From positions 1 through 64,000 of the forward strand of contig JBHLRS010000016.1 of NCBI GenBank assembly GCA_048882325.1: 64,000 nt of DNA. Direction: 5' to 3'. Of the stretch, positions 1-64,000 are shown piece by piece. Made by a program: the position numbers and the translations under genes. The notes under the pieces are model-generated. The model did not search any database and was not told the origin of the DNA. It worked only from the letters and a program-made list of their open reading frames with translations. Each line of letters starts with the position of its first letter. Position 1 is the first letter of the stretch. This stretch comes from Candidatus Thorarchaeota archaeon (GTDB taxonomy: Archaea; Asgardarchaeota; Thorarchaeia; Thorarchaeales; Thorarchaeaceae).

Positions 1-108
1 AGGCATAGGAATCGCGCATTGAAGCTCACAATCCACAGCTTTCTCGTATTCAGTGCATCCATTCTCGTGTTGGAAAATTCTCTTAGTCCTTTTCTGGGTC
101 TTCCTTAA
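1..108 (+). CDS. Possible 3' end of a membrane protein (partial)
   Basis: Frame 1 is open from the window edge (RHRNRALKLTIHSFLVFSASILVLENSLSPFLGLP) to TAA at 106-108; converges on the thioredoxin gene. Confidence 0.35.
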   Translation, partial: RHRNRALKLTIHSFLVFSASILVLENSLSPFLGLP

Positions 109-127
109 TGTCTAGATGCTCCTCAAA

Positions 128-583
128 TTAGACATAGCTGCTGTTGTCAATTCCACTACCAACTAGCTTTTCCAGCACCATGTCGTAATCAGCATAAGAT
201 CGCAAACCTGGAATCTTTCCCAAAGGTTTCCCATCCTTGAATGCTATCACCATTGGGACTGAATGCACTCCAAATTGTGTGGTGGTCCTTCTGTTTTGGT
301 CGATATCAATCTTAGCGAAGTAGACTTTGCCTTGATAGTCCTGCGCGAGCTCTACAAAGATGGGAGCTAATACCTTGCAGGGACTGCACCACTGACCAAA
401 AAAGTCAACGAGTGCAAACTTAGTGTGCTGAATGGTAGACCAGAAATTCGTATCTGTTAGCAGGTTCACTTGTCCGTTTGCCATCGGCTCCAATGGTTTT
501 GGTTTTTGAGCTTCTTTAGCACGCTCCATGAGAATCTGCATTTTTCGACGTCGGATCTCTTCAAGTTCGTCATCATTCAGCAC
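128..583 (-). CDS. trxA: Thioredoxin with N-terminal charged helix
   Basis: VDFFGQWCSPC active site and cis-Pro SVP motif; N-terminal DDELEEIRRRKM helix typical of archaeal Trx; GTG at 583 follows a GAGGTG RBS (ORF track start is 619). Confidence 0.9.
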   Translation of the reverse strand: MLNDDELEEIRRRKMQILMERAKEAQKPKPLEPMANGQVNLLTDTNFWSTIQHTKFALVDFFGQWCSPCKVLAPIFVELAQDYQGKVYFAKIDIDQNRRTTTQFGVHSVPMVIAFKDGKPLGKIPGLRSYADYDMVLEKLVGSGIDNSSYV

Positions 584-767
584 GAGAACACCTCTGACGG
601 ATGTGCATGTTTCTTGCACAACCGGTTAAAAAGTCTTTGATAGATGAATGAGCTACAAGTCACTGTAGAACTAATCAGATTCCACTATTATCTTCTTTAA
701 CGGTTTTGAATATTACCTTTTCAATTCGGTTTATATCTTGGAGCCACTCACTGGTGAATGACCAACA

Positions 768-1700
768 GTGAATGAAGGACAAAGTAAGAATCCGCTCAGA
801 TACTACGCTATGCTTGTGGTTGCGATGGGTTTCTGGGGAGGTAGTTGGCCTTCTGGGAAGATCATTGTTGGTATAGCGCCACCAATGACTATCGGGTTCT
901 TGAGGTTTCTCACAGCTAGTATTCTCTTCCTAGTGCTTTTGCTTGCAACTGAATCCGAACCCAGACGCATTTTTCGAAGATCAAACTTTCGGATTCTCTT
1001 CTTAGTCGGTTTTACAGGCATATTTGGATATGGAATCCTCTTCCTCACTGGGATGAGATTCACCACAGCAGCTCAAGGCGCGATCATAGCAGGCTTCAAT
1101 CCAGCTACAGTTAGTATCGTGGCACACATCTACCACAAAGAACGGTTGTCCAAACGATGGCAGTATGTTGGATTCTTCTTAGCCTTCCTCGGAGTGATAT
1201 TTGTCGTAGGCGTTCAAGCTCTTCTTGATTTCAACTTGGAATATCTCGTTGGAAATCTCATCATCCTTACAGCTATGTTTACGTGGGGAATCTATTCCTC
1301 TATTGGAAAAGAAGCCATGAAGACGCTCTCACCACTTGAGGTCACCACTGGTGGATCAATTATTGGAGCATTTCTTTTTGGAATGGGCGCGATAACTGAA
1401 GGAATATGGGCACTACCTGCATTGGTCAATCCCGTGTTCTGGATAAATATACTCTACCTTAGTGTGTGTGTGACGTTTATCGGTTTCTTGTTTTACTTCA
1501 TTGGCATCAAAGAACTTGGAGCCACACGAGCAGGAGGCTTTACCAATTTGATCCCTGTCTTTGGCACTGTATTTTCCTATCTTCTCCTTCAAGAATTGAT
1601 ATACTGGACCTATGGTATAGGTCTACTTCTTGTTGTGATGGGGATAGTGATAATCAATTTCCCAAACAGCAATGAAACTGACATTGCGGAACAGACTTAA
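768..1700 (+). CDS. DMT/EamA family transporter
   Basis: About 10 TM in two repeats; FWGGSW, G..FLRF and 'GATRAGGFTNLIPVFG' motifs. Confidence 0.9.
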   Translation: MNEGQSKNPLRYYAMLVVAMGFWGGSWPSGKIIVGIAPPMTIGFLRFLTASILFLVLLLATESEPRRIFRRSNFRILFLVGFTGIFGYGILFLTGMRFTTAAQGAIIAGFNPATVSIVAHIYHKERLSKRWQYVGFFLAFLGVIFVVGVQALLDFNLEYLVGNLIILTAMFTWGIYSSIGKEAMKTLSPLEVTTGGSIIGAFLFGMGAITEGIWALPALVNPVFWINILYLSVCVTFIGFLFYFIGIKELGATRAGGFTNLIPVFGTVFSYLLLQELIYWTYGIGLLLVVMGIVIINFPNSNETDIAEQT

Positions 1701-1754
1701 CGAAACTGAAGTCAGCAGGGATTCAGTATTCAAAATCGTTGAAGGGAATAACTC

Positions 1755-3269
1755 ATGGAAGCATATGATGATCTACTTTACAGAATGAAGGAATACATGC
1801 TTCTCTATAGCGCTACGCAAATAGTTCAATGGGACTACGAAACGTACATGCCTCCTAAAGGACTGATATTGCGAAGTGAGCAAATGTCGGTTTTGGAGCA
1901 GACTCTACATCGAATGAGTACCAATCCTGAGATTGGCAAGCTCCTTGACACAGCAGAGAAGAACTCTAGCAAACTGGACGATGTTCAGAACAGGAATGTA
2001 TTCATTATCCGTAGAGAGTATGACAAAAAGACTAAGATTCCTGAGGAGTTGGTCGCAAGAATTGCAAAGCAGACAACTATTAGTTTGGAAACTTGGAAGA
2101 AGGCCAAGTCATCCAGCAATTGGAAACTCTTCGAACCTGAGCTCAAAAAGACGATTGAGCTCGCAAGAGAACGTGCAGAGATAGAGATGAAAGTCAAGGG
2201 AATTCCAATTCTCTATGATAGTATGCTTGATGAGTTTGAGAGAGGAATAACTTCCTCGCAAATAACGAAGGTCTTTGGTGAACTTAGAAACGAATTAGTA
2301 CCATTGGCAAAGAAATGCGCAGACGCTTCCACGGATGTTGACTCGTCCTTCCTGAACAAGCTTGTCCCGATAGACATTCAGAGAAAAATAGCAACCGACC
2401 TAGCAACTCTGGTGGGTTACGATACTGTGAGCGATAATGCAGGTGGGCGAATTGACGAGGTTGAACATCCGTTCACAACTGGATACTACGATGATGTACG
2501 AATCACTGTCAAGTATCATAAGGACAATGTTTCTTCTGCTATCTATGCCATACTGCATGAGGCTGGACATGCGCTTTACGAACAGAATTTGAATCCAGAG
2601 TGGAAGTATACTCCAATTGGAGTGAATGCATCATACGGAATCCATGAAGCTCAATCACGATTCCTAGAGAACATGATAGGGAGATCTCCAGAATTTCTGA
2701 AGTTCTATTTACCTAAACTGAAAGAACTTACGGGAGGATCATTTCCAGGTGTGGATGACACCACATTTGTAAAAGCAATGAATCTAGTTGAACCCTCACT
2801 TATTCGGATTGAGGCTGATGAGGTCACCTACTCTCTACATATCATAATACGATTCGAAATAGAAAAGGATCTCTTTGCAGACAAAGTCAGTGTATCAGAA
2901 CTTCCTCAGCTCTGGAATGAAAAATACAATGAGTATCTTGGTATGGATGTTCCAAATGATGAAAAAGGTGCACTTCAGGATACTCATTGGGCAAGCGCGT
3001 ATTTTGGATATTTCCCAAGTTATGCCTTAGGTAACATCTATGATGGAATGTTACTCGATAAGCTGCAACAAGACATTCCTACGTGGTTAGATGATGTGGA
3101 GAACGGCAATGTTCATACAGCCATCGATTGGATGAAGAAGAATGTTCACATCCATTCAGCGAGGTATGATCCAGCTGATTTGATAGTGAAGGTGACTGGA
3201 AAGAAACTAACTGCTAAACCATTCCTGAAGTATATTGAAAATAAGTACTCAGCACTATTAGAATTCTAG
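1755..3269 (+). CDS. Carboxypeptidase M32 (carboxypeptidase Taq family)
   Basis: HPF, DVRIT, HEAGH, HEAQS, IRIEADE, GALQDTHW and GYFPSYALG motifs. Confidence 0.95.
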   Translation: MEAYDDLLYRMKEYMLLYSATQIVQWDYETYMPPKGLILRSEQMSVLEQTLHRMSTNPEIGKLLDTAEKNSSKLDDVQNRNVFIIRREYDKKTKIPEELVARIAKQTTISLETWKKAKSSSNWKLFEPELKKTIELARERAEIEMKVKGIPILYDSMLDEFERGITSSQITKVFGELRNELVPLAKKCADASTDVDSSFLNKLVPIDIQRKIATDLATLVGYDTVSDNAGGRIDEVEHPFTTGYYDDVRITVKYHKDNVSSAIYAILHEAGHALYEQNLNPEWKYTPIGVNASYGIHEAQSRFLENMIGRSPEFLKFYLPKLKELTGGSFPGVDDTTFVKAMNLVEPSLIRIEADEVTYSLHIIIRFEIEKDLFADKVSVSELPQLWNEKYNEYLGMDVPNDEKGALQDTHWASAYFGYFPSYALGNIYDGMLLDKLQQDIPTWLDDVENGNVHTAIDWMKKNVHIHSARYDPADLIVKVTGKKLTAKPFLKYIENKYSALLEF

Positions 3270-3365
3270 TTTCAACGGACCTTTAATTCAAACACGCATC
3301 AGTCAGTTTTGGCTAAGAGTTATCTTTGTTCATGCCAAATTCAAATCAGAGGGTTACAACGAGAA

Positions 3366-3881
3366 ATGGCCTTAGGAAATTCGGAGAACCTAGGTTCGTA
3401 CAACTTTTGGAGACCTTTACTTGCGATAAGCAACTTTGGGATTCTGCTCTGGTATGGAGCAGGTCTGATGAGAATTACAGCTGAACTATGGGATTATATC
3501 TTTGTGCTTGTCGGTTGTTATTTTACACTGAAGTTCATTCGTTATATGACAATGGCGCATAAATTCAAACAGACTAGAGCTAGACCAAAGGACATGGATG
3601 AATTTCCTGTCAAAGGAATCTATGCTAGAATCCGTCAACCTGTTTCTTCTGCCATTATCTACATGAATTTGGCATATGTCTGCTTTTATCGGTCGTTTGC
3701 TATGATACCAGTGGTTTCTGCGTTCATTGCAGTGTGGTATTTCATTGCTCGATATGAAGACCAACTGATGCTCGCTCAATTCGGGGATGAATACAAAGAG
3801 TACATGAAGTCAACAGCAATGATACGCGGAGGTAGTGAGGAACAGCAAAGATTAGCATCGTCTGGTTATGACATGTACTAA
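3366..3881 (+). CDS. Isoprenylcysteine carboxyl methyltransferase/PEMT-family membrane protein
   Basis: Several TMs, GIYARIRQP (GxYxxxRHP-like) and EDxxxLxxFGDEYxEY; ATG at 3366 is likelier than TTG at 3309. Confidence 0.75.
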   Translation: MALGNSENLGSYNFWRPLLAISNFGILLWYGAGLMRITAELWDYIFVLVGCYFTLKFIRYMTMAHKFKQTRARPKDMDEFPVKGIYARIRQPVSSAIIYMNLAYVCFYRSFAMIPVVSAFIAVWYFIARYEDQLMLAQFGDEYKEYMKSTAMIRGGSEEQQRLASSGYDMY

Positions 3882-3885
3882 TCTA

Positions 3886-4641
3886 CTAATCCACAATCTC
3901 AGGTTTAGGCAAGGAAATTTTAGAAACTACGTATGAAGCACCTAGAAATTCTACATGACCACCTATCAGTGTGATATCTCCACCAAGGTCGACAAGTCTG
4001 AATTGAGCAATTTCAGACTCACCTGCTTTAATAGTTCCAAGTCTTTGCATTCTAAATGATCCAGTGGATGTATTGATGTCAGCTGGCAGATCAAGATCAA
4101 CGACAACCATGTCGATCTGGTTACTGCTTCCATTGTTTACAATCACATCTAGAATTAGCTCATCCCTAGCACGTTTGATGATTGATTGTACTTTCACGCC
4201 TGATGCTTCAACACTAGCACGTGTTCGCTCTCTCTCTTCCTCGACCTTAGACTCTGTCATCTGATGTTGTGTAGTAGATATTCTCTGAGCTCTGGTTCTC
4301 GCAGCTCTATCTGTGGGCGCTTTTCTTGCTGAAGAAGATGTACTTCCAAATACCCAGCTAAGAAAGCTAGGGGCCTCATAAATAACGAACACGAGACCTC
4401 CAATAATCATTGCTGTCCACACAACTGTGTTAAGAAACTGTCTCCTGAAGACTTGGTCCTCAAATGCTCTATAGACTGGTTCGAAAAAACCTCTGACAAT
4501 AGGTCCCAAAATTGGTCCCAAGAAATCCTCTAGTTCCTGCCAGAATTCGATTCCGAATCTAGCTATGGATGTATTATTGCTTGGCAGAAATAACATACCA
4601 AGTGTGGATATCGTTTCTATGCCTCCGACCATGATTTCCAT
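3886..4641 (-). CDS. Membrane protein with C-terminal Ig-like beta-sandwich domain
   Basis: One clear TM, a charged helix, then a V.V.N.....I..V.V.L.LP...LGTIKAGES pattern. Confidence 0.6.
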   Translation of the reverse strand: MEIMVGGIETISTLGMLFLPSNNTSIARFGIEFWQELEDFLGPILGPIVRGFFEPVYRAFEDQVFRRQFLNTVVWTAMIIGGLVFVIYEAPSFLSWVFGSTSSSARKAPTDRAARTRAQRISTTQHQMTESKVEEERERTRASVEASGVKVQSIIKRARDELILDVIVNNGSSNQIDMVVVDLDLPADINTSTGSFRMQRLGTIKAGESEIAQFRLVDLGGDITLIGGHVEFLGASYVVSKISLPKPEIVD

Positions 4642-4710
4642 CTGCTCAAATAGAACAACGGTTTCTTTGTGAGCATTTACTCATGAATGGTTATTAATCT
4701 TGCATCACAT

Positions 4711-5499
4711 TTAAGCAGGTAATGAAAAAACGTCTTTGAAAGTGCTACTCTGGTAACATGCCTTTACACACTTACCACAGATATCTTTCACAATACCTTT
4801 CGACTGAAGATGTATAATGTACTTCCTGCAATTCTCACGATAGTCTGGGAGCTTCTCACGGTTCTTAATGAAAGTGCATACATCTTCACATGCACTGCAG
4901 GTCCCACATTTAGACTCCTGTTTCTCACCGCAGTCAAGGAGGAACGGAGCAATCACCGTTGCAAATCTTATTGCACAACTGAACCTGTCATGGATTACGA
5001 GCTGATTTTTTCCCCTCCAGCCAATTCCTGAGTTCTCAGCAACGACGCGATGCGATATGACCATACCAAAGTAATCTTCGACATGATTGATCTTGTTAAT
5101 TATACCACCTATGGTAGCAGTCAATGGAATGCCATCGAATTTTGTAGCTATATCTTGTGATAGTTGATTAAGTAGTTGATTGATTCTGTCATACTCCAAG
5201 GCATATTTGTTCCAAAGATCATAGTCGACTCGTCCCTTCAGTTCCGAGTTGATATAACTCATTACCGGATTTCGATAGGATACACAAATACTGATCATGG
5301 AACCTTCTTTCATTAAGGACTCGAATCTTCTCCCGGCGATTTCTTGTAGCTTCTCCTGTTGGATGGGCATCAGTTCCTCATAGACAGTCCGGAATCTGGT
5401 GAATCCAATGTCACCTTCCTCACCTGATGAATTCAGAAGCTGAAAGTAGTAGTCCTTTATCTTCTCCGAGCGCTCAATCACTTCGTCATGACTGCTCAT
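4711..5499 (-). CDS. QueG/epoxyqueuosine-reductase-like 4Fe-4S protein
   Basis: ISHRVVAENSGIGWRGKNQLVI, CGTCSACEDVC and ICGKCVKAC motifs. Confidence 0.75.
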   Translation of the reverse strand: MSSHDEVIERSEKIKDYYFQLLNSSGEEGDIGFTRFRTVYEELMPIQQEKLQEIAGRRFESLMKEGSMISICVSYRNPVMSYINSELKGRVDYDLWNKYALEYDRINQLLNQLSQDIATKFDGIPLTATIGGIINKINHVEDYFGMVISHRVVAENSGIGWRGKNQLVIHDRFSCAIRFATVIAPFLLDCGEKQESKCGTCSACEDVCTFIKNREKLPDYRENCRKYIIHLQSKGIVKDICGKCVKACYQSSTFKDVFSLPA

Positions 5500-5640
5500 G
5501 GGTTGTTACCTCTTTTTTTTCTGACGAAATTCTTCCTTAAGGTCTTGTTGAAAGAAAGTAACAAGCTCCACAAGAGTAATTACCAGTTTAATCCTCGAAC
5601 TAATGGGATGTAAGAGCAAGGAAGCTCGGGAGTTTCATAT

Positions 5641-7152
5641 ATGGAAGGATACGAAAAACTATTGAAGAAGACCCGAGAGATGCTTCAGTTCCAGACAGGT
5701 CTTGGAATCATCCGATGGGATCTTCAGACACACATGCCGCCACGGGGTATGAAACAGCGTTCTGAGCAATTGGGATTAATGAGTAAGATACTCCACCGAA
5801 TGTCAACAGATGAGGGGATAAAGAAGCTAATTGTGGAGCTCGAGAAAAACACTGATAGTCTTGACCTAGTGCAGAGGCGAGAAGTTCAACTGGTAAAAAG
5901 GAGATTCACTCGGTCAGAAAACATTCCTGAGGAAGTAATTGCGAGAGAATCAGCACAGCGGACATTGGCAATAGCAGCTTGGAGGAAAGCAAAGGAAATC
6001 AACAATTGGAAGATTTTTGAGCCTGAGTTACTAACCCTTCTGGAAATTACAAAAAGCATGTCTGAAATCATGATGGAGAATATAGGAGCAAAATCCATGC
6101 TTGATGCTCAGATGGATATGTATGAACCTGGACTGACAATAGACACATTATCCAAAGTCTTCAAAGACTTGAGGAAGAAGCTTGTGCCGCTAGTTGAGAA
6201 ATACAGCGCTATTTGTGAGGAAGTTAAGACTGACTTCATGAGCCGCGAGGTTCCTTGTAGCATTCAGAAGAAATTGATCACGGACTTGACAGGAATCATT
6301 GGATTCGATACGACATCTGATGATGCAGGAGGAAGAATAGACGATGCTGAACATCCGTTTACTACTGGGTATTATGATGATGTCCGATTGACAATCAAGT
6401 GTTCTGAAGATGATATTTCGCGAGTCATTTTTGGAGGACTTCATGAAACTGGACACGCATTATACAATCAGAACAACAATCCGGATTGGAAGTGGATGAT
6501 ACTTGGAAAGACCTGTAGCTCTGGATTTAGCGAATCACAAGCAAGATTTGCTGAGAATATGATTGGAAAATCACACGAGTTTTGGGAGTTTTATTATCCA
6601 CGTTTTCAGGATATGACCGGTGATTCGTTCAGAAAAATTTCACAATTGGAATTTCTCAGAGCCATCAATCTTGTTAGACCGACGAGTTTTCGAATGATGG
6701 CTGATGAGGTGACCTACTGTCTCCATATAATAATCAGATTCGAAATTGAGAGAGCCCTATTTGATGAAAGGATTGAGGTTTCTGAAATTCCCGACATCTG
6801 GAATTCAATGTATGAAAAGGACTTAGGGATTGCAATAGACACGGATACTGATGGTGCACTTCAAGACATGCATTGGGCATGGAATATGTGGGGATATTTC
6901 CCAACCTACGCCCTCGGCAATCTATATTCTGCGATGTTAAGTGAAAAACTTACAATGGATATTCCTGAATGGAGGAATCATATGTCTAAAGGAAATCTGG
7001 AATCGACTGTCAAGTGGCTCATAGAAAATGTACATCGGAAATCATGTATGTTTGACCCACAAGATTTGCTAAAGGATATTACAGGAAAAGCTCTGACTGT
7101 AGATCCATTTATCCAGTATCTAGATGTGAAGTTCTCAAAAATCTACGACTGA
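5641..7152 (+). CDS. Carboxypeptidase M32, second paralog
   Basis: HPF, DVRLT, HETGH, ADEVTY, GALQDMHW, GYFPTYALG; colinear with 1755-3269. Confidence 0.93.
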   Translation: MEGYEKLLKKTREMLQFQTGLGIIRWDLQTHMPPRGMKQRSEQLGLMSKILHRMSTDEGIKKLIVELEKNTDSLDLVQRREVQLVKRRFTRSENIPEEVIARESAQRTLAIAAWRKAKEINNWKIFEPELLTLLEITKSMSEIMMENIGAKSMLDAQMDMYEPGLTIDTLSKVFKDLRKKLVPLVEKYSAICEEVKTDFMSREVPCSIQKKLITDLTGIIGFDTTSDDAGGRIDDAEHPFTTGYYDDVRLTIKCSEDDISRVIFGGLHETGHALYNQNNNPDWKWMILGKTCSSGFSESQARFAENMIGKSHEFWEFYYPRFQDMTGDSFRKISQLEFLRAINLVRPTSFRMMADEVTYCLHIIIRFEIERALFDERIEVSEIPDIWNSMYEKDLGIAIDTDTDGALQDMHWAWNMWGYFPTYALGNLYSAMLSEKLTMDIPEWRNHMSKGNLESTVKWLIENVHRKSCMFDPQDLLKDITGKALTVDPFIQYLDVKFSKIYD

Positions 7153-7210
7153 ATCAAACCTAAAAGAAAATGAGGAGCTAAGACTTCATCACAATGGTTT
7201 GTGATGATCA

Positions 7211-8092
7211 ATGTTAAGATACGATGGAAGTATATGGCGACCTCCTAGTGAAGCTAGAAGTCTCATTCTGCAGGCGACAGTAGGATGCTCTCATAATGCT
7301 TGTATCTTCTGCGTGTCCTATAAGCAAAAAAAGTATAGAGTTCGTGGTTCGCAGGGAGTTCAGGCTGATCTTGAATCATTACCTGATAGCTACAAACAGA
7401 GAGTACGACGAGTGTTTCTCGCGGACGGGAATGCTTTAGCCATGTCAACTAGTGAACTGATTGATACACTCGATAAACTGAAACCCGTGTTACCTAGTTT
7501 GGAACGTGTTGGGATTTATGGTTACGCAAAGGATGTCAGTGACAAGAGTATTGATGATCTAAGGAAAATAAAGGAGGAAGGTCTAGGCATCGTTTACTTA
7601 GGGCTAGAAACAGGAGACGATGATTTGCTTCGCTGGTCACGGAAAGGTGTGGACTCTGAAGAAAACATGGCTGCATGCAAGAAGATTCGAGAAGCAGGGA
7701 TTCCATTGTCACTCACAGTCATCCTCGGACTTGGTGGAATAGAAAACTCTGAACAACATGCGAGGGCAACAGCCAGAGTTCTAAATGAAATTGATCCAGA
7801 GTATGTTGGTGCACTTACTTTGATGACCCCCCCGGGAACACCAATCAGTGATATGATTCAGAAAAAAGAGTTTGAACCTATGGATCCAATGGATATACTA
7901 AGAGAACTCGAGATACTTGTGAAGGAACTTGATCTCACAAATTGTATTTTCAGAACAAATCACGCGTCGAATTACCTTCCCATTGGCGGAATCTTGAATG
8001 CAGACAAAGAAGCAATCCTGAAGGTCCTATCGAGTACCATTGGTAGTGGTGACTCAAGCAAGCTGCGTCCGAGTTATTTACGTGGACTCTGA
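7211..8092 (+). CDS. Radical SAM protein
   Basis: CSHNACIFC cluster motif; RPPSEA..LILQ.T.GC, FLADG.AL, YLGLETG and HASNY. Confidence 0.92.
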   Translation: MLRYDGSIWRPPSEARSLILQATVGCSHNACIFCVSYKQKKYRVRGSQGVQADLESLPDSYKQRVRRVFLADGNALAMSTSELIDTLDKLKPVLPSLERVGIYGYAKDVSDKSIDDLRKIKEEGLGIVYLGLETGDDDLLRWSRKGVDSEENMAACKKIREAGIPLSLTVILGLGGIENSEQHARATARVLNEIDPEYVGALTLMTPPGTPISDMIQKKEFEPMDPMDILRELEILVKELDLTNCIFRTNHASNYLPIGGILNADKEAILKVLSSTIGSGDSSKLRPSYLRGL

Positions 8093-8110
8093 GCTGAAAA
8101 GAAAGTGAGA

Positions 8111-8136
8111 ACTTGAGTGGATTGCTCCACTCAAGT
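8111..8136 (-). terminator. Hairpin followed by U-rich tract on the minus strand
   Basis: Perfect 11-bp IR ACTTGAGTGGA-ttgc-TCCACTCAAGT, then TCTCACTTTCTTTT on the minus strand. Confidence 0.6.
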
Positions 8137-8204
8137 GATGGCCTGCACTAAATCGTCACTATCATGCTCCTCACAACCATATGGTTGGCTATCTCGCGGT
8201 TATG

Positions 8205-8239
8205 GTTATAAATCTGTCAAATGAATGATTTTACTAGAA
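8205..8239 (-). repeat. 35-bp repeat containing a TATA-like box (copy 1; copy 2 at 10973-11007)
   Basis: gttataaatctgtcaaatgaatgattttactagaa vs gttataaatttgtcaagtgagcagttttactagaa, 29/35 identical. Confidence 0.75.
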
Positions 8240-8256
8240 GTGAAAAAGAAGGGATG

Positions 8257-8285
8257 GACTTGAATGGAATGACTCCATTCAAGTC
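8257..8285 (-). terminator. Terminator hairpin of the 8303-10870 gene
   Basis: Perfect 12-bp IR GACTTGAATGGA-atgac-TCCATTCAAGTC just past the stop, followed by CATCCCTTCTTTTTC. Confidence 0.7.
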
Positions 8286-8302
8286 ACGTGTGGTTATGTA
8301 AG

Positions 8303-10870
8303 CTACTTTTCTCCTCGTTTCTTGGATAGAACGACAACGATGATCAAGACCACTACAACTACTCCTCCGATAATGGCAAGTAACGTCGGATCAATCGGGA
8401 ATCCAGGACCGCCAGCGAAGTTGTCTAGTTCGAATGGTCCATCTGAGTCATCTTGTCCAGTCAGAAAACCATCAGACGCAACAACTCGAACCTTGTATGT
8501 GGTTCCGTCATCATGCAGCGTTGTATTCCATTCGTACTGGAGGCTGTGAATGCCACCAGCTAGACTGCTCCAGTCAGAACCATTGTTGTCACTGATGAAG
8601 ACCTCAAAAGTCAGCTCATCACGGTTGGCGTCTGCTGCTGTCCATTCAATGAAGTGAGTACCATTGAGTAACTCTCCACCATTTGGAAAGACAACCTCCA
8701 CGATTGGTGCTCGGTTTTGTATGAACCAGAAGAATGCATTCGCAAAGAACACATCGTTATCAGAGTCATATAGGTTGATGTAGTTATCACCATCATAATC
8801 TCCCGTTGCTGGTAGATTATAGTCCGCAATAGCAACTACTCGACCCATACCAAATGTAGTGGCAGCGAAAACTGGAACACCATTTGCCAGACCACCGAGT
8901 GTCCAACTAGCAGTATCGTCAGTGTCAGTCGACAACAGAGCAGTTCCAGTCCCAACTGTGACAAAACCGTTGTTCAAGTCCAGCTCTATCCGCTCAACAC
9001 CGGTCATTATTGGATGATTTGCGATATTGTCGCCATCTAGTATTATGTACGTGGTTGCTGATATGTAGTCATCACTATCACTTATCGCTCCACCAGTGTT
9101 ATTATACTGAAGCCCAAATTCAGCTATGACTGGATTGACTTGCTCACAGTAGACGGTATTGTCAGCTAAAACAAACAAACCTCCTCCGCGACTGACGAAG
9201 TCTACGATCACTCCAATTTCAGAAATTGTGTAATTTTCAGATCCATCCGGAATGATGAGGACATCTGCTTGATCTACTAAATCTTCATAGAAGTCATTCA
9301 TCCACATGAGGTTGAAGCCATTGAAAGCCAGGAATGAGTTCATGAAATTGAAGCTAGACAATGATATAGCAGGAATCTTTGAGTTGTCAAAAAGAACAGT
9401 CTTCTCAACAAGTCCTGCTGCTGATAGCCAGCACATGATCCCAGTACCAAAATCAAGATTGCCCTTTTCACTGACATAAGGTGAATGTGCCCAGTCACCA
9501 TCTGAGATGGCAAAGACACGTCCAGCGCCATGATGTGAAGCTGCAGCAATTGTTAATCCTGCTGCTTCATCAGGTCCTAGTCCCCAGATTGCTGTCCCAT
9601 CGGAATCAGACCAAATGATAGGAGTAGCACCTGCTGGAATTTCCTCGAAGGCTGTACCTCCAAAGAGTTTGAAATCTGTAACCCCAAATGTTGTTGAGTG
9701 GTTTGCCAAATTATCAGCTCCGAAAGTTGGCTGATACGAATTTCCATCATTGTCATCAGTATCGGCGAAGTAATAACTACTGTAGTTTCTTGCATATCCA
9801 AATCGTTCCAGCAGCCCATCAGTGTTATTTCCGAAGTCCCAGTAGTCAGTCATCAATAATAATCCACCACCAGCTGCAACGTATTCATCCAGAAGATCGA
9901 TTTCATTAGTACTAAAAGGCAAAGGTCCCGTGGATGTGTTTGGAACTACGAAAACTTCACAAGTCTGAATTAAAGTAGCATCCCAAGAATCCATGGTAGC
10001 AATCGCAAATCCGTACTGAGTAAGTTCCAGACTAAACGTATCTAGTATACCATAGGGATTGGCCTGTTGATTGTGAGTGTAATCAAAAACTGCAAGTCGT
10101 GTAAGACGTACTGCATTCCCTAGGATCGTGACAGGATTTGGATCAATAGCATACAGATCGAATCCAAGCATGACTACATGACCTAATCCTAGGTATCGGT
10201 GTGCAACCACTGTCTGGCCGCTTGATGAAAAGACTGGATTCCCATCAGGGGTATCAAAGCTATATGTACCATCGGGCCCTGAATATGCTGAAACACCAAA
10301 GGCCAGGGGATCAAATGAGTCAGTGATAGTCACTGAAATACTTGTCCTGCTTGTAGTGTTGTAGGTCCTCATGAGGCTGGAACTGTTGAGGATTCTGGCA
10401 GTTTGACCATAACCTGGTACAGTTGGAGTATAGTAATCCATGCAGATCAACACACCTCCTTCATCAACCCAACCCGGTAGGAAGCTACTCCAAGCAGATG
10501 CAACAGTATCCATTTCTGCATAGGTTGCAAGTTCTTGTTCAACAATAAGTAGAACATCGTAATCTGCAATCATTCCATCAAGAGATGTGTAATCAGTAAG
10601 ATTATCAAATTCTAGTCTATAACCATACTCAGCTTGAAGCTCACCCATCGTATGATCATATTCTCCTCCACCCAAATTATCAGAATACTCGTTATATACA
10701 AGTATACTGATGGGTTCTCTGCGATTCGTGAAGTCATACTCAGCAGCTGGAATCGCAGCACCTGCTGACGTTGTGGTATTTCCAATTGGGGCATATGCTG
10801 CAATCCCCAAAGGTGCTGTCAAGAAAAGAATTGACAGAAGTACACACAACATTCTCTTGTTTCCATTCAT
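8303..10870 (-). CDS. Secreted membrane-anchored protein with three GATase-like (DUF4350/GIFT-like) domains and an Ig-like domain
   Basis: Signal peptide; three repeats of D.LII...V..GG.L....D and G.GRV; PNGGE Ig-like domain; C-terminal TM plus KKR; ATG at 10870 follows GAGGT. Confidence 0.75.
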   Translation of the reverse strand: MNGNKRMLCVLLSILFLTAPLGIAAYAPIGNTTTSAGAAIPAAEYDFTNRREPISILVYNEYSDNLGGGEYDHTMGELQAEYGYRLEFDNLTDYTSLDGMIADYDVLLIVEQELATYAEMDTVASAWSSFLPGWVDEGGVLICMDYYTPTVPGYGQTARILNSSSLMRTYNTTSRTSISVTITDSFDPLAFGVSAYSGPDGTYSFDTPDGNPVFSSSGQTVVAHRYLGLGHVVMLGFDLYAIDPNPVTILGNAVRLTRLAVFDYTHNQQANPYGILDTFSLELTQYGFAIATMDSWDATLIQTCEVFVVPNTSTGPLPFSTNEIDLLDEYVAAGGGLLLMTDYWDFGNNTDGLLERFGYARNYSSYYFADTDDNDGNSYQPTFGADNLANHSTTFGVTDFKLFGGTAFEEIPAGATPIIWSDSDGTAIWGLGPDEAAGLTIAAASHHGAGRVFAISDGDWAHSPYVSEKGNLDFGTGIMCWLSAAGLVEKTVLFDNSKIPAISLSSFNFMNSFLAFNGFNLMWMNDFYEDLVDQADVLIIPDGSENYTISEIGVIVDFVSRGGGLFVLADNTVYCEQVNPVIAEFGLQYNNTGGAISDSDDYISATTYIILDGDNIANHPIMTGVERIELDLNNGFVTVGTGTALLSTDTDDTASWTLGGLANGVPVFAATTFGMGRVVAIADYNLPATGDYDGDNYINLYDSDNDVFFANAFFWFIQNRAPIVEVVFPNGGELLNGTHFIEWTAADANRDELTFEVFISDNNGSDWSSLAGGIHSLQYEWNTTLHDDGTTYKVRVVASDGFLTGQDDSDGPFELDNFAGGPGFPIDPTLLAIIGGVVVVVLIIVVVLSKKRGEK

Positions 10871-10972
10871 GTTGTAAACCTCTAAACCTAACCCACTATG
10901 TAGAACTGTGTGGCGTGCCAAAAGCAACCAACATTCTCCCTAGTACGAGTTAGAGAGACGTAAACATGTAAT

Positions 10973-11007
10973 GTTATAAATTTGTCAAGTGAGCAGTTTT
11001 ACTAGAA
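10973..11007 (-). promoter_or_regulatory. Putative promoter of the 8303-10870 gene (repeat copy 2)
   Basis: TTTATAA on the minus strand about 105 nt upstream of the ATG; duplicated at 8205-8239. Confidence 0.55.
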
Positions 11008-11068
11008 AAGGAAAACGAATCATCCCACCAAAGAAAAAATCGATGAGATGACGATTTCTCTATAATAT

Positions 11069-11479
11069 CTATTTTCTGGGGACCACCAAAATTTGACCAA
11101 GCAGGTCGTCTTTCATCACAGAAGCCTTGATTCTAGACTGGAACATAGACATATCAGCTGTACGATCTTCAGATGACTTCGTGTATTCTTGGGACCCAAT
11201 ACATGAAAGATGTCCCATTCCATTAGTGCCATAGAAAGACTGAAAGACAACAGAATTTGCAGGAATCGGAATTGGTCGTATGGAAACAATATTTGTTTCT
11301 CCCTCCGCAAAAGCTACTTTCTCATTGGCAATTACTGGAACTAGCCTCACATTAGACCAGTCAAGTGCCATAGTTCGTTCCTCCAACCCATAGACAGCTG
11401 TTCGCATCCGATCCATTCCCATATTCACTAGGTCTTGATTACAGCTGATAACATAGATCTTATCCTTCATTCGATTCAC
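11069..11479 (-). CDS. DUF22-like archaeal protein
   Basis: GE...I.IRPI.IP.NS........G.L pattern, GD/DD-LLG C-terminus; beta-rich. Confidence 0.6.
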   Translation of the reverse strand: MNRMKDKIYVISCNQDLVNMGMDRMRTAVYGLEERTMALDWSNVRLVPVIANEKVAFAEGETNIVSIRPIPIPANSVVFQSFYGTNGMGHLSCIGSQEYTKSSEDRTADMSMFQSRIKASVMKDDLLGQILVVPRK

Positions 11480-11496
11480 TCCTTATCAAGTACAGT

Positions 11497-11796
11497 CTAT
11501 AACGAGATAATTTTGTCGTATTTCTCCATTAAGAGTTCAACCATCTCGGGGTATTCTACCTGATTTGCATCAACAAGAAGTCGTCCTCCAATTCCACGTT
11601 CTTCAACATGATGTTTTAGAGCATGAACTTTAATTGAAAGATCGTTAATTTGACTTGCTTGAGGACAACCTTTGTCAATCATGTATACACCATCTTGAAT
11701 TAGAAAGAGGTCAGTTTCGATGTCTTGAGATTTCAGTGCTTCAACCACTTCCCTAATGCTAGAGGTTACATTTGAGAGCCAAATTAGATACTTCAT
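11497..11796 (-). CDS. dsrH: Sulfur relay protein DsrH/TusB
   Basis: LFLIQDGVY and V.ERGI motifs, 99 aa, third gene of the EFH trio. Confidence 0.88.
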   Translation of the reverse strand: MKYLIWLSNVTSSIREVVEALKSQDIETDLFLIQDGVYMIDKGCPQASQINDLSIKVHALKHHVEERGIGGRLLVDANQVEYPEMVELLMEKYDKIISL

Positions 11797-11809
11797 TTTT
11801 CCTTCCTCC

Positions 11810-12169
11810 CTAGAATGTTATAATTACCTCATTATCCACGAATGCTTTCGCAACTTCATCTTCACCAAGAAGCTCAACATTATCGAAAATTTCATCATGT
11901 GAGATATTCCGCTCATTGAGTGACTTCATGCTTGCACAAATCCGACCATCGAAGCTCTCAAAGGTCGACTTGAACATACGAATGTGCATGATATCTTGGT
12001 CTTTCATTAGACTGTAAACTCCATCACCAATGAATAGTAGTTGAGGTTCGTGGTCCATTCCGAACATCCCAACAGCTGCACGCCAACCTTCTGCAGCATG
12101 AATCCTTCCGAATGGTTTGCTATGCACAAGAACCAGAACCGGTCTTTCTGTAAAATCCATTTTGAACAC
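11810..12169 (-). CDS. dsrF: Sulfur relay protein DsrF/TusC
   Basis: PFG..HAAEGWR, LFIGDGVY.L and SL.ER motifs. Confidence 0.85.
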   Translation of the reverse strand: MFKMDFTERPVLVLVHSKPFGRIHAAEGWRAAVGMFGMDHEPQLLFIGDGVYSLMKDQDIMHIRMFKSTFESFDGRICASMKSLNERNISHDEIFDNVELLGEDEVAKAFVDNEVIITF

Positions 12170-12171
12170 TC

Positions 12172-12537
12172 CTAAACTGAAAGTGTGACCATTCGGTCCA
12201 CTTCTCCGATTATCTCAGCAAATTCTGTCAATCCAGAAACCTCTACACCCGAAATGAAATCACTTCCAGTTTGGTCAAACCCTCGAGCTGAAGTACAGAG
12301 TCCACAAGCCTGGAACTCAACTCCTGCATCAGCTAGCTCCTGAAATTTGTCATTCATGGGTCTGTCAGGATCTGGGTCTTGATTCAATTTCGCATTGTTA
12401 ACACCATCAACGAAAAGAAACGCTTTGACACCATATCCCTTATCCAGCGCAGCCTTGCACATATCATAGAAAGTGTGACTATTCTGGAAAGTATATGGTG
12501 AAGTCATCAACAAGATTCCGAGTGTCTTCTTCTCCAT
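12172..12537 (-). CDS. dsrE: Sulfur relay protein DsrE/TusD
   Basis: SPY, FLFVDGV, ACGLC..ARG (persulfide Cys) and SGL.EF motifs. Confidence 0.9.
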   Translation of the reverse strand: MEKKTLGILLMTSPYTFQNSHTFYDMCKAALDKGYGVKAFLFVDGVNNAKLNQDPDPDRPMNDKFQELADAGVEFQACGLCTSARGFDQTGSDFISGVEVSGLTEFAEIIGEVDRMVTLSV

Positions 12538-12670
12538 ATGTCATCATCTCAAAGATAGGCTATTCGAGCCGAAGAACTCCCATTAAAAAAGCTAACTCAG
12601 TGACTATGGATTGAAATGAGTTTCACAAGAGATTTATTGAGGTGTTAAAGATGAACAGTGGGGTGTTCGA

Positions 12671-14482
12671 GTGGCTCAACGGAAAGCATTACAATTTGTT
12701 CTTACTAGTTTAGTTCTCATCCTCTTGTTGAGTCTTCCAATACCTCAAAATCTCGAGACAGAAGCATCCTATACTAAAGTAACGTCAAGACCTGCAAGGT
12801 CTGTACCAGTTCTCGCGAACTATACCGAACATGCACCCATCTTAATCGAGAGTAATTCAGACTTTGAAACACAAGGATGGCCAGGAAATGGGACTAGTGT
12901 TAATCCCTATGTGATTAAAGGGCTGAACATAACAAGCGATGAGGACTGCATTCAAATTCATTACACTAGCGGATTCTTCGTTATCCAAGATTGTTATCTT
13001 GGATCTGATTCTGGTTGGAATGATTGCATAAATCTGAGGTTCTCAGGAAATGCTGTTATCGCGAACTGTGTTCTTGACACTCAATTTAATGGTATATTCC
13101 TTTACGAAAGTGATAATGTAGAGATCAAGGACACAATTATAGCCTCTAGCAGAGGACCAGTTAGAGCAGTGGATTCCAGTGGTTTTCGAGTATACAATTG
13201 CACCTTTCCAGAGGTTGATTTGCGATCCTTTCCTCTTCGATTCACGTTGGATCACTGCAGCAATGCATTAGTTAACATGTCGGAGTTCAATGATGTCTAC
13301 ATCTCTACATCGGGATCCAGCTTCACAACAATTACGTCATGCAATTTTACGCATGGTGGTTTGCTCCTCTCTTGGGCCGCAACTTCTACCTTCGCGGAGT
13401 TTTCAGACAATTTCGTGAATAGAAAACCACTCTTGATGCTTGATGGAAATGATTCACTGGTGATTGAAGCTGACAACTACGGACAAATCATTCTGCTTGA
13501 TTGTTCAAACATCATAGTACAAAATGGGAATTTCACGGAAACTCGACCAGTGCAGCTAATGAACTGTTTTGGATGCACAATTGACAATATCACTGCGTGG
13601 GGTGGCGCTTCAGGCATCTACGACTATGATAGTAACTTCACAACTGTCCGAAATTGCAATTTCATTGGCGTGTTTGGGGGTGGAGTTTTCATGACATATT
13701 GTGACTTTCTCCTTGTGGAAAACTGTAACTCTACTCCCACAATCCTGTCTGGAATGCAACAAATGATTGTTCAGGGTTGTGCGAACTCAACAGTGACCCA
13801 ATGCAGAATACTGACTTCGAGAGCATTAGGTCTCCAGTTAACTGGAGACGACATGAGGCTTTCCAATTGCGAAATTGAAGGCGGTAGATATGGTATTGCC
13901 GTCTATGGTACGAACATCACCATCGATAATAACTACATACACAGTATGTCATCTGAAAATGTACATCCATTCTTCTCAACAGCAATTCAAGCAATCATTA
14001 GGAATTGCACGATTTCTAACAATCTAATTGAGAATGGCGATGACCGAGGCATATTTGCTATGGCAAATGCCTCCCTTTTTGTGAACAACACAATCAGGAA
14101 TAACGAGGGCATTGGTCTAGAACTCTCTAACACTAGTAACGGGAATGTTCTATACGATAACATCCTGACGCACAATCTTCTAGGAAATGCATTGGACAAT
14201 GGGTTTGACAATCAGTGGGATGATGGAATTTCAGTGGGAAACCTATGGAGTGATTTCAATCCAAATATCGAAGGTCAATATCATATTCCTGGAACTGCAG
14301 AAAGCATTGATCGTTTTCCACGAACTGACACTGAATATCCTCCAACAGGTTCAAACACATCGACTCCTGAACCAAGTCAATTCCCTGATTTGAGGCGGTG
14401 GTTACCAATCATCTTGGTTTCCAGTGGATTGGTTTTAATTGTGATAGTTATTGTTCTTCGAAAACGATTGGTGTCATCATGA
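12671..14482 (+). CDS. Membrane-anchored parallel beta-helix (NosD/CASH/PbH1) surface protein
   Basis: Signal peptide, GWPGNGT..NPYVI, repeated N.TI.N units, N.WDDG...GN.WSD, C-terminal TM. Confidence 0.85.
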   Translation: MAQRKALQFVLTSLVLILLLSLPIPQNLETEASYTKVTSRPARSVPVLANYTEHAPILIESNSDFETQGWPGNGTSVNPYVIKGLNITSDEDCIQIHYTSGFFVIQDCYLGSDSGWNDCINLRFSGNAVIANCVLDTQFNGIFLYESDNVEIKDTIIASSRGPVRAVDSSGFRVYNCTFPEVDLRSFPLRFTLDHCSNALVNMSEFNDVYISTSGSSFTTITSCNFTHGGLLLSWAATSTFAEFSDNFVNRKPLLMLDGNDSLVIEADNYGQIILLDCSNIIVQNGNFTETRPVQLMNCFGCTIDNITAWGGASGIYDYDSNFTTVRNCNFIGVFGGGVFMTYCDFLLVENCNSTPTILSGMQQMIVQGCANSTVTQCRILTSRALGLQLTGDDMRLSNCEIEGGRYGIAVYGTNITIDNNYIHSMSSENVHPFFSTAIQAIIRNCTISNNLIENGDDRGIFAMANASLFVNNTIRNNEGIGLELSNTSNGNVLYDNILTHNLLGNALDNGFDNQWDDGISVGNLWSDFNPNIEGQYHIPGTAESIDRFPRTDTEYPPTGSNTSTPEPSQFPDLRRWLPIILVSSGLVLIVIVIVLRKRLVSS

Positions 14483-14555
14483 ATCCTTCCGGTAGCCTTG
14501 AATAGGTGAATGTACATGCGGGTCTTTGCTGTCGAAATATGGAGGATAATCAAAG

Positions 14556-15626
14556 GTGGAAGATCCAATCATAGTCTATGTTGATAAGGAGGGTAAAGAA
14601 CGCGAGCTTGAGATAGACGAAGAAGAAACGAAATTGGATCTTTCTGGGAAAGGCGTCACATCAATCGACCTTGAAACAGTCATATCAATTCCTGACCTTA
14701 GAGAACTTGACCTCGGTAGGAATGCACTTCAGGAGATAGATCTATCACCATTAATCAAGGCAAAAGGACTTCAGAGGTTAAGTCTCTTCAAGAATCAATT
14801 CACGTTTCTCAATCTGAAACCCATTGCAAAGTTTGAATCATTGGAAGAACTCAATCTTGGCACCAACCAACTAGGTTCAATTGACTTGAAACCATTCTCT
14901 TTTATTCCATCTCTGAAAAGACTCAGACTTTTTAATAATGGTCTGAGCGAGCTTGACCTGAAACCACTTGCTGGATGTGAGAACCTCGAAACACTTGAGG
15001 TTGAGAACAATGAACTAAGTGCGATTGACTTAGCACCTCTATCAGGCTGTCATAATCTCTTACAGTTAAACCTGATGTACAACAAACTGACGGAAATCGA
15101 CCTAACTCCGCTCTCAGATTGTACTAATTTAAAATTCGTATACCTTCACCATAACCAGATTCAGTCAATCGACCTTGCACCTTTCAGCAATTGCACTGAT
15201 CTCAGAATCCTACGATTGGGAAGCAATCTAATCGAACAAATAGACCTCACTCCTCTGACATCATGCACAGAACTGAGAAGATTGGGACTTGCCATGAATG
15301 GTCTCCTTAGTTTAGATATTGATCCGTTGTCTGAGATGGAAAATTTGTCCAGTTTGGATATAGCTGGCAATCATCTGACAAAGCTAGACCTACAGCCGCT
15401 TGAGAACTGCGAGGAACTGACAGAGCTCTATTTGTTTAGTGATCATCCTGAAGAGAATGAATTCTCAAAGCTGGACATTTCACCACTATTCAATTGTGTT
15501 GAACTCGAAGATTTCGGTGTTAGTCATGATACTATCCTTCAAGCAAGCAAGAAATTACAAGATGAAGAGGACATTCCAATGGCTCTCGAAGAGCTTTTGG
15601 AGGATAATCGCATAGAATGGGTGTAA
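14556..15626 (+). CDS. Leucine-rich repeat protein (22-aa repeats)
   Basis: About 13 repeats of LxxLxLxxNxLxxIDLxPL. Confidence 0.92.
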   Translation: MEDPIIVYVDKEGKERELEIDEEETKLDLSGKGVTSIDLETVISIPDLRELDLGRNALQEIDLSPLIKAKGLQRLSLFKNQFTFLNLKPIAKFESLEELNLGTNQLGSIDLKPFSFIPSLKRLRLFNNGLSELDLKPLAGCENLETLEVENNELSAIDLAPLSGCHNLLQLNLMYNKLTEIDLTPLSDCTNLKFVYLHHNQIQSIDLAPFSNCTDLRILRLGSNLIEQIDLTPLTSCTELRRLGLAMNGLLSLDIDPLSEMENLSSLDIAGNHLTKLDLQPLENCEELTELYLFSDHPEENEFSKLDISPLFNCVELEDFGVSHDTILQASKKLQDEEDIPMALEELLEDNRIEWV

Positions 15627-15716
15627 ACGACCATTTCGCGCGCATGCATGGTAGATTTAAATGAAGGATTTTCTAAGAAATCATAGCATCGAAACGCAAG
15701 AGGCTGAGGACTTCCA

Positions 15717-15959
15717 ATGTCATCGAGGGAGCAAGAGATCGCTAAGATAGCGAAGATGTATACGAGATACCTTAATGGTCCACTCGGGAGAGGTGTCATG
15801 GACCATCTTAAGGAAGGGGAGAGTTTTACGATTCGTTCTCAGGAAGAGATGCTTGAGATTTTCAAAGAGAAAGGAAAAGCAGTCGTCAAGATTCTTGATA
15901 ATCCACAGCCAAATTCGACTAATAGTGCAGATAGCGTTTCACAGCACCACCACGGATAG
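15717..15959 (+). CDS. Small hypothetical protein
   Basis: ATG after GAGG; protein-like composition; fills the intergenic gap. Confidence 0.6.
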   Translation: MSSREQEIAKIAKMYTRYLNGPLGRGVMDHLKEGESFTIRSQEEMLEIFKEKGKAVVKILDNPQPNSTNSADSVSQHHHG

Positions 15960-16021
15960 GACCGCTAAATCAAAGCGAATATAACTGGTTGTTACAGCAA
16001 CATATTCAGGATGTGTCCTAA

Positions 16022-16669
16022 ATGGTAGTGGAAATGGATGATGCTACTAGAGAACAGGTCAGAGAACTTTTCACAGGCCTAGTAAATGAAGTGAAAATTC
16101 ATCTCTTCATAGAAGAAAAGGACTGTTTGTATTGTAATGATGTCAAGGACATGGTTGAACAGCTCGCTGACCTGACTGAAAAACTCAAGATTGTTGAGCA
16201 CAAAGGAGCACTCGATTCGGACCTAGCAAAAGAAATGAATGTCCAATATTACCCGGCAATCGTGCTTCATGGAAAGGAAAAGTACAAAGTGAAGTTCTAT
16301 GGCATACCAGCGGGACACGAGTTTGGAGCACTAGTGGGTTCTATCATTGATGTTTCAAGTGGCACTTCTCCATTACCTCCAGAAATCATCGAGGACATAG
16401 CTTCCATCGACAAACCTGTCGGCATCAAGGTCTTCGTCACACCTCAATGTCCTTACTGTCCTGATATGACTCGACTTGCTCATCAATCTGCAATCATCAA
16501 CCCACTAATCTCTTCAGAAATGATTGAGTCTCTTGAGTTTCAAGAATTGACTGCACAGTATGGTGTCTTTGGTGTACCCAAGACGATAATTAATGAAACA
16601 ACCACAATTGACGGGCTTCCACCTGTGGATATGTTTATCGAGAAATTGTTCGAAGCAATTGACAATTGA
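16022..16669 (+). CDS. Protein-disulfide oxidoreductase (PDO, AhpF-N-like)
   Basis: Two Trx folds with CLYC and CPYC; GIPAGHEF motif. Confidence 0.93.
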   Translation: MVVEMDDATREQVRELFTGLVNEVKIHLFIEEKDCLYCNDVKDMVEQLADLTEKLKIVEHKGALDSDLAKEMNVQYYPAIVLHGKEKYKVKFYGIPAGHEFGALVGSIIDVSSGTSPLPPEIIEDIASIDKPVGIKVFVTPQCPYCPDMTRLAHQSAIINPLISSEMIESLEFQELTAQYGVFGVPKTIINETTTIDGLPPVDMFIEKLFEAIDN

Positions 16670-16711
16670 CACATCCAAAACTCATTATAGAGTGAGTGCA
16701 TTCATTGGATT

Positions 16712-16996
16712 ATGGAAACCCATTCTTTTGTCATAATGCTACGACCAGCAAATGACTATGGTATTGAGGGCACTACAGAAATAGTGTCTGAGCACTTCGA
16801 GCATCTCCAGGATTTATTGAAAGATGGCATTCTTACTATGGCAGGTAGGTTCAGTGAGGTTCTCATAGGCTTGGTAATGATTGAGGCAAAATCAAGAGAA
16901 CATGCTCTAGAGATTATGAAGAGTGATCCTGCTGTCAAGAAAGGAATATTCCATGCTGAACTCTATCCATGGCGTATTGCGCTGAAAGCTGAGTAG
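16712..16996 (+). CDS. YciI family protein
   Basis: EHFEHL...GIL..AG and DPAV motifs. Confidence 0.8.
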   Translation: METHSFVIMLRPANDYGIEGTTEIVSEHFEHLQDLLKDGILTMAGRFSEVLIGLVMIEAKSREHALEIMKSDPAVKKGIFHAELYPWRIALKAE

Positions 16997-17001
16997 AGTG
17001 A

Positions 17002-17934
17002 TTATTTGGGACATGAGAATTGCCATTCATTCTCATTAACATACTTGTATGCTTGATAGGCAGCATGAACACCCTCTGCGACACCTGTGATAGCCTGCTT
17101 GAACTCGGTATCAACAACATCGCCTGCCGCATATACCCCTTCTATGTTCGTTCGAGATGAACGGTCTATCTTGATCTCTCCTTTCTCATTGAGTTCAACA
17201 CCCAACTTCTTTGCTATATCGGAGTAGGGAATACCTCCAATGGCTATGAAGATTCCATCTAATGGGAGTGTGTCAGAAGTATTGTATGGACTGTCCAGCT
17301 TGACACCCATGACTTTCTCAGTACCAAGTATCTCAGTCACGTTAGTTTCTGTAATGACTTCAATCTTCGAATCTCGCTCTACACGTCTTGCATTCACAGG
17401 TTCGGGGCGAATCTTTTTTCGTCTGTAAATAATGTAGACTTTAGGACAATATTTTGCCAGGAGAAGTGCTTCTTTGACTGCACTGTCGCTTCCGCCTACG
17501 ACTCCAACCACTTTGTCTTTGTAAAGTGGTGCATCACAAAGTGCGCAGTAACTTACTCCCTTGTTTTTTAGCTCGTCATGACCAGGAACCTCTAGTTCGC
17601 GTTCTTTCATTCCTGTAGCAAAGAGAATCGATTTCGCAAGAAAGGTCTTGTTCTCAGTTATGACATTGAAGTAGTTCTGATCCAACTTGATGATATCAGT
17701 CACAGTACCTGTCTCGATATGAACAGGATAGTCCATCGCGTGTTCCTTAATCTTGTCAGCGAGCTCTTGACCGGTGAGTTGAACAAAACCAGGATAATTA
17801 GCTACATCATCAGTGAGTGTGATAGTTCCTCCGTCTACATCTCCAATCACAGCAACGCTAAGGTCTAACCTTGCTGCATACATCGCAGCACCATAACCAG
17901 TTACGCCGGATCCAATTATCACTAGATCATACAT
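17002..17934 (-). CDS. trxB: Thioredoxin-disulfide reductase
   Basis: DLVIIGSG, GVSYCALCD, VGGSDSA, YRR and GVYAAGD motifs. Confidence 0.93.
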   Translation of the reverse strand: MYDLVIIGSGVTGYGAAMYAARLDLSVAVIGDVDGGTITLTDDVANYPGFVQLTGQELADKIKEHAMDYPVHIETGTVTDIIKLDQNYFNVITENKTFLAKSILFATGMKERELEVPGHDELKNKGVSYCALCDAPLYKDKVVGVVGGSDSAVKEALLLAKYCPKVYIIYRRKKIRPEPVNARRVERDSKIEVITETNVTEILGTEKVMGVKLDSPYNTSDTLPLDGIFIAIGGIPYSDIAKKLGVELNEKGEIKIDRSSRTNIEGVYAAGDVVDTEFKQAITGVAEGVHAAYQAYKYVNENEWQFSCPK

Positions 17935-17938
17935 CTTT

Positions 17939-18181
17939 TCACACTCCCAGTTTTCGTTTCAGTCTTCTCTCAGTTCTTCTGTCAAAACCAATGAAGAAAT
18001 CTCCATCAAGCTTTGTCACAGGGACTGCCATCTGACCAGTCAGCTCTCGAATTTCCTCAATGATGTTTGGAGTGTCAAAGATGCACCTCTCCTCGACAGC
18101 AACATTGATGCTTGCTAAAAACTCTTTCAAATTCTCTGAGTGTGGACATTTCGGCGCTGTGTAAACTATTGCTTTTGCCAT
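17939..18181 (-). CDS. Glutaredoxin/NrdH-like protein (CPHS)
   Basis: YT...CPHS, GQMAVPV and IGFD motifs. Confidence 0.85.
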   Translation of the reverse strand: MAKAIVYTAPKCPHSENLKEFLASINVAVEERCIFDTPNIIEEIRELTGQMAVPVTKLDGDFFIGFDRRTERRLKRKLGV

Positions 18182-18338
18182 GCTTGGGATACTTCCTGAA
18201 TTCAGATTAGACGCTGAACTGCTTGGTCATTTTACAGATATAAGTTATGAAGTGGTATATGCAAACAGCTGCCCTTTGAGAACACCCTTAAGTAGACATC
18301 AGTCATTTTGCTCCTAGGAATTCTGGAGTGTACCAGAT

Positions 18339-18815
18339 ATGGATAAGGAAGAAACTCTTGCATTCATCAATAATCAGATTGAGATGGAATTAAAAATCAT
18401 TGAAATTGTAGAGGAGAATGTTGCAAAGCTAGGCAACGCCTTTGTCAAAGACCTCCTATTAGCAGTTTCCTCAGACTCGAAAAAGCATGCTGAGCTACTC
18501 AAGTCGCTTCGGAGAGCCGTTGAAGGTCCGACTCCATTCATTAGTGAGAAGGAACGTGACAAGATTGCCAATGGGATTGAAGCGCATATCAAGATGGAAG
18601 AGCAAGCGGTCAAAACTTATGGCGAACTAGCTGAGAAGAGTGATAATGATCAGGTCAAAACTATCGCTCTGATGATCCGTGAGGATGAGTTCCGTCATCA
18701 TGCCCTCCTGAAGGAACTTCACCAGGCAGTGATTGAACCTGAAACACTTACCGAGGATGACATCTGGGACGTTATGTGGAAGGATACACCTTGGAAAGGA
18801 AGTCCGGGTGGATAG
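18339..18815 (+). CDS. Ferritin-like/rubrerythrin-family diiron protein
   Basis: Duplicated E...D/ExxH helices (DSKKH, EEQA, DEFRHH). Confidence 0.8.
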   Translation: MDKEETLAFINNQIEMELKIIEIVEENVAKLGNAFVKDLLLAVSSDSKKHAELLKSLRRAVEGPTPFISEKERDKIANGIEAHIKMEEQAVKTYGELAEKSDNDQVKTIALMIREDEFRHHALLKELHQAVIEPETLTEDDIWDVMWKDTPWKGSPGG

Positions 18816-18941
18816 GTTTCCAGACACTTTCTGGATTTTTTTTTGGAACTTGCAGTCAGGCATCTTAATCCCATGCGGGAAATGAGCAAGCAGATCCTTA
18901 TCTGCAGCCTCTTCTAGCTGTAACTTTAGAAGAAACACTGT

Positions 18942-19496
18942 TTATTCAGAGGTGAAGTGGTCAACTACTGCCATGAATCCTTCATCTAGACGGTCTATTC
19001 CAATACCAGTTCGTGCAGAGATCATTTGACCACCCATATCGTACTTCTGCATGACATAGCGCATCTCATCTTGGATGAAGTCATAACGGTTCTCCTCAAG
19101 CAAGTCAACCTTGTTGGCCACAATCATAAAGCGTGGACCATCCCCCTCCAGCAGTTTGAGTTTACTGTTATCTTCGATTGCAGGAATCCAGTATCCCTCA
19201 AGGCTGTCCAATGTCTGAAGCCTAGTGACATCAAAGAAGAGGAGACCGACTGTTGCTCCTCGAATCATTGACTTCATTTGATCAATGAAACGTAACTGAC
19301 CCCCAAAGTCCCAGATCGAAAGGGTCACATCCAATCCACTAGGAGTCACTATTTTCTTTGTATCAAAGCTAGCACCGATAGTAGTTCTAAGAAAATTAGG
19401 GTCCGGAAAGTTGCCTGTGGTATACCTCTGAGTGAAAGAGGTTTTTCCACACTCGGTATCCCCGAGAACTACAGCTTTCAGGATTTTCATGAACAC
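18942..19496 (-). CDS. Rab/Ras-like small GTPase
   Basis: G1 GDTECGKTS, G2 TTIG, G3 WDFGGQ.RF, G4 NKVD, G5 SAR. Confidence 0.93.
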   Translation of the reverse strand: MFMKILKAVVLGDTECGKTSFTQRYTTGNFPDPNFLRTTIGASFDTKKIVTPSGLDVTLSIWDFGGQLRFIDQMKSMIRGATVGLLFFDVTRLQTLDSLEGYWIPAIEDNSKLKLLEGDGPRFMIVANKVDLLEENRYDFIQDEMRYVMQKYDMGGQMISARTGIGIDRLDEGFMAVVDHFTSE

Positions 19497-19499
19497 ACC

Positions 19500-20957
19500 C
19501 TAATATTCGATTTTTATCGACCCGTCTTCTTCCACACCTTGGTTGGTGAGTTCGTCGAGTCGTTCAACAGTACGTGATAAACGTGCCGTTACTGGTGGAC
19601 TACTCAGAACAGCAACTACGCCTGCTACAAATAGCAAGAATATAACCACTACGGGAACATCTGGTGGTACAGGAGGGATGTTGTCTGAATACATCGATAC
19701 AATTGCGATCATCAGTGCTGCCACAATGAATGACATCAATCTACCAGCTGCAGAACCGCCACCAACTCTTATCATACGAACTGCGAGACGGATGAACATT
19801 AACGCACCAATAGTGATAATTACACCAAAAGCCAACCAAACATTAGTGTTTGTCATGCCTATCTCCTGACCCAATGCATGGTCAGTTGCGAGAGGAAATG
19901 TAAGGAAAACTGCAGCAGTTCCAAAGACGACCATTGCCTCTCTAGTGAAAGTCTGAACCCAGTCGCCATATAGTGATGATACCGCAGCAAGCATGAAAGC
20001 AATGATTGCTAAAGAACCGATAATGACATCAACCCAGACAAGGTACTGATTCCATATAAGTCCGTTAGAGATAAAGACAGCCCATGAAAGTGAATGTGTC
20101 GCTACCAATAATGCTACGAAGGTTACAACAGCACCAAGATACAACGGTGTCTTTGCTCCGGTTTCAAAGGCTTGATCAAGGAAGTAGTTGAGTGGCGCCA
20201 TGAGACAGAATGCAGTGAACATTTCAGCTCCAACGAAAAAGAAAATCGTCCAACTACCAGCATCAGCGGCTGATGCAAGTATAGGCGTGCCAAGAGTGAA
20301 GGTGAAAAGCATAAGGAACACAGCAATAGTTGTTCTCCATGGTTTCCTGATAGAGCTGAAGACCGTTGCAGCGACAATGATTGGAATAACCTGCAATATA
20401 TAATACTCAGGATTGTTGAATATCCAGCCTGAGGCTGCAATTATCCATGTTGACATGTATAGCAACAGAACAATGAGCAAAGATGCTGAGAAAGTCGAAG
20501 GATTTTCTCGGAGAAGGACTAGTGCAAAATACACAGCACCCAGCAAAAGCACTGTCAAACCAATCATCATGAAATAGAGGGGAAAATTGTAAATTTCCTC
20601 AAGGAAGTTGTTGACATAAACTCCAATTATAATGAGGACTATAACGACCATTCCCTGATTGGCTCTTTTCTCTGGTTGAAGAATGTATAACTCCGCAATC
20701 AAAATGGCTCCGAGGAAAAATGCGCCTGTTCCAGTCACCATAAAACGCATGACCTCTGAAACTGCAGTAAACGTCGCCAAGGCCATTGCGATGCCCGACA
20801 TTGCATATGCAATTAAAGCACGTCGAGTACCAACTCCGATGTCAGGATAGATCTCTCTAACACGACTTGCAAATAGTATAAGTGAAAGAGCAAGAACTAC
20901 GACTATTACATTACCAGAGTCTAGAAGTGTTGAATAGAAATCGATAGGTATTTGCAT
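19500..20957 (-). CDS. Polytopic membrane protein (about 15 TM)
   Basis: About 15 hydrophobic segments counted by eye; ATG at 20957 lies just after the upstream stop (ORF track start is 20987). Confidence 0.8.
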   Translation of the reverse strand: MQIPIDFYSTLLDSGNVIVVVLALSLILFASRVREIYPDIGVGTRRALIAYAMSGIAMALATFTAVSEVMRFMVTGTGAFFLGAILIAELYILQPEKRANQGMVVIVLIIIGVYVNNFLEEIYNFPLYFMMIGLTVLLLGAVYFALVLLRENPSTFSASLLIVLLLYMSTWIIAASGWIFNNPEYYILQVIPIIVAATVFSSIRKPWRTTIAVFLMLFTFTLGTPILASAADAGSWTIFFFVGAEMFTAFCLMAPLNYFLDQAFETGAKTPLYLGAVVTFVALLVATHSLSWAVFISNGLIWNQYLVWVDVIIGSLAIIAFMLAAVSSLYGDWVQTFTREAMVVFGTAAVFLTFPLATDHALGQEIGMTNTNVWLAFGVIITIGALMFIRLAVRMIRVGGGSAAGRLMSFIVAALMIAIVSMYSDNIPPVPPDVPVVVIFLLFVAGVVAVLSSPPVTARLSRTVERLDELTNQGVEEDGSIKIEY

Positions 20958-20961
20958 TATA

Positions 20962-21336
20962 TCATCCCCAAAGGCTACTAATTTCACGTCCTCTCTTTCT
21001 CAGAGCTTTCGCAATTATCTTTGATAACCACTCTTCCGACGCATTGGCATTCTCCATGATAAGTGAAAGAACTGCACCAGATTCTTTCTCATTGTCAGCT
21101 TCACAAATATACAGAAATTCAGTTTGTTGGATGTAACCAACGACTCCCTTGTCTGACTTCATGTAATTCGGAGTTGTTGAGTCAGATATTGAATCAGTTC
21201 GTTGAAGAGCTGTTGATACCAGTTGGACAATACCTGTAAGGAGGGCAACTCTCTCGGCACTCTGTTCTTCTGGTGGATATAGCACCATTGATTTCATATT
21301 GTCCAATATAACACGTACTACCATTCGTACAACCAT
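20962..21336 (-). CDS. Putative longin/roadblock-like protein
   Basis: About 120 aa with beta-beta-helix(LLTGIVQLV)-beta-beta-beta(LYICEAD)-helix-helix pattern. Confidence 0.5.
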   Translation of the reverse strand: MVVRMVVRVILDNMKSMVLYPPEEQSAERVALLTGIVQLVSTALQRTDSISDSTTPNYMKSDKGVVGYIQQTEFLYICEADNEKESGAVLSLIMENANASEEWLSKIIAKALRKRGREISSLWG

Positions 21337-21635
21337 CAGGATTTACCTCCAAAGGCTTTTGTAAGCCAATCAATTTCCTTCGAATCATCTCCCTTTGACT
21401 CAGAGGAATCCTTGCTAGATCGATGCGGCACAACAATGTCGCGTACTCCTAATCCATCACCACTTCGAAGGTTGTAGAGAGTCACTAATAGCTCATGGTT
21501 GTTATCACATCTGACAATTAATGTGGGCGAGCGCCCCTCATTTTGAATCCGTTTTTTTACAGACTCAGCCTCAGCATCGCTCATCTGGACTATGGCGTTG
21601 CCTTTGCATTCTGGGCATTTAAAACGAATTTCCAT
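21336..21635 (-). CDS. Zinc-finger protein (CxxC...CxxxH)
   Basis: FKCPECKG and RCDNNH; its TGA overlaps the next ATG. Confidence 0.75.
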   Translation of the reverse strand: MEIRFKCPECKGNAIVQMSDAEAESVKKRIQNEGRSPTLIVRCDNNHELLVTLYNLRSGDGLGVRDIVVPHRSSKDSSESKGDDSKEIDWLTKAFGGKS

Positions 21636-21839
21636 TGTAGCGCGTTTCCTGTCGTCTGGTCCCGGCCATTTTGATAATTCTCATTACTTAAGGTTAGCTT
21701 GTAGAGAACCTCCTGAAAACGCATTGCGAACATCGCAAATGATGGGGTCGTGAGAGAAATCGAAAGAACTGCCCTAAGCCAATCCTTATGTTGGAATAAA
21801 CGAGCTGCTTGAAACATTGCTGCAAGTCGGAGAGAGAAT

Positions 21840-23747
21840 GTGAATATGACAGTTGAAGACGTCAAAAGAACTGATAGTGGACCTGCTCTAATGCTTGCTA
21901 ATGAAGCTGTTGTGAGAGGTGCACTGGAATCAGATGTAAAGATAGTCGCGTTCTATCCTGGATCTCCAGTATCTGAAATCTTAGACACCTTTGGAGAGGT
22001 CATGGACCACTTTGGCGATTACAAGATGCATATATCAGTCAATGAGAAAGTTGCTCTGGAAACCGTTGCTGGAGCTTCAATGGCAGGGATGCGGTCATTT
22101 ACCTCTATGAAGAGTGTTGGAATGAATGTCGCCAGTGATTCGATGTTCTCTATCGGGTATACCGGTCTCAATGCAGGGTGTGTATGTCTTATTGCGGATG
22201 ATCCCTATGCACATTCATCCCAATCTGAAGAGGACGGACGGTACTATGGAGAAGCTGCTTACGTTCCCATGTTGGAACCTTCTACAGCTCAAGAAGCGCT
22301 TGACATGACAAAGTGGGCATTCGAACTTTCTGAAAAGCACAAGACATTGGTTATCTTGCGGACAACGACCAGAGTAAATCATCAAAGAGGAATGGTGGAC
22401 CTAGGTAAACTAGACAGAAAACCATTCAAAAAAAACAAGTGGCAGGACGTTAAAGGACAGTATTTCACAGTAGGTTCCGTGGCTCGAGCTCTGAAAGCGA
22501 AACTACTCGAAAAGACTGCAGCAATAAGGACAGATTTCGAAGCGTCCGATTTTAATAAGGTTGTACCAGGTAGCGGTAAAGTGGGAATACTTACCGCTGG
22601 AGTATGCTTCCTGCATGTCAAGGAAGCAATGCAAAATCTGGGCATTGATTTACCAGTATTCAAGCTCGGCACTCTTTTCCCATTGCCGGAAAAGAAACTC
22701 TCCAATTTCATCAAGTCCCTTTCTACTCTGATAGTTGTGGAGGAATTGACACCCTACTTGGAAACGCGGATAGCAGCAATTGCACACACTGCGAATCCGG
22801 AACTCAACATCATTGGGAAGAGAAGCGGTCACTTCTCAGAGATGCTTGAATATAACGTACCCATAGTTGAGAAGGTTCTTGCTGAGGTAACTGACAAGAA
22901 GATCAGTATGGACTATGACGCTGTTTTGAAACGAGCTGAGAAACTCAAAGCTGTACTTCCTGCCAGACCCCCTATATTCTGTCCAGGATGTCCACACAGA
23001 GGAACTCTCTGGGCTTTTAGACAGGCTCTGCAGCAGTTAAGAATTAGGGACAATATTGTGTTCAACAACGACATTGGATGCTACTCAATGGCTTTCCTTC
23101 CTCCAAACGAATTTTCTGATTCAATGCTGGCTATGGGCGCATCTCTTGGTCTGTCTGCAGGTATGGAGATGGCTCTAGAGGACAAGGTGATCGCTATGGT
23201 TGGCGACAGTACCCTCTACCACGCAGCCCTTCCAGGAATTGTCAATCTCATTCATCACAATCAAAATGTCACTCTATTTGTCTTGGACAACTCGGTCACG
23301 GCAATGACAGGACAACAGTTCAATCCAAACTCTCCATTTGATGCAGGCGGAACTCCTGCTAGAAAGATCAACATGGAGAAACTGTTCGAAGCATTAGGTG
23401 CTGACAAGATTGTGATTATGGATCCATATGAAACTCGTGATTGTATTGGAACTATCAAAGACGCGATTGAGTCTGATGGATTCTCTGTGATTATCTCAAG
23501 ACGCGAGTGTGCCCTTTATGGAGACCGCGAGAAAAAGAAACGCGGTGAGAAGATAGTACCAAGTGAAAATGTGAAGGATACTTGTAGAGGTGTCTATTCC
23601 TGTGTGAGAGAGTTCTACTGTCCAGCTATCACAGTGGATGAGGCTGACGCAAAAATGGTCATTCAGACAGACCTATGCGATGGATGTCTTGAGTGTAGAG
23701 AGGTGTGCCCTGTGGATGCTCCTCGTCAAATGGAGGTGAACCAATGA
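21840..23747 (+). CDS. iorA: Indolepyruvate:ferredoxin oxidoreductase alpha subunit
   Basis: YPGSP, NEKVALE, MKSVG.NVA.D, CPGCPHR, DIGCY, GDST, DN..TAMTG.Q and C-terminal ferredoxin domain. Confidence 0.95.
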   Translation: MNMTVEDVKRTDSGPALMLANEAVVRGALESDVKIVAFYPGSPVSEILDTFGEVMDHFGDYKMHISVNEKVALETVAGASMAGMRSFTSMKSVGMNVASDSMFSIGYTGLNAGCVCLIADDPYAHSSQSEEDGRYYGEAAYVPMLEPSTAQEALDMTKWAFELSEKHKTLVILRTTTRVNHQRGMVDLGKLDRKPFKKNKWQDVKGQYFTVGSVARALKAKLLEKTAAIRTDFEASDFNKVVPGSGKVGILTAGVCFLHVKEAMQNLGIDLPVFKLGTLFPLPEKKLSNFIKSLSTLIVVEELTPYLETRIAAIAHTANPELNIIGKRSGHFSEMLEYNVPIVEKVLAEVTDKKISMDYDAVLKRAEKLKAVLPARPPIFCPGCPHRGTLWAFRQALQQLRIRDNIVFNNDIGCYSMAFLPPNEFSDSMLAMGASLGLSAGMEMALEDKVIAMVGDSTLYHAALPGIVNLIHHNQNVTLFVLDNSVTAMTGQQFNPNSPFDAGGTPARKINMEKLFEALGADKIVIMDPYETRDCIGTIKDAIESDGFSVIISRRECALYGDREKKKRGEKIVPSENVKDTCRGVYSCVREFYCPAITVDEADAKMVIQTDLCDGCLECREVCPVDAPRQMEVNQ

Positions 23748-24376
23748 GTAAGGCAAATGGAACATTCAATATCATGTTTGCAGGTGTGGGTGGACAAGGC
23801 CTTATGCTCCTCTCTGCAATCTTAGGTAAAGCAGCTGTTGATGCTGGACTTAAGGTTATGACTGGAGAACAGCACGGACTCTCTCAGCGACAAGGTTCAA
23901 TTTATGTCCATTTCAGGATTGGGGATCCAATCTCTCCTCTTATTCCCTACGGGAAGGCAGATATTCTGATTGCTATGGAAGCTACTGAAGCACTCAGATA
24001 TGTTGAGTATCTCAAGGAGGGTGGAGTGGTCATCATGAGTAATAGAATAATGCCCTCAGTCACTGAAACTGAACGTGTGGCCTTGGACAAAGAGAAAAAG
24101 ACAAAGTATCTCACCGTTGAAAAGATTGTCAAGCAATTGGAACAAGTCACCTCGAGAGTCGTACTATTAGACTCACTAGAATTAGCGATTCAAGCAGGAA
24201 ATGCTCGGACTGAAAACTCTGTACTCATTGGAGCAACAGTAGCCTGTGAGGACTTTCCTATACCTGCTGAAGAAGTCAGGAAAGCGGTCCTTGCGCTGGT
24301 TCCACCCAAGACAATCGAGGCAAACTCCAAAGCTTTTGATCTCGGGCGAGATGCAGGCAGTGCTTGTCTCGAGTAA
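23744..24376 (+). CDS. iorB: Indolepyruvate:ferredoxin oxidoreductase beta subunit
   Basis: AGVGGQG, E.HGLSQR.GS and EALR motifs; ATGA overlap with iorA and GGAGGTGA RBS. Confidence 0.94.
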   Translation: MSKANGTFNIMFAGVGGQGLMLLSAILGKAAVDAGLKVMTGEQHGLSQRQGSIYVHFRIGDPISPLIPYGKADILIAMEATEALRYVEYLKEGGVVIMSNRIMPSVTETERVALDKEKKTKYLTVEKIVKQLEQVTSRVVLLDSLELAIQAGNARTENSVLIGATVACEDFPIPAEEVRKAVLALVPPKTIEANSKAFDLGRDAGSACLE

Positions 24377-24472
24377 TGAATAGTCGTCTAACATTCATAC
24401 TTTCCAAACTATGCCTCACTCCATAGAGTTATTAACGGTCTTAACTTCCGCATCATCGGAGGCATCTTTACT

Positions 24473-25483
24473 ATGGTTAAGACTTATGATGCCATAATTA
24501 TTGGTGGAGGACCAGCGGGCTCATCTGCTGCGCTTCACTTGGCATATCATGAGAGAAAGGTGGTGGTGCTAGATAGGGGTACCAGTCCGATGCACTTTCA
24601 CACCAATTCGATACTCAACTTCTCTGGTTCCGTGTATCATGAGGGGAGAAGTCTCCTGAGGAATATCCAAGGTGAAGCTAGGGCAGCTGGAGCTGAATAC
24701 ATCGCTGCGGATGTTGTTGAAATAGGTGGGAGATATCCAAAATTCACAATAAAGACCAAGCCGAGTTATCGTACTGAGGACGAAAGTGTATACCATGCAA
24801 AGACACTCTTGATTGCAACAGGCACCGCTCGGAAACATCCGAAAGTGGATGGAATGTGGCGGTCCTGGTTACCAGTAGCCAATGTGGGTAATGGAGCATT
24901 CTATTGTCCTGATTGTGAAGCGCCACTCTGTAAGGACAAGAAGGTGTTGGTAGTGAATGTCGGAACAGTTGGAAGCGCTCTTCATGTTGCGCATGCCCTC
25001 TCACGTTTTACCAACCCGGACAACATACAAATTCTCATGACAGAAGATGCGTATGTTCCATTTGAGCATCAAGAGATCCTGAAACTGGAGCAGGCGGAAT
25101 TCACATGGACATCGGGAAAGATCAAGTCAATTGATTTCCCACGACCAGGAGTGGTTCAGTCAGTTACACTTACTGATGGTCGAAAGCTGAAGGCTAATGT
25201 GTTCTTCGTTTCTTTTGTGGACCTTGCAAGGTCAGAGATTGCTCAACAGATCGGTGTTGAGGTTGATGGTAAAGGAAACATTGTCACAGACCATCGCGGA
25301 AAGACCAACATAGAGGGAGTCTGGGCAGCTGGTGATGTAAGAGCAATAACTCAACAAGTCGCAATGGCAGTTGGAACAGGAAACTATGCTGCACTAATGA
25401 TGAATCAATTCTTAGGGAATGATTACGAACAAGATGCTGAATTCGATCATCCTGATTATAGAAGAGCGCTCCATATAGACTAA
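24473..25483 (+). CDS. Thioredoxin-reductase-like FAD oxidoreductase
   Basis: IIGGGPAG, ATG, YCPDCE and GVWAAGD motifs. Confidence 0.85.
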   Translation: MVKTYDAIIIGGGPAGSSAALHLAYHERKVVVLDRGTSPMHFHTNSILNFSGSVYHEGRSLLRNIQGEARAAGAEYIAADVVEIGGRYPKFTIKTKPSYRTEDESVYHAKTLLIATGTARKHPKVDGMWRSWLPVANVGNGAFYCPDCEAPLCKDKKVLVVNVGTVGSALHVAHALSRFTNPDNIQILMTEDAYVPFEHQEILKLEQAEFTWTSGKIKSIDFPRPGVVQSVTLTDGRKLKANVFFVSFVDLARSEIAQQIGVEVDGKGNIVTDHRGKTNIEGVWAAGDVRAITQQVAMAVGTGNYAALMMNQFLGNDYEQDAEFDHPDYRRALHID

Positions 25484-25582
25484 GAGTTGAACTCACCTTC
25501 TAGTAAACATCTTTGAAAGATATTCTTATAAGAGCAGAACTAACAATTGTTAATTGACTTACAGTCGAAAGGAGATGCTAGC

Positions 25583-26065
25583 GTGAGTGGACCTGAAGCA
25601 GCCATTATAGAAGTGATGAAAGACCAAATTGATGTAGAGCAAGCGACGCTAAATAGATTGGTTAAACTGGAGGAGGATGCAAAGGAACCAGCAGTTCGAC
25701 TTGCTTTCATGGAGCTTCGTTTGGACACATGGAAGCACATCAAGTTTCTTGAGGGGATGATTGAGCATTTGACAAATACTCCATGTGATGAGTGGTCAGC
25801 TAAGGTTGCACGATATGCTGGGAGAATCAAGCTCGAACGAGAGATTGATGGCTTGATAGAAGACGAGAGTGAAATGACGAGTCTATTAGACAAAGCTCTT
25901 GAGAAAATTAAAGATCCTGTTGCTCAGTTACTGATCGAACACCTAAGAGAGGAAGAAGACAGCCATCTAGACTATCTAGCAAAATGGGTGAAAGTACTTC
26001 AACAAACACCGCTCCAATCAAAAAAGGGAGAGAAGGGAACAGATATAGTGTGTGATACTGACTAG
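25583..26065 (+). CDS. Ferritin-like protein
   Basis: E...DTWKH and EEDSH diiron-type helices; GTG at 25583 follows GGAG. Confidence 0.75.
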   Translation: MSGPEAAIIEVMKDQIDVEQATLNRLVKLEEDAKEPAVRLAFMELRLDTWKHIKFLEGMIEHLTNTPCDEWSAKVARYAGRIKLEREIDGLIEDESEMTSLLDKALEKIKDPVAQLLIEHLREEEDSHLDYLAKWVKVLQQTPLQSKKGEKGTDIVCDTD

Positions 26066-26103
26066 AAAAGACAGATTTGACCTAACGAGGAGATGAAACT
26101 GCA

Positions 26104-26580
26104 ATGCCCAGTTTAGACGACATTCGGAAAGACGCACTATCGGCTGATGAAGCAATAGAATCAATGTCACCCATGTACAAGGGAGGCTTTACACGTCAAC
26201 GAGACGATTACAAACTCAACAAGGAAGCAGCTGAAAAAATCAAGAAATTCTTCGAGGAAGGTTATTCTATTGTCGCGCTTTTTGCGGATTGGTGTGGTGA
26301 CTCTCGACGAGCCATCCCCGTACTTGCCTTGCTAGAGAAGGAGATTGGGAAGCATATACCTTGTCTGGGAGGAATGAAGAAACCTCCATATGGTTCAGAC
26401 AAACTTTGGGAGATACCGCCTTCTCCCGAGGAAGTAGATACATTCGACGTCAAAAGTAGTCCAACTATTTTAATATTCGATAAGAGTGGAAAAGAAATCG
26501 GAAGAATAAAGACTCGTGCTAAAATGACTCCATCTATCGAAGAAGAAATCGTCAAGATAATCGAGGATTCTCGTTCCTAG
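26104..26580 (+). CDS. Thioredoxin-fold protein (WCGDS)
   Basis: ADWCGDS..AIP and SPT.L.F...G.EIGRI motifs. Confidence 0.85.
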   Translation: MPSLDDIRKDALSADEAIESMSPMYKGGFTRQRDDYKLNKEAAEKIKKFFEEGYSIVALFADWCGDSRRAIPVLALLEKEIGKHIPCLGGMKKPPYGSDKLWEIPPSPEEVDTFDVKSSPTILIFDKSGKEIGRIKTRAKMTPSIEEEIVKIIEDSRS

Positions 26581-26586
26581 CAGTTT

Positions 26587-27573
26587 TCACTTAAACTGTG
26601 ACATCACGTTCTCCGTAAACAATCGTAACCCACGCTTGCTGGGTAGATCTTCAAACCGTAGTGTGAAGTATGTAATTCCTAGATCAATAAGCGATTCAAA
26701 CTTCTCAGCAATTTCTTCAGGTGTCCCCATGATGATAATGGCTGAAAACTTGTTATCTGGATAATCAGCAAGACGCTTTATCTCTGAGGAGTATTGGTCT
26801 CTTTCTTTCTCGTCTTCATAAATCCAGAACCAGCAACCCCAGGAAAAGGTAATCTCTTTGAAATCCCGTCCAATCTCAGCACAGGTTTCTTCAATGTAGC
26901 TAAGCCGCTCATGAAGCAGGTCTAAGTCCATCCCACCGTAGATATCGATATGATTGGCATACTTAGCGGCAACACCTAATGTTCGATTCCCCCTACCGCC
27001 TATGACAATTGGAAATGGCTTCTGAACAGGTTTTGGCTCACAGATCACATCCTTGATTTTGAAATGCTTCCCCTCGAAAGAAATGAGATGTTCATCACTA
27101 AACATTAGATTCATCATTTCTATTGTTTCAATGAGTTGAGCAAGTCGGATACTGTGTTTTGGAAAGGGAAAACCAAATGCTTTGTATTCGTGAGGAGTCC
27201 AACCGAGTCCTAGACCTAGAGGATACAAACGACCATTCGAGATGTCATCAAGTGTAGCAATTTCTTTGATGAAGAGTGAGGGATTCGGGAGATACCTCAT
27301 CGTGTTTGTTGTGAGGGTGCCTACTGTCACCTTCTCGGTTACTGCAGCAAGAGCAGCCAGCATAGACATACATGCATACCGGGACACGTCATCCATCGGG
27401 TGATCTGGGACAATTACAGAATCAAATCCTAGACGCTCACATTCTTGAGCTATATCTTTGATCACCGGCCACTGTATCTTCTCATATGGTGTGATGTTGA
27501 TGTTTTCACTATCAGGCGCTACTGTTGAGATAACACGACTCAATCTAGCTCCAAACTTGATTTTAGACGCCAT
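26587..27573 (-). CDS. LLM-class (luciferase-like, probably F420-dependent) oxidoreductase
   Basis: E.LGFDS...PDH, ATLD.IS.GR, GLG.GW, F.G.HF and PKPVQKP motifs. Confidence 0.9.
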   Translation of the reverse strand: MASKIKFGARLSRVISTVAPDSENINITPYEKIQWPVIKDIAQECERLGFDSVIVPDHPMDDVSRYACMSMLAALAAVTEKVTVGTLTTNTMRYLPNPSLFIKEIATLDDISNGRLYPLGLGLGWTPHEYKAFGFPFPKHSIRLAQLIETIEMMNLMFSDEHLISFEGKHFKIKDVICEPKPVQKPFPIVIGGRGNRTLGVAAKYANHIDIYGGMDLDLLHERLSYIEETCAEIGRDFKEITFSWGCWFWIYEDEKERDQYSSEIKRLADYPDNKFSAIIIMGTPEEIAEKFESLIDLGITYFTLRFEDLPSKRGLRLFTENVMSQFK

Positions 27574-27630
27574 GATGGTATCTCCTAACTAAGTCGGAGA
27601 AATTGTCTCGGTGTCTAATATCTCATCTTG

Positions 27631-28026
27631 TTAATGCCTGCAATCTCGGCAATTTTCAAAACCTTTGTGTGAACACTCCGCGACTACTCTTCCTCCATGT
27701 TTCCGACCCCAATCCTGCATTGCTTCTAATGAAGGACTGAGATCACGACCTTTATCGGTCAAAGTGTACCAAACCTTTGGAGGAATTGTCGACACATCCA
27801 CATCACGTGAGATAATCCCAGCCTCTTGTAGTTCTCTAAGTCTTTGTGTTAGAACTTTTGGACTAATCCAACTCAATTCTTTCTGCAACTCATTGAATCT
27901 CATCCCTATAACAGCCTCTGGTCTCAATAGGACCTGAATAATAAGAATTGACCAACGCTTGCCAAGAATCTTGGAAGCTGCAAAGACAGGGCACATCTCC
28001 ACACTTTCTTTCGTCCGCACTGTCAT
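27631..28026 (-). CDS. HxlR-family winged-helix regulator with Cys-rich tail
   Basis: CPV....ILG.RW, RFNEL, ISPKVLTQRLRELQ and PPKV.Y.LT.KG; ATG at 28026. Confidence 0.92.
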   Translation of the reverse strand: MTVRTKESVEMCPVFAASKILGKRWSILIIQVLLRPEAVIGMRFNELQKELSWISPKVLTQRLRELQEAGIISRDVDVSTIPPKVWYTLTDKGRDLSPSLEAMQDWGRKHGGRVVAECSHKGFENCRDCRH

Positions 28027-28061
28027 GAGAGTAACTTCCCATTCGGTAACTGCTAACTTTA

Positions 28062-28079
28062 TAATAGTTATAACTATTA
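28062..28079. promoter_or_regulatory. 18-bp perfect palindrome, candidate HxlR operator
   Basis: TAATAGTTATAACTATTA between divergent genes, with extra TAACT half-sites nearby. Confidence 0.6.
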
Positions 28080-28126
28080 GCTGAACCAATAAAAAATTAA
28101 CTATTGCAAAGACAGAGGGACTTCTG

Positions 28127-28870
28127 ATGACAATGGTAAAGCGACTTATGATACACATTGACGAGGACCTGTGCACGGGCTGTGGAAATTGCGTTCCAGG
28201 GTGTGCAGAAGGAGCACTTCAGATTGTGGATGGCAAGGCGAAAGTTATTTCCGAATCTTTCTGTGATGGTCTAGGCGCATGTCTGGGTGAATGCCCGGAG
28301 GGGGCTCTTACTCTAAGAGAGGTTGAAACAGTACCTTTCGATGAAGAAGGAGCTCAAGAGAACATCAAGAGGACACTATTAGCCACTCAAGAAGTGGGAT
28401 GCGCCGGGAGTGAGAGTTACTCGTACGCTGAATTAGATGCAAGTGAGCACGATAGTCCAGATCATTTGTTACCAGAATCTGTCCTGAAACCGAAACAATC
28501 CAAGTTGACACATTGGCCAATAAAACTCAAGCTTCTTAGTCCTCAACATCCAGCCATGAAGGAGGCAAGTGTCCTAATCGTAGCAGATTGTGCAGCCCTA
28601 GCCTATACATCGATGCATGAAGATTTCTTGGAGGGTAAGGCGGCTATCATTGCGTGTCCAAAATTTGAAGACTATCAACAGAATGTGATGAAACTCACGC
28701 AAATGTTCCAAGTCAACAAAGTCAAGGATGTGTCAGTTGTGCATATGGAAGTTCCATGTTGTCACGGACTTGTTCGAGCTGTGGCTCAATCAATCATGAA
28801 CACAGGTCTCAATATTCCACTAAGAGTATTCGAGGTCGGAGTCAAAGGAAATATCAAGAGTGTTACTTAA
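28127..28870 (+). CDS. 4Fe-4S dicluster protein
   Basis: CTGCGNCVPGC, CDGLGACLGECP, WP.KL, ADC, CPK and MEVPCC motifs. Confidence 0.9.
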   Translation: MTMVKRLMIHIDEDLCTGCGNCVPGCAEGALQIVDGKAKVISESFCDGLGACLGECPEGALTLREVETVPFDEEGAQENIKRTLLATQEVGCAGSESYSYAELDASEHDSPDHLLPESVLKPKQSKLTHWPIKLKLLSPQHPAMKEASVLIVADCAALAYTSMHEDFLEGKAAIIACPKFEDYQQNVMKLTQMFQVNKVKDVSVVHMEVPCCHGLVRAVAQSIMNTGLNIPLRVFEVGVKGNIKSVT

Positions 28871-28888
28871 CCAAGACCCGGCGATTCT

Positions 28889-30073
28889 ATGGCAAGTGAA
28901 CGAAAGCCAGTCCTGAAAGAACTCGTTGAGAGAATCGGTTCTGGAGAATCAAGAACAGAACTGAAGAAGTATTTCGCTGACAAGTTGGGAGCTGTAAATC
29001 CTGTAGAGATAGAATACTATCGAAATGAATGGACAGCTGAGGGAATATCTGATGAGGATGTTCAAGTGCTATTGGATATGAGCCTCGAAGTCTTCAGAGA
29101 ATCAATCCAAAACCAGAAGCCATTGACCAAAAAAGGCCATCCATTATTCACGCTTATGACGGAACACTCGATGATGATGGAGTTTACTAATGAGCTGCAT
29201 GATCTAGTAAGTGGATTAGTAGCAGGTGAGAGAGAAGCTGGGTCAGGTTATATGGTTCGTGTCAGACAGCTGATTGGCTTTCTTGTTGAATCGGAATCCC
29301 ATTATCTTCGAGAAGAGAACGCTTTGTTTCCAGGTATTGAAAAGCATGGTCTAACTGGACCTCCTGCGGCAATGTGGAGTGAGCATCAGGACATTCATGC
29401 GAAAGAGAAGAAGATTTTCGATCTTAACTCCGATGATGACAAGAAATTAGAATCGAATCTGAAGGATATCAGTCTCCACACATTGGAACTCGCCAATTTG
29501 CTCGCAACCCATTTCAACAAGGAGAATAATATCCTGTTTCCAGCCGCTCTGAGACTGTTCAGCGATGCTGAATGGAACACTGTCGTTGATGACTTTGATG
29601 ACATTGGGTATTGCAGCTACTCAGTACGGCCAGAGGGAAGTAGCAGGACCACTGAAGTAGAGGCCGAGGAAGGAGAAATTGTTCTTGGGAGTGGAAAGCT
29701 GAAGATTCCTCTGTTGGAAGCAATCCTCAGTCGTCTCCCAATCGATATTACTTTTGTTGATGCACAAGACCGTGTCCAGTTCTTCAGTGAAGCACCCGAA
29801 CGAATCTTCGTACGGTCTCGAGCAATTATCGGAAGAAGTGTTCAGTTGTGCCATCCAAAGGACAGTGTCTATGCAGTAGAAGAGATACTTAACGATTTTA
29901 GGGATGGAAAACGAGACTCTGCGGAGTTTTGGATAAACCTCAGAAACAAGACAATTCACATTCGATACTTTGCTGTCCGAGATGGCGCGGGCGAGTATCT
30001 TGGGTGTCTTGAGGTAAGCCAAGACATCACAGAGATTAAGAAGATAACTGGTGAAAAGAGGCTCTTAGATTAA
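28889..30073 (+). CDS. DUF438 / hemerythrin / PAS domain protein
   Basis: GHP....M.EH, HY.REEN.LFP, MW.EH, H..KENNILFP; C-terminal PAS with R.F.R...IGR.V..CHP. Confidence 0.92.
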   Translation: MASERKPVLKELVERIGSGESRTELKKYFADKLGAVNPVEIEYYRNEWTAEGISDEDVQVLLDMSLEVFRESIQNQKPLTKKGHPLFTLMTEHSMMMEFTNELHDLVSGLVAGEREAGSGYMVRVRQLIGFLVESESHYLREENALFPGIEKHGLTGPPAAMWSEHQDIHAKEKKIFDLNSDDDKKLESNLKDISLHTLELANLLATHFNKENNILFPAALRLFSDAEWNTVVDDFDDIGYCSYSVRPEGSSRTTEVEAEEGEIVLGSGKLKIPLLEAILSRLPIDITFVDAQDRVQFFSEAPERIFVRSRAIIGRSVQLCHPKDSVYAVEEILNDFRDGKRDSAEFWINLRNKTIHIRYFAVRDGAGEYLGCLEVSQDITEIKKITGEKRLLD

Positions 30074-30951
30074 GTAGGCCATTTCGGTGTCATTGAGAAA
30101 TATACATTATCCATATCACTAGAGAGTACTGCTACTGGCAGATGCGGAGTGTCGTATTGCAACGCTACATTGCCAAGTTTATCGGCGATAATGAGACCAG
30201 CCTCTCCACTCGTTTTCTGACGAAGTTCACTCATCATTGCTTCTGCGGCTTGTTGAACAGTACGGCCCTGCTCAACATGGAACACTGCCATTCTTCCCAT
30301 CGTGATTCTGAGGATTTGTTCACCTTTCCCGGTACAACTTACGCCAGCTATATCGTTAGCATAAACGCCAGCTCCAATGATAGGACTGTCTCCTACTCTT
30401 CCAGGTAGTTTCCCTGGCCAACCACTTGTTGACGCCCCCGAAGCGATTCGACCAGTTTCATCAACCGCTATCGCGCCCACTGTGTCACACTCTTGCGCAA
30501 TAAGTGGACGTTCTGTTCTCTGAGTCGAGCTTTCTTCACGATACCCTTCCTTTAGCATCTGTTTGTATAGCTTGTTTGCTCCGGACCCAACTATCTGAAA
30601 GTTCGGTGTTCGTTCAAGAACATAGCGCGCGAGTGAGATTGGATGAGCAACATCCTGTACAGCCATAACAGCTCCACTCTCGAGTCTTTTGCCATCCATA
30701 ATTATTGCATCTAGTTCAATCTCACCATCACGATTCTTACTTGCTCCAAGACCTGCAGTGAAGAGGTTAGTTTCCTCAAGAACCCAGATCGCAGTCTCAA
30801 CAGCATCAAGAGATGATCCGCCCTTTTCAAGAGTACACATTCCTTGTTCTGCAGCTTTGCTTACTGCCTTCAGAATAGCATCATGATGTTTCTCTTCGAA
30901 GACAGTTGCACCTCCATGCACAATGACAATAGGGAGCTTCAGTAGGAACAC
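30070..30951 (-). CDS. Isoaspartyl peptidase/L-asparaginase (Ntn hydrolase)
   Basis: VHGGA, DTVGA (nucleophile Thr), STSG, GRVGDSP and TG.GE motifs. Confidence 0.93.
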   Translation of the reverse strand: MFLLKLPIVIVHGGATVFEEKHHDAILKAVSKAAEQGMCTLEKGGSSLDAVETAIWVLEETNLFTAGLGASKNRDGEIELDAIIMDGKRLESGAVMAVQDVAHPISLARYVLERTPNFQIVGSGANKLYKQMLKEGYREESSTQRTERPLIAQECDTVGAIAVDETGRIASGASTSGWPGKLPGRVGDSPIIGAGVYANDIAGVSCTGKGEQILRITMGRMAVFHVEQGRTVQQAAEAMMSELRQKTSGEAGLIIADKLGNVALQYDTPHLPVAVLSSDMDNVYFSMTPKWPT

Positions 30952-30999
30952 CGAGTGTAGTGCATATTAGAGTAGGACAAAAATATATCGAGAGGTCAT

Positions 31000-31899
31000 T
31001 CACATACCCAATCGATGGAGCTCTTCTTCAAACATCTTCTGTCTGTCTGCCAACGCTACTCTTCTACCAGCAAATGTTCCTAGATCAAGTGTGCCTGCTT
31101 TTGCTTGCTCATCCAGTCGTGCAATCTCAGCTTTGATCTCAGCTATTCGCTCCCGGATAACATCTACTCGAGACGCAGCACCCATCTGATCATCTTGAGT
31201 CGGTGACTGAACAGATATAATCTGCCCATCTCGAATCCGGTAAATTCGATCGCATTGCCTAGCAATCGAGGGATCATGGGTCACCATCAGGACTGTCTTT
31301 CCAAACTCCTTGTTCACCTTGTGTAGATATTCGACGATGATGGCTCCAGTTTCTGTGTCCAAGTCCCCGGTTGGTTCATCACATAACAAAACTTTCGGAT
31401 CATTCGCAATAGCAGCAGCAATTGCAACCCGCTGTCGTTCGCCTCCGGATAGCTCATCAGGTTTGTGCTTCATCCGGTCAGCAAGGCCCACAATATTGAG
31501 CAATTCTTCCACTCGTGCCTTTCTGGTACTTCCATCAGCTTTGGCGGCAAGCATAGGCAGTTCAACATTTTCGTAGGCGGTAAGGGTCGGTATGAGATTT
31601 AGTTCTTGGAAGATATGTCCAACAATCTCTCGTCGCAAGGCAACAAGCTGTGTGGGATTTGCATTCGTCACGTCATATCCTGCAACGACAGTGGTACCAG
31701 CTGTAGCTTTTGTAATTCCACCGAGAATATTGAGTAGAGTTGTCTTTCCAGATCCACTCGCTCCGACAATAGCGACCATCTCACCCTTGTCAACTTGAAT
31801 TGACAGACCTCGAAGGGCCTGGACCTCAACACTTCCCAGTCGAAAGACCTTCACGAGGTCATCCGCTTGAATATACGCTTTATTACTCATCATTATCAC
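31000..31899 (-). CDS. ABC transporter ATP-binding protein (LolD/MacB-type) with coiled C-terminal extension
   Basis: GASGSGKT, LSGGERQR, DEPTG and VTHD motifs. Confidence 0.95.
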   Translation of the reverse strand: MIMMSNKAYIQADDLVKVFRLGSVEVQALRGLSIQVDKGEMVAIVGASGSGKTTLLNILGGITKATAGTTVVAGYDVTNANPTQLVALRREIVGHIFQELNLIPTLTAYENVELPMLAAKADGSTRKARVEELLNIVGLADRMKHKPDELSGGERQRVAIAAAIANDPKVLLCDEPTGDLDTETGAIIVEYLHKVNKEFGKTVLMVTHDPSIARQCDRIYRIRDGQIISVQSPTQDDQMGAASRVDVIRERIAEIKAEIARLDEQAKAGTLDLGTFAGRRVALADRQKMFEEELHRLGM

Positions 31900-34686
31900 C
31901 TATGCTCTTAACACGTCAACTTTCGTTTCGGGTCGTCTGGAAGCCCACCAGACAGGAATAATTGCTGCAAGTAGAATCACTACTATGAGAATCAGATTCG
32001 TGGTGAACGCTGGTCCTCCTAAAGTCACTCTGTATCGTATCAATCCAGTTGCATTCGTATTTTGTTGTGAGGCTTGCCCTAGGTTTTGAGCAAAGCCAAC
32101 CAATCCTCCGAGGAGGAGTGCAAACACAACTGTGACCATAACTTCTGCTAGTAAGGTCTTGAATAGCTGCCACTTGCTGAACCCCCGAACAGAGAGCAAG
32201 GCAATCTCAGCATCTTTCTCTCTGAGTGTAAGGATTACCACAAGTGCGACACCAGCTAATGCGAGGATAATTGCGAAACTTATTGCTAGATACTGTATCT
32301 TAGTGGTTCCACTTCGAAGAGGACTCGATTGATAATCAGCAATCTCTGAAGTGACCGAATACGTAGAGTATACCTCGTCGAAATCAAGAATGAATTGTTG
32401 TTGAAGAATAGTCCCATTCACACCCGGTGCAGTATCAACTAAGATGTTCGCAGTTGATGTGTGGATGAGCATGCTCTCGTTCAAGAAAGACTCAGATACA
32501 ATGGATACATAGTCTCCACCTGTTGTGAAAGTGAATCCCACAATGGCTATTTCAATTATTGACTGATACCCAATTAGGCCGACAATGGTTAGGGCAAAGG
32601 TTCCTGAACCAAAAGGACCATCAACATAGATTTGGTCGCCTACCTCCAAGTCCAGAGTCTTTGCAACATCTCGTGAGATGATGATACCATCGTCACCGAG
32701 GTTGTTCAACATTTCCTCGAAATTACTTGTAAACCAAGCTGATTCCCAATACCCAACTTCCATCCATTCATCAGGTCGTATGCCCTTGGTATCTATCGTG
32801 TTAGTCCCTGCTCTGAGATCAAGATGATACTCTGGAGTGACAGCATCCACCTCCTCATATGCTGAGACCTGATCAAGCATCTCGGTCATGTTTGCTCCTG
32901 CTTCTAGTTGGATGCGGACATCAGCTCCCACATCATAACGAGCAGTCCTCTCTGTGTAATCATATTGTGAATATAGGCTTCCAGTAGCAAAGATTCCATA
33001 CGAAACTATGAGTGAAATAATGAAGACAAGAGACGCTGTTCGAGCTGGATTGCGTTTCACATTTCTTGTAGCCAGATTCCCAAAGGCACCGAAAAACCTT
33101 CGACCTGCATTTACTACGGCCTCTTGGAATCTCAATGATCCTTTCATGAAGACCCTAGTTGCACCATAGAGAAACAGGAGTGGTCCAATGAAGTTGAGGA
33201 CACTATCAATTGCCAACCAGACAGCAATCAGTAGCGTAATCACAAAATTCCCGATTGTGATTGCGTTGAAGAGACTGCTGACATCTATTCCGAGTAGCCA
33301 TACTATAAGTTTGTAGGATCCAAGGACCAGAGAAACTGTAGGTAAGAGCTTCTTATATTCAGACACGTCTTCGACAAAGATGTACTGCTTCAACGCATCT
33401 AGAATCTCAAGTTTGGAGGCTCGGCCTGCAGGTCTCCAGACAGAGAACAAGCCCAAAAACATTCCAACGATGATAGATAGAATCACTGAGACGATGTTGG
33501 TAAGGACTGCAGAAAAGATATTGACACCAGTGATTCCCAGAACGAAGTATGCTGAGCCAGTCCCGAGGAAGATAGCAAGGCCACCAGCAATACCACCTAC
33601 CAACGCTCCTTCCACAAGGAACATGCGTTTGATTGTGTGTCGCTGATACCCCTTTGTCAGAAGCAGTCCGATTTCTCGTCTTCTGAAGTTATATCCAACA
33701 TCACTCACCATTGTCCCAGTGAAATATGCAAGTAAGAAGACAGGGAGTGACAATGAGATAAATGCGAGATTCATGAAGATTGAAGTAAATGAATAAATTG
33801 TTAGTGGGAATTGGAGATTAGATATGATATCCCCTTCGTAAGGACTAGCTGGAACACTGATTTGATTCTCAATGGTTGACAGTCTAGAAAGTGATGCATC
33901 TATATCATACGGATCAAGGAATCTTGGACGGTCTATCTGCAAATGTATGAGATTTCGTACTCCTACTGATCTATGGTCTGCTATCCCAGATGCTTCTTGA
34001 AGAATTGAGTCTACTGAGAGGTCCCAGTCAGTAATCATCAGGTTATATGTGGACACACCAAAAAAAGCTGCCGCACCAGGATCTCCACCAGCTATCAGCT
34101 GAAAGAAACTTAAGGCTGGAGCTTGGTAGATTGCATCTCGAGTGTAATGTGGGATACTGACTAATCCTGCAACAGTGAAATTCCGCTGGATGACCACAGG
34201 GAGAAGTGGGAATCTGTTTACAACAATCTCAATCTCTATTACTTGATCCAGCTCAAAAAGCGACTCATTTGCTGACCCCGCTACGACATATGTCTCGTTG
34301 GGACCAAGACTTGAACGCCCTGAAATCAGCTGCAAACCAGTCGTAAGAGCAGACGACATCTCAATCCCAGCTAGAGTCATGTTCACTCCTGTATTGTTAA
34401 AATCAAAGCTGAACTGAGTAGAGTGGGTGGTTTCGATGATTCCATCTGTCTCAAGTATGCTTGACTCAAGATCTTGTATGTCAGAAACTGTCCAGTTTGA
34501 GCTGGGACTTGCTACAGCAAAGTCGTAGAGGTACTCATCAACACTCGCATTGAGTGCATCCCTAGAGATGACATCTGCTGCAACGTTCGTGGCGGCAAAG
34601 AAAGTAGTTGCCAATAGCACACCAATAGTTAAAGCAATGAAAAGTCGATAACTTCGAGCAACTCGTTTGATGGCGTATCTGAACAT
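31900..34686 (-). CDS. FtsX/MacB-like ABC permease (duplicated)
   Basis: Two halves, each TM + large extracellular domain + RRREIGLL..KG or EIALL..RG. Confidence 0.9.
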   Translation of the reverse strand: MFRYAIKRVARSYRLFIALTIGVLLATTFFAATNVAADVISRDALNASVDEYLYDFAVASPSSNWTVSDIQDLESSILETDGIIETTHSTQFSFDFNNTGVNMTLAGIEMSSALTTGLQLISGRSSLGPNETYVVAGSANESLFELDQVIEIEIVVNRFPLLPVVIQRNFTVAGLVSIPHYTRDAIYQAPALSFFQLIAGGDPGAAAFFGVSTYNLMITDWDLSVDSILQEASGIADHRSVGVRNLIHLQIDRPRFLDPYDIDASLSRLSTIENQISVPASPYEGDIISNLQFPLTIYSFTSIFMNLAFISLSLPVFLLAYFTGTMVSDVGYNFRRREIGLLLTKGYQRHTIKRMFLVEGALVGGIAGGLAIFLGTGSAYFVLGITGVNIFSAVLTNIVSVILSIIVGMFLGLFSVWRPAGRASKLEILDALKQYIFVEDVSEYKKLLPTVSLVLGSYKLIVWLLGIDVSSLFNAITIGNFVITLLIAVWLAIDSVLNFIGPLLFLYGATRVFMKGSLRFQEAVVNAGRRFFGAFGNLATRNVKRNPARTASLVFIISLIVSYGIFATGSLYSQYDYTERTARYDVGADVRIQLEAGANMTEMLDQVSAYEEVDAVTPEYHLDLRAGTNTIDTKGIRPDEWMEVGYWESAWFTSNFEEMLNNLGDDGIIISRDVAKTLDLEVGDQIYVDGPFGSGTFALTIVGLIGYQSIIEIAIVGFTFTTGGDYVSIVSESFLNESMLIHTSTANILVDTAPGVNGTILQQQFILDFDEVYSTYSVTSEIADYQSSPLRSGTTKIQYLAISFAIILALAGVALVVILTLREKDAEIALLSVRGFSKWQLFKTLLAEVMVTVVFALLLGGLVGFAQNLGQASQQNTNATGLIRYRVTLGGPAFTTNLILIVVILLAAIIPVWWASRRPETKVDVLRA

Positions 34687-34850
34687 CGCAGCTTTGTCCT
34701 CCAGAATGCCCTATCAGTGAATCAAAGTCTTATAAACTGTTTGATGTTTGTCAAAAACCAAAAGTCAACGACCTATTTCTTTGTAATGATCAAAATATAG
34801 CAGATTTGAGCCAATGAAGCTACTGGGACTCACAGACTTATAAGATTCAC

Positions 34851-34874
34851 GATTATATCATATGTGATATAATC
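34851..34874. promoter_or_regulatory. Near-perfect 24-bp palindrome (operator or terminator)
   Basis: GATTATATCA-tatg-TGATATAATC between the 34877 stop and the permease promoter. Confidence 0.45.
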
Positions 34875-34876
34875 AT

Positions 34877-35443
34877 TCATATGCTGCCTTTCCGTCGATC
34901 ATACATCACAGCAATAACTGCAACAAACGCAATCAGGGTAATGCTAGTACTCACCACAATTGGCATAGTGACAGTTTGTGGAATGGTCGGAGTTGGGTTA
35001 GAATCGAAGACGACATCAATGTTTGAAGAAGTTCGTGAGTTGTTTGCCATATCATACGCCTTAACACGAACATTGAATGTACCTTCATTTGGGAATGTGG
35101 GAACAGATCCTGTATAGAAAGTCCCATTATGTGTCATAAGTCCAATGAAGGTCATGTTTGGACCCAAGACCCTCACAGTGACGTTTCGTATGTTGGGATC
35201 ATCGTCGTTCACAATCTCATCATCGGTCACATTGGCCCACACATCAAAACCGTTCCCAAGTTCTGGTTCACCCTCCATCCCCCAACCATAGATGTTCGGT
35301 CTCGTCACATCCTGAGCAATGATGGGTTGAAGAGTAGAAAGGAAAATGGTCGCAACAAAAAGCAGTCCAAGCAATGTAATGAAACGAAGTTGGGCCATTG
35401 TAATCACGGACTCGGTTGTGTTTTCCTTAATTAGGTCGCTCAT
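34877..35443 (-). CDS. Small secreted membrane-anchored Ig-like protein
   Basis: Signal peptide, ANVTD...V.AYD.ANN pattern, PT linker, C-terminal TM plus RRK. Confidence 0.7.
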   Translation of the reverse strand: MSDLIKENTTESVITMAQLRFITLLGLLFVATIFLSTLQPIIAQDVTRPNIYGWGMEGEPELGNGFDVWANVTDDEIVNDDDPNIRNVTVRVLGPNMTFIGLMTHNGTFYTGSVPTFPNEGTFNVRVKAYDMANNSRTSSNIDVVFDSNPTPTIPQTVTMPIVVSTSITLIAFVAVIAVMYDRRKGSI

Positions 35444-35531
35444 TCACGCACTAATGTTATCTATGGCTCAGAACCTTATTTATCGAGAAAAGAGATGCGG
35501 GGGACGTAAAAAAACCCCCCTGAGGTGCAAG

Positions 35532-36128
35532 TTAGTATAAGAAGAATGGTAACAATAGAATCAGCATGAACAAGACGATTATGAATCCGAAGCAGCAGAG
35601 AAGTCTACAACCACAACTCTGCCCTTTGAAGAAGATGCGATCTACAACAATAGCTGATGCAACTGCATGCTTCCAATCCATATATTCTCCAACTTGCACT
35701 CTGAACTGGTCACGAATGGCAAGAATTTTCTTGTCAAATCTGAAAGCAAATATTCCTCCACTACTCAGTGCTTCAAATCCCCAAGCCATTAGTCCGCCTT
35801 GGGCTTTGACCTCTTCATCCCGATAGTACATCTTGAAATGCTTTCTAAGGGCAATCCAAGGTCTTGTCAGTTTCACAAGTCTATTTCCATCTTGATCCTC
35901 AAGCCAGAAGGTCTTGTCAAAGAACCCGCCTCTCGCTGTCAGAATCCTGTTTCCTTGCATGTCTTCCACATGGACAGTGGATCGAAGGAAACTCATCCAC
36001 GTTTGACGTGCAATACCTATTTGCTCGCCTGTTGTTTCATCAAATATCTCATAAACTGGTCTCATCGCCATGAGTTTTTGTTGTACTTTGTAATTGTGTC
36101 TTCCAGTATCACTGGGTGTAACTTCCAT
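35532..36128 (-). CDS. LURP-one/scramblase (Tubby-C-like) protein with C-terminal TM
   Basis: Y.V.QK......Y.I.D..GEQIG and KK..AIRD.F.V patterns, terminal helix AVASAIVVD. Confidence 0.75.
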   Translation of the reverse strand: MEVTPSDTGRHNYKVQQKLMAMRPVYEIFDETTGEQIGIARQTWMSFLRSTVHVEDMQGNRILTARGGFFDKTFWLEDQDGNRLVKLTRPWIALRKHFKMYYRDEEVKAQGGLMAWGFEALSSGGIFAFRFDKKILAIRDQFRVQVGEYMDWKHAVASAIVVDRIFFKGQSCGCRLLCCFGFIIVLFMLILLLPFFLY

Positions 36129-36213
36129 ACGAAAACCCCCATACTTGAAGGCTGAAAACCTCCTAATAAGAAGTAGGAATTCTTTTTGTAAACTACATAG
36201 ACCTGATTGAACC

Positions 36214-36852
36214 TTACTTCAGAGCTGGACCTCCATCCAAAACACGAAACCATTGACCACAGGCTGAACAGTGAATACCTCCTTGGTCATCGACAGTACT
36301 CGCGCCTTGTACTGTATGGGCACCACAATAAGGACAAGTAACATGTCTATCATGGACTGATGCAAGCTCTTCAACTCGTTCATACTCTCCCTCAAACTCA
36401 GCTGCGACATTCTTACCAAGATAGCCACCCACGAAGGCACTTCCAATGAAAAAAATACTGTATATTGCAATCCCATAATAGAACATAACAGCGAATGAGA
36501 GGAACAGAAACACAAAGAACGGGCCAACAATATATGCCATGAAGACTAGTAACAATCCTTGACCTCCAAAGCTCGTGCAAGTCTGTCTTGGTTTTATGTC
36601 CCAAAGTGCAGAAGCGATTATGCTGTTAGTCGCTCCTAGGACAAGTGTTAGCACTATGGCCATGACAAACAGCGTTGAAATGAGCGTTGCAAAATCAACA
36701 AAAAACATATTCAGAAGTATAAAATCAAACAGCCACAGTGTGCCAGTTGACATAATCGCAAAAGGCAATCCTTGAACAAAGTACTTGATGATTTCACTTT
36801 GATGCTTGAATCTTTCTTGTTGCTGTGGATAACTCACCCATCGGTCTTCCAA
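36214..36852 (-). CDS. 4-TM membrane protein with C-terminal zinc ribbon
   Basis: Four TMs, then CPYCG...CSACG. Confidence 0.75.
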   Translation of the reverse strand: MEDRWVSYPQQQERFKHQSEIIKYFVQGLPFAIMSTGTLWLFDFILLNMFFVDFATLISTLFVMAIVLTLVLGATNSIIASALWDIKPRQTCTSFGGQGLLLVFMAYIVGPFFVFLFLSFAVMFYYGIAIYSIFFIGSAFVGGYLGKNVAAEFEGEYERVEELASVHDRHVTCPYCGAHTVQGASTVDDQGGIHCSACGQWFRVLDGGPALK

Positions 36853-36997
36853 GAGTTCAGCTCCTACATATAATCCAACACCTATTCTACTGAAAAGCTC
36901 TTCGTCTAATTCTGTTTAGGCACCAGAATAGACGAACCAGTATCTGAGGTACTTGTTAAATGTAAGACATTGCAAACAATTCCCTGCTCAGAAAGAG

Positions 36998-37022
36998 AAG
37001 GTGGGCACGGCTCTGTGCGAGC
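36998..37022 (-). repeat. 25-bp repeat, copy of 38412-38436
   Basis: aaggtgggcacggctctgtgcgagc vs aaggtgggcgcagctctgtgcgagc (23/25 identical); begins 3 nt after the LRR stop. Confidence 0.85.
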
Positions 37023-37025
37023 TCC

Positions 37026-38378
37026 CTACCATAGTCTTCTTTGCCATTTGATCTTCTTCTTCATCTTTCGAAGTCTGGGTGATTGTATCTCTTTCAACAT
37101 CTTGCGATTAGCAACTGGTTTAATCTTTCCAAATTTAATGTCTTTCAACGCAGGACATGAGAGAAGTGGAGTAATATCAACCTTCGACATGAGCTTCGAG
37201 GTTATTCTAAACGACCTAAGATTCTTCAGTCCAGACAAGGGAGATAAGTCGATACTTTCAAGACTTGAATGCTCCAAGCCCAAGCTTTCTAGACTGGTAC
37301 AAGCTGACAGTGGTGTTAGGTCGATATCAACGAGGTGTCTTGAGCCGAGGTTAATCTCTCTCAATGATGAAGAAACGATAGGTGTAAGATCTATTGTCTC
37401 TAACATGTTTCCAGAGATGTCCAAGGACTCACACGTAAGCCTTGTTGGAAACACGAGCTCGTTAATCTTGTTGTCTGCAAGGTTGATCTTTTTGAGATGC
37501 AGATGTTCAAGCGGAGTAAGGTCTACCTTAGTAAGATTACATGCTTCAAAACTGATGTGTTCTAGTTTAGAGCATGTACTAAGAGGTGAGAAGTCGACCT
37601 CCGATATCTTCTGTTTTGAGAAGATGACTTCCTTTAGGTCTTTGGAGGCGCGCAATGGTGACAAGTCGATTGACTTGAGGGTTTTGGGGTCTCTCTTCTT
37701 TCCCCCGGCAAACGTGATGCTTTCAAGTGATGATATTGAAGGAAGAACAACCGCTTCAGGCACCCACCTTAGAACACGAACATGAGTGATCGATTTCGAT
37801 GTATTCAACCATGACAGGTCAGATTCTCTCAGAGAGTGGTAGGTCAGACTCTTCAGACTCGGTAGGAGTGGAATGGTCTTTCTGTCATGTTCCACATTAC
37901 CATGTATGAGCAGACTCTCAAGACGATTAGAGTCAGGAAAGGTGACGTTTGCAACATATGCGTCACAAAGACAAGGTGTGTCATCAATACTGACAATAAT
38001 TGATGAGGGTTGAGTAAAGGGAGAAAGGTCGATTGTACCATCCAAACCCTTGATGGTCAATTCTCTGACTGACTCATTGTTGCTATACTTACTGAAGTCA
38101 ATACCATCTAGAGTCCCGAGCCTGTTACCTTTTAGGACTTCTCTTAGAAAAGACCACCCACAAGATATGAACAATTCTTCAGCAGCTGAAGCATATCTGG
38201 CCAACCCATCTATCTGTTCTTGAGTTATGTCACTACCTGTAATCATTAGTTTGCTTTTATCAAATTTCCAATCGAATTTTGTATGTCTTCGTTCATACCA
38301 ATCTATTTTTCCAGTCTTCATCCTACTCATGCACTTGAACGACATCGAGTTTAAGATTTTGGTAAAACACGGCAACAA
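37026..38378 (-). CDS. Leucine-rich repeat protein (start uncertain)
   Basis: Repeated IDLSPL/VDLTPL..L..L.L..N units in the C-terminal half. Confidence 0.85.
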   Translation of the reverse strand: MLPCFTKILNSMSFKCMSRMKTGKIDWYERRHTKFDWKFDKSKLMITGSDITQEQIDGLARYASAAEELFISCGWSFLREVLKGNRLGTLDGIDFSKYSNNESVRELTIKGLDGTIDLSPFTQPSSIIVSIDDTPCLCDAYVANVTFPDSNRLESLLIHGNVEHDRKTIPLLPSLKSLTYHSLRESDLSWLNTSKSITHVRVLRWVPEAVVLPSISSLESITFAGGKKRDPKTLKSIDLSPLRASKDLKEVIFSKQKISEVDFSPLSTCSKLEHISFEACNLTKVDLTPLEHLHLKKINLADNKINELVFPTRLTCESLDISGNMLETIDLTPIVSSSLREINLGSRHLVDIDLTPLSACTSLESLGLEHSSLESIDLSPLSGLKNLRSFRITSKLMSKVDITPLLSCPALKDIKFGKIKPVANRKMLKEIQSPRLRKMKKKIKWQRRLW

Positions 38379-38413
38379 CAGATCATTCGCACGTCATAAG
38401 ATGAAAAGGAAAA

Positions 38414-38571
38414 GGTGGGCGCAGCTCTGTGCGAGCAACGCGGTGCATTGCCGCGCCACCACCTAATGTTTTGTGCGCCGCATTCCGAAGAACCCATTTT
38501 GAGGTTAATCGCAAGATAAGCTCCGCACGCCAAAGAGCTTAATCGGCTCGCACATTGAATATGCCGCGCCC
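38414..38571 (-). ncRNA. Candidate structured ncRNA or leader of unknown class
   Basis: Terminal helices GGGCGCGGC/GCUGCGCCC and UGUGCGAGC/GCUCGCACA, internal hairpins, G-U pairs favouring the minus strand, ends in ACC plus a U tract. Confidence 0.5.
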
Positions 38572-38928
38572 TTGAGTGATTAAGTCATAGAAGCTTTCGC
38601 AGATATACCTTTGTGTCGGCGAAACTTCAGCGTGACTTTCTGCCGTGCTGTTGATGATAGCTCATATTATCTTATAACAAGCTTCTATAAAAGGTTGGTG
38701 GGCGTGTACGTTTTCCATAGTTAAAAACAAGATTCGTTAACCTTTACGAACAGAGAGGACAACTGTACCCTCAATCGCAACCTTTAATCGACGTTCATCA
38801 TCTTGAAACCTTAAGGCCAACGTAGAGAGAAAAAGACCTTAATGTGGGACAGTGTGCGACAGTCCTCTCTGTACCGGGTTTATGTTTCAAGACTTGGCCA
38901 GAAAGTAGATAGTTGGAGACATGACTTC

Positions 38929-40743
38929 ATGCGTGTATATCTTGACGCGAACTTCTTCATATCGGGGTTCTCAGATAGACCCAAAGACGTGGCTATTGTA
39001 AAAGAGGCCGCGGACAAAGCAGGTATGGAACTGTGGATCACCAGACAAGTGTTCCAGGAGCTGCGTTGGTACCTGAGAAGAGAAGCTGAGAACATAGTCC
39101 AGATTGATGAAACTCTCTCTAAGGACATCAAGTCATTTATAGACAGTATCTCAAGACCCGAGTCTTCACTACCACAACCTAATGACATGTCTCTGGTTCT
39201 AGGTGCGATGAGGAACAAAGGCTCCAAGATAGTCACAAGCGACCTGAAGCTTCTAAACACAATCCAAGACCTCAACGTGGAGGTTGAGGGTATAGTGGGT
39301 TCAGCGTTTGTTTTGGAGCTCATGGAGTCTGTGGATGATGAGAAACTCAAGAGGGAACTCTCGATCATCAGGGACCGCATCTACTCGGAAGAAGTCCGTT
39401 ACAGTATTGCTAGACAAGAGTCGTATGACCCAGTAACTAGGATTCGTATCATTGAGGATCATGCTCTTCGAGTATTAAGAACCGTCAAGCGTCCAGCAGA
39501 GGGACTTGACAAGAAATTATCGAGAGGTCAACCTTTGTTTGTCCTTGATTTCCTCGAGGACATCAAAGCGGACATTCCGACAATGTTCGAGGACTTTAGG
39601 GAGGGCAAGTACGACACTTTGGCCCTCGAGATCGAAACCGTACAGAATGAGATTGAGAGATTATTGATAGTGTCCACACTGACTGAGGACAGTGAAACAC
39701 ATGGTCAGTTGGTGAAGCAAGCCTCGGATTTGACATTGTTCCTATACTATTTGGAAACCATATGCCACCTCTATCGAGGAACAAGACAGGGAATAGAGGA
39801 CGCATTAGAGATTAGTGATGAGGCATTCAGACTTCTAATGTTCGCAGAGGTCAGCAATGAAGAGCTCAAGGCCTCAGTCTTCTTTGTTAGAATTGTGCTT
39901 GCGCTCATCAGAGAAGACTATGATGAGATTGACTATTACTATAGTCTATATGACAGCATGATTAACAGAATTAACCTTACAGACATGCTGGAAACCTCTG
40001 AGGGACTCTATATCACAATGCAGATACTCAGGAAGTTCATGGGCGGGTTCAGTCTGACAAAGAACAAGCTACAATATCCTGAAGTCACGATGTCGATGCT
40101 TAACGACCTTGCTAAATATTCGATTCAGTTTGATGATCATGACAATGCGTGGCAGCTAGCAGTCACAGCCTATAAGATTGGTGTAGCATACAACAAGGAA
40201 GAAGGAGCTCTAAGATCATTCCTCATGCTTTACAAGGTGTCATCCTCCTCTCATGATAGATTCAAACCAGCCCTTGAGAAGATTGCAGAACATGCTCTGA
40301 AAGCCTTCGTGAAGAAAGGATGGAACACATCACAAATAACTCCTATATTGAACGAGATTCAAGGTCAGGTTCCTCAGGTGAACGGGATGACCACTGATGG
40401 ACCAGTCGATCTCAAGAAGTTGAAAGAGGAACTCATAGGATGGATGGATGTGCTCTCCCTCGAAACGATCGAAGGCGTTGAGATGCTTGTCGTAAGAAAT
40501 GACAAACTCCAGGCACGAATAGCCATAGCAGTAGGAAATCATCCTGAAATTAGTGCTCTGAAGACGGGACACAAGATAGCCCTCACAAACGGTAGCTTTG
40601 AAGTTGTGGATGCAAACCCTGAAGTGGTTGAGAAGTATTCTATAATACTGAAGATAAATCCGAGTGAAAGCGCTGAGATTTCATACGAAGGTGAGTATGG
40701 TTTCAGCTATCTCAAGGTGGCTGAACCTGAAGCTGAAATTTAG
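38929..40743 (+). CDS. PIN-domain protein with long helical region and C-terminal beta domain
   Basis: VYLDANFF, V.QEL, D.SL and IVTSD..L PIN acidic motifs; ATG at 38929 follows GGAG. Confidence 0.8.
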   Translation: MRVYLDANFFISGFSDRPKDVAIVKEAADKAGMELWITRQVFQELRWYLRREAENIVQIDETLSKDIKSFIDSISRPESSLPQPNDMSLVLGAMRNKGSKIVTSDLKLLNTIQDLNVEVEGIVGSAFVLELMESVDDEKLKRELSIIRDRIYSEEVRYSIARQESYDPVTRIRIIEDHALRVLRTVKRPAEGLDKKLSRGQPLFVLDFLEDIKADIPTMFEDFREGKYDTLALEIETVQNEIERLLIVSTLTEDSETHGQLVKQASDLTLFLYYLETICHLYRGTRQGIEDALEISDEAFRLLMFAEVSNEELKASVFFVRIVLALIREDYDEIDYYYSLYDSMINRINLTDMLETSEGLYITMQILRKFMGGFSLTKNKLQYPEVTMSMLNDLAKYSIQFDDHDNAWQLAVTAYKIGVAYNKEEGALRSFLMLYKVSSSSHDRFKPALEKIAEHALKAFVKKGWNTSQITPILNEIQGQVPQVNGMTTDGPVDLKKLKEELIGWMDVLSLETIEGVEMLVVRNDKLQARIAIAVGNHPEISALKTGHKIALTNGSFEVVDANPEVVEKYSIILKINPSESAEISYEGEYGFSYLKVAEPEAEI

Positions 40744-40763
40744 ATTCAATGGGATGAAGAATA

Positions 40764-41198
40764 TTGGATGTACTGACTTGGTTGGTTCTTCTGGTAGTAA
40801 TACTGCTTGTGGCAGTATTCAATTACTACATGAATCTTGCACCGGGTACGGACCCAGAAGATTTTCAAGTTGGCCCACCACAATTAGGTATCACCTGTGA
40901 TTGTTCACTCACTGTCTTAATAATCGGAGGCATTGTGGTCTTAGCACTAAGTGCAGTTTCAGGGATTTTTGAAACACGTTTAGAACTCTATCTGGTCGGG
41001 TTATTTGCATTCAGTCTAATCACTATATCTGGTTTCATAGGTAGGCGGAAACGGCATCAAGAATGGAGAGAACTTCGAAAAGCAATTCAACGTGCAGTTC
41101 CTAACACCTCAATTTTTGGCTTTCGAAGGGCTCCTATGGACATAGCCTTTGAGGAAGACGACGACGAGGATTCCAATGACTACTACGACGAGTATTAG
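40764..41198 (+). CDS. 3-TM membrane protein with acidic tail
   Basis: Three hydrophobic segments; EEDDDED tail. Confidence 0.65.
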   Translation: MDVLTWLVLLVVILLVAVFNYYMNLAPGTDPEDFQVGPPQLGITCDCSLTVLIIGGIVVLALSAVSGIFETRLELYLVGLFAFSLITISGFIGRRKRHQEWRELRKAIQRAVPNTSIFGFRRAPMDIAFEEDDDEDSNDYYDEY

Positions 41199-41569
41199 CT
41201 CTCACTTCCGTTATTGGGTATAATCTTATCATCAGATAGATTGGGAAACTTCAGAGCTAGAATCTTCCCAGGCTGATTATCTTTGGGTTCAAAAGAGTGT
41301 GCTTCACCCGGTTCAACAATAACCACATCGCCATCCATCAAATCGTATCCTGAATCATCGATGAATATGCGGATATCTGAGATAGCGATGAATACTTCCT
41401 CTAGTTTCTCATGTAGATGTGGAGTGGATCTTCCTCCGCCATCAAATTTCACAAGAATCACACCACATGTATTCAAGGAATCACGGAAGGTCAGGTCTGC
41501 GACATAACTAGCCTCATATCCAGCCCGTTCTGCCTTTTTGGCATCAGTTGCCCGATAAATCTTAACCAT
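41195..41569 (-). CDS. Cupin domain protein
   Basis: PHLH...EEVF and GDVV.V.PGEAH motifs; ATG at 41569. Confidence 0.88.
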   Translation of the reverse strand: MVKIYRATDAKKAERAGYEASYVADLTFRDSLNTCGVILVKFDGGGRSTPHLHEKLEEVFIAISDIRIFIDDSGYDLMDGDVVIVEPGEAHSFEPKDNQPGKILALKFPNLSDDKIIPNNGSES

Positions 41570-41640
41570 TTTTCTCAACGTCTGGTAAATATCATGTAAA
41601 AAATATCTTCCCAATTGTTGTGAATCGTTTGATATCGTGA

Positions 41641-41853
41641 TTAAAAGTGCACAGAAACAATGAGAATAATGAGCAGCACATCATATCGAGGGTGCTCCAC
41701 TGACAAAACGAAGCCGTAGAATGGTTGTGCGATGATATTACCACTGTCAACCAAGCAATGTGTGGAGACAGGCGCCATCGCATGTGTCTTGCCAGTAGGA
41801 GCTAATCCTCGATAATCACAATTGTGAGTTTCAGTCATTTTTCTCGAGTGCAT
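41641..41853 (-). pseudogene. Degenerate ester cyclase (SnoaL-like) fragment
   Basis: MTETHNCDYRGLAPTGKT resembles the TGTHxGxFxGxxPTGK signature; N-terminal half is absent. Confidence 0.5.
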
Positions 41854-41871
41854 CTATCATCTCCTATTATA

Positions 41872-43086
41872 CTACAGAACTGCGGGTAGTATGAAAGTGT
41901 CAATGAGTAGACTATCGACGGGACCAGACCAAACCAAATCATTTGGATCATTGGCAGTGAAGACCACCACAATATCATAATCAGGTAGTACAATTATCCG
42001 ATTTGTATTTGCCCCGAATGCTTGGAAATATTTACCTGGAGTAGCCCACCAGAGATATCCATAGTGAATTGGAAATACTCCAAACAGTAACCGGTCTATT
42101 AGAGCACTTGTAGATGTATCAACCCATTCTTCTGAAACAACTTGCCTTCCATGCCACTTGCCTTGATTCAAAACCAATAACCCAATGCGGGCCATCGCTT
42201 TATGGGTCATGAAAAGTCCAAATCCCCCGTGATACTTAATTGCAAGATCTCCGGTCCCCCATGCTGAAGGACCATACATCCAATCCCATTCGCTATCTCG
42301 GATTTTAAGAGGTTTGAACAGATATTCTCGGGCAAATTGAGCCATAGTCATCCCAGTCTTACTTGCGAGAATCACAGACAGCATTTCTGCATTTCCACTT
42401 GAATATGTCCAAGCGAGAGGGTCGTCCGTTCCTGGTAGATAGTCCATTGGTTTCGTCAGATAATAATCGAGACTAAAACCATCAATAGTCCATTCATAGC
42501 TGGTTGTTGGATCGAACTCATTCCATTGAATACCAACGTTTTGTAAAAGTAGATTCTCAACGGTAATGTCCCTTTTGGCATCAGAATACACCGGATCACC
42601 ATATTTCGCGGAATCCCATCTGTCAGGGAAAACATCGAAGAATTTGGTGTCTAAATCGAAAAATCCCTTGTCAATAGCTATTCCTACTAGCAAAGATACA
42701 ACGGATTTTGTAACACTCCAAACTTGGTGTAGTCTACCGTCTCTAAGTTCCCAATATGGATCGGCTTCAGGCCAGTAGTAGCTTTTTTCATCCAATCGCA
42801 CCGAGTTATAGAGGTATTCCTCATTGATTATGTAGCCATTGCGAAGAATCAACACACTTTGAATATTGATCTCGTTTGCTTCAATGAAACCATACATTTC
42901 CTCTATCTTGCTTGAATCCATACCCTGTGTTTCAGGAGTGGTTTCCCTCCAAATATCCCAACTAGGCCAATTCTGAGGTCTAGCAATTGCGAGAGCTTGA
43001 GGAGGTAAAAGACCGAGGAATATGATGGCTGTAAAAGATATTCCTAACATAACTAGTTTCGTATTTTGCTTCAAAAGCAATTTCAC
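41872..43086 (-). CDS. Secreted serine hydrolase, beta-lactamase/AmpC-like family
   Basis: Signal peptide, SVTKS (SxxK), YSS, LFKPL.I, ARIG.L.L..G.W and YGYLWW. Confidence 0.92.
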   Translation of the reverse strand: MKLLLKQNTKLVMLGISFTAIIFLGLLPPQALAIARPQNWPSWDIWRETTPETQGMDSSKIEEMYGFIEANEINIQSVLILRNGYIINEEYLYNSVRLDEKSYYWPEADPYWELRDGRLHQVWSVTKSVVSLLVGIAIDKGFFDLDTKFFDVFPDRWDSAKYGDPVYSDAKRDITVENLLLQNVGIQWNEFDPTTSYEWTIDGFSLDYYLTKPMDYLPGTDDPLAWTYSSGNAEMLSVILASKTGMTMAQFAREYLFKPLKIRDSEWDWMYGPSAWGTGDLAIKYHGGFGLFMTHKAMARIGLLVLNQGKWHGRQVVSEEWVDTSTSALIDRLLFGVFPIHYGYLWWATPGKYFQAFGANTNRIIVLPDYDIVVVFTANDPNDLVWSGPVDSLLIDTFILPAVL

Positions 43087-43397
43087 CCCTCAAATCATTG
43101 TAATACCTTTTTAATAAAGGTCTATAGCGTTAGAAGTATAGTTCAAAGAAGAACATAGTGTGCAAGTGAAGAGGTCACAAAATATCAGAAGAAAGGTTCA
43201 TTTCCGGAGTTGAATGGTTAGTTTGGAGAAAGAGGAGTCTATGACACAACTATGTTCGTATCCAGCCCAATAGATCCTAAACAGTTTTCTCATTCATACG
43301 GATACGAGTTCAGGTTGTTGTCTTCTCTCTTGCAGAAAATTGATTATATCTTAACCAGAAGTTATTAGTTGATAGACACCTACGTTATCATTTGAGA

Positions 43398-44513
43398 ATG
43401 ACCACCCCAAATGATTCAAAGGGTCGAATGATCTTCAAGGTCCTAGTAATTGGTAATGACTTACCGCTGCAGACAGGTTTCCTTAGCAGAGCCTCCGGTG
43501 ACCGTGTTTCATGTCAGTTGTACAGCACGATAGGTTTGAGTCTTGGAGTGGCGAAGTTTGATTTTCCTGACAATCAGAATGTCGTTCTCCAGATGTGGTC
43601 TATTCCCATCTCTGAGAGAATGGAGGGTCTCTCTCGCAACTTCACAAAGGGTCACAATGCTATCATACTAATTATTCGTCCTGATGAAATTGAGAACATT
43701 CCTCATATGTTTGAACGCCTTTCATTAAGTCCGGAAACCCCTCTGATGATAGTGGTCGTAGGATCTGTCCGCGAAGCAGAAGCGGGATCTTCCTTGCTTA
43801 ACGCATTTCTCGGTTCACAACAACCAGTTCAAGCAGTACAGACAATCGAAGAAATCACGGAGAGTGTGGCAACAGGACTTCTAATGAAGAAATCATCAAT
43901 ACAGATTCCTCCGAAAATAGTGGCACTAGACGAAGATGTTTGTCCACTATATGTACCGATCCTCCCTGAGGTTTCAACGCCACCTAACACTATCGAGGAA
44001 ATCAACCAGATTCGAGAAATTGCAATCAATCTTGGACTCCGAGTCATAGGTGAATCATGCGCAGTAGAGATGGACGAGGGAGTTGCATGGGTCTGCATGA
44101 AGACAGGTACAATTCGACTAGCACCCGGAATCTGTAGATATTGCTCACACTATTGCAAACGTCAAGCCAATATCTGTATTGTTGGAACAGATACTGGTTG
44201 GTCATCACTCAATATAGGTTCCAGAGCACTTCTCACTATAGCTAAAATCTATGCTCTCACAGCAAGAACGTTACCTTCTCACGTGAAGAAACAGATTCAG
44301 AGAGCAACAGTCTGCTTCCGATTTGACCCCAATCCAGCCATTCCGATTGAGGAGATACCTGACCATACGCTATCAGGATTCAAAGATTCTAAATCAGGCA
44401 AGTCACTTCTTCAAGCTGCAAGAGAGCGAGTAAAAGAAGGGCGACTCTCAAAAGATGCTTACACTATGCTCAAAAGGAAGCTTCAGAACTTAGAGTCATC
44501 GCAAAACCATTGA
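43398..44513 (+). CDS. Degenerate small-GTPase-fold protein with Cys-rich C-terminal domain
   Basis: FKVLVIG, STIG, LQMW and F.KG..AII match Rab topology, but GxxxxGK and DxxG are lost; CRYCSHYC. Confidence 0.65.
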   Translation: MTTPNDSKGRMIFKVLVIGNDLPLQTGFLSRASGDRVSCQLYSTIGLSLGVAKFDFPDNQNVVLQMWSIPISERMEGLSRNFTKGHNAIILIIRPDEIENIPHMFERLSLSPETPLMIVVVGSVREAEAGSSLLNAFLGSQQPVQAVQTIEEITESVATGLLMKKSSIQIPPKIVALDEDVCPLYVPILPEVSTPPNTIEEINQIREIAINLGLRVIGESCAVEMDEGVAWVCMKTGTIRLAPGICRYCSHYCKRQANICIVGTDTGWSSLNIGSRALLTIAKIYALTARTLPSHVKKQIQRATVCFRFDPNPAIPIEEIPDHTLSGFKDSKSGKSLLQAARERVKEGRLSKDAYTMLKRKLQNLESSQNH

Positions 44514-44528
44514 GAATAGTGATGAGAA

Positions 44529-45032
44529 ATGCCAGCAAGAGTAATTTCTGTCATTGGAGGATCAGACAGCAGTCCAGAAAACCTGGAGCATGCAGAACGC
44601 GTTGGTGCAGAGATTGCCAAGCGAGGTGTAATCCTTGTGTGTGGCGGTCTTGGTGGTGTCATGGAGGCAGTCTGCAGAGGAGCAAAGAAAGAGGGTGGTC
44701 AGACACTAGGGATTTTGCCTACGGACAACAAGGAACATGCAAACGAGTTTGTGGACATAGCAATTCCGACTGGTTTTGGATATGCAAGGAACTTCTTGGT
44801 TGCAAAAACAGGTGATGCAGTCATTGCAATCGATGGCTCAGCTGGCACCCTAAGTGAGATGGCAATTGCTTGGTTCTCTGACAAACCTATTGTGGCTTTA
44901 GTCCCCACTGGGGGATGGGCCGCTAGACTTGCTGGTGAGAAGATTGATGATAGACGGACAGACAAGATATATGCCGCTGTCACACCAGAAGAAGCAGTTG
45001 ATAAGGTGTTTGAAGTTTTGAACTGGAAATAG
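44529..45032 (+). CDS. TIGR00725/LOG-family Rossmann-fold protein
   Basis: CGGLGGVMEA, GILP, TG.G.ARN and G..GTLSE motifs. Confidence 0.92.
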   Translation: MPARVISVIGGSDSSPENLEHAERVGAEIAKRGVILVCGGLGGVMEAVCRGAKKEGGQTLGILPTDNKEHANEFVDIAIPTGFGYARNFLVAKTGDAVIAIDGSAGTLSEMAIAWFSDKPIVALVPTGGWAARLAGEKIDDRRTDKIYAAVTPEEAVDKVFEVLNWK

Positions 45033-45048
45033 GTTGTGAATAGTAATA

Positions 45049-45894
45049 TTGTACCTTGTCGACTCAATTCTCAACGGGAACGTTGATGTAGCACAAGAAG
45101 ACATTATCAGATTAGCAGGGATGGTCAAAAACATCTATCGGAGCAAACCCAATGTCGTGGAGATTCCGTCAAGAAACCTCATCTTTGTTGGAGACTTGCA
45201 CGGTGAACTAGATTCAATCTTGAGCGTCCAGCGATTGTTCCAAAAATATCGAAACCATTCATTCATCTTCCTAGGGGACTACGCAGATAGAGGTCCCGCT
45301 CAGGTTGAAACCGTAAACTTGGTGATGGCTCTTGCACTTTCAGAACCTGATCGTGTGACCCTACTACGAGGAAACCATGAGTCAGATGAAGTTGCACAAC
45401 GGTACGGTTTCTATACAGAGGTAACAAGGAAATTCTCCTTTGAGCTTTATAGTGAGTATTTTGAAATGTTCCAGGTGTTACCTATGGCTGCGTTTAGTCC
45501 TAATGCTATATTTGCCTGCCACGGTGGAATACCAGAAGGAGTCACATCAATCGATGACATCCAACAATGTGAAAGAACTAATCTTAACTTCCCAGATGAC
45601 ACTCTATTTCAATTGGCATGGAATGATCCAAAAGATGCAGACTTCAGATTCGCAGCAAACTCTCGTGGAATGAGAGTCAAATCATTTGGCCGCAAAGCCT
45701 TTGATGAGTTCATGGAGAATCTTGATCTCAAATTGATGATTCGAGCTCACGAGGTTTTTGCTTTAGGTGTCAAGAGTTTCTTTGATGGTCGGTTGATGAG
45801 TGTATTTAGTGCTTCTTACAGGGGAGCAGCCACGCCCAAGGTGATACGTGTTGGTGGAGACCTCGCCGTAGAGCTCATTTCACTTGTTGACTAA
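45049..45894 (+). CDS. PPP-family Ser/Thr protein phosphatase
   Basis: GDLHG, GDYADRG, LRGNHE, HGGI, W.DP, RAHE and FSASY motifs. Confidence 0.93.
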   Translation: MYLVDSILNGNVDVAQEDIIRLAGMVKNIYRSKPNVVEIPSRNLIFVGDLHGELDSILSVQRLFQKYRNHSFIFLGDYADRGPAQVETVNLVMALALSEPDRVTLLRGNHESDEVAQRYGFYTEVTRKFSFELYSEYFEMFQVLPMAAFSPNAIFACHGGIPEGVTSIDDIQQCERTNLNFPDDTLFQLAWNDPKDADFRFAANSRGMRVKSFGRKAFDEFMENLDLKLMIRAHEVFALGVKSFFDGRLMSVFSASYRGAATPKVIRVGGDLAVELISLVD

Positions 45895-46001
45895 GACAAT
45901 CGTTGAACGATACTTGGATTTTTTAATAACCGTTCTAAAGGCAACTTCATAAGGCGTGTAAGTTCGCCGATAGTAAAATGTCAACCATGATGTGAGGAAC
46001 C

Positions 46002-47081
46002 ATGCCTAAGGTAGCTGTTGTCAAGACTACTCCACAGACAATCAAAGAGGACATTGCCAGAGTGATGGATCTCGCTGACTATGACAAATTTGTGGCAAAA
46101 GATGTGGCTACCACCATCAAACTAAATCTATCATGGAGTAAACTCTATCCGGCCTGTTCTACTAACCCATACATCCTCGATGGTCTTCTAAAGAAACTAA
46201 TCTCTGATGGATTTGATAATAGAAGAATAACAGCAGTGGAGAATGAAACAGTCGTTACAAACATCTATGCTGGGGTTAAGAATAACAACTGGTATCCTGT
46301 GATGAAGAAGCACAAGATCAAGTTCCTCCCGCTCATCAAAGCCACCTATGTTGACGTAGATTTACCCCAAAAAACTTTGGTCATGGAAGACATTTTCGGT
46401 GAAACAATAGCACCCAAGGAGATATTCGGCACCAACATCATTCACCTGCCCACTGTGAAGACTCATGGACACACACAGATGACTGGTGCGTTGAAGGACT
46501 CGTTTGGTCTTTACCTCACGAAGAACAGGCATCTGGCTCATCTGAAAATTCATGAAATCCTTGTGGACCTCCTGCTCATTCAGCAGACAATATCGCATTC
46601 AGAATTTGTTCTAACTGATGGTACAGTGATGGGAGATGGAGCAGGACCAAGAACGATGATTCCAAAGATTGGTAACATCCTGATTGCTACATCAGACATG
46701 GTGGCAGCAGACACCGTCCAGGCAAGATTAATGGGTATAGACCAGAATTGCGTACACAAGCTACAGATTGCGAGTAATTTGGGACTTGGAGTATCAGACC
46801 CTGAGAAGATAGATATTGAGGGTGACTTTGAGTCATGGCAGGACCTTCCTAACTTCCATATGAGCCCAGGCAAGAGTCCAGTAATTGCTTTCAACCGGGG
46901 ATTTCTACGATTTCCAGGAATGGAAACATTCTTGTTCAGGTCACCATTGATGTGGCTCCCAACTCAACTCAGTGGCTTGTATCATGATGGAATCTGGCTT
47001 CCTTTCAAAGGCAAAAAATGGGTCAAGTGGTTCCTTGAAGAAACTGAATGGGGTAGGCTTTGGAGCTCATATTCAAAATAA
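46002..47081 (+). CDS. DUF362 domain protein
   Basis: IKLNL, T.P, LP.VKTH.H..MTGALK, DG...G.GP and D.VAAD motifs. Confidence 0.85.
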   Translation: MPKVAVVKTTPQTIKEDIARVMDLADYDKFVAKDVATTIKLNLSWSKLYPACSTNPYILDGLLKKLISDGFDNRRITAVENETVVTNIYAGVKNNNWYPVMKKHKIKFLPLIKATYVDVDLPQKTLVMEDIFGETIAPKEIFGTNIIHLPTVKTHGHTQMTGALKDSFGLYLTKNRHLAHLKIHEILVDLLLIQQTISHSEFVLTDGTVMGDGAGPRTMIPKIGNILIATSDMVAADTVQARLMGIDQNCVHKLQIASNLGLGVSDPEKIDIEGDFESWQDLPNFHMSPGKSPVIAFNRGFLRFPGMETFLFRSPLMWLPTQLSGLYHDGIWLPFKGKKWVKWFLEETEWGRLWSSYSK

Positions 47082-47103
47082 GGTTTGTTAGGAGAATTCG
47101 ATA

Positions 47104-48066
47104 ATGGGATTCTATGAGTATCTTAGACTTATGCGGCCACACCAGTGGTACAAGAATGTGCTTGTGTTCCTGCCAGTTGTATTTGGCACAATCGATAACT
47201 TTGATGATTGGCTTAATTCCATCATTAATAGTATGCCAGTCCTTCTTCTGGGTTTCGCCGTTCTCTGCGCAGTTTCAAGCGCAGGATACATATTCAATGA
47301 TATTGTAGATGAAGAAAAAGATGCAGCACACCCCGAGAAACGAGAACGTCCCCTACCTTCAGGTCAGGCTTCGAGGTCGACAGCCCTGATTTTAGCAACA
47401 ATATTGATGATTAGCGGACTCATAGTTGCATGGCTGCAAGATCTTGCCTTTCTTCTCATGGTAGTAGTATACATAGTTAACAGTCAGCTATACAACTGGA
47501 AACTCAGAAACTATGCAATCATTGATGTCTGTGTTATTGCTGTTGGATTTGTCATAAGAGCCATAGCTGGGACATTTCTTATCGAAAAGCCATTCACATC
47601 GTGGTTGGTCATTGGTGTGTTTTTCGTCGCACTAGTCCTAGGATTTGGTAAACGCAAGAATGAGCTTCAATTACTGGGAGAGGACGCAGCACTCCATAAA
47701 CCAGTTTTCAAACAGTATACTGAAGTGATGTTGGATCATGGAATTGCAATGTCAGCCACTTGGACTGTTGCGTTTTATGCATTATATTGCTATACTAACT
47801 ACCAAGTTACTCTTGAAACACAACCCGTTATCATAACCGTGCCAATAGTGGCTGGTCTGGTACTAAGATACATCCATCTTGTCTATTCGGGAAGTGATGT
47901 TGGTCGTAAGCCACATCTAGCCATCAAAGATAAGGGGATCCTTATTGGAGCCATTCTATTCTTCCTAACACTCATCATTTCTTTGTTCTTCTACGAAGGA
48001 CTCTACAATTTCTTCTCCTCAATAGAATTCCTCCAACCTCTATTCCCACCAATAGTTCCGCCATAG
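47104..48066 (+). CDS. Decaprenyl-phosphate phosphoribosyltransferase-like UbiA protein
   Basis: RPHQWYKN..VF, Y..ND..D...D..HP.K..RPL.SG, GFV.RA..G and GKR..EL motifs. Confidence 0.9.
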   Translation: MGFYEYLRLMRPHQWYKNVLVFLPVVFGTIDNFDDWLNSIINSMPVLLLGFAVLCAVSSAGYIFNDIVDEEKDAAHPEKRERPLPSGQASRSTALILATILMISGLIVAWLQDLAFLLMVVVYIVNSQLYNWKLRNYAIIDVCVIAVGFVIRAIAGTFLIEKPFTSWLVIGVFFVALVLGFGKRKNELQLLGEDAALHKPVFKQYTEVMLDHGIAMSATWTVAFYALYCYTNYQVTLETQPVIITVPIVAGLVLRYIHLVYSGSDVGRKPHLAIKDKGILIGAILFFLTLIISLFFYEGLYNFFSSIEFLQPLFPPIVPP

Positions 48067-48067
48067 G

Positions 48068-48757
48068 GTGAATGTTGTGAGCTCCAGACTTTCCGCCTTT
48101 GATTTCCATATGCATACAATTCACTCGAAGGATGGAATGCAGAATCCCTATACTCTCTTCAAACTTATGAAGAAGAAGGGACTCCGAGGAGTTGCTCCAA
48201 CGGAACACTGGAGAGCTGCAACACTCAAAGTTGTAGAAAGTGATGGAAGATTCATTATTCCTGCGTGTGAGTACAAAACAACAGACTACGGTGAAGTGAT
48301 AGGTCTCTTTGTGTCTGAACATATAGAGAACAGGACCTTTGAAGAGATTGCAGAAGACATCCATGCCATCGATGGGCTTGTGGTGCTACCACATCCAAGG
48401 GACCCTCTACGTAAGTATACAGCGATCAGGAAAGGACTCCCAGATGCAATTATCAAAAAACATGTTGACTTGATTGAGGGAATCAATTCTAGGTGCATTA
48501 TCCCATACTTCGACAAGAGAGCACAAAGACTAGCAAAGCGACTGAAAAAACCAATGACAGCTGGCAGTGACGGCCACACTTCATGGGAGATGGGACATGC
48601 AAAGACTTGGTTACAAGATATAGAAACCGCGGATGACATATATAACGAACTCAAACGAGGTCGAACCCAGATCACTGGATATCCATCACTATTCTTACTT
48701 CATATTCCAACAATGCTTTGGCAACGAGTGAGGAGGATTGCATATGACAGTTGGTGA
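48068..48757 (+). CDS. PHP-domain phosphoesterase
   Basis: D.HMHT..S.DG, TEH, E, PHP and GSDGH motifs. Confidence 0.9.
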   Translation: MNVVSSRLSAFDFHMHTIHSKDGMQNPYTLFKLMKKKGLRGVAPTEHWRAATLKVVESDGRFIIPACEYKTTDYGEVIGLFVSEHIENRTFEEIAEDIHAIDGLVVLPHPRDPLRKYTAIRKGLPDAIIKKHVDLIEGINSRCIIPYFDKRAQRLAKRLKKPMTAGSDGHTSWEMGHAKTWLQDIETADDIYNELKRGRTQITGYPSLFLLHIPTMLWQRVRRIAYDSW

Positions 48758-49790
48758 AGAATCGAGTAATGAAACAGAGCAATCTATGATCAGTATACAG
48801 AAGGTTATTCTGTTTGTGATCTTCAGTGTGGTCGTCTTTGCAGCAATTGGGCTATATGGCCAATTGGATGATGTGATAACCTATCTGTCCTCCATTCCGT
48901 GGTGGTGGGTACTACCCGCAATGATGACTCTCTCGTTTTTCAACTATGTCATAAGATACATGAAGTGGCAATACTTCCTACATCGTATTGAGATTGATCT
49001 CTCGCATAGAGATAGCTTCAGCGTATTCTTGGCTGGATTCACCCTTACGACAACTCCTGGGAAGATTGGGGAAGCAATCAAGGGTTATTTCATCCGAGAT
49101 ATCGATGGAACGCCCATTGCAAAAACTGTACCAGTTGTTGTGTCTGAGCGTGTCACAGACTTGTTGGCCCTCGTTATGCTCGCAATGATTGGCTTTGGAA
49201 TTGGTGTAAACACGGGAGACCAACTCTTGACAGTCTTGATACTCGGAGGGGCCGTCCTTGTAGGAGCATTAGTACTTAGTCAGAGAACCTTCTATCAGAA
49301 GATTCTCAAGAGGTTCACAGCCTTTGGACCGATGAAACGTTTTCAAGATCATGTTGATGATATAGAGAACACCATGACGCAGACACTTAGTCCCAAACCA
49401 TTAGTTCTGAGTACACTCATCAGTATCCCAGGATGGTTCATGGAATGTCTTGAACTCTGGCTTTTGCTGAGTCTTTTCACCGGTGCAGGTCTTCCATCAC
49501 TAGACCCCACCTCACTCGTACTCTTACTTCAAGCAACTTTCATCCACTCAGCGGCTTCCATTATTGGAGCTGTATCGTTTCTACCAGGTGGAGTAGGGAC
49601 CTATGAGGTTTCATCAGTAGCATTGATGCTCCTTCTTGGTATCTCTGCTGCAATTGCTACAGCAGCAACAATACTCATCCGAGTTGTGACACTATGGTTC
49701 AGTGTCATAGTAGGATTCATCGCTCTGGGGATTGTCACCCGAAACACCAGGAAACGTAGGTCATCTAACGTGTTATCTGATAGCTCTTGA
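48738..49790 (+). CDS. Lysylphosphatidylglycerol-synthase-TM (UPF0104) flippase-like protein
   Basis: R..KW, TPGK.GE..K, ER..D and PGG.G..E motifs. Confidence 0.88.
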   Translation: MHMTVGEESSNETEQSMISIQKVILFVIFSVVVFAAIGLYGQLDDVITYLSSIPWWWVLPAMMTLSFFNYVIRYMKWQYFLHRIEIDLSHRDSFSVFLAGFTLTTTPGKIGEAIKGYFIRDIDGTPIAKTVPVVVSERVTDLLALVMLAMIGFGIGVNTGDQLLTVLILGGAVLVGALVLSQRTFYQKILKRFTAFGPMKRFQDHVDDIENTMTQTLSPKPLVLSTLISIPGWFMECLELWLLLSLFTGAGLPSLDPTSLVLLLQATFIHSAASIIGAVSFLPGGVGTYEVSSVALMLLLGISAAIATAATILIRVVTLWFSVIVGFIALGIVTRNTRKRRSSNVLSDSS

Positions 49791-50868
49791 CAAGTTCAAA
49801 CATCTCTCTTGCACTCTTCTTCTTCTCGAAGTGAGTACGAACAGGATCAACCATCCTGTCAAGGTATGTGACCATTGTGTTCTTCAAGTCAAGCGGATGG
49901 AGGTCTCCAGCAACGTAAGCCTTCTCTAATTCATCGTATTTGGTGAATTCAATATCGCCACCAAATTTCGGTTTTCGTTCAACGGTAATCGCATCAAATC
50001 CCCGGAACACAATCTCTTTCGCATAGTCGAGTAATGGATTACCTTCAGATTCTTTTGGTGGACAAAATGCCGCCATGACCTTTGCTCGTATCTCATCTGT
50101 GGTATCGTGGACAAAGATACTTGATTCTGGTTTGCTCTTGCTCATCTTTGATGATATTTGAATATCATATCCCGTCTCTTCATCGAATCCCTCTGGCTCA
50201 GCTGCACCTTCTAAATTCATTAGCATATGATGACTGATCACAACTGGTTTCCACCACCCAAGTTTTGGTCCAACTTCTCTTGCTAAGATATTAGCACGCC
50301 GCTGGTCCAGACCGAGCTGTGTAATATCAGCTTCAAGATGGAAGATATCAGCGACCTGCATCATCGGATAGAAGTATTGCGCGACCTCTTTCATCTCTCC
50401 TTCTCTTCGCCCCATGATTGTTAGTGCCCGTGTTGCCCTTGCCACTGTAGTGTTCTTGGCTATCCTAACAACCCGTGACCAGTACTCGACCGAGTCCATA
50501 GCTTCTGATGCCCAGAGGAATTCTACCTTTTCTGTGGGGACACCAGCTGCTTTCCAAACCTCGATGAAATATTCACCAACATGCCGTATCTTCTCTAGGT
50601 CTCCATCCATTTTGTTGTTAATCCATGCAAACCAGTCAGCCAGCCAAATCTTGAACTTGATTCCAGCTTTGATGAGGTCCTTGAGAAGTAGTGGTCTATA
50701 TACACCAAATGCTAGGTGGGAAATCCCAGAGGGCTCAAATCCATCATATGCGATGGGATTTTTCTTCTCTTCCAAGAGCCTTTTCAGCTCAGGCATTGTG
50801 ACTACTTCTTCGCCTACTCCAGCGATTAACTTGATTCTTTCATCGAGGTCCATAGCCTTCGAAACCAC
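49765..50868 (-). CDS. tyrS: Tyrosine--tRNA ligase, archaeal type
   Basis: AYDGFEPSG, YP.MQ.ADI, G.DQR, KMSKS and LHP.DLK motifs; start may be the ATG at 50853. Confidence 0.96.
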   Translation of the reverse strand: MVSKAMDLDERIKLIAGVGEEVVTMPELKRLLEEKKNPIAYDGFEPSGISHLAFGVYRPLLLKDLIKAGIKFKIWLADWFAWINNKMDGDLEKIRHVGEYFIEVWKAAGVPTEKVEFLWASEAMDSVEYWSRVVRIAKNTTVARATRALTIMGRREGEMKEVAQYFYPMMQVADIFHLEADITQLGLDQRRANILAREVGPKLGWWKPVVISHHMLMNLEGAAEPEGFDEETGYDIQISSKMSKSKPESSIFVHDTTDEIRAKVMAAFCPPKESEGNPLLDYAKEIVFRGFDAITVERKPKFGGDIEFTKYDELEKAYVAGDLHPLDLKNTMVTYLDRMVDPVRTHFEKKKSAREMFELVKSYQITR

Positions 50869-50916
50869 AGGAGTCTCACTTAACTTTTCTCCAAGAAGAT
50901 GAGAATAGAAATTGAC

Positions 50917-50941
50917 ACCAGCTGGAGTATATCCAGCTGGT
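50917..50941 (-). terminator. Hairpin after the giant-protein operon
   Basis: ACCAGCTGGA-gtata-TCCAGCTGGT, followed by a T-rich tract on the minus strand. Confidence 0.6.
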
Positions 50942-50954
50942 TCTTGATGTTGTT

Positions 50955-53900
50955 TTAATCTAAGTCGATACCCAGACTACTTAGAAGTGCATCGAGGTCA
51001 GCCTTTGAGAGGCTCTTTGCTTCCTCTAGAATGACATCGATCTCATCAACAGCCATTCCTTTCTTGATGAGCTTCTGACGCAAGTCATCTAATTCCTCTG
51101 GTCTCTGTTCGAGAGGTACTTGATCAGGTGCAGGTTCTCCTTCAGGAGGCTTTGCCAGTACATCAGCACGGCGTGCCTTCTCTTGATCTATGACCTCTTT
51201 CAGAAAACCGGGGCGTTCACTTGCCCTCATTCGAGCTAGGTCAGCTCGGAATGCCTCAATCTCAACCTCGCCAAGACCAGTAATCGCCGCAAGTTCTTCC
51301 AGTAGTTCATTGACCTCTGGAACTGTTGTTTCGATTGGATACTCTGTGATCTCATACGCAGTCTTGGAGACCTTCATGGAGCCAGCCTCCTCATTCACTA
51401 TCCCCAAGGTTGTATCGAGTCTACTTGGAGCCTTCGGAGGTTTTGGAATACGGCCTTTTCGCAAGGCTCGCATCATTCTGTTTATAGCTCTGATCTGAGC
51501 AGGAACACTCCATACTCTAACATATGCAACAATGAGGAGAGCGATGAGGATAAGTGCAGAACCACCACCAATCGTCAATGCCTGCTCGAATTGCTGTTGG
51601 GGACTAATATCAGACTTGATTGTCAAGGTGAATTGACGTGACTCATAGTCCTCCTTATCAAAGAAGATGGACACAGTGAATGTTCTCCCTGCGGTTGCTC
51701 TAAAGAATAGTGTATAGGTTCCACTCTCATCAGTTGTAAACTGATCTAAGTAAGTGATATTGTTTTGACTATATTGGACTGTGAGGTTGGCATTGGGAAT
51801 TCCCACTCCGTGATCAAGGTCGTAGTATGTTATAGAGACCTCAAAGGTTGTGCCGGGTGATGTCAATACAGTATCATTGTCGTATCGAAGCTCTGTATGA
51901 ATTTGCCTAATTATCACCTGCAATTGAAGAGGAGCGATTGAGTATTTTGTTGTTCCAAAGTTAATGTCGAAACTGTATGTCCCATAGGGCAAGTCACTAG
52001 CCAATACAAGTGAGTATGAGCCATTGCCAAGAAGAACAAGTTCAGTATCACCAATTTGTAGTGAATGAGCTATTCCAATGACATCTGTAATTGGAGAGTC
52101 GTCTATGAGATTCACAACATTGTATATGATGTTGGATTCGTCATTTATCGGAGCAGAATATAGAGTAGGTCCAACTATCTCTGCAGGTGTTATGTAGATC
52201 TCTACCTTCGCTGTGATTGTTCGGGAGGTGTAATTTGTGAGATCAAATCTGACTACTAGGTCATAGAGACCCGGGTTCTCCACATTAATCAGCACTGAAA
52301 CCTCATATGAACCATTGAGGTGTGGGATTACTACAGCATCGCCTCCAGTCCAACTTGCTACTACGTTTGCATCAAGTATCAGTTCGTTGTGTTGAGTATC
52401 ATTGTAGTAGAAGAGGAATGATACAGTATCATTCCAGTATCCACTCTGTAGGATAGGCTTTGCCCAAGTTTCTGTCGGAATTGGAAGAATAGTGATCACA
52501 ATGGACTTGATAGCTGTTGCATATCCAGGTTTACTCGCAACAAGTCTAAGGTAGATTGACTGCGAAGCTAATGAGCTTACATCTATGGGTACACTATATG
52601 AGCCATTACCTAGGTCGGTGAAGTCGCCACTTACACTTCCAAGTGTGTATGAAACAGTGGCTCCTGCAATGAGGGTGTCGTGATAGGTGTCGGTATAGTT
52701 GACGATAAGATTCAAAGATTCCCCATAAAAGACATAGCGAATGTTGACATTGTCTGCAGGACTAATGTCTGTCGGGATTGGGACCACATTGATATCAATA
52801 TTGGTCTCAATGAACTGAACATTGGTAGTCACTGCCCTGATTGTCAACGGATATACACCGGTGACAAATCCAGTTGCATCCACAGTACCTGTATACCATC
52901 CAGGAACGCCTGTAGCTGAAAGTCCAGTTACAGTTCCATTCCATTCCATCGTGACTGTAGCACCAGTCACTGGAGTCCCAGTAACAGTATTGCTGAGATA
53001 CACCTCGAAATCAACTGATGTGTCAATGACAGTATCATATGTGGATTGGAAAGGTATAATCTGACCAGGTGCTTTTGAGACCACAAGAGTGAACGACTTC
53101 TGACGAGTCTGGTAGAATTCTCTTGACACTGTGATTTGAGGATTATAGATTCCAAAGTCTACATTTGATGTGTCGAGTAGCATTGAGTAGAATCCTGTTC
53201 CGGCATCATCAAAGTAGTACAGTGTACCATTCCAGAGAAGCGAGGAGTTGAATCCTTCAACATATGTCATGTAGAATGGTTCTTGAATCCAGAAACTTAT
53301 GTTTAGAAGTTCTCCCCAGTCAGCATAGTAGGTCGTTTGAGTCAAGATGATTTCTACAGTTTGAGCACCGGGCTGAACAAACACCTGAGCTTGAGCAACC
53401 TGATAGAAGGTCTTGGTCGCTGTGACAGTGACGATATACTGTTGAGCTAATAGGCCAGTAGTATTGAGGGTAAGCTCATAGACACCTCCACCCACTTCAA
53501 CCCACTGATATGAATTGCCAGTTGTAAAAGTCCAATCTGCAGCTATGACAGCTCCCTCTATGAAACCGCCAAAATCACGGTCTTCGAGAGTAAGTGTTAC
53601 AGTTATTGGAACACCAATAGCTGTTGAACCGGCAGGTGGGGCTTCAGCGATTAACGAAGTCTGAACCTCACGGATTTCAGCAGGCACATTAAGAGCATCT
53701 CTATCAGAATAGAATGGAGAGCCACTCCAAGTGATGGAGATATTGAAGTAGACTGTTCCAGTGCCACCAAACTCTGTAGTGTTTACAGTGATCTGATAGA
53801 CTCCATTACCAAGAGCAATCATTTGATAGTTTACGGGCCCAATGAAGGTTGTAAGGGTGACTATTGCTCCATCAATACCTTTTCCAGTTAGGAAGTCGAT

Positions 53901-56900
53901 GTATTCTAGATTGATTGTTATGTTGTCATAGTATGGACTTTCTTCCACCAACGGGAACAAGATTACTGTTGACCTATAGGTAGTGGAAGCCTGGGTTGTA
54001 GTATTCCTATCAGTGTAGTAAGGTGAACCTGATGTCCATTCGATGAGTATTTGGATTTCGTGACCTGTTACTAGACTCGCTGCGTTCAGTATTGTCGAGT
54101 TGAACCTAACTTCATAATAAGTTCCGAAGTTTATGAGTGTATATTGAGCAGCAGTAATCAGTGCATGGCCTGCTCCATGACTCAGTGTTATGTCGCCCTT
54201 GTCGATAGTGATAAACGACTTATCTAGAAAGTCTTCGAACACAAAACTGAATGAAACGTTTTCAAGGAATGGAGTATTCCCTGGAGTTTTAACTATCCGA
54301 ATCTGAGTAGGTCTTTCAACTACTGTACCAGTCAAAGATCTAATGGAAGTGCGGTAGTATGGTGCTCCTGAATACGAAACTGTCACATTGAGTTGATATG
54401 TTGCAGGAGGACCAAGCGCAGCGGTATCTAGCTCAACAAGATACTCTCCTGATCCTAGATACGTGATCCAATAATCGGTTCCACTGACTAGAGTGAGAGG
54501 ATCACTTGAGATGACAACGGTTGCACCTGCAATACCTACTCCTGTACTGTCATCTTTGTAGGTTATGACAAAGGTGAGGTTTGAAAGGTATGGTGCATTG
54601 TCGGGACTCTCGTAGCCAATCTGTGTAGATCTTTCAAGTACTGTGAAGGCAAAGTATTCGAACGCATCACTCACATAGTTGGCACCTGAGTATACTATGC
54701 TTGCATTGATGTAATAGAGACCTGGAGGTCCAAAGGCTGATGAGTTAAGTACTACAGTGAAGTATCCATCAGCACCCGGCGTCACCGTGTAGAACGATGC
54801 ACCAATGTCCAACGAAAGTGTACCTGTCATTCCAGTTGTTGTCCCAGAGATGATGTCTGTGTATACAAACTCAATAGTGACATTGTTGCCCCACTGACCA
54901 GGAGTGAATGGCAGATGTGTTAATTGAGAGCTTCTCAACTGGACAATCACAACAAACTCCTGATTGGATACATCGGCATAGAATGGAGTGCCGGTCCATG
55001 TCAGGTTGAGATGCAGTGCTATGGAACCCACTCCACCGAGACTGGATGTGTCAATCGTGATTGTGAATTCATTTGTGCCTGGATCAAATAGGTATGACCA
55101 AAAGACTCCACCTTCATTGATGTCTACAATCAGAGATGGCGAGTCACTTATCCTATTAGTTGTTAGCGAGTCTATGAATGAAAAGACCAGGTCAGCATCC
55201 TCACCATATGCAGTCGGCGGCACCTGTGTATAGTCAACGTAGGTTGGTCTTTCTAGAACCATCAGAAAGACAGTGATGGTCTGATTCTCGTAGAGTGGCA
55301 AAGCTCCACTCTTCCAGAGGAATGCAATTTCTACCTCGAATAGTCCTACACCTTCGAGATGTGTACTGTTGAGCTGGAACTCAAAATACCTTGCTGATCC
55401 ATCAGCCACTATCTCAAAGAAGAAGTCAGCTCCAGTCACAGGATTCACGCCTATTGGCGTGAATGAGAGCGAAACTGCTCCGGTGGAGTTGTCGATGTAG
55501 GTTGAATTTACAACATCGTAAAACACAGCAGAGAATGTGAAGTTGTCCAAGTAATATGTCGCAACAGGAGCTGTTTCTAGATAAAGGTCAGTCTGTGTTC
55601 CAATCAATCTGAATGATATGTCCAAGGAACCCGACTGAAGCTTCTGAACTGAACCTGTCCAGCTGATCTGTACAGAGAAATTCTTCCAACCAATAGTGGA
55701 CCATTGGGACGTTGGTACAGTAATGTTGTAATGGCCTGAACCTAGGTCAATGACCGTGTAGCTCAGTATCGGAAGATCCAGAGTTGTAACATCGATATGG
55801 ACAAATCCCGAGCTGTTATCTATACCTGTTCCTAGATCAGTATCTAGGTATTGCACAAGGATGAATGTGTCAACTCCGTAGGGGGTTTGCAGGATAGGTT
55901 CCTCGAGTGTGAACAAAGTGGTATGGGATCGAACAGTAACTTGAATCGAAATTGTATGATTCTGCATTCTTGCGCCTGAAAAACCCAGATTGACCGTAGT
56001 TGTGCCTAGAGGAGTCAAATCGGTTGTGTATATGGTTAGGGTGTACAATCCTGGTGAGGATTCGATGATACTATAGGAACCGGTCCAATCACAGAGGATT
56101 GAATCATTGAAGCCAGTTAATGGTGTGTCATGATCAGCGTCAGTCCATTCAAACGTTAACGAACCAGCCTCGCCTACAGGGATGGTCACCACATTTTGGA
56201 GGTAGGTGACCTTTGTGTATAGCTCACGCACCTCAACATAGAGTAGGTAGGACTGTGGCAGAACGAATGGTGCAGTCCCAGTGATCTCAACCACATATTC
56301 GCCCATAGCCACAAATGTTGTATTCAACCAGAAAAGATAGCTTCCGGGAGAACCACTTACAGGTGAAACGCTGTAATAACTCGACCAGTTGCAATCTACA
56401 CTTCCTGTATCAATTCGAGTCCCAAGGTAATCTTCGAATCCAATCTGGAACGAGCTATTGTAACTATATGGAATAGAAAGACCAGGAGAAACAGGAGCTT
56501 CAAGCAATAGATTCGCATCAAAGTTGAGGTTAATGGTGAGAACATCTTGAACTGTGTCATAGTGAGGATGAGTCCATTCAAGATTGAGTATATACTGCCC
56601 CTTCTCCGGAAGATCCCCTGAGTCGAGTGTGATTAGATACTCACCATTGCCTGCTTCACCAAAGTACTCTGTTCCTGTGGTCCAATTGTAGCTCATTTGA
56701 CCTCCAGAGACAGTTGCTCCAGAAATGTCTGTATCGTTAATTTGAACACGCACCAAGAAGAGATCAGGATATGTCACATTGGTAATCCATGTGGATATGG
56801 CGTCTTCAGGATTAAGCAGAGTGGAGGTTGATGAATGAATGATATTGAATGAACGTCGGAAGAATCCAGTCTGATTCCAATCAGTTCCTCCGATGCTATT

Positions 56901-58631
56901 GCTGCAATAAGCTTGAACTATCCACTCGCCAGCAGATGCATTCGTACCGAATGACAATAGTTGCGTATTTGCATACCCAGTGCTATTCACTGCTACAAGT
57001 TCTGAATGCCAACTAGCACCTGAAGGTGAAAACAGGGTGATGTTCATAGTGACTCCAGTATATTGAGCACCTACGTTCACAGCAAAATATGATGCATCAT
57101 TAGCTCGGAGATTCATAGTCTGAGCAGTCGTGCCAAGTCCGGGACTTGTCATTAATAGATCCGAGATCATGTTTGCACCCTTGCTCTTGATGAGCCAGTA
57201 GCCCCATCTATCTGCAAACGGATAGGCACTAATGTTTGCATACCATTCTGGTCCATGCCCTTCATCCCACGACGTGATGTTAACATCAGTACGTAAGGGA
57301 GAACCTACATAGTAGACATCTCTGTTATCTGGCAGTGAGATGTTGAAATAATACCGATTATCATATCCTTCTGGAATATCAGCGAAGAACCATGTCAGAT
57401 ATTCAACATCCGAAGAGTTCGTCACTTCGAAATTCTCTCCAAAGGAGAGAGGATCTTGAGTGGTAACCGTAGTTGATGTTCCGCGGGAGTAGAGATTCGT
57501 TTCAACAGTGAATTCTACCCAAATCTCTCGGTCAGGAACTGGTGTAGTAGGAGCTGGAGTCCATGAAAAGTCAACGCTGACTGGACTTGTTGTCCATGTG
57601 GGTGACGGATTTTGCGTAATGTTACCCAATCCAGGAACAGACGAACCGCCAGCTATGTAATCGTTCACATCCAAGCCATTCATCTGGAGATTAAGATCGC
57701 TGGGATCAGTTTTAGTCATGAGGTAGAGTTCGAAATTATCAACACGAGCATATGGATTAAGGTCGGGATTGTAGTTGACAGTCTGTTGACTGTACAGACC
57801 AACTGTCACCATTACGCCATCAGATAGGTCGAAAACTGACAGATCTGGTATTGTAATGAGACCACTGTCATACCAAACCATCTCTTGGTCTACGTCAGGG
57901 AACGATTTCTGCCAAACACGTTGTGTATAGTCATTCGTTTCTATTGACACGAATATGGCAACAAATCCATCAGCTCCCCAATCAGATTCAATCCAATAGT
58001 CCAGTCTGAAACCAGCCCACACTACATCGCCTCGATTCACAGTGAATGTCTGTTCAGCCCAAGCACGTTCACCAACCGAAGGATCTCCACCACCAGCAAT
58101 TTCGAATTCGACACAATCATCACCTGCGCCATGGCCATCGGTCACCCATGAAGCAGAGGGCGATGCACCTCCACCCACTGGAACATCGTCTAATGTCCAA
58201 CTTGAAGGACTGTTCTCCATATCAGGATCCTGAACCCAAGTTCTGTTCTCAGTCAAATCAGAAATTTCAACAATTAGTTCATGACCTTCCCATCCAGCCT
58301 CCATGGGTATTGACACTGATGTAGCACTCGTACTGCTATTCGATGAGAAGTATCTCATCTGATTGCTTGAGAACACATCTGTTCTATTTCCATAAGCTTG
58401 AGCAGGTAGTCCATCTGATGTACCAGACCACATAGTCCAGCCCTGCTCTGAAGTAACAAAGCTAGGATTGGGAGTTTGATGGTAACTTGAGGAACCATGG
58501 TCATTGAGGGAGGATGTCGAATCTGGTGTTTTTTGATTCGTAGCATTCTGTGTACCAATAACAGCGAGTGTATTGAAGACCATAAGGAAGGTGACAATCA
58601 TCAATAGTGGGAGTCTATATCGAGGTTTCAT
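50955..58631 (-). CDS. Giant (2558 aa) type-I membrane protein with Ig-like repeats and cytoplasmic tail
   Basis: Signal peptide; many ~100-110 aa repeats (Y.D......I.GA ... LGNG.Y.....T); single TM; about 180-aa charged tail. Confidence 0.9.
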   Translation of the reverse strand: MKPRYRLPLLMIVTFLMVFNTLAVIGTQNATNQKTPDSTSSLNDHGSSSYHQTPNPSFVTSEQGWTMWSGTSDGLPAQAYGNRTDVFSSNQMRYFSSNSSTSATSVSIPMEAGWEGHELIVEISDLTENRTWVQDPDMENSPSSWTLDDVPVGGGASPSASWVTDGHGAGDDCVEFEIAGGGDPSVGERAWAEQTFTVNRGDVVWAGFRLDYWIESDWGADGFVAIFVSIETNDYTQRVWQKSFPDVDQEMVWYDSGLITIPDLSVFDLSDGVMVTVGLYSQQTVNYNPDLNPYARVDNFELYLMTKTDPSDLNLQMNGLDVNDYIAGGSSVPGLGNITQNPSPTWTTSPVSVDFSWTPAPTTPVPDREIWVEFTVETNLYSRGTSTTVTTQDPLSFGENFEVTNSSDVEYLTWFFADIPEGYDNRYYFNISLPDNRDVYYVGSPLRTDVNITSWDEGHGPEWYANISAYPFADRWGYWLIKSKGANMISDLLMTSPGLGTTAQTMNLRANDASYFAVNVGAQYTGVTMNITLFSPSGASWHSELVAVNSTGYANTQLLSFGTNASAGEWIVQAYCSNSIGGTDWNQTGFFRRSFNIIHSSTSTLLNPEDAISTWITNVTYPDLFLVRVQINDTDISGATVSGGQMSYNWTTGTEYFGEAGNGEYLITLDSGDLPEKGQYILNLEWTHPHYDTVQDVLTINLNFDANLLLEAPVSPGLSIPYSYNSSFQIGFEDYLGTRIDTGSVDCNWSSYYSVSPVSGSPGSYLFWLNTTFVAMGEYVVEITGTAPFVLPQSYLLYVEVRELYTKVTYLQNVVTIPVGEAGSLTFEWTDADHDTPLTGFNDSILCDWTGSYSIIESSPGLYTLTIYTTDLTPLGTTTVNLGFSGARMQNHTISIQVTVRSHTTLFTLEEPILQTPYGVDTFILVQYLDTDLGTGIDNSSGFVHIDVTTLDLPILSYTVIDLGSGHYNITVPTSQWSTIGWKNFSVQISWTGSVQKLQSGSLDISFRLIGTQTDLYLETAPVATYYLDNFTFSAVFYDVVNSTYIDNSTGAVSLSFTPIGVNPVTGADFFFEIVADGSARYFEFQLNSTHLEGVGLFEVEIAFLWKSGALPLYENQTITVFLMVLERPTYVDYTQVPPTAYGEDADLVFSFIDSLTTNRISDSPSLIVDINEGGVFWSYLFDPGTNEFTITIDTSSLGGVGSIALHLNLTWTGTPFYADVSNQEFVVIVQLRSSQLTHLPFTPGQWGNNVTIEFVYTDIISGTTTGMTGTLSLDIGASFYTVTPGADGYFTVVLNSSAFGPPGLYYINASIVYSGANYVSDAFEYFAFTVLERSTQIGYESPDNAPYLSNLTFVITYKDDSTGVGIAGATVVISSDPLTLVSGTDYWITYLGSGEYLVELDTAALGPPATYQLNVTVSYSGAPYYRTSIRSLTGTVVERPTQIRIVKTPGNTPFLENVSFSFVFEDFLDKSFITIDKGDITLSHGAGHALITAAQYTLINFGTYYEVRFNSTILNAASLVTGHEIQILIEWTSGSPYYTDRNTTTQASTTYRSTVILFPLVEESPYYDNITINLEYIDFLTGKGIDGAIVTLTTFIGPVNYQMIALGNGVYQITVNTTEFGGTGTVYFNISITWSGSPFYSDRDALNVPAEIREVQTSLIAEAPPAGSTAIGVPITVTLTLEDRDFGGFIEGAVIAADWTFTTGNSYQWVEVGGGVYELTLNTTGLLAQQYIVTVTATKTFYQVAQAQVFVQPGAQTVEIILTQTTYYADWGELLNISFWIQEPFYMTYVEGFNSSLLWNGTLYYFDDAGTGFYSMLLDTSNVDFGIYNPQITVSREFYQTRQKSFTLVVSKAPGQIIPFQSTYDTVIDTSVDFEVYLSNTVTGTPVTGATVTMEWNGTVTGLSATGVPGWYTGTVDATGFVTGVYPLTIRAVTTNVQFIETNIDINVVPIPTDISPADNVNIRYVFYGESLNLIVNYTDTYHDTLIAGATVSYTLGSVSGDFTDLGNGSYSVPIDVSSLASQSIYLRLVASKPGYATAIKSIVITILPIPTETWAKPILQSGYWNDTVSFLFYYNDTQHNELILDANVVASWTGGDAVVIPHLNGSYEVSVLINVENPGLYDLVVRFDLTNYTSRTITAKVEIYITPAEIVGPTLYSAPINDESNIIYNVVNLIDDSPITDVIGIAHSLQIGDTELVLLGNGSYSLVLASDLPYGTYSFDINFGTTKYSIAPLQLQVIIRQIHTELRYDNDTVLTSPGTTFEVSITYYDLDHGVGIPNANLTVQYSQNNITYLDQFTTDESGTYTLFFRATAGRTFTVSIFFDKEDYESRQFTLTIKSDISPQQQFEQALTIGGGSALILIALLIVAYVRVWSVPAQIRAINRMMRALRKGRIPKPPKAPSRLDTTLGIVNEEAGSMKVSKTAYEITEYPIETTVPEVNELLEELAAITGLGEVEIEAFRADLARMRASERPGFLKEVIDQEKARRADVLAKPPEGEPAPDQVPLEQRPEELDDLRQKLIKKGMAVDEIDVILEEAKSLSKADLDALLSSLGIDLD

Positions 58632-61600
58632 TCTTCCATCCCTCCGATTTCTTCTAGCAATGCATCTATTTCCGCTTTAGACAGGTTTCTAGCTTGCTCG
58701 ATCATTAGGTCTGCCTCTGTTTCCTCAATACCCATATTCAACAGGCGTTCCTTCAAGTGCATCAGTTCATCTTCTGTGAGGCGTTCCTCAACCTCCTCGG
58801 TCGGGACTCCTTCCTCAGCAACACGTTCAGCCTCAGCGAGTTCGCGTGCACGTCGAGACCGCTCCTGTCTTAGAACTTCATTGATGAATCCAGCCCTCTC
58901 GCTGGGTCTCATCTTGTCAAGGTCTTGACGAAGTGTATCGATATCATCTGGGGTCAATCCTACAACCACTGCAAGCTCATCTAGAAGTTCCTCAACATCC
59001 ATAACTGTGACGTCGACAGTTGATAGACTGACGTCGTCAATGGACTTGTGAATTCCTGTTTTCCTGAGATCTTCATTCATCATAGCAAGAAGCATCTCAC
59101 GGCGTCTAGGAACATCTGCTGGTTTGGGTATTCGTCCTCGATTCAGTGCTCGAATCATGCTACGGATAATTCGTAACAGTTTGGGAACAGACAGGACTCT
59201 GATATACAAAGCACTCAAAGCGGCAATGAAGAGAAGAGCTATCGTTCCGAACTGGAAGCCAGCCACGAGAGCTTTCTGTCCGGGAGTGAATTCAGTGTAA
59301 ATGTCATATTGAACTGAAGCTATTTGATAGTCGACTTTGCTGAGTCTTATTTCAAGATTATAGTATGTTAAGACAGGTGCTCGAAATGCAAGTGCATATG
59401 TACCATTGCCATAATTAACATCTAGATCGGTTTCTCTAACAAGATCGGTGGTCTGAGTACCAGCTGAAGAAATAACGGTGATTTCTGCGCCAGGTATTGT
59501 TTCTGAATGATCTATGTCGATGTAGGTGATGTTCACAAAGAAGATCCTTCCAACGTAAATAATGGTTGGAAGTGCGGAATACTCTAACTCCGTCGCAATC
59601 TCACGGATAGTCAGGAAGAACTCAATCTCACCCAGAGAATAGTTACCTCTTGAAATTGTAATCCGAATTCTGTAAGGTTCAGCTCGGACCTGCAAGTCCG
59701 TTCCCAAATCTGCTTCAGCAGGACCAAAAGCATACGATCCATTGTTGAGATTTGTCAACGTGACAGTTCCAAACATCCAAGTGGCTGTCGCATATCCATC
59801 AGTAATCCATACATCGTGCAAATCGTCCCAGAATCCGAAAAGAGTGGTGAAGTTGTCATGTACTGCATACTCCTTCGCTGATTCGCCTAATACTTCAGTC
59901 CTAATGGGATTGACTAAGAGCTTAACCAAAGCTGAAGCGAAGCGGAAGTTCTCCTTTCTGAATGAAACGGTTATATGATGTGGAATACTTCCAGCAAGGA
60001 CCAAAGAAGTATTCAACGTGAGTGAATAGGAACCATTTCCAAGGTCTATTAGCGAACCTTTGAATTGCTCCATCGTGTAGTTAGTGATCGCACCAACAAT
60101 TCCTTCATTTGCATGAGTGTCGTTGAAGAATAATAAGAAAGTGACTTCTTCACCATAGTAGCCGCTAAGGGTAGCTGATGTAAGAATTACAATTTCAGTA
60201 TCAACGACCTCAACGTTCAGCGTAAACTCGATAGAAGAGGGCGTATAGCCTGCCGCGCTACTAGAAATTCTGACCTTCCACTCTTGGACACTCAGTTCAG
60301 ATGTGTCGACCAGCGCACTGTAATATCCAGGTGTAGCAAGCTCTACGAGTGATCCAACGGTGTTGTTGACTCCATATGTCAGACTCGCGCCAGTAACTGG
60401 CACATTGAGGTCGGTATTGTTGAGATAGACTGTGATGTTAGCAATATCACGATAATTCACAGAAACGACGAAATCCGTTATAGCAACGAGGTTTGTTGAG
60501 AGTTCAGTAATTTCTATCGTAAGCTGCATTGATACACTCTTGTAGTTATCAGACCGAGCTTGAATGAGGATTTGGTGAGTACCAACAGGAGCGCCGGATA
60601 CAATGAATTCAACAATGTATCTACTATCAATTGGTGACCAGCTAAGCATGCCTGTGCCACCAACCCAGCTATAGGATACTAAACCACTATCAATTGGAGA
60701 ACTGTTTGCAAGGATGAGATAGTCTACAGAAATATTGACCATCAGTCCGTTTACTGTGGTTTGAGGTGATAGTGAACCGGCAATCTTCGAAGCAATCTTA
60801 TCAATTCGTATCTGGAAATCTCTTTGTCTGCTTTCATAGTTTAATAAAACAGACCTTACTGTGACAGAATGTTCACCAGCAATAATCTGCCAGCTCTGAA
60901 CTGTGCAGGTGTAAATACCTGGCGCACCCGGTGTCATGTCAACATTGATTGTTGAAATGGTTAGATTGACATATGCACCCACCACAGGATTACCATTTCT
61001 AGCATCAGTCACATTGGCGGTAAAGTCAATTGAATCACCCCAGAATGGATTTGTTGGATTGAAGGTCAGCTCTATTTGAACAGGGATTGCAGAAAGGAGA
61101 ATGTCAGCTAGGATTGATTGGTTTTGGTGCAGATATTTCGAAGCATTGACAGAGAACGAATAAAGTCCAGCATCCATACCAGAGGTCTGAATTACCATTT
61201 CATAGACACCATTACCCAACTCGGTGATTGTAGCGATAGTTGGGTAAGTAGCATTCCAGTCACTTTGGATGAGAGCATTTGGAATACCAGTACCGAACTC
61301 AATTGCTGTATAGGTGATGTTGGCAATGATTGGATCACCAAGATAGTATGTCACTCCTTGCGGGAGTTTAAAGCTGAGAGTTGTTGAAACAGAATTGACA
61401 AATACTGAAAACCTAAGGTTTGTGACATTTGTATAGAAGGGACTTCCATACCAGGTTAAATTGAGAGTAAAGAAATATCGACCCATACCGGAAAGCGTTG
61501 TGGTATCAACAAGAATACGATAGGTTCCATCCCCATTATCTATTATCCATTGAGTGAATGATGTGTCATTCACACATAGCAGAGAGAGATCAGCACCTGA

Positions 61601-64000
61601 TATTCCATTTCCTGTGAGATAGTCACTGAAATCAATGAGGGCGCTAATGTTGAAGAAATAATATGCTGGAGGAGTGGACAGAACCGATGCTTGAGTAAAT
61701 CGAGTTGATATAGTGACTTGAGTTGACGTAGTTGAGTTCTCGTAATATGGGACCATGTCACCCCAGTGGAATAGGATTGTGATTGGATAAGCATCAACTA
61801 GGTCTGAGGTTATCAGTGTAGAGTTGAAAGTAATCCAATAGTACCCGCCGGAACCGGTGAGCGTATACTGTGAATCAAGAATCAAAGTACCACCACCATG
61901 TGTTATTATCAACACAGATTTGTCAAGAGGAATCCTCGTTCCGTTCACGTCATCCGTGGCAACCACCTGAAATTCTATATTACTGAGGAATGGAGTTGTT
62001 AGTGGAGACCTGGTGACAGATATCGTTGCATATCGACGTACAACATCAATCGAAACATCCAAGGTCCGATCTTGATAGAATGGAGACCCTGATCTGTCAG
62101 CTGTAACTGTTATTGTATACTGTCCGAAGTTGCCAAGGGCTACAGTCGAAATCCTGATGCGATAGTCGCCACCTGGAAGTGCATCGACCCAGTAATTAAC
62201 TCCAAGCTGCAGTGTTGCGTTAAGACAAGAAGCTGTGATTGTGGCACCAAGTATTCCAACTGATGTGCTGTCATCAAAGTATGAAACAATCACAACCGCT
62301 TCTTCAAGGAATATTGCTAATGATGGAACCTCACTGGTGAGCTGCGTTCTCCTCTCGATGAGAGTGAGGTAGAAGAAGTCAGTTGCATCGAAACAGAAGT
62401 TTGTACCCGTGTATGTCATTGTAGCATTCACAGTGAAAGTATCAAGTGAACCAAAAACACTGGTGTCAAGAGTGACAGTGTATGTTCCGTCTCCATTGTT
62501 TACAGCAAGGTAGAACCCAGAGAGTGACGCATCAAGGGTCAATAACCCAGTATTCAGCAGTGATTGATCATCGAGGTCTCTATAAGTGAAGACAATCACC
62601 AAATCGTTTCCATATTCAATAGAAGTGTATGGACCATGTTCTAGATTCGTATACCTGTTCCGTATTGTAATCGAGATTGGTATACTAGTTCGGTTTTGAT
62701 AGAAGGGTGTGCCACTCCATACAACATCAAGATGGAACGTGAAAGTCCCAACATTGTCCCACCATGTAGTATCAAGAGTCAGAACAAATTCTTGAGTACT
62801 AGGCAGATAAATCGAACTAAGAACAAGCCCGGCCTCCTGAACTTGGTAGTTCAATTGAGCTCCATCGGGAATGTTCAAGCCAGTGATTACATCCACATAT
62901 GTGAATGTCAGGTTGACACTCTCACTGTAGGGTGTTGTGGGCAAGGGAGACCATAATACACTCGTCTGTCGATAACGAGTGTTTATGTTAACTGCAAGGG
63001 TTCTGTTCTCATAGAGTGGAAGTTGACCGTCAGTCCAATTGGCGTAAATTCTCAGCTCGCATCGCAGCAATCCACTAAGGAGTGATGAGTCGAACGTGAT
63101 CTGATATTCACCGTTGCCTAATTCAGTAATCACCATCAATTCTTGAGTGAGAGTCTGACCTGGTGTTAGAACCTCGATGGTAAAGTGCACGTTGAGTGGA
63201 TACGATCCGGTAGTGTTTGTAATCCCAGTGCTATTACTGACATCCCAATAAATCACAGAGAATGTGACATTCTCGCCATAGGGTGTAGCAATAGGATTCA
63301 TACCTATGTAAAGATCTGATGGGCTTCCTGCAATCCTCGCACTAACGAAGAGAACTTTATCGTCATGTTTGGGTTGAGGTCCAGTCCAATTAGCAAAAAT
63401 CGTAATATCCTTCCATCCGATTGAACCCCATTGGTCTGCAGTAATTCTTACAATATATCGGCCTTGTACAGACCCGTTTACAACATTGAAATCAAGTGAT
63501 GGAACTCCTGATGCTTCAGCATATATCAAGACATCACTTCCGACGATACCAGATCCAGTTGTGATGTCATAGTAGAGTACGTAGATGGTAATCTGGCCTG
63601 TATATGGTGTTGGCTCGATTGGATTGTCCAAGGAGAATGAGGTCAAATGGGTGATTATTCTGATATCAATGTCAAAGGTGTGGTTCTGATATGCAAAGCG
63701 GTTGACATTGAACACTACAGAGTAGTCCTGAATCGGGTCAGTTTCCAATGAGAAGAATGTGATATCGTACTCTCCGGGAGAACTCATTGTCACAGTGTAA
63801 TCAGACCAGTTACAGGATATTGAGCCGGCTGCACCAGATATTGGAAGGTCATGGTCTGTGTCCCAATACGTCAGAGTGATGGTTTCTTCATATCCAACTG
63901 GTAATGCAATGATGCTTTGCGACACAGAAACAGAAGTGAAAATTTGTCTGACCTCAACGAATAGTAATACCTGTGAAGTTGTGTAATAGTCCTGCCGAGC
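58628..64000 (-). CDS. Paralogous giant type-I membrane protein (5' end outside window)
   Basis: Frame is open to 64000 (ARQDYYTTSQVLLFVEVRQ...); same repeats and homologous tail; ATGA overlap with the next gene. Confidence 0.9.
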   Translation of the reverse strand, partial: ARQDYYTTSQVLLFVEVRQIFTSVSVSQSIIALPVGYEETITLTYWDTDHDLPISGAAGSISCNWSDYTVTMSSPGEYDITFFSLETDPIQDYSVVFNVNRFAYQNHTFDIDIRIITHLTSFSLDNPIEPTPYTGQITIYVLYYDITTGSGIVGSDVLIYAEASGVPSLDFNVVNGSVQGRYIVRITADQWGSIGWKDITIFANWTGPQPKHDDKVLFVSARIAGSPSDLYIGMNPIATPYGENVTFSVIYWDVSNSTGITNTTGSYPLNVHFTIEVLTPGQTLTQELMVITELGNGEYQITFDSSLLSGLLRCELRIYANWTDGQLPLYENRTLAVNINTRYRQTSVLWSPLPTTPYSESVNLTFTYVDVITGLNIPDGAQLNYQVQEAGLVLSSIYLPSTQEFVLTLDTTWWDNVGTFTFHLDVVWSGTPFYQNRTSIPISITIRNRYTNLEHGPYTSIEYGNDLVIVFTYRDLDDQSLLNTGLLTLDASLSGFYLAVNNGDGTYTVTLDTSVFGSLDTFTVNATMTYTGTNFCFDATDFFYLTLIERRTQLTSEVPSLAIFLEEAVVIVSYFDDSTSVGILGATITASCLNATLQLGVNYWVDALPGGDYRIRISTVALGNFGQYTITVTADRSGSPFYQDRTLDVSIDVVRRYATISVTRSPLTTPFLSNIEFQVVATDDVNGTRIPLDKSVLIITHGGGTLILDSQYTLTGSGGYYWITFNSTLITSDLVDAYPITILFHWGDMVPYYENSTTSTQVTISTRFTQASVLSTPPAYYFFNISALIDFSDYLTGNGISGADLSLLCVNDTSFTQWIIDNGDGTYRILVDTTTLSGMGRYFFTLNLTWYGSPFYTNVTNLRFSVFVNSVSTTLSFKLPQGVTYYLGDPIIANITYTAIEFGTGIPNALIQSDWNATYPTIATITELGNGVYEMVIQTSGMDAGLYSFSVNASKYLHQNQSILADILLSAIPVQIELTFNPTNPFWGDSIDFTANVTDARNGNPVVGAYVNLTISTINVDMTPGAPGIYTCTVQSWQIIAGEHSVTVRSVLLNYESRQRDFQIRIDKIASKIAGSLSPQTTVNGLMVNISVDYLILANSSPIDSGLVSYSWVGGTGMLSWSPIDSRYIVEFIVSGAPVGTHQILIQARSDNYKSVSMQLTIEITELSTNLVAITDFVVSVNYRDIANITVYLNNTDLNVPVTGASLTYGVNNTVGSLVELATPGYYSALVDTSELSVQEWKVRISSSAAGYTPSSIEFTLNVEVVDTEIVILTSATLSGYYGEEVTFLLFFNDTHANEGIVGAITNYTMEQFKGSLIDLGNGSYSLTLNTSLVLAGSIPHHITVSFRKENFRFASALVKLLVNPIRTEVLGESAKEYAVHDNFTTLFGFWDDLHDVWITDGYATATWMFGTVTLTNLNNGSYAFGPAEADLGTDLQVRAEPYRIRITISRGNYSLGEIEFFLTIREIATELEYSALPTIIYVGRIFFVNITYIDIDHSETIPGAEITVISSAGTQTTDLVRETDLDVNYGNGTYALAFRAPVLTYYNLEIRLSKVDYQIASVQYDIYTEFTPGQKALVAGFQFGTIALLFIAALSALYIRVLSVPKLLRIIRSMIRALNRGRIPKPADVPRRREMLLAMMNEDLRKTGIHKSIDDVSLSTVDVTVMDVEELLDELAVVVGLTPDDIDTLRQDLDKMRPSERAGFINEVLRQERSRRARELAEAERVAEEGVPTEEVEERLTEDELMHLKERLLNMGIEETEADLMIEQARNLSKAEIDALLEEIGGMEE

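Follow-up and report, generated by a model that had tools for sequence, protein, structure and literature searches.

A covarying structured RNA of Thorarchaeia with a tRNA-like acceptor tip, usually adjoining an Ig-like/MacB-type ABC transporter operon

Introduction

No known organisms are more closely related to eukaryotes than the Asgard archaea, and to our knowledge almost nothing has been learned of their lineage-specific non-coding RNAs. The window analysed here is a stretch of 64,000 nucleotides from a Candidatus Thorarchaeota archaeon (assembly GCA_048882325.1, contig JBHLRS010000016.1). A first-pass annotation, made from the letters of the DNA, flagged a 158-nt segment of its minus strand as a structured RNA with a tRNA-like 3' end and a built-in alternative fold, and interpreted it as a novel non-coding RNA or as a riboswitch or attenuator. 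The locus raises the question of whether this segment is the gene of an RNA in its own right, the leader of the genes that follow it, a diverged member of a known RNA family, or the end of a mobile element.

Results

Fold and covariation of the core

The minus strand of the flagged segment folds with a minimum free energy of -69.5 kcal/mol (z -3.8), and none of 200 shuffled sequences folded as well; the plus strand folds weakly (z -1.9). The segment is richer in GC than its flanks, as had been noticed before (0.54 in 38400-38549 versus 0.35-0.42 in the flanking sequence). RNAalifold applied to 31 distinct aligned sequences, which contain long invariant runs, returned 43 pairs, 31 of them with compensatory changes. 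Among 51 distinct matches of the covariance model, canonical pairs occupy 96.5% of the paired cells, versus 80.4% in shuffled alignments and 34-46% when the pairing partners are slid. Double (compensatory) changes are present in 32 of the 43 pairs and support six helices. The first-pass annotation had named the collection of homologs and a covariation check among the ways to examine the RNA; homologs exist, and the covariation is strong.

The core domain consists of the helices P1 and P2, separated by an asymmetric internal loop, and a four-way junction with P3, P4, and P5 (Table 1). It scores 180.7 bits against the covariance model. The terminal 9-bp helix, the internal loop, the second helix, two of the multiloop hairpins, and the end composed of ACC and a T-rich tract had been placed correctly in the first-pass annotation. 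Three of the P1 pairs never vary, and the other six show compensatory changes. The P3 loop (38525-38533) is nine nucleotides long with seven invariant positions, and the A-rich P4 loop (38496-38501) is conserved. The third multiloop helix had been drawn as a local pairing of 38451-38457 with 38437-38443, but the comparative data pair 38437-38443 with 38478-38484, forming the long-range helix P5.

P5 closes a loop of about 28 nt that contains the invariant 17-mer 38448-38464. This segment is unchanged in 31 of the 31 aligned sequences and identical in nearly all of the 51 distinct sequences. The largest departures are the loss of one UGG in one genome (L203/L214, G070) and the insertion of a 34-nt hairpin in the middle of the segment in another (L222, G068), whereas a few other sequences have single-base changes at its ends. 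The position of the inserted hairpin suggests that the loop has two functional halves, and the 17-mer is likely to be a functional surface of the RNA. The bases of a local hairpin that can be drawn within the invariant loop (helix 7) show no compensatory change.

A 9-mer occurs twice, exactly as annotated, at 38562-38570 and 38449-38457, so that the invariant loop could pair with the 3' strand of P1 instead of the P1 5' strand. This alternative hairpin can be drawn in 92.8% of cells; it has no covariation support, because the loop never varies. A built-in alternative fold of the 3' arm may exist.

Table 1. Positions of the RNA domains, helices, and flanking signals in the window
Feature	Position	Strand	Basis or remark
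TATA-like box TTTTATA	38686..38692	minus	conserved block begins here
Conserved 5' domain or leader	38572..38664	minus	genus identity, paired helices
5' tail of the 5' domain	38653-38661	minus	can pair with the invariant P5 loop
P0a closing helix	38634-38638 with 38582-38586	minus	75% paired within the genus
P0b hairpin	38619-38628 with 38590-38600	minus	94% paired, 3 compensatory pairs within the genus
Core (3') domain: P1, internal loop, P2, four-way junction with P3/P4/P5, ACC tail	38414..38571	minus	fold, covariation, covariance-model score
P1 5' strand	38563..38571	minus	first four bases GGGC near-invariant; remainder covaries
Internal loop, asymmetric	38555-38562 facing 2-3 nt	minus	
P2 5' strand	38546..38554	minus	partner 38429-38436
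P3 hairpin	38515..38544 (38535-38544 / 38515-38523)	minus	7/9 pairs compensatory (helices 3 and 4)
P4 hairpin	38491..38506 (38502-38506 / 38491-38495)	minus	5/5 pairs compensatory (helix 5)
P5 5' strand, long-range helix	38478..38484	minus	8/9 pairs compensatory; 98.7% of cells paired (helix 6)
17-nt invariant segment in P5 loop	38448..38464	minus	two GGU repeats, then a GC-rich run
P5 3' strand	38437..38443	minus	stacks directly on the P2 3' strand
P2 3' strand	38429..38436	minus	compensatory changes in 6/7 P2 pairs (helix 2)
P1 3' strand	38417..38425	minus	comparative pairing with 38563-38571; 9-bp terminal helix
Unpaired ACC tail	38414..38416	minus	invariant; next base U or C, never A
T/pyrimidine-rich tract	38400..38413	minus	directly 3' of the ACC tail
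Second copy of the last ~31 nt (P2 and P1 3' strands, ACC, pyrimidine tract)	36992..37022	minus	just past the LRR stop codon

Extent of the conserved unit and its flanks

Among ten species of the genus, a conserved block extends from 38700 to 38408 above a background identity of about 0.3. The identity is 0.73-0.78 over 38700-38572, rises to 0.85-1.00 in the core, and drops back past 38408. The proposed unit of about 158 nt hence marks the borders of the core domain but not those of the whole conserved unit, which has an additional 90-120 nt or so on its 5' side. The minimum free energy structure of the 251-nt sequence contains P0a and P0b and leaves the core intact, and a second genus has an equivalent closing helix with a GC-to-AU swap.

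Within the genus, the pairing of the 5' tail with the invariant loop can be formed in 78% of cells, compared with 40-53% when the partners are slid. Duplex tests of the invariant loop against the 150 nt upstream gave z-scores of -2 to -3.9 in some lineages only. A family-wide pseudoknot between the 5' part and the loop was not established, as the family median z-score is -0.6.

The TTTTATA box, found exactly at the annotated position, is conserved ahead of the unit in most genera, irrespective of which gene lies upstream. The TATA-like boxes of the RNA resemble those of the tRNA genes of the same genome and have the same spacing, and the T-rich 3' flank is in the style of the tracts that follow these tRNA genes. 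The box probably acts as the promoter of a primary transcript some 250 nt long, with the flagged 158 nt as its probable 3' core, and the T-rich tract is likely to be an archaeal terminator.

The P0b loop (38601-38616, minus strand) reads as a textbook BRE and TATA box, and the motif is conserved in nearly all genera. It is located 40 to 95 nt upstream of the start of the core and, in the genus of the window, forms the loop of the covarying P0b hairpin. Because the loop sits where the tRNA genes of the genome have their BRE/TATA box, it could be a second promoter instead of an RNA motif. Farther upstream, several genomes of the genus share a conserved block of about 25 nt (38768-38792) that precedes the divergent gene of a PIN-domain protein (38842-40743, plus strand). 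The block may be part of the promoter of the PIN-domain gene or the true 5' end of that gene, and it overlaps a second, separately noted inverted repeat.

The tRNA-like end

At the tip of P1, the first four pairs are invariant, and together with the unpaired A and the CC that follows they are identical to the acceptor ends of tRNA-Val and tRNA-Gly(UCC) of the same organism; the rest of P1 covaries freely. The tRNA-like 3' end of the first-pass annotation is supported as far as the acceptor tip is concerned, but the RNA has no T or D arm. Nearly all tRNA genes of the genome, as identified by ARAGORN, encode the full CCA, whereas the RNA gene encodes ACC followed by U or C. Many of these tRNA genes have long introns in the ARAGORN predictions. 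Pairing of the invariant loop with the acceptor 3' strands of the tRNAs of the genome yielded no convincing partner and was treated as numerology.

The precursors of 4.5S RNA and tmRNA undergo tRNA-type end processing and are substrates of RNase P that present an acceptor-like terminal helix. By analogy, the simplest reading of the tip is that it would serve as a handle for end processing of the tRNA type.

Distribution in Thorarchaeia

The covariance model identifies one copy of the RNA in 68 of 87 Thorarchaeia genomes, including 21 of the 24 of high quality, and in 16 of 17 genera, all of which belong to one family. In an even sample of Asgard genomes from the phylum, the RNA was detected in 29/32 genomes of that family and in 0/118 from other Asgard families; these counts are from samples of incomplete genomes and should be read as "not found" rather than "absent". 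BLAST finds the element once in its own genome and in 26 of 36 genomes of the same family, and the similarity in distant relatives begins and ends at the borders of the 158-nt core. Among the matches listed in motif scans of all species genomes, those that are credible come only from Thorarchaeota, and those from outside Thorarchaeota are chance occurrences in GC-rich bacteria. The covariance model has no match in 38 viral contigs chosen by motif scan or in two other archaeal loci.

Comparison with known RNA families

No Rfam 15 family matches at its gathering score anywhere in the window, and none matches even at E<=10 within 38100-38900, which agrees with the first-pass statement that the RNA lacks the motifs of known RNAs. 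The papers retrieved on structured RNAs of Thorarchaeota and Asgard archaea and on the invariant motifs contain nothing relevant to this RNA. With no Rfam match and no matching motif in the searched literature, the RNA is a previously undescribed non-coding RNA family. The earlier proposal of a novel non-coding RNA is supported by a covarying, single-copy family that is confined to one lineage.

A tRNA is a cloverleaf with D, anticodon, and T arms, an acceptor stem of 7 bp (9 bp in tRNA-Sec), and an NCCA end. Both tRNA and tRNA-Sec were rejected, since ARAGORN predicts neither a tRNA nor a tmRNA gene in the window, the Rfam models of both are unmatched at E<=10, and the acceptor tip alone is mimicked; the tRNA-Sec of this genome is on another contig. 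A tmRNA combines a tRNA-like domain, which includes a T arm and the pair G3:U70, with pseudoknots and a tag reading frame. It was also discarded, as pair 3:70 is G-C in 51/51 sequences and the AUG after the loop is missing in many homologs.

Archaeal SRP RNA is about 300 nt long and is characterised by the Alu domain and the motifs of helices 5, 6, and 8, and RNase P RNA by the conserved regions CR-I to CR-V and the P4 pseudoknot. Neither Archaea_SRP (RF01857) nor RF00373 matches here. The RNase P RNA of the genome scores 164.6 bits on contig 3. Its SRP candidate is elsewhere, in a partial match of 50.5 bits, below the family cut-off, that covers the central part of the model and is truncated where contig 25 ends. 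A full-length SRP RNA occurs in five relatives; the Thorarchaeial RNA was detected in four of these as well. A divergent SRP, RNase P, or tRNA-Sec RNA was excluded because those genes are found elsewhere, with the reservation that the SRP match of this genome is partial and below the cut-off. Guide sRNAs are recognised by C (RUGAUGA) and D (CUGA) boxes, or by a pseudouridylation pocket with a K-turn and a 3' ACA. The RNA contains no UGAUGA, its one CUGA is in the 5' domain, its 3' tail is ACC rather than ACA, and no snoRNA family matches, so that C/D-box and H/ACA guides were rejected.

Gene neighbourhood

Downstream of the RNA, on the same strand, nearly all genera have genes for an Ig-like protein of about 190 aa, an FtsX/MacB-type permease of about 925 aa, a LolD/MacB-like ATPase, and an asparaginase-2 family protein. 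In the window, this operon occupies 30070-35443. The first protein of the operon has a signal peptide, an Ig-like domain, and a C-terminal anchor, and is thus membrane-anchored and extracellular. It was ruled out as an RNA-binding partner for this reason. The distribution of the protein is as narrow as that of the RNA (29/32 genomes in the family versus 1/118 others). Its gene in the window is at 34877-35443 (minus strand), and the protein family is almost confined to Thorarchaeia; in some genomes, the protein is fused into one of about 740 aa.

The RNA and the operon are separated in the window by three inserted genes, one of which encodes an LRR protein (37026-38378). The LRR gene is a local insertion present in part of one genus. 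This argues against the riboswitch or attenuator upstream of the LRR gene that the first-pass annotation had suggested, as the conserved neighbour is the Ig-like/ABC transporter operon. Additional evidence against it comes from at least four genomes in which unrelated genes are located between the RNA and the operon, and from one genome in which the operon is 12.6 kb away on the opposite strand while the RNA and its fold are kept. The gene immediately after the RNA varies and can encode an LRR protein, a 4Fe-4S protein, a class I Trp/Tyr aminoacyl-tRNA synthetase-like protein, or a response regulator (L208, L219, L220, L222). The upstream neighbours of the RNA vary among genomes as well. The first gene of the operon has a TATA-like box of its own about 25-35 nt before its start. 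A reading frame following the SD-like part of the loop was dismissed, since its start codon is not conserved.

A second copy of the 3' end

Several genomes of one genus have a repeat of the last 31-50 nt or so of the RNA 1.4-3.4 kb downstream; the copies flank inserted genes. In two sister genomes (L029 and L030), the second copies are about 50 nt long, orthologous, and 83-94% identical to the 3' end of the RNA in the window. They share a C-to-U change in the CCACC motif, and the duplication is therefore old and has been kept. The copy at 36992-37022 looks like an att-type duplication that arose from an insertion into the 3' end of the RNA gene, or like a reused terminator. Insertions recur immediately downstream of the RNA, at a hot spot in which foreign genes landed, at least once with a duplication of the 3' end, as happens at tRNA genes. 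In the genome of one relative, the region downstream of the RNA is rearranged.

Discussion

We favour, with moderate confidence, a stand-alone, stable, structured non-coding RNA of Thorarchaeia with tRNA-like end processing over a riboswitch. The gene that follows the RNA differs among genomes, and the fold is preserved where the operon is 12.6 kb away; moreover, the flanks of the RNA resemble those of the tRNA genes of the genome, and the first gene of the operon has its own TATA-like box. The comparisons show the conservation, fold, copy number, distribution, and synteny of the RNA; its transcription, end processing, action in trans, and partner are inferred. We infer the ends and the stability of such a stand-alone RNA from sequence comparison. 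Against it stands the location of the RNA directly upstream of the same operon, on the same strand, in most genera, which is also expected of a cis-regulatory leader. The first operon protein, being no RNA binder, also counts against a stand-alone RNA, as does the possibility that the BRE/TATA-like P0b loop is a second promoter.

According to the favoured explanation, the primary transcript probably begins some 25 nt past the TATA-like box 38686-38692 and ends in the T-rich tract right after 38414, for a length of about 250 nt. The core would fold into a long two-part stem, formed by P1 and P2, that carries the four-way junction with its three hairpins. The never-varying bases of the loops and the junction may form the working surface for a putative partner, a protein or another RNA. 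The tip of P1 and the unpaired ACC would be the handle for maturation of the tRNA type, with cleavage by RNase P at G38571 and trimming of the 3' end. The 158-nt core would be released by this maturation, or else the 5' domain would remain bound to it by the tail-to-loop pairing. Should the 5' domain be retained, P1 would be internal, and the reading of its tip as an acceptor mimic would be weakened. The RNA would act in trans, and it is likely to be functionally tied to the adjoining Thorarchaeia-specific Ig-like/MacB-type ABC operon.

The main rival, which we consider unlikely, is a cis-regulatory leader: a new class of archaeal riboswitch, or an attenuator that governs read-through of the T-rich tract into the Ig-like/MacB ABC operon. 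Riboswitches sit in the 5' UTR of the genes they control and switch between alternative pairings in a ligand-dependent manner. The invariant loop of such a leader would alternate between the 5' tail and the 3' strand of P1 with the ACC; both pairings can be drawn (in 78% of cells within the genus and in 92.8% of cells, respectively). The alternative helix has no covariation, and a hairpin is not required for termination in archaea. The RNA lies immediately upstream of the operon on the same strand in most genera while its upstream neighbours vary, it is as narrowly distributed as the first protein of the operon, and its unpaired junction and loop bases are invariant, all of which a leader would explain. 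Unrelated genes nevertheless break the adjacency in four or more genomes, and one genome retains the RNA with the operon 12.6 kb away on the opposite strand. Furthermore, a TATA-like box precedes the first operon gene, and the 3' tract of the RNA looks like the constitutive ends of tRNA genes.

We regard it as quite improbable that the RNA handles tRNA 3' ends, either by binding NCCA with its GGU-repeat loop, in the manner of a T-box or the L15 loop of RNase P, or by receiving CCA or an amino acid on its own acceptor-like end, in the manner of tmRNA and viral tRNA-like structures. The tip that mimics an acceptor end is identical to tRNA ends of the host, the invariant loop contains two or three GGU/UGG units complementary to ACC/CCA, and the sole natural deletion removes exactly one UGG unit. 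All of these points are resemblances, and they are opposed by the missing T arm, D arm, and anticodon-like loop, the lack of a tRNA or tmRNA in the ARAGORN prediction, and the G-C rather than G-U pair at position 3:70. The AUG after the loop is not conserved and does not open a tag reading frame, the gene encodes ACC and then U or C where host tRNA genes encode the full CCA, and the T-box family of Rfam is unmatched. We find it highly improbable that the stretch is a mobile-element end, an attachment site, or a repeat rather than an RNA gene. Ends of IS elements and MITEs come in many dispersed copies with terminal inverted repeats and a transposase nearby. The first-pass annotation had listed a match to a known IS or MITE end as grounds for abandoning the RNA; the element has a single full copy in its own genome and one per genome across the class, and neighbouring genes encode no transposase or integrase domain. 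Six helices have compensatory changes, and the covariance model is unmatched in the 38 viral contigs picked by motif scan. The recurrence of the last 31-50 nt or so around inserted genes in one genus is what such an element would predict, but this partial repeat is better explained by an insertion into the 3' end of the RNA gene, as at tRNA genes.

The covariation support for the RNA equals that of textbook RNAs, and almost all Thorarchaeial genomes have a single copy. The mimic of an acceptor stem and the absolutely conserved loops offer direct starting points for experiments. If it were a riboswitch or acted on tRNA ends, it would represent a new class of archaeal RNA regulator. In the latter case, the binding of uncharged CCA ends, as a T-box analogue in trans or in cis, or a CCA-completed and charged end of its own would link tRNA status to a lineage-specific surface and export module.

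Several known systems share parts of this architecture. T-box leaders, which are bacterial, similarly expose an unpaired UGG segment that could pair with an NCCA end, and have alternative pairings that can be drawn beside a U tract. In contrast, the Thorarchaeial RNA has no specifier loop, T-box consensus, or Rfam match, and the genes downstream of it are generally not related to aminoacyl-tRNA. The Mn2+ yybP-ykoY and NiCo riboswitches resemble it in their four-way junction, invariant junction and loop bases, and position upstream of transporter genes on the same strand, but here no Rfam family matches, the adjacency to the transporter is broken in several genomes, and the operon seems to have its own promoter. 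The bacterial precursors of 4.5S (SRP) RNA and tmRNA have a comparable G/C-rich terminal helix that begins with G and is followed by an unpaired ACC, and the promoter and terminator flanks of the Thorarchaeial RNA resemble those of tRNA genes. It differs from them in lacking the SRP helix 8 motifs, a T arm, a tag frame, and a match in Rfam, and cleavage by RNase P would here be a prediction. The orphan RNAs OLE, raiA, ROOL, and GOLLD do not match it in Rfam 15 by sequence or structure; the Thorarchaeial RNA comes from archaea (Asgard), is shorter, and has one copy in almost every genome of the class. Like them, it is a large, covarying, lineage-restricted RNA with conserved gene neighbours that is known from comparative genomics, and, as in OLE, genes for membrane proteins adjoin it.
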